DNA from: Promethearchaeia archaeon
GTDB taxonomy: Archaea > Asgardarchaeota > Lokiarchaeia > Sigyniarchaeales > SOKP01
DNA length: 12,772 bases
Reading direction: 5' to 3'
Assembly (NCBI GenBank): GCA_029856105.1
Contig: JAHQWH010000233.1
Span: 1-12,772, forward strand
In this document: piece after piece, positions 1 through 12,772 of the stretch
How the letters are laid out: each line of letters starts with the position of its first letter
Position numbering within the stretch: position 1 is the stretch's first letter
Position numbers and translations under genes: made by a program
The notes under the pieces: model-generated
Database searches by the model: none
Told to the model about the DNA's origin: nothing
What the model saw: the letters and a program-made list of their open reading frames with translations, nothing else

Positions 1-22
1 AATTTTTAAAAAGAAGTTTAAT

Positions 23-757
23 TTAAGTCTTAGGTTCTTCCTTTATTAGATTTAGGAATTGCTCTACTTCGTCCTTCGAGCATTCGTGATATTTTTTATC
101 TTCAGTCTTAATATAAATAAGTCTGATGTTCTCTTTGGTGGGGGTTTCGTCAATAGATTCTTTAAGCGTATTAAGCGCTAATTTTACGATCTCATCGAAA
201 GACATTTCTTCCTTATAATTCTCTTTTAAATAATCTCTTGCAGTTGATTCGCCACTTCCTAACGCGTAAGCCTTAAATGCACGATAAATTCCGCTTGGTG
301 ATGTAGTGTAAATTTGAGTGCCTTTTGCATCAACAGCCACGAAGAAAAGGGCACAACCGAACGGTCTTATGCCTCCAAACTGGGTGTATTGCTGTTTCAT
401 ATCTGCTATGGATTTTACAAGCATATTTAACCTTACAGGCTCATCATATGTTAAACGATAAGATTGTGCTTGAACTCGAGCGTAGTTAATTAAAGTCCTT
501 GAATCTGCGTGTAAACCTGCAATCGCAACGCCAATGTGCTCGTCAACTTGAAATAATTTGTCAATGGAATCAGCATCCATTAATTTTGAAGGAATTTTAA
601 TTTGAGCCGCTAGACAAACAGCGTCTTTTGATTTTACAGCTACAGCTAAAGTACCCCGCCTGATAGCCTCTAATGCGTACTCTACTTGGAATAATCTTCC
701 TTCGGGCGAAAATACTGTAAGAGCCCTATCATATTTTACCTGTCCTCCGCCAAACAT
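23..757 (-). CDS. psmA: 20S proteasome alpha subunit (somewhat divergent)
   Basis: N-terminal alpha signature YDRALTVFSPEGRLFQVEYA; SIDKLFQVDEHIGVAIAGLHADSRTL; YTQFGGIRPFG; SPSG; SD-like GGAGA upstream on the minus strand (773-777). Confidence 0.96.
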   Translation of the reverse strand: MFGGGQVKYDRALTVFSPEGRLFQVEYALEAIRRGTLAVAVKSKDAVCLAAQIKIPSKLMDADSIDKLFQVDEHIGVAIAGLHADSRTLINYARVQAQSYRLTYDEPVRLNMLVKSIADMKQQYTQFGGIRPFGCALFFVAVDAKGTQIYTTSPSGIYRAFKAYALGSGESTARDYLKENYKEEMSFDEIVKLALNTLKESIDETPTKENIRLIYIKTEDKKYHECSKDEVEQFLNLIKEEPKT

Positions 758-794
758 GGTTAAATCATCAATCTCCTTAACTTATTTTGAGAAC

Positions 795-810
795 TTTATA
801 AATTTATAAA
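795..810. promoter_or_regulatory. tandem palindromic TATA element TTTATAAATTTATAAA, probable psmA promoter
   Basis: Two adjacent TTTATAAA boxes forming a perfect 16-bp palindrome, 38-53 bp upstream of the psmA ATG. Confidence 0.5.
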
Positions 811-867
811 TTGTTATTAGTTAAAAATTAAATAAGCAATTTTAATTTATTGTTTATACATTAAAAA

Positions 868-1428
868 CTAAATTTTTCCCGAGGATTTAAGGATTTCTAG
901 AGTTAAAAGCTTAAACACATCTTCTACTGAATCACCCTCTTTAGCACTGGTTTCAAAATATTTAAATACGTGTAATTCACTCTTGAGGGCCTCCCCCTCT
1001 TGTTCTGCTACTTCTCTTTTCCCCTCGTTCGCTAAATCGAGTTTATTCCCTACTAAAAGACTTGCTTTTTGCCCAATTACTTTTTCAACTTCATCCCGCC
1101 ACTCTATTAAATCGGCAAATGATGAGCGTCTAGTTAAATCAAACACGTAAATTATACCCGTTGCACCCCGATAAAATGGCGGACGGACGAAGGAGAAATG
1201 TTTCTGTCCAGCAAGGTCCCATAGTTGAAGTTTTACTTGAAATTGCGGATGGTCAGCTAATTCTACTGTCTTTGTACTGAAATTTGATCCAATAGTCATT
1301 AAGTAATTGTCTCTAAACGCATTTTCGCAGTACCTAAGAACCATAGACGTCTTTCCGACTCCGCCATTACCAACAACGCAAATCTTGTAAATAAATGACT
1401 TCTGAAATTTAGAATAAGTAGCAGACAT
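868..1428 (-). CDS. Rab-like small GTPase (Ras superfamily, Asgard type, no prenylation motif)
   Basis: G1 GNGGVGKTS, G2 MTIGSNF, G3 WDLAGQ, G4 GNKLD, G5 ETSAK; RabF-like KLQLW, FYRGA, YVFDLT; C-terminus KSSGKI has no Cys. Confidence 0.93.
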   Translation of the reverse strand: MSATYSKFQKSFIYKICVVGNGGVGKTSMVLRYCENAFRDNYLMTIGSNFSTKTVELADHPQFQVKLQLWDLAGQKHFSFVRPPFYRGATGIIYVFDLTRRSSFADLIEWRDEVEKVIGQKASLLVGNKLDLANEGKREVAEQEGEALKSELHVFKYFETSAKEGDSVEDVFKLLTLEILKSSGKI

Positions 1429-1546
1429 GGAGATTCAATAATTAATATAGTTATAATAATATATTATATTCAATAAATAAAAATAATCATATTAAATATT
1501 TGGTCTATTTTTCAAAATTTCAAAATAAATTTGGAGAATTTCTTAA

Positions 1547-2326
1547 ATGAATGATTTGAATGGAAAAATTCAAAAATTTGCTCAACTTATCCTTGATGCT
1601 AACAACATCGTAGTATTAACTGGGGCCGGTATGAGCACAGAGAGCGGAATTGCCGACTTTAGAAGCCCAGGCACTGGTTTGTGGGAAAAAGTGAATCCTG
1701 ATGAGTTTGCGAGCATCCATTCGTATGTGTCTGATACTAAAAAGAATCTAGATTTTATGTTTGAGATGGGAGTGAACATATTTAAAGCAAGAGCTAACAA
1801 GGGTCATAAAATGTTAACTAAACTCCAAAAGCTTGGCAAATTAAATGGAATTCTTACTCAAAATATTGACGGACTTCACCAAAAGGCTCATAGTAAAAAT
1901 ATTGTGGAGTTACATGGGACAGCTCATGAAGCAATTTGTATGGGGTGTGATAAAATCTATCCCATTACAACGATGATAAATCAAGTTATGAAGGGTGAAG
2001 GTAGTCCATCATGCGAAGCATGTAATGGCCTGTTGAAACCAAACGCGATTTTTTTTGGAGAACAATTGCGTTCAGAAATATTGAGTCAAGCAGACGAAAT
2101 GATTAATAATTGCGATTTATTAATCGTTCTTGGAAGTTCTTTATTAGTATATCCCGTGGCATTTTATCCTAGAAAAGCACTTTCTTTGGGTGCTAAAATC
2201 GCAATTATTAACATTCAAGAAACGGATGTAGATTCATATGCGGAAGTTGTAATCCACGAAAAAATCGGAGATATATTCCCTCGTATTGTTAACATTGTAA
2301 AAAAAGAGATTGAAGAAAATCATTAA
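1547..2326 (+). CDS. cobB: NAD-dependent protein deacylase, Sir2/CobB family
   Basis: GAGMSTESGIADFR, TQNIDGLHQKA, catalytic ELHG, Zn ribbon CMGC...CEAC, LKPNAIFFGE, GSSLLVYP; SD GGAGA at 1533-1537. Confidence 0.95.
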   Translation: MNDLNGKIQKFAQLILDANNIVVLTGAGMSTESGIADFRSPGTGLWEKVNPDEFASIHSYVSDTKKNLDFMFEMGVNIFKARANKGHKMLTKLQKLGKLNGILTQNIDGLHQKAHSKNIVELHGTAHEAICMGCDKIYPITTMINQVMKGEGSPSCEACNGLLKPNAIFFGEQLRSEILSQADEMINNCDLLIVLGSSLLVYPVAFYPRKALSLGAKIAIINIQETDVDSYAEVVIHEKIGDIFPRIVNIVKKEIEENH

Positions 2327-2364
2327 TTACAGATAAGTATACTTTTATCTCCTCAATATTAATA

Positions 2365-2422
2365 TAAAAAAAGATTAAAAAATAAAAAAATTTGGTATTT
2401 AAGTTCTGGAGATCATCCAGAA
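2365..2422 (-). terminator. hairpin plus U-rich tracts downstream of ligase paralog 1, between convergent genes
   Basis: Inverted repeat TTCTGGA-gatca-TCCAGAA at 2404-2422, 2 bp after the stop codon, followed on the minus strand by T runs (A runs at about 2365-2390 on +). Confidence 0.5.
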
Positions 2423-2424
2423 AA

Positions 2425-4137
2425 TTATTTTCTCAGGCTTTTTTTATCAACTTTACCAACTGTAGTCAGTGGTAGTTCTTCAGTAAATTCGATTATTTTA
2501 GGGACTTCGTAAGGCGAACACATTTCCTTAGCAAATTTTGTTATATCCTCTCTCAATGCGTCTTCGTTTCCATCAAATTCATAACTCGGATCAATCTGGA
2601 TGAACGCTTTAACAATTTCAGATCCAGGACGATCGGGATTGGGTAAACCAATTGTAGCTACCATTCCAATAGCTGGATGTTTAGTCAAAGTGTCTTCCAA
2701 TTTAGCTGAAAATACTTTAAATCCTCCAACAATTATCATGTCTTTTGTACGATCGACTATTCGAATATAACCGTCCTCGTCCATAATTCCTACATCGCCA
2801 GTATGCATGTATCCATCTTTATCAATCGCTTTATTCGTTTCTTCGGGCTTGTTATAATATCCTTTCATTACCAAGGGTCCTTTTACACATATTTCTCCAG
2901 GTTCGTCTAGGGGGACTTCTTTATCAGTTTCAGGATCCACGATTTTGAGTTCTACATTTAAAAATGGTATACCAATAGTGCCTAATTTTTTTAACCCTAA
3001 CGAAGGATTCATTGTCGATACGGGAGAGGTCTCCGTCATACCGTAGAGTTCTAATAGTTTTCCTTTTCCAATAATACTTTCTAATTCTTCTTGAGATTCC
3101 TTTGGAAATGGAGCTGCAGCAGAAACACATGTTCCTAATTCTGAATGATCTATCTCTTTAAATTTTGGATTATTTATTAAAAGTTGATATAAAGAGGGTA
3201 CATTAACCAAGTTTGTTGGACGATATTTTTTCATGGCTTTAATCATATGGTTAGTATCACGAGGGTTAGGAATCAATATTTGGCTAAACCCCGAAGCTAC
3301 AGCTGCTTCAGTAACGGTTAATCCAGCAATATGAAACATTGGAAAGCCTGAACACAATACACCTTCTCCCCTTTTCCATTGAAGCCAAGATATAATGCAT
3401 TTTTGGTTTGAAACGCAATTTCTATGACTTAACATCGCTCCTTTTGGCGGTCCTGTAGTTCCACCAGTGTATTGAATCCATCCAATATCATCAGGAGTTA
3501 CTTTAGCATCAACAGGATCTGCAGAATAATTCGCTATAAGTTCCTTATGAAAATCAATAATTTTTATTCCTTCTAAAGGAGTTACCTTACCTTTTGGGAC
3601 TTTTCCTAACGCTTTACCTAGAACTTGCTTGATCTTTGGCAAAAAGCCGGCTACACTTGTAGTTAGTATTAATTTCAATTGTGGTATCTTTGAAGCAATT
3701 TTGACTATATGACCCGCAAATATCGCATCTAACGTCACTAAACCGACTTGCTTACCGCCTGTACCTAAATCGTTGAGTTGATATTGGATTTGAACCGCTG
3801 AAAGTAGCGGTGATACTCCAGATACAATACAACCTGCTCTCAATGTTCCCATTACGGTTATCATATATTCTGGTGTATTAGGTAGGCATATACCCACCAC
3901 ATCTCCTTTTTTAAATCCGTTTTCGATTAACATGTTTGCAAATTGATTCGCATAATTATCTAATTCTTTGAAAGTAACCTCTACTCCTAAAAATTCTAAC
4001 GCCATTTTATCAGCATATTCTACAAACGCGTCTTCACACATTTCAACGAACGTCATATTAAATTCTTTAGGATCAATATCTTCCAATCCAGAATCCCAGT
4101 TTTTCTTCCAAAATCTTGAACTATAAGGGCTTGACAT
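2425..4137 (-). CDS. long-chain fatty acid--CoA ligase / AMP-forming acyl-CoA synthetase (FadD-like), paralog 1
   Basis: QYTGGTTGPPKG, YGMTETSP, HTGDVG, DRTKDMIIVGGFKV, PLTTVGKVDK. ATG 4137 is preferred over TTG 4152 because MSSPY matches paralog 3 and the promoter spacing. Confidence 0.93.
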   Translation of the reverse strand: MSSPYSSRFWKKNWDSGLEDIDPKEFNMTFVEMCEDAFVEYADKMALEFLGVEVTFKELDNYANQFANMLIENGFKKGDVVGICLPNTPEYMITVMGTLRAGCIVSGVSPLLSAVQIQYQLNDLGTGGKQVGLVTLDAIFAGHIVKIASKIPQLKLILTTSVAGFLPKIKQVLGKALGKVPKGKVTPLEGIKIIDFHKELIANYSADPVDAKVTPDDIGWIQYTGGTTGPPKGAMLSHRNCVSNQKCIISWLQWKRGEGVLCSGFPMFHIAGLTVTEAAVASGFSQILIPNPRDTNHMIKAMKKYRPTNLVNVPSLYQLLINNPKFKEIDHSELGTCVSAAAPFPKESQEELESIIGKGKLLELYGMTETSPVSTMNPSLGLKKLGTIGIPFLNVELKIVDPETDKEVPLDEPGEICVKGPLVMKGYYNKPEETNKAIDKDGYMHTGDVGIMDEDGYIRIVDRTKDMIIVGGFKVFSAKLEDTLTKHPAIGMVATIGLPNPDRPGSEIVKAFIQIDPSYEFDGNEDALREDITKFAKEMCSPYEVPKIIEFTEELPLTTVGKVDKKSLRK

Positions 4138-4173
4138 TTTAATTTCACTCAAATAATTTCTTTTTTTCTTTAA

Positions 4174-4218
4174 AAAAATTGTTACTAAATAGTATTGATT
4201 CTTTTAAATATAAAGTTT
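4174..4218 (-). promoter_or_regulatory. BRE/TATA promoter, copy 1
   Basis: Minus strand AAACTTTATA (4209-4218), N9, ATCAA (4195-4199), then TAACAATTTTT (4174-4184); same layout upstream of all three ligases. Confidence 0.75.
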
Positions 4219-4264
4219 TAACTTTCTAAATCTTATTAAGATTCCTTTTAAAAGTGTATTATAG

Positions 4265-4287
4265 AAAAAAAAAAAATAAAAAAAATT
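4265..4287 (-). terminator. oligo-U terminator after ligase paralog 2
   Basis: Long A run on + (T run on the minus strand) directly after the stop codon, as in archaeal intrinsic terminators. Confidence 0.55.
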
Positions 4288-4288
4288 A

Positions 4289-5995
4289 TTACTTACGGAG
4301 AGATTTCTTATCGACCTTACCAACAACAGTCAGCGGTAGTTCTTTTACAATTTCAATTATTTTAGGAACTTCGTAAGGCGAACAGTTTTCTTTGGCAAAT
4401 GCTGTAATATCTTTCTTTAAAGCTTCCTCATTTCCATCGTAGTTATATTCAAGATCTAATTGTATAAACGCTTTAACGATTTCAGAACCTGGTCTTTCAG
4501 GGTTATCTACCCCTACAGTGGCAACCATTCCTATAGCAGGATGCTTCGTTAAGGAGTCTTCTAATTTGGCTGAAAAGACTTTGAATCCACCAACAATTAT
4601 CATATCTTTAGTTCTATCAACGATTTTCATATATCCATCTTCATCCATTACTCCTACATCTCCAGTATGCATAAAACCATCAGAGTCAATCGCTTTTTTT
4701 GTTTCCTCTGGTTTATTGTAATATCCTTTCATTACCATTGGTCCTTTTACGCAAATTTCTCCGGGTTCTCCTACAGGTACTTCCTTGCCCGTATTTGGAT
4801 CTACTAATTTTAATTCCAGATTGTTTAGAGGAAGACCTATACTTCCTAATTTTTTAACTCCTTTCGATGGATTACTTGCCGAGAGTGGAGATGTTTCAGT
4901 CATCCCATAAGCTTCTATTAATTTACCTTTCCCTACTATTGTTTCGAATTCTTTTTGAGATTCTTTTGGAAACGGTGCTGCTGCAGAAACGCAATACTTT
5001 AATTGCGAATGGTCCAACTCTTTAAACTTTGGATTTTTCATCAAAATCTGATATAAAGAAGGCACATTTGCTAAGACCGTTGGATTGTATTTAACCAATT
5101 CTTTTATAATGTGATCTGAATCACGTGGGTTTGGTATCAAAATCTGACTCCAACCCAGATAGACTACATTAAGGGTAGTAAAAGTTCCTGCGATATGGAA
5201 AAATGGAAACCCTGAAAGAGCTACACCTTCCCCTGGTTCCCAATTAAGCCATTTCTGATATATAACTATGTCAGAAACGATATTCTTATGGGTTAACATT
5301 GCTCCTTTTGGCGGTCCTGTAGTTCCACCCGTATATTGAATAAATGCAAAATCATCGGCGGTTATTTTTACGGTTGGTAATTCTTTTGAATAAGTGGGTA
5401 AGAGATCTTTATGGAAATCAATTATTGTTATTCCTTCTAAGGGAGTAACTTTTCCCTTAGGAATCTTACCAATTAATTTACCCAATACTTGTTTTATTTT
5501 CGGCAGGTAGCCTCCTACGCTAGTAGTTATTACTAATTTTAATTGTGGTAATTTTGAAACTATTTTAACTAATCTACCAGCAAAGATAGCATCTAAAGTT
5601 AATAACCCTACTTTATTTCCTCCTGTACCTAAATCATTCAATTGATATTGCATTTGAATATCTGAAAGAAGAGGTGAAACACCCGAAACAATACAGCCCG
5701 CCTTCAAAGTACCAATAACGCCTATTAAGTATTCAGGAGTATTTGGTAAATTTATACCGACTACATCACCTTTTTTAAAACCGTTTTCAATTAACATATT
5801 GGCGAATTGGCTTGAAGCCTCGTCTAAATCTCTATAGGTTAAAGTTATTCCTAAATAATCAAAAGCCATCTTTTCTGGAAATTCTTCCATAGTTCTTCGA
5901 ATGGCCTCGGGATAAGTTGTATTAAATTCATTAGGATCTAAATCTTTTACATAATCATCCCAGGATTTTTTCCAGAATTTATCTTTATACGACAT
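4289..5995 (-). CDS. long-chain fatty acid--CoA ligase (FadD-like), paralog 2
   Basis: Same AMP-binding motifs (QYTGGTTGPPKG, AYGMTETSP, PLTVVGKVDK). Start at ATG 5995 (MSYKDKFW) or ATG 6004; promoter spacing favours 5995. Confidence 0.93.
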   Translation of the reverse strand: MSYKDKFWKKSWDDYVKDLDPNEFNTTYPEAIRRTMEEFPEKMAFDYLGITLTYRDLDEASSQFANMLIENGFKKGDVVGINLPNTPEYLIGVIGTLKAGCIVSGVSPLLSDIQMQYQLNDLGTGGNKVGLLTLDAIFAGRLVKIVSKLPQLKLVITTSVGGYLPKIKQVLGKLIGKIPKGKVTPLEGITIIDFHKDLLPTYSKELPTVKITADDFAFIQYTGGTTGPPKGAMLTHKNIVSDIVIYQKWLNWEPGEGVALSGFPFFHIAGTFTTLNVVYLGWSQILIPNPRDSDHIIKELVKYNPTVLANVPSLYQILMKNPKFKELDHSQLKYCVSAAAPFPKESQKEFETIVGKGKLIEAYGMTETSPLSASNPSKGVKKLGSIGLPLNNLELKLVDPNTGKEVPVGEPGEICVKGPMVMKGYYNKPEETKKAIDSDGFMHTGDVGVMDEDGYMKIVDRTKDMIIVGGFKVFSAKLEDSLTKHPAIGMVATVGVDNPERPGSEIVKAFIQLDLEYNYDGNEEALKKDITAFAKENCSPYEVPKIIEIVKELPLTVVGKVDKKSLRK

Positions 5996-6034
5996 ATTTC
6001 TCATCTATTTCATATTATTTGTTTTTTATTTCGA

Positions 6035-6078
6035 AAAAATTGTTATAATTGTATTTGATGCATTATATTATAAAGTTT
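6035..6078 (-). promoter_or_regulatory. BRE/TATA promoter, copy 2
   Basis: AAACTTTATA (6069-6078), N9, ATCAA (6055-6059), TAACAATTTTT (6035-6045) on the minus strand. Confidence 0.75.
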
Positions 6079-6220
6079 AATTTTTTAGATATTTCATTTC
6101 GCAATTTTAGTAATTTCTAACAAATTCGTTCTCTTCTCTTCTTAGAACTCTTTTTAAATAAGTAGTTTATAAAATCGTAATTAATGACGAATAAAAATGA
6201 GAATAAGAAAAAAATGGATT

Positions 6221-7936
6221 TTATTGTTTCCTTAGAACTTTCTTATCGATTTTACCTATTACAGTTAGTGGTAATTCTTTAGCAAATTCGATTATTTTTG
6301 GGACTTCATATGGAGCACAATTCTCCTTAGCAAAAGCTGTAATATCCTCCTTTAATGCTTCCTCGTTTCCATCGTATTCAAAATCAGGATTTAATTGGAT
6401 GTGTGCCTTAACAATTTCCGAACCGGGACGATCAGGGTTAGGTAATCCAATTAAGGCGATCATTCCAATTGCAGGATGCTTGGCTAAAACATCTTCGATC
6501 TTTGCCGAAAATACTTTGAATCCACCGACAATGATCATATCTTTTGTACGATCGACAATTCGGACATAACCATCTTCGTCCATTATTCCTACATCGCCAC
6601 TGTGCATATACCCGTCTGAATCTATTGCATTTTTGGTTTCTTCAGGTTTATTGTAATAACCCTGCATTACTAATGGTCCTTTTACACAGATTTCCCCAGG
6701 TTCTCCTAATGGAACTTCCTTACCGGTTTCTGGATCGACAAGTTTTAATTCAACATTTAAGATAGGCATTCCCGCAGTACCCAATTTTTTCTCCCCCATA
6801 GAAGGGTTCATTGTTGCCACAGGTGATAATTCTGTCATTCCATAGAGCTCTAACAATTTTCCTTTACCCACTATGCTTTCTAATGCTTCTTGAGATTCTT
6901 TTGGAAATGGGGCTGCTGCAGAGATGCACGATACTACATTTGAGTGATCTAACCTTTTGAACTTTTTAAAATTAATCAGAATCTGGTATAGCGAAGGAAC
7001 ATTTACTAAAACGGTTGGTTTATATTTTTTCATCTCATTACAAATACCTAAAGCGTCTCTGGGGTTAGCTATAAGTATTTGCCCCCAACCAAATAATAAA
7101 GCTGATTCAGAAACTGTTAATCCCGCAATATGAAACATTGGAAATCCTGAACATAACATGCCTTTGCCCACTTCCCATTGAAGCCAAGATTTAATACTTA
7201 ACATAACTGAAGCACAGTTTCTATGACTCAACATCGCACCTTTAGGAGGGCCGGTTGTACCACCAGTATATTGAATCCAACCAATATCATCCGGAGATAT
7301 ATCAACTTTAGGTAGATCAGTAGAATATTTTGCCAAAACATCATCTTGGAAATGAAGGACGGTTTTTCCCTCTAATGGTGTGATTTCACCCGAGGGGATC
7401 TCCCTTACTGCTTTAATTTTTGCTTGATCCTCTTTAGAAAACGAACCAATTACGCTTGTTACTATTACTACTTTAAGTTGAGGTAATTTATCGGCAATTT
7501 TCTTTAACCTATGTTCAAAAATTGCATCAAGAGTGACTAATGCAACATTTTTCCCTCCTGTTCCAAGATCTTCTATTTGATAGTGCATTTGGACATCAGA
7601 CATTAGAGGGCTAACACCTGAAACAATGCATCCAGCTTTAAGCGTGCCTATAACTGAATATATATATTCTGGTGAATTCGGTAAATTTATCCCCACTGCA
7701 TCTCCCTTTTTATATCCATTTTCAATCAACATGTTAGCAAATTGATTAGAATACCGATCGACTTCACGATAAGTAATTTCTATACCTTGAAAAGCTAACG
7801 CCATATTATCAGGATAGTTTTCGAATATACTTCTTAGCATTTCAGGATAAGTAGTTTCAAATTCTTTTGGGTCAAGATCTGTTAGACCTGGATCCCAATT
7901 TTTTCGCCAAAATCTACTTTCGTACGGACTTGACAT
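6221..7936 (-). CDS. long-chain fatty acid--CoA ligase (FadD-like), paralog 3
   Basis: QYTGGTTGPPKG, LYGMTELSP, HSGDVG, PLTVIGKIDK. Confidence 0.93.
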   Translation of the reverse strand: MSSPYESRFWRKNWDPGLTDLDPKEFETTYPEMLRSIFENYPDNMALAFQGIEITYREVDRYSNQFANMLIENGYKKGDAVGINLPNSPEYIYSVIGTLKAGCIVSGVSPLMSDVQMHYQIEDLGTGGKNVALVTLDAIFEHRLKKIADKLPQLKVVIVTSVIGSFSKEDQAKIKAVREIPSGEITPLEGKTVLHFQDDVLAKYSTDLPKVDISPDDIGWIQYTGGTTGPPKGAMLSHRNCASVMLSIKSWLQWEVGKGMLCSGFPMFHIAGLTVSESALLFGWGQILIANPRDALGICNEMKKYKPTVLVNVPSLYQILINFKKFKRLDHSNVVSCISAAAPFPKESQEALESIVGKGKLLELYGMTELSPVATMNPSMGEKKLGTAGMPILNVELKLVDPETGKEVPLGEPGEICVKGPLVMQGYYNKPEETKNAIDSDGYMHSGDVGIMDEDGYVRIVDRTKDMIIVGGFKVFSAKIEDVLAKHPAIGMIALIGLPNPDRPGSEIVKAHIQLNPDFEYDGNEEALKEDITAFAKENCAPYEVPKIIEFAKELPLTVIGKIDKKVLRKQ

Positions 7937-7971
7937 TTTTCAAACTCACATTTTTCCATTTTTGATTAAAT

Positions 7972-8017
7972 AAAAATTAGTTAATATTAATTATTGATAG
8001 AATTAGTTATAAAGTTT
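7972..8017 (-). promoter_or_regulatory. BRE/TATA promoter, copy 3
   Basis: AAACTTTATA (8008-8017), N9, ATCAA (7994-7998), TAACTAATTTTT (7972-7983) on the minus strand. Confidence 0.72.
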
Positions 8018-8238
8018 TGATATAAGTGATCATTTTTCTATGATTTTTATTGGAAGAAGACGAGATCGACTACTTTGAAAATTTAGCCGCTTACTCTCTC
8101 TTTTTTGTCGGTATCTTAAAAGCGCGAGCATAATCTTCCTTTTTTATTTTTACTTTTACTATCCTCCCTCCGTCTCCATAAAACGCTCTTACTTTTAAAG
8201 AGAATTATGTTTCTTGCTGGAACAAAAATCTTATTGGA

Positions 8239-8271
8239 TTTATATACCTCATATACATATTTCAGAAAATT
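8239..8271 (+). promoter_or_regulatory. TATA box plus putative operator ATATTTCAGAAAATT upstream of the RadA-like gene
   Basis: TTTATATA at 8239-8246; 15-mer at 8257-8271 matches 10633-10647 at 12/15 positions and sits at almost the same distance from the ATG. Confidence 0.45.
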
Positions 8272-8317
8272 GTCGGAGTAACCCACTTTTATTTTGAGGG
8301 ATTCTTCGGTTTAAGTA

Positions 8318-9076
8318 ATGTCGTTTAATTCGGGGTTTAATTTTTATAGAAAAAACAAGAGAATTCCTTTAGTTTCGAGCGGAGATTCAACGCTAGACGA
8401 GTTATTGGGAGGAGCTGGCTTTCATAAAAACTTAGTTTATCTACTTTATGGCGATAAGAAAAAACTTGCGAACATTCTATTGACCACTGCGGTTATCGCT
8501 CAAAAATCTTTTAACAATGGAGGTTTAGGAGAAGAAATAAAAGTTGCTTTCATTGACGCAAATAACCGCTTTAACCCATATAACGTAAGCAAGTTTGCAG
8601 TTTCCCAAAATTTATTCCCTCGGAAAGTATTAGAGAACATTCTTATTGCCCGCGCGTTTACTTGGGATCAAATGGTAGAGCTTTTAGAAAATCGCCTCTC
8701 TAAGCTTGAGCATGTCAAAGTTGTTTTAATTTCTGGTATTACTACATTGTTTCAGAGTTACGAAAAGCAGATGTTTGAGGATTTACTGAGAGCTATTAAC
8801 GGGATTAAAACGATTCTCTCTAAAACAAGACCACTCATCGTTCTAACTGCCCCCCTAAACGAATATTCTCTCTATAGACCTAATGGCGGAAAAATTCTCT
8901 CCCACTTCGGAAGTGCATTAGCATTGATAAACGAAGACGAGCGATATACAGAATATGTTCTAGTTCAACATCCTTTTTTGCCAGAAAACCGCCTTTTAAA
9001 ATGGAAGCCACGTGCTCCAAAAAAGAACTTAGCAAAGTCAATGAAAAATATGACGTTGGATTGCTGGTTTTCCTAA
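8318..9076 (+). CDS. inactivated RadA/RecA-fold ATPase (PolB2-associated type) with C-terminal PIP-box-like motif
   Basis: RadA-like SSGDSTLDELLGGAGF, VAFIDANNRFNPY, VLENILIARAFTWDQM; Walker A eroded (LYGDKKKLAN), Walker B Asp lost (VVLISG); no N-terminal HhH domain; ends NMTLDCWFS. Confidence 0.85.
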   Translation: MSFNSGFNFYRKNKRIPLVSSGDSTLDELLGGAGFHKNLVYLLYGDKKKLANILLTTAVIAQKSFNNGGLGEEIKVAFIDANNRFNPYNVSKFAVSQNLFPRKVLENILIARAFTWDQMVELLENRLSKLEHVKVVLISGITTLFQSYEKQMFEDLLRAINGIKTILSKTRPLIVLTAPLNEYSLYRPNGGKILSHFGSALALINEDERYTEYVLVQHPFLPENRLLKWKPRAPKKNLAKSMKNMTLDCWFS

Positions 9077-9102
9077 AAATCGAAGATTAAACGATAGTTC
9101 TA

Positions 9103-9507
9103 TTATTTCTTTTTGTATAAATTTGGATTCTTTTTTTCAAGAGTCAAAGGATCGCCACCAAATTGAATTTTTCGTCCTTTATAATAAAGGTCTGATTTCT
9201 TCTCACAAATTTCATTCCACTTAACAATGCCATGCTTCTTTATCATAAGCAAGTTGTAAATTTTTGAATTGTGAGGTAAGAAAATTTCAAAATTTACGAT
9301 CGGCTGTAATTTCTCGCAAGGAAAATCTTCACATTCGTAGCAGAATTTATATCCCTTGCTCGTTACGCATTCAAACGTTTTACATACAGGGAAATCTTTT
9401 ATTTGACCATTCTGCTCCCGGCAACCTTTACACTTATAAACCTTTACTCCCGGGCATCTTTTACAATATATCCCACAAGGGGCGTGCTCCTTTAAATATA
9501 CACTCAT
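9103..9507 (-). CDS. Cys-rich metal-binding protein, DUF3795-like
   Basis: APCGIYCKRC, CKGCR, CKTFEC, FCYECEDFPCEKL pattern. Start uncertain (TTG 9543, ATG 9528 or ATG 9507); ATG 9507 has an SD-like AGGT upstream. Confidence 0.75.
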   Translation of the reverse strand: MSVYLKEHAPCGIYCKRCPGVKVYKCKGCREQNGQIKDFPVCKTFECVTSKGYKFCYECEDFPCEKLQPIVNFEIFLPHNSKIYNLLMIKKHGIVKWNEICEKKSDLYYKGRKIQFGGDPLTLEKKNPNLYKKK

Positions 9508-9555
9508 ATAACAATACCTATTACTCATTTTATTTTTTATCAAAAATAATTTTAT

Positions 9556-10527
9556 TTATTTTATCCCTAAAAGCCTAGCAGCATTTTCGTAGAGCCATTT
9601 TCTTTTAACTTCTTCTTTAAGAGGTAAGTCCATAACGCCATCAGCTAATTGTTTTATTGACATTCCCATAAAAAGCCAAGTTGATCCAAATAGAACTTTA
9701 TCTTGAAGAACTGAATTACCGAAATGAATAAGTTGCTCCCATCCCGTTCCTTTCATACCTATATACTTAGGAATGTAAGATGCAATATCGATATATATGT
9801 TAGGATTTCGCCAAGCAACAGCTACTAATTCGTTTACCCAAGGCCATCCGCCATGTCCCGCAATAATCTTCAATTCAGGAAAATCCTGAGCGACAATATC
9901 TAAGTAGATTGGTCTTTCAACCTCCATATTATTAGTGGAATAATTTATAGAAAGGTGAAACCAAATAGGGATGTCAAGTTCCACGCATGTGGAATAAATT
10001 GGATACATTTTCGCATGATGGGGCGGTATTCCAAACATAAACGGTCTAACAGCTACGCCTCTAAGTCCTAAATCGTAAGATCTTCTTATCTCTCTTACGG
10101 CTTTCATTCGTTTTAAAGGATCAATGCCTGCAAATCCTACGAATTTGTCAGGGTGTTTTTTAACAATATCGGCATAATAGTCGTTTGGAAGCCCAGCAAT
10201 GCCACTCGGCGTTTCTTCGTCAAGATTAAAAATAACAGCTTTTTCAACGCCCATCGTGTCGAGCAGTTTGACAAATTCATCTGTAGTTGACGTCATTTTT
10301 TTTATATTTGGCAAAAAAGGTTTAATCGCATTTCTGAGTTCAGCTGTATTCATTGTTGTTTTCATAACATAAAGTTCTTCTGCCGTTATCCCAAGTAGAG
10401 GAGCAACTCGTGGACCAAAAATATCTTGAAGATATCTAGCCATCTGAGGAGGTAACGACACTAAAAGATCGATAAAGACTTCTTCAGTTGGCACATAACA
10501 AAGGGAATCAATTATCTTATATTTCAT
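9556..10527 (-). CDS. amidohydrolase_2 family TIM-barrel protein with atypical active site
   Basis: PDKFVGFAGIDP, PIWFH, FPELKIIAGHGGWPW, NIYIDIAS, KVLFGSTW, WLYENAARLLG. Confidence 0.88.
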   Translation of the reverse strand: MKYKIIDSLCYVPTEEVFIDLLVSLPPQMARYLQDIFGPRVAPLLGITAEELYVMKTTMNTAELRNAIKPFLPNIKKMTSTTDEFVKLLDTMGVEKAVIFNLDEETPSGIAGLPNDYYADIVKKHPDKFVGFAGIDPLKRMKAVREIRRSYDLGLRGVAVRPFMFGIPPHHAKMYPIYSTCVELDIPIWFHLSINYSTNNMEVERPIYLDIVAQDFPELKIIAGHGGWPWVNELVAVAWRNPNIYIDIASYIPKYIGMKGTGWEQLIHFGNSVLQDKVLFGSTWLFMGMSIKQLADGVMDLPLKEEVKRKWLYENAARLLGIK

Positions 10528-10561
10528 ATTTCATCCAATAATTAAATTTTCATTATAATCT

Positions 10562-10647
10562 TAGAACGTTAATGTTCTATATATTGTTTTTTCGATAGAA
10601 AATTAGAAAATTTTCTAAGTATATTTTTTTTAATGTTTCAGAAGACT
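10562..10647. promoter_or_regulatory. divergent promoter region with two palindromes and the shared TTTCAGAA motif
   Basis: TAGAACgttaatGTTCTA (10562-10579), perfect TTAGAAAATTTTCTAA (10603-10618), ATGTTTCAGAAGACT (10633-10647). Confidence 0.5.
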
Positions 10648-10694
10648 ACCCTTCTGGGTTTGCTTGAAAAACTAAAAAGAAAGTTGAAGTAAAT

Positions 10695-10970
10695 ATGTGT
10701 GGTAGAACAGTACCAAGCTTTCGTCCTGCGCTTGAACACGAGATCGAAAGCTGGAAGGACTATAAAAGAGCGCTTAGGCCAGAAGATCAAAAAATATTTG
10801 ATAAATTAATGAACTTTGCGAGAATTCATGCCGATGCTGGCAGTTTAAGCGCTCGCCCTATGCTTTCAGAAATTCTTTTCATTTCGTTTGCGATTGAGCA
10901 AGAAAAGAAAATTGGGTTGTTGGAAAAAAAGATTATCAAAATAGAGGAAATAATTAAGGGAAAAGAGTAG
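10695..10970 (+). CDS. small alpha-helical PolB2-associated protein (arCOG07300-like)
   Basis: GRTVPSFR...WKDYKRALRPEDQKIFDKLM...ARIHADAG...EQEKKI resembles the small protein found next to archaeal polB2; ends 3 bp before the polymerase start. Confidence 0.8.
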   Translation: MCGRTVPSFRPALEHEIESWKDYKRALRPEDQKIFDKLMNFARIHADAGSLSARPMLSEILFISFAIEQEKKIGLLEKKIIKIEEIIKGKE

Positions 10971-10973
10971 AAG

Positions 10974-12772
10974 TTGGACTCACAGAATGTTTTTGACGGG
11001 TGGCTTTTAGATGTATCTACTTTTAGCGAAGGAGTTATCCTTTGGGTAAAAACCTCAAAAGAGCAGAAGGTAATAAAAATATACCAAGAATTCTGCCCTG
11101 AATTTTTTGCAGTGCCCAGAAATGAATTCGGTAACGACTTAAAGAGATCGAAATATATCCTTACTCAAAATCTAAATGTAAAAGAGGTGCGGATCTGTGA
11201 AAAGTATGCAAAACTGGAAGATCACGAAAAAACGAAAGTTCTTGGTGTCACTGTAACGAAACCCTCGGTATTTAAGAAAACAATAAAAGAAGTTGATAGA
11301 ATAGGACTTTTTATCTTGCATAATACGGATCTTCCGATTACTCAGATGTATTTCTACGTCAATGACATATTCCCTATGTCTTTCTGTCGTTTCAAAGTTA
11401 AAATTGAAAAGGGCAAAGATCAGAGAAGTAATATTTTACGCCTTATTTCTCTAGATTTACAAGATGACAACGAAAAGTTATTCTACGATTTGCCCCCACT
11501 AAAAGCCGTTTGGTTAGATGTAAAAATTCAGTACCAAGGGATAAGACCATATTATAACGATCCCATTTCTCATGCTGAAATCAGTATTGTTGAAAACGAC
11601 GAGAGCAATGTTCCACGAGCAGATGGATACATAAAACGAAAAATATTGATCGATAAAGCAGACGAAGCGGAAACCTTGAAGAGCATAAGCAAAGTAATCG
11701 AACATCTCGATCCTGATATAATTCTTACCCAAAATGGGGACGAATTTCTCCTTCCGTATTTAGTTACTCGGGCTTCAGAGAATCGAGTAACAAAAGATCT
11801 TTACCTTTCTCGGGATAAAAAGCCATTGGTGAACTGTCTTTTCGATCTTTCCGGTGGTTCAGATCATTATATGTCTTATGGTATAATAAGACGGCGTTCA
11901 AAGACTCAAGTCTATTTAACTGGCAGATTTCATTTGGACACAACAACATACGCCAGTCTCCATTTTACGGAAGGAAATATTCCAGGCGTTATTGAAGTCG
12001 CCCGTATATCGCGAATCTCGCTCCAAAGATTAAGCCGCATAACTATTGGAGGGGCACTCCAGTCGATTCAATTTTATAACGCTTATAAACTTGACCATTT
12101 AATTCCTCCATTCAAGAAAAATCCGGAAGGGTTCAATACTGGAATGGATCTAATTAGAAGCGATCGTGGAGGCCACATATTCGAACCGATCATTGGAGTT
12201 TTTGATCAAGTGGTGGAACTAGACTTTTCTTCTATGTATCCTTCTTTAATGGCAAACTTTAATATTTCTTCGGAAACCATTAATTGCAAGTGTTGTAAAG
12301 ACGACGGTACAGGTGTAAAAGTTCCAGGATTGGACTTTCATATTTGTTCAAAAAGACAAGGAATCATATCGAAATCAATAAGTCTGCCTTTATCAAAAAG
12401 ATTAAAGTACAAAGAGTATGTCCGCAAAACTGGGAACCTCCGCTATAAATTCACTGACATTGCTCTAAAATGGGTACTCGTAGTCAGTTTCGGGTATTTA
12501 GGGTTTAAAAATGCTCGTTTCGGAAAGATCGAAGCTCATCAAACGGTTTGTGCCTTTGCTCGTGAATTCCTTATGCGCTCTGCGGAGATAGCAGAAGAAT
12601 ATGGCTGCAAAATTATTCACGGTATTGTGGATTCTGTTTGGCTTAAAGACACAAAAAGTAGGACTCCCGAGGAGTTCGAAGTAGTAACTAAAAAAATTGC
12701 CGAAAAAATAACTGAACAAGTGGGTATTCCAATGAGCTGGGACGGAAGGTACAATTTTATCGTTTTTCTTCC
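10974..12772 (+). CDS. polB2: family B DNA polymerase, archaeal PolB2 group (3'-truncated by the window, at least 599 codons)
   Basis: Hand translation from TTG 10974 (MDSQNVFDGWLLDV...) shows no stop to the window end. Motifs: DRGGHIFEP, motif A ELDFSSMYPS (Asp codon 12222), motif B LKWVLVVSFGYLG (Lys codon 12468), motif C HGIVDSVW (from 12618); degenerate Exo motifs. Confidence 0.93.
   Translation, partial: MDSQNVFDGWLLDVSTFSEGVILWVKTSKEQKVIKIYQEFCPEFFAVPRNEFGNDLKRSKYILTQNLNVKEVRICEKYAKLEDHEKTKVLGVTVTKPSVFKKTIKEVDRIGLFILHNTDLPITQMYFYVNDIFPMSFCRFKVKIEKGKDQRSNILRLISLDLQDDNEKLFYDLPPLKAVWLDVKIQYQGIRPYYNDPISHAEISIVENDESNVPRADGYIKRKILIDKADEAETLKSISKVIEHLDPDIILTQNGDEFLLPYLVTRASENRVTKDLYLSRDKKPLVNCLFDLSGGSDHYMSYGIIRRRSKTQVYLTGRFHLDTTTYASLHFTEGNIPGVIEVARISRISLQRLSRITIGGALQSIQFYNAYKLDHLIPPFKKNPEGFNTGMDLIRSDRGGHIFEPIIGVFDQVVELDFSSMYPSLMANFNISSETINCKCCKDDGTGVKVPGLDFHICSKRQGIISKSISLPLSKRLKYKEYVRKTGNLRYKFTDIALKWVLVVSFGYLGFKNARFGKIEAHQTVCAFAREFLMRSAEIAEEYGCKIIHGIVDSVWLKDTKSRTPEEFEVVTKKIAEKITEQVGIPMSWDGRYNFIVFL

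Follow-up and report, generated by a model that had tools for sequence, protein, structure and literature searches.

A probable Promethearchaeota version of the PolB2 mutasome in which the iRadA gene stands apart from PPB2-PolB2

The linkage of PolB2, the arCOG07300 family and an inactivated RadA was described by Makarova, Krupovic & Koonin (2014), who also proposed that PolB2 is inactivated and tied to ORC-type genes (PMC4104785). In an in silico study, Timinskas, Timinskas & Venclovas (2025) named the PolB2-PPB2-iRadA complex a mutasome and likened it to Pol V (PMC11791011). The supplement of that study lists and models operons of Lokiarchaeota and Heimdallarchaeota, including a Lokiarchaeota PCNA:iRadA model. 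Its survey of PolB2 operons also lists interspersed forms, with the separation of iRadA called rare, and PIP-like motifs on both iRadA and PolB2 were reported to be rare as well (PMC11791011). Sulfolobus Dpo2 was found to be damage-inducible and mutagenic, to work without an exonuclease and to extend mismatches and lesions (Feng 2020, 2022; PMC7390963, PMC8764526). Although the first Asp of motif C is missing from the Dpo2 proteins of S. islandicus and S. solfataricus, these enzymes polymerize robustly and extend mismatches efficiently (PMC8764526).

A preliminary description of the locus presented here had treated as established both the clustering of archaeal polB2 with a small gene and a diverged RadA-like gene, which is indeed already in the 2014 paper (PMC4104785), and the damage-inducible, mutagenic character of Sulfolobales Dpo2, on which the experimental papers agree (PMC7390963, PMC8764526). 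It also stated that no characterization of such a complex was known in Asgard archaea. This holds for experiments, which are lacking for the complex in Asgard archaea and everywhere else (PMC13324097), but it was overstated with respect to Asgard operons that had been listed and modelled (PMC11791011).

The Pol V mutasome of E. coli (UmuD'2C-RecA-ATP) likewise brings together a translesion polymerase, small subunits and a RecA-family protein on the clamp. It differs in that the polymerase is of the Y family, RecA is an active monomer from the filament instead of a dedicated dead paralogue, and a homologue of PPB2 is absent; the logic is analogous, but the two are not homologous as systems. In the damage-inducible bacterial ImuA-ImuB-DnaE2 cassette, named as an analogue in the preliminary description, an error-prone polymerase works with an accessory protein of the RecA fold. 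However, that polymerase is of the C family, the clamp adaptor is the inactive Y-family protein ImuB, and homology to PPB2 or PolB2 is absent. The polymerase of our locus belongs to the B family and is not a Y- or C-family enzyme accompanied by UmuD' or ImuB; Pol V and ImuA-ImuB-DnaE2 are analogues only. Eukaryotic Pol zeta (Rev3-Rev7 with Pol31/Pol32) is a clamp-associated B-family enzyme that lacks proofreading and takes over as extender once an inserter polymerase has acted. On the other hand, its accessory subunits are a HORMA protein and Pol delta subunits, and its likeness to PolB2 is noted without a claim of descent.

No prokaryotes are more closely related to eukaryotes than the Asgard archaea. 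Among prokaryotic systems, a B-family extender polymerase whose adaptor on PCNA is a dead recombinase would come nearest to Pol zeta-type bypass as an analogue. The stretch of DNA that we analyzed (the window) is a contig of 12,772 nt from a Promethearchaeia archaeon (GCA_029856105.1, JAHQWH010000233.1:1-12772); its relevant features are collected in Table 1. Sequence, phylogeny and conserved synteny showed that iRadA, PPB2 and PolB2 of the window are orthologues of the three published components, and the locus is probably the form that the PolB2 mutasome takes in Promethearchaeota (Loki-type Asgard archaea). We consider it a copy of an already known module because the 2025 supplement already lists and models operons of Lokiarchaeota and Heimdallarchaeota. 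In kind, little about the locus is new: descriptions of the module date back to 2014, and the models of 2025 already took in Asgard examples.

Table 1. Positions of genes, motifs and promoter elements of the locus, counted from the first nucleotide of the window.
Feature	Position	Strand	Description
iRadA	8318-9076	+	252 aa; RadA/Rad51-core protein, ATPase-dead as judged by its motifs; Pfam Rad51, E 1.5e-14
DUF3795 gene	9103-9543	-	Pfam DUF3795, E 3e-11; between iRadA and PPB2
Amidohydro_2 (amidohydrolase) gene	9556-10527	-	Pfam Amidohydro_2, E 1.7e-35; between iRadA and PPB2
PPB2 (arCOG07300 family)	10695-10970	+	91-aa helical protein; N-terminal arm MCGRTVPSFR
PolB2	10974-12772	+	Residues 1-599 of ~800; 3'-open at contig end; TTG start; Pfam DNA_pol_B and DNA_pol_B_exo1
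PIP-like PCNA-binding tail of iRadA	9047-9070	+	NMTLDCWF, residues 244-251
Predicted iRadA-binding loop of PolB2 and D397-R398 ('DRGG')	12111-12167	+	Residues 380-394; FxxA-like F387-N-T-G
Promoter element, iRadA gene	8260-8297	+	TTTCAGAAAATTGTCGGAGTA, then T-rich TATA-like tract; ~54 nt upstream of ATG
Promoter element, PPB2-PolB2 unit	10601-10638	+	AATTAGAAAATTTTCTAAGTA, then T-rich tract; core TTAGAAAATTTTCTAA

The locus and the published module have in common the three protein families, the order iRadA...PPB2-PolB2, the predicted iRadA-binding loop and the PIP motif on iRadA. The shared motifs include a dead iRadA without the N-terminal domain, the MGRT arm of PPB2, and the exonuclease loss, IVD and DRGG of PolB2. 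Among the differences, one or two opposite-strand genes lie between iRadA and PPB2, the PPB2 arm begins with MCGRT, and in the family to which the window belongs PIP-like ends are present on iRadA and PolB2 alike. We take as lineage-specific the split arrangement, the presence of PIP-like tails on iRadA as well as PolB2 and, possibly, a promoter box shared by the two units.

The preliminary description had placed the three genes on the + strand, with the polymerase beginning 3 bp past the stop of the small gene. ORF calling reproduced this picture: all three ORFs were present, and the TTG start of PolB2 was found 3 nt past the TAG of PPB2. Judged by this spacing, PPB2 and PolB2 are translationally coupled across the 3-nt gap. 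The description was silent on the two - strand genes that intervene between the RadA-like gene and the PPB2-PolB2 pair. The iRadA gene is on the same strand 1.6 kb upstream of PPB2, outside the PPB2-PolB2 operon, and because the two - strand genes separate it from PPB2-PolB2 we treat the trio as two transcription units and not as one operon. In most genera of the family, iRadA and PPB2 had the DUF3795 gene between them, but the gene was absent from the contiguous operons of sister genus g4 and of other families; it is probably a passenger outside the module. The Amidohydro_2 gene is a passenger that some of the related loci do not have. An old insertion of the - strand DUF3795 gene, with or without the amidohydrolase gene, has split the module into iRadA alone and PPB2-PolB2.

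Of the 201 genomes sampled across the phylum, 103 had PPB2, and within the family it was detected in 34 of 40 genomes. PPB2 and PolB2 adjoined each other in nearly all of 60 loci. The co-occurrence of the three genes in relatives was in line with the grouping proposed in the preliminary description. The split arrangement, with iRadA apart from PPB2-PolB2, was conserved over several genera of the family.

The losses in the RadA-like protein became clear in the alignment with RadA of the same genome. Walker A reads GDKKKL vs GEYRTGKT in the genome's own RadA, and Walker B reads LISG vs VVDS, with the Asp replaced. The protein has no N-terminal helical domain, and its start aligns with that of the core in the genome's own RadA. 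The loss of both Walker motifs confirmed at the sequence level that iRadA is ATPase-dead, as had been claimed for the RecA-fold protein from the start. Its C-terminus NMTLDCWF was kept across the family and is similar to the tail QVSLDNFF of the genome's own FEN1 (which ends QVSLDNFFK).

The two opposite-strand genes before PPB2 and the separate promoter could also mean that 8318-9076 encodes a RadA paralogue (RadB/aRadC-like) independent of the module and that only PPB2 and PolB2 work together. Several further RadA paralogues are present in the genome, and in Asgard family f7 an iRadA-like gene is located ~220-230 kb away; the latter indicates that linkage of iRadA to PPB2-PolB2 is not obligatory. 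However, none of the genome's other matches is ATPase-dead (for example, paralogue C16 retains GKT and the Walker B Asp), and in most members of the family iRadA stays 0.6-5 kb upstream of PPB2-PolB2. Its orthologue is contiguous with PPB2-PolB2 in genus g4 and in several other families. Against independence we also count a model of the iRadA-PolB2-PPB2 complex, in which contact was predicted at the published interface with an ipSAE of 0.72, compared to 0.14 for the best control; the ipSAE mark was reached by 58 of 80 solved complexes and by 2 of 110 mismatched pairs. With these observations an independent paralogue is very unlikely, and we keep iRadA as a component of the mutasome.

The complex model, made with custom alignments and a single PPB2 copy instead of the proposed trimer, gave runs that shared at least 84% of contacts, and the pLDDT of the partner was at least 77. 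The modelled interface brings PolB2 residues 380-394 against iRadA residues 77-130 and coincides with the PolB2 loop described in the 2025 paper (PMC11791011). The model suggests that iRadA docks on this FxxA-like loop as RadA subunits bind each other, and it places the PPB2 arm next to the predicted iRadA-PolB2 contact. The interaction expected in the preliminary description was thus borne out as a prediction.

The AlphaFold2 model of PPB2 (pLDDT 86) has an unstructured arm at residues 1-8 followed by helices at 9-26, 29-50 and 57-90. This is the small protein of ~90 aa with three alpha helices that is expected of the family, here 91 aa long with the helices taken from the model, and the model agrees with the helical protein of the preliminary description. 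The arm MCGRTVPSFR is the published MGRT arm with one extra Cys after Met; the MCGRT variant was found in five other loci, and G3, R4 and R10 were invariant in 31 aligned homologues. A search with Pfam and NCBIfam matched no family to the product. An HMM built from the Asgard copies, on the other hand, matched the small genes upstream of haloarchaeal PolB2 with E-values of 2e-23 and 8e-17. The fold search with the model gave no match above the background for helical proteins: SigR (1h3l) appeared at rank 22 with Z 4.4 and rmsd 3.6 over 65 residues, compared to a top Z of 5.2.

In PolB2, the exonuclease motif ExoI is changed from LDIE to LDV-, ExoII from FD to FL, and ExoIII is deleted. These changes confirmed, as far as motifs can tell, that the polymerase is proofreading-less, a claim also made in the preliminary description. 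Motif A (DFSSMYPS, residues 417-424) is intact. In motif C (HGIVDS, residues 549-554), IVD replaces DxD with loss of the first Asp, and motif B is non-canonical (KWVLVVSFGY vs KxxxNSxYG). The stretch from motif B to motif C, with HGIVDS and IVD, is close to the Lokiarchaeota PolB2 row of the 2025 supplement (PMC11791011). Sulfolobus Dpo2 belongs to the same PolB group, also has no exonuclease motifs and has its first motif C Asp replaced (IID in Dpo2, IVD here). It differs in being shorter and crenarchaeal and in having its function shown by experiment, compared to an Asgard protein known from sequence. As the first motif C Asp is lost and motif B is altered, activity of our PolB2 is inferred from Dpo2, which is also without that Asp.

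The same two changes could be read as a sign that PolB2 is catalytically inactive, as proposed in 2014 together with the link to ORC-type genes (PMC4104785), and that the module serves forks or origins structurally or as a regulator instead of synthesizing DNA. We consider this unlikely. Sulfolobus Dpo2 without the first Asp is still a robust polymerase and mismatch extender (PMC8764526), the motif A Asp (D417) and the second motif C Asp (D553) were invariant in 25 aligned Asgard PolB2s, and the window contains no Orc1/Cdc6 gene. An active extender polymerase therefore stays our preferred reading of PolB2.

In a tree built without named Sulfolobus Dpo1/2/3 (PolB1/B2/B3) anchors, a clade with SH-aLRT 100 united all PPB2-linked Asgard PolBs with two PolBs of haloarchaeal plasmids, both with PPB2 upstream. 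The clade was apart from the 852-aa PolB type of the same genome and from two further Asgard PolB groups; the polymerase does not group with the other PolB of the genome, in agreement with its naming as PolB2 in the preliminary description. The residues D397-R398 ('DRGG') and the loop LIPPFKKNPEGFNTGMDL were kept in the PolB2 clade and were missing from other PolBs. The sequence LSRDK near residue ~280 was considered as the D(K/R) motif and rejected, since the alignment and the complex model point to D397-R398. In NCBIfam, PolB2 matched best to NF004418 and NF004416, both 'type B DNA-directed DNA polymerase' models (~220 bits), and the top-scoring 'polymerase I' model reached 122 bits. Among solved structures there was no PolB2, and the best match was a Thermococcales PolB (E 4e-43).

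B-family polymerases are common in archaeal mobile elements, and the haloarchaeal homologues found here are plasmid-borne, which would fit a locus that is part of a mobile element or virus with its own polymerase. This origin is extremely improbable for the window. The flanking genes are housekeeping ones (proteasome alpha subunit, Sir2, acyl-CoA ligases), the locus order is kept across many genomes of the family, and the window shows no integrase, terminal repeat or composition shift. The polymerase tree, moreover, largely tracks family and genus groupings. We return to the mutasome as a chromosomal module of the family.

The contig ends before the PolB2 gene of the window is complete, so that the sequence covers neither the thumb nor the C-terminal tail of this protein. 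A search for the missing ~200 C-terminal residues on other contigs of the assembly did not find them, the only weak match being the other PolB. In relatives at 95-97% identity PolB2 is 800-802 aa long and ends in QKDLLCF or QKDLSCYIE, both PIP-like. The genome encodes one PCNA and one Y-family polymerase. The PIP-like tails of iRadA and, in close relatives, of PolB2 are consistent with docking on PCNA, and to this extent they back the assembly on PCNA that the preliminary description proposed.

The reading of the trio as a damage-tolerance complex, offered in the same description, is supported. The mutasome would be a proofreading-free extender polymerase that takes over after a Y-family polymerase inserts a base opposite the lesion, a scheme based on what is known of Sulfolobus Dpo2 and on the in silico work of 2025. 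It would be held on the single PCNA by the tail of iRadA and, as in close relatives, that of PolB2. It may be switched on after DNA damage, perhaps via a box seemingly common to both promoters. The family is clean test material: it has one PCNA and one Y-family polymerase, both large subunits end in PIP-like tails, and the FxxA-like contact loop is defined.

With respect to the promoters, the core of the iRadA box was nearly invariant upstream of iRadA in 25 relatives, with variable flanks, and the PPB2-PolB2 box was kept in ~28 relatives. A 38-nt PWM scored 45.6 and 31.3 at the window sites, compared to 22.4 for the next genome match and at most 19.7 in the reversed-sequence control. Reciprocal PWMs ranked the other promoter only 15 and 17 among ~7.3 million positions, so the similarity is modest and no more than suggestive of a box shared by the two promoters. 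A genome scan with the 38-nt PWM gave no larger regulon, as the next matches were inside ORFs or before unrelated genes. A loose pattern showed no enrichment (68 matches vs 104 in the control), and the 8-nt core was equally common in coding and non-coding DNA, with no intergenic enrichment. The box was not seen in other Asgard families.

It is conceivable, though rather doubtful, that the mutasome of this family is wired unlike the published norm. In such a design, two PIP tails would give a two-point attachment to the homotrimeric PCNA, and the two units would be under a common, partly palindromic AGAAAATTTTCT-like box, which might belong to a small Asgard DNA-damage regulon reaching RadA paralogues. 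The conserved boxes of the two separate promoters offer a possible handle on the regulator of the Asgard DNA-damage response. In the window, the core TTAGAAAATTTTCTAA of the PPB2-PolB2 box is a 16-nt palindrome.

Five genes, rather than three, were found by ORF calls and Pfam in the 8318-12772 region. The preliminary description had listed an ATPase-dead RecA-fold protein, a 91-aa helical protein and a PolB2 polymerase, all on the plus strand; this trio stands, while the two intervening genes and the truncation of the polymerase had gone unmentioned. The polymerase gene starts with TTG, 3 nt past the stop of the 91-aa gene, and its reading frame is open at the contig end, so the C-terminus is missing from the window. 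The assembly comprises 3.66 Mb in 238 contigs, of which the window is C233. The closest named relatives were Promethearchaeota (Loki-type Asgard) MAGs with polymerase identity up to 97%, and the Asgard label given earlier therefore holds.

Features of the locus, with the upstream elements of its two plus-strand units
Feature	Position	Strand	Basis
iRadA upstream element: TTTCAGAAAATTGTCGGAGTA + T-rich tract	8260-8297		conserved in at least 25 relatives
Rad51/RadA-fold protein (iRadA), 252 aa	8318-9076	+	ORF + Pfam
DUF3795 protein	9103-9543	-	ORF + Pfam
Amidohydro_2 protein	9556-10527	-	ORF + Pfam
PPB2-PolB2 upstream element: AATTAGAAAATTTTCTAAGTA + T-rich tract	10601-10638		conserved in at least 25 relatives
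91-aa protein (PPB2)	10695-10970	+	ORF; outside Pfam/NCBIfam families (searches of both gave no match)
B-family polymerase (PolB2), 599 residues to contig end	10974-12772	+	ORF + Pfam

The 5' side of the trio is occupied by genes for a proteasome alpha subunit, a Ras-family small GTPase of the type usual in Asgard genomes and a Sir2 deacetylase, which adjoin one another (23-2326), and by three tandem AMP-binding (acyl-CoA ligase-like) paralogues of 570-575 aa (2425-7936, minus strand), whose copy number differs between relatives.

The linkage of archaeal PolB2 with a small gene and a RadA-like gene, mentioned in the preliminary description, was reported by Makarova et al. 2014 (PMC4104785), who found PolB2, arCOG07300 and inactivated RadA genes linked and proposed a complex. 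Likewise, Feng et al. (PMC7390963, PMC8764526) described Sulfolobus Dpo2 as damage-inducible, as had been stated, required for targeted mutagenesis, and an exonuclease-free extender of mismatches and lesions; a Thorarchaeota PolB2 was included in their alignment. Timinskas et al. 2025 (PMC11791011) named PPB2 and iRadA, modelled a PolB2:PPB2(3):iRadA pentamer, and described the MGRT arm, the D(K/R) motif and a Rad51-like contact of a PolB2 loop with iRadA. Operons and models from Lokiarchaeota and Heimdallarchaeota appear in their supplement, among them a PCNA:iRadA pair of Lokiarchaeota. The features of the three proteins in the window are exactly those published for this module. The reading of the trio as a damage-tolerance complex was right, but it is not new, having been published with Asgard examples; according to a 2026 review (PMC13324097), the experimental test of the complex is still pending. 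Specific to the lineage are minor variations: the split arrangement, PIP-like (putative PCNA-binding) tails on both iRadA and PolB2, the MCGRT form of the PPB2 arm and perhaps a promoter box common to the two units.

In the polymerase, ExoI lacks its Glu, ExoII lacks its Asp and ExoIII is deleted, which bears out the absence of proofreading. Motif A (DFSSMYPS) is intact, motif B is altered and motif C reads HGIVDS versus YGDTDS. The stretch from motif B to motif C of a Lokiarchaeota PolB2 in the PMC11791011 supplement, …KWILVVSFGYLGF…HGIVDSMWL ('IVD'), is close to that of the window. The DRGG motif (D397-R398) and the preceding loop LIPPFKKNPEGFNTGMDL are conserved features of this polymerase group that other PolBs lack; F387 is the Phe of an FxxA-like motif, which reads FKTA in genus g4. 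In the tree, all PPB2-linked polymerases, with two haloarchaeal plasmid PolBs that have an upstream PPB2 gene, formed a clade (SH-aLRT 100) apart from the genome's 852-aa PolB type and from two further Asgard PolB groups. The structure search found no solved PolB2 structure, the nearest being Thermococcales PolBs. We also observed a Cys cluster after motif A (12282-12347; N437-C438-x-C440-C441 ... H456-x-C458), invariant in 25 Asgard PolB2s, where the genome's other PolB has just two Cys; it could be a metal site.

Aligned with the genome's own RadA, iRadA lacks the entire N-terminal helical domain; Walker A is GDKKKL versus GEYRTGKT and Walker B is LISG versus VVDS, in agreement with the loss of ATPase activity claimed earlier. 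Since a short RadA paralogue on contig C16 retains both Walker motifs, iRadA is the dead copy. The N-terminus of PPB2 is MCGRTVPSFRPALE. Its arm, MGRTxxxFR, was conserved in 31 homologues with G3, R4 and R10 (window numbering) invariant, and the extra Cys (MCGRT) was found again in five other loci. The AlphaFold2 model (pLDDT 86) had a free arm (residues 1-8) followed by three helices, of which the third is long, as expected of the helical protein described.

Of 201 genomes sampled across the phylum, 103 had PPB2; for the window's family the count was 34 of 40 genomes. Among 60 fetched loci PPB2 and PolB2 were neighbours nearly everywhere. The usual order in most genera of the family was iRadA(+), DUF3795(-), sometimes amidohydrolase(-), PPB2(+), PolB2(+), while iRadA-PPB2-PolB2 was contiguous in genus g4 and in families f2, f13, f19, f21 and f22; in genus g3 iRadA was downstream on the opposite strand. 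The same spread of arrangements was seen in 80 named Promethearchaeota loci. The three genes do co-occur in relatives, in linked split or contiguous forms. The DUF3795 and amidohydrolase genes were absent from the contiguous loci and are therefore read as passengers. The iRadA-like gene of family f7, which has lost Walker A and has a PIP-like tail, was located ~220-230 kb from PPB2-PolB2.

Several loci deserve separate mention. The f7 iRadA-like tail is xTLPLSYFL (L146-L148; genomes G128, G075, G103), and the gene's neighbours code for a small zinc-ribbon protein, a GcvH-like protein and a 380-aa AAA+ ATPase (Pfam AAA_22) that may be Orc1/Cdc6-like. In family f12 (L088, L091-L093) PPB2 is not adjacent to PolB2: L088, L091 and L092 had a polymerase match on the opposite strand at a distance of 7-9 kb, and the fetched stretch of L093 had none. 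Family f14 (L140, L141) has an arrangement unlike other loci, with a PolB2-clade polymerase (motif C AGLTDS) between two iRadA-like ORFs and only a weak PPB2-like match. Two contigs with this Promethearchaeota locus, L157 (DATKTW010000160.1, 84% identity) and L218 (DATKYM010000073.1, 76%), are filed as 'Candidatus Nanopelagicaceae bacterium' and 'Nitrosopumilaceae archaeon', probably by binning error in those MAGs.

The complex predicted from PolB2(1-599), one PPB2 and iRadA had an ipSAE of 0.72, and the highest-scoring of three controls had 0.14; 58 of 80 solved complexes and 2 of 110 mismatched pairs reached that mark of 0.72. Contacts agreed between runs at 84% or above, with partner pLDDT of at least 77. 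PolB2 380-394, the loop immediately before DRGG, was placed on iRadA 77-130, the same PolB2 loop as in Timinskas 2025 (PMC11791011). As a prediction, the model supports binding of iRadA to PolB2, one contact within the complex that had been proposed.

The C-terminus of iRadA, NMTLDCWF, is conserved across the family and similar to QVSLDNFF, the tail of the genome's own FEN1. A search of the genome's contigs did not recover the missing PolB2 tail; relatives at 95-97% identity have PolB2s of 800-802 aa ending in QKDLLCF or QKDLSCYIE. Of the 27 family genomes in which both C-termini could be read, 21 had a PIP pattern in both proteins, and another five had iRadA with xxTLDCW[FL]. Since PMC11791011 reported clamp-binding motifs mostly in iRadA and rarely in both proteins, the dual PIP-like tails are a lineage trait. 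A single PCNA gene and a single Y-family polymerase are present in the genome, in keeping with a scheme of inserter plus extender on a homotrimeric clamp.

Copies of the iRadA tail were seen elsewhere. An 87-aa ORF on contig C143 (L008:1372-1635, plus strand) has an N-terminal zinc ribbon (CxxC...CxxC), and its final 44 residues are 45% identical to iRadA 208-251, including a PIP-like NMTLDNWF; in the relatives L043 and L048, ORF copies of this tail (48-49 aa) lie between iRadA and DUF3795.

The two upstream elements have in common AGAAAATT, GTA six bases further and then the T-rich tract. A PWM from one promoter ranked the other 15th / 17th among ~7.3 million positions, the short core was not enriched in intergenic DNA, and PWM scans gave no wider regulon. 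With such modest ranks, co-regulation of the iRadA and PPB2-PolB2 units is plausible from the promoter sequences but not established. GAAAAT/ATTTTC resembles the ANTTTC damage element of Sulfolobus, which is only a lead. We also observed GTTTTTCTGAAT, an inverted version of the window's box, immediately ahead of a TATA-like box in the promoters of the Walker-intact 265-aa RadA paralogue (C16; L004, 1450-2247, minus strand) and of the 87-aa zinc-ribbon gene. A 422-aa RadA-like gene (contig C96; L007, 982-2250, plus strand) has a promoter, TTGAAAAATTCGAAGTCTATTTTCTTTAAAA, much like those of PPB2 in relatives. These promoters may point to a small repair regulon.

Follow-up and report, generated by a model that had tools for sequence, protein, structure and literature searches.

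A conserved PIP-like tail, predicted to dock on PCNA, in the ATPase-dead RadA paralog of an Asgard PolB2 locus

Results

An inactive RadA paralog is encoded upstream of PPB2 and PolB2

The window, by which we mean the whole 12,772-nucleotide stretch of DNA analysed here, is one entire contig (C233) of a 3.66 Mb genome with 31.9% GC in 238 contigs. A Ras-family GTPase gene (Pfam) at 868-1428, together with the Promethearchaeota and Lokiarchaeota names carried by homologs, identifies the organism as an Asgard archaeon. The genes of interest lie downstream:

8318-9076, plus strand: iRadA gene, encoding a 252-aa ATPase-dead RadA/Rad51 paralog that is the PolB2-associated subunit (assigned from PF08423, Foldseek and alignment with the genome's own RadA)
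9103-10527, minus strand: a DUF3795 gene and an amidohydrolase gene, between iRadA and PPB2
10695-10970, plus strand: PPB2, a 91-aa helical subunit whose N-terminal arm reads MCGRT where the family has MGRT
10974-12772, plus strand: PolB2, a family-B polymerase of which the first 599 codons are present before the contig end cuts it

The first-pass annotation had described the product of the first of these genes as an inactive RadA paralog, and the sequence and fold bear this out. The protein has a PF08423 (Rad51) match over residues 15-146 (Pfam, E = 1.5e-14) and in Pfam and NCBIfam scans falls far short of the thresholds set for the equivalog models of RadA, Rad51 and Dmc1. An AlphaFold2 model built with 46 homologs has a mean pLDDT of 91.4, and its best PDB matches in Foldseek are the ATPase cores of RAD51, DMC1 and RadA (TMq 0.70-0.77, E ~1e-16). 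Alignment with the genome's own RadA begins at residue 87 of the latter, leaving the paralog without an HhH domain. In the same alignment the Walker A loop is deleted (GD----KKK against GEYRTGKTQ) and the Walker B aspartate is replaced by serine (VVLISG against LIVVDS). Because the P-loop is missing and a serine stands at the Walker B aspartate, we regard the protein as an ATPase-dead RadA paralog that has kept the Rad51/RadA fold. Timinskas, Timinskas and Venclovas (2025, PMC11791011), who named both iRadA and PPB2, give an 87%-identical ortholog, TET04596.1, the name iRadA in their supplement. We conclude that the open reading frame at 8318-9076 is the iRadA of a PolB2-PPB2-iRadA mutasome.

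Pfam and NCBIfam scans returned no family for the 91-aa PPB2. We identified it by its N-terminal arm, by comparison with the PPB2 sequences in the PMC11791011 supplement, with which it has the W-x-D-Y-[KR]-R-A-L-R and ARxHADA blocks in common, and by the ortholog in L020, a near-identical related locus, which is recorded as PF26485 (DUF8156). The protein begins MCGRTVPSFRPA, and most clade orthologs start with MGRTVP; the extra cysteine within the otherwise conserved MGRT arm (10695-10709) is found here and in the closest relatives. This arm is modelled as extending to the PolB2-iRadA cleft.

PolB2 starts three bases past the PPB2 stop codon on the same strand. The sequence encoded by its 599 codons has 96% identity to the PolB2 of L020, which is complete at 800 aa. 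Motif C of the window's PolB2 is HGIVDS, that is, IVD instead of DxD with the first aspartate substituted, and the published supplement table gives the same IVD annotation for the PolB2 in the operon of the 87%-identical iRadA ortholog (PMC11791011).

The gene order is directly observed in many relatives. Among 81 related loci scanned (L020-L100, found from the closer ortholog set A2), 62 have all three genes on one strand in the order iRadA, PPB2, PolB2, the last two directly adjacent. Across these 62 loci the iRadA-to-PPB2 gap runs from 111 to 5008 bp, and in three of them gaps of about 111-130 bp resemble a compact iRadA-PPB2-PolB2 operon. This gap has the look of a hot spot where insertions break up the operon. 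In the window, two opposite-strand genes (9103-10527) part iRadA from PPB2-PolB2, so co-expression of the three is not certain.

Several further features of these loci deserve mention. The sequence TTTCAGAA occurs about 55-60 bp upstream of both iRadA (8257-8271) and PPB2 (10633-10647). Of 81 loci, 17 have the exact octamer at -54/-57 relative to iRadA, and of 59 loci, 5 have it at -55 to -59 relative to PPB2, compared with 0.9% of background 110-nt windows. Ahead of iRadA the nearest relatives carry TTTTAGAA; the octamer may be a shared promoter-proximal element. Farther upstream, three tandem acyl-CoA synthetase paralogs (571-575 aa) occupy 2425-7936 on the minus strand, where the near-identical relative L020 has only two. 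One related locus, L028 (DATKTW010000160.1), is labelled 'Candidatus Nanopelagicaceae bacterium' and has an iRadA-PPB2-PolB2 module 85-90% identical to those of Promethearchaeota; it is probably a mis-binned archaeal contig.

iRadA ends in a conserved, non-canonical PIP-like motif

The C-terminus of iRadA comprises a basic tether and a short motif of the kind found in PCNA-binding proteins:

8999-9046, plus strand: basic linker K228-K243, net charge +7, varying in length and sequence among orthologs, with lower AF2 pLDDT
9047-9070, plus strand: PIP-type motif N244-M-T-L-D-C-W-F251, with N replacing the canonical Q at position 1
9071-9076, plus strand: Ser252 and the TAA stop codon; most orthologs stop right at motif position 8

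The first-pass annotation had pointed to a PIP-box-like tail preceded by a basic linker. The linker, KWKPRAPKKNLAKSMK, is as it was described, with seven basic residues and no acidic ones. Bases 9047-9073, given there as the span of the tail, encode N244-M-T-L-D-C-W-F-S252 ahead of the stop codon at 9074-9076; the coordinates are correct, and the peptide quoted for them, NMTLDCWF, had left out the final serine.

Measured against the PIP consensus Q-x-x-[LIM]-x-x-[FYW]-[FYW], the tail has the aliphatic residue at position 4 (L247) and aromatic residues at positions 7 and 8 (W250 and F251). It also lies where such motifs are expected, in a flexible region or terminus: it makes up the last nine residues and follows a variable basic linker. 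In the AlphaFold2 model its pLDDT values are 71/63/57, compared with more than 90 in the core, and residues 247-251 form a short helix. Position 1 is Asn244 instead of glutamine, which makes the tail a non-canonical, PIP-like motif. We also considered a PIP degron and dropped that reading, as the tail lacks both a TD at positions 5-6 and a basic residue at +4.

A match of this kind could arise by chance and have no specific function. The loose pattern [QN]xx[LIMV]xx[FWY][FWYLIM] occurs within the last 14 residues of 35 of the 2973 open reading frames of at least 120 aa in this AT-rich genome (1.2%), so a lone match is weak evidence, and it is conservation among orthologs that lifts the tail above chance. 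That conservation is plain in the sequences. All but a few of 120 homologs (76-100% identity) end in KN[MT][TS][LI]DCW[FL], and 81 distinct Promethearchaeota orthologs give a tail of the form [KR]-N-x-T-[LI]-D-x-W-Φ. In these 81 sequences a lysine or arginine stands at position 0 and a hydrophobic residue at position 8, with asparagine at position 1 in 74, threonine at position 3 in 73, leucine or isoleucine at position 4 in all 81, aspartate at position 5 in all 81 and tryptophan at position 7 in 79. The near invariance of positions 1, 3, 4, 5 and 7 contradicts a chance origin, and the TLDxWF signature, for which the first-pass annotation had proposed aligning orthologs, is indeed conserved.

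The motif also persists in much more distant proteins. We took 67 full-length representatives of 50%-identity clusters (E <=1e-10; identities of 26-67% among those aligned) and found x-x-x-[LIMV]-[DE]-x-[FWY]-Φ no more than 25 residues from the C-terminus in 47 of them. L247 is at least 90% conserved in the 46-sequence alignment A1, in which identity falls to 26%, and the linker varies in length and sequence there but stays basic. This persistence of the motif beside a changing linker likewise speaks against coincidence, which we now hold to be highly improbable. Position 1 was never glutamine in the 81 clade orthologs, and in the 47 motif-keeping distant relatives it was asparagine in 19 and glutamine in three. 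Asparagine in place of glutamine is a stable feature of the lineage and not a one-off.

Related tails elsewhere in the genome

The same genome supplies several PCNA-client tails like that of iRadA. Its FEN1 ends in KKQVSLDNFFK, with the PIP tail QVSLDNFF, and comparable tails are present on PolD DP2 (QQQLSNFF), Nre (QRTIDNFL) and a Y-family polymerase (QTTLITYL).

PIP-like termini were also seen on proteins of other kinds. Each of two proteins with a DUF72 domain has a canonical PIP tail, GQTGLDKFLN (G000:C34:43415-44284, minus strand) and QQKRLSDYF (G000:C214:13323-14126, plus strand). DUF72 is enriched near polB2 and resembles UV-damage endonuclease (PMC11791011), and the tails suggest that these proteins are PCNA-linked repair enzymes. 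An OLD-family AAA/TOPRIM nuclease (G000:C14:9180-11231, minus strand) ends in QTKLYDFY, a deoxynucleoside-kinase-like protein (G000:C225:73783-74514, plus strand) in QKNLNNFM, and a DUF4130 protein (G000:C149:85-747, minus strand) in an N-type PIP-like tail, NRDLNEFL.

The tail is predicted to occupy the PIP site of the cognate PCNA

PCNA is encoded by one gene in this genome (L001:1495-2298, 267 aa). As the first-pass annotation had suggested, we modelled the peptide on this cognate clamp, co-folding PCNA (a 40-row alignment, A3) with residues 209-252 of the iRadA alignment. The pair scored 0.63, with the three controls at 0.00-0.01 (the best at 0.01), a result that demonstrates likeness to the many solved PIP-PCNA complexes and not binding of this pair. 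The mark used for such co-folds is reached by 58 of 80 solved complexes and by 2 of 110 mismatched pairs, and the pass obtained here may reflect the abundance of solved PIP-PCNA structures more than the pair itself. At least 67% of contacts recur between runs, and the pLDDT of the partner is at least 48 (about 50).

In the confident part of the modelled interface, iRadA residues 240-252 pack against PCNA residues 41, 44-48, 128-135, 231-232 and 248-255. These residues form the hydrophobic cleft, the interdomain connecting loop and the C-terminal strand, that is, the canonical PIP site. L247 and W250 occupy the pocket, and N244 sits beside PCNA residues 250-252.

Published measurements on PCNA motifs bear on this reading. 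Glutamine is missing from position 1 in 34% of 77 experimentally confirmed PCNA motifs, and a Q-to-A change at this position of the p21 PIP caused a 50-fold drop (PMC6881253). The asparagine of iRadA may weaken binding. Positively charged flanks can increase the affinity of PIP motifs for PCNA by orders of magnitude, and the +7 linker of iRadA agrees with such a gain (PMC6881253). The single PCNA itself carries a strongly acidic C-terminal extension (…EEADFDDDDDMDEF) right after the PIP-contacting strand, which could pair with the basic linkers of PCNA clients.

The tail might instead dock on another hub, such as RPA, PolD, a checkpoint clamp-like factor or a damage-response regulator, and merely resemble a PIP box. 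PIP-like motifs do overlap other classes of short motif, the definitions of PCNA motifs are loose (PMC6881253), and the clade-wide change from glutamine to asparagine could mean a different pocket. Against this, the only PCNA of the genome accepts the tail at the canonical site in our model, and haloarchaeal iRadA orthologs have Q-type versions of a T-T-L-x-x-W motif that have been modelled on PCNA (PMC11791011). We consider docking on a different hub quite unlikely.

A second alternative is that this conserved, hydrophobic tail serves as an interface within the mutasome itself, plugging into PolB2, PPB2 or another iRadA in the manner of a BRC or oligomerisation motif. RadA-family proteins bind neighbouring protomers by short hydrophobic motifs, and the confidence of the tail in the monomer model (57-71) is moderate and not very low. 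AlphaFold models in which PolB2 binds iRadA via a RadA-oligomerisation-like motif (PMC11791011) bear on both sides of the question, as a precedent for such a contact and as a point against its being made by the tail. Some of the published mutasome models also place the iRadA C-terminus so that PCNA could be bound (PMC11791011). Moreover, the tail shares its x-x-x-L-D-x-W-F spacing, its location at the terminus and its basic flank with the genome's FEN1, PolD and Nre PIP tails, and in the co-fold residues 240-252 occupy the PIP site, with the controls scoring 0.00-0.01. An internal role for the tail thus appears unlikely.

Taken together, the conservation of the tail and its modelled fit make it likely that the iRadA tail is a PCNA-interacting motif of the PIP type on a mutasome subunit, a reading that is well supported in silico.

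PolB2 of the clade carries a PIP-like motif of its own

The window's PolB2 ends with the contig at codon 599, and the remainder was found on no other contig of the assembly. We therefore read PolB2 tails from relatives that are up to 96% identical. In the 49 anchored, complete PolB2 sequences (L020-L100), the C-terminus is a canonical PIP, typically QKDLSCFI, with glutamine at position 1 in 49 of 49, leucine, methionine or isoleucine at position 4 and phenylalanine or tyrosine at position 7. The residues just ahead of it vary among the 49 orthologs. The three closest relatives end in …SIQKDLLCF, one residue short of position 8, as in this feature:

L020:13036-13056: PolB2 C-terminus of the near-identical relative, PIP-like QKDLLCF

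The first-pass annotation had cast iRadA as the clamp-docking adaptor for PolB2. The conserved tail and its predicted docking on PCNA agree with a docking role, but since PolB2 of this clade has a conserved canonical PIP too, iRadA would be a second clamp contact and not the only adaptor. The complex probably contacts the clamp at two points, iRadA being one of them.

A cysteine stands at motif position 6 in both tails, in 51 of 81 iRadA sequences (LDCWF; Cys249, window 9062-9064) and in 40 of 49 PolB2 sequences (LSCFI). It is absent from the other PIP tails that we found in the genome on FEN1, PolD, Nre and the DUF72 proteins.

A proposed model for clamp attachment

We propose that iRadA, a PPB2 trimer and PolB2 form an archaeal translesion mutasome, an assembly taken from the published models. 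The last nine residues of iRadA would act as a short linear motif of the PIP type, carried on a tether that is flexible and strongly basic. On one PCNA protomer, L247, W250 and F251 would enter the hydrophobic pocket that lies beneath the interdomain connecting loop, N244 would fill the Q-pocket beside the PCNA C-terminal strand, and the basic linker would contribute electrostatic attraction to the acidic PCNA surface. At a damaged primer end, these contacts may keep the mutasome attached to homotrimeric PCNA, the sliding clamp. With the canonical PIP of PolB2 (QKDLSCFI-type), the complex would probably have two clamp contacts.

More tentatively, the Promethearchaeota mutasome could be tethered to one PCNA ring by two tails, a Q-type tail on PolB2 and a probably weaker N-type tail on iRadA, such that iRadA parks the complex in stand-by and the PolB2 tail engages for synthesis. 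We regard this division of labour as possible but rather doubtful. If true, it would amount to a built-in tool-belt or polymerase-switch arrangement, to which the shared cysteine at position 6 might add a common, possibly redox-sensitive feature.

Discussion

What the Asgard clade adds to the published picture

The first-pass annotation had inferred a clamp-docking role for the dead RadA fold. Such a role had been reported and modelled before: a clamp tail on the iRadA family is an already published, purely computational proposal (PMC11791011). That study modelled a heteropentamer of PolB2, three PPB2 and iRadA in 40 species. In its account, clamp motifs (for PCNA, or for the beta-clamp in bacteria) are commoner at the C-terminus of iRadA than in PolB2 and "rarely" occur in both. 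It also modelled five PCNA:iRadA pairs, one of them from a Lokiarchaeota MAG with the Q-type tail QKSLDTFMR (PMC11791011). In a full-text literature search, 'iRadA' in this sense appeared only in that 2025 in silico paper and one review, with no experimental follow-up, and the route by which the PolB2 holoenzyme reaches the replication fork is known solely from models.

The clade studied here went unflagged by that screen. TET04596.1, which ends in KNMTLDCWF, belongs to the published set of modelled complexes, and the clamp-motif columns for its operon are empty in the data table for both PolB2 and iRadA (PMC11791011). We checked our reading of these columns against haloarchaeal rows such as QTTLAFWM 194 28 -1.8. 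The PolB1-derived profile used in that study missed the iRadA and PolB2 motifs of this clade, and its authors had warned that weak motifs might be missed (PMC11791011). Three points are new here: a clade that the published screen did not flag, an N-type position 1 throughout that clade, and a canonical PIP on PolB2 as well. They leave the published picture unchanged, extending and slightly correcting it, and they imply that clamp motifs on both subunits may be commoner than the screen suggested. The window provides a well-conserved Asgard example of the putative iRadA clamp tail, typically N-type in this lineage.

Comparison with known systems

The protein encoded in the window resembles the published iRadA family (PMC11791011) in its dead RadA fold, in the iRadA-PPB2-PolB2 gene order and in having a predicted C-terminal clamp-binding motif. 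It differs in having asparagine, not glutamine, at motif position 1. The clade has clamp tails on both PolB2 and iRadA, a combination that the earlier work calls rare, and the operon in the window, unlike the published one, is split by two opposite-strand genes (PMC11791011). Within the same family, the haloarchaeal iRadA motifs (QTTLAFWM, QTTLTFWK) have the x-T-L-x-x-W-Φ form seen in the window and were modelled on PCNA (PMC11791011). They are, however, Q-type and lie 25-29 residues from the C-terminus, whereas the N-type motif described here is at the very end.

The closest match outside the family is archaeal FEN1 (Pyrococcus furiosus, 1b43; Pyrococcus horikoshii, 1mc8), which like iRadA has an extreme C-terminal x-x-T-L-[DE]-x-W-F after a basic stretch. 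The first-pass annotation had likened the tail to the QxTLxxWF ends of these nucleases with N in place of Q, and the comparison is apt: Pyrococcus FEN1 (QSTLESWF) and the iRadA tail have T3, L4, W7 and F8 in common, and position 5 is acidic in both. The two differ in the residue at position 1, asparagine in iRadA and glutamine in FEN1, and in the host protein, which is a recombinase-fold accessory subunit in the one case and a nuclease in the other.

In bacteria, the ImuA'-ImuB-DnaE2 system brings together three elements: an error-prone polymerase, an accessory protein of RecA fold and a motif that binds the clamp. Pol V (UmuD'2C-RecA) combines these elements too (PMC11791011), and both bacterial mutasomes resemble the iRadA system in this respect, as a functional analogy only. 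The published account of the PolB2 mutasome draws its parallel to Pol V and leaves ImuA and ImuB unmentioned (PMC11791011). The polymerases belong to families C and Y in the bacterial mutasomes and to family B in PolB2, and the clamp is the beta clamp in the former and PCNA in the latter. As an analogy of function, the comparison of ImuA and ImuB with iRadA made in the first-pass annotation appears reasonable.
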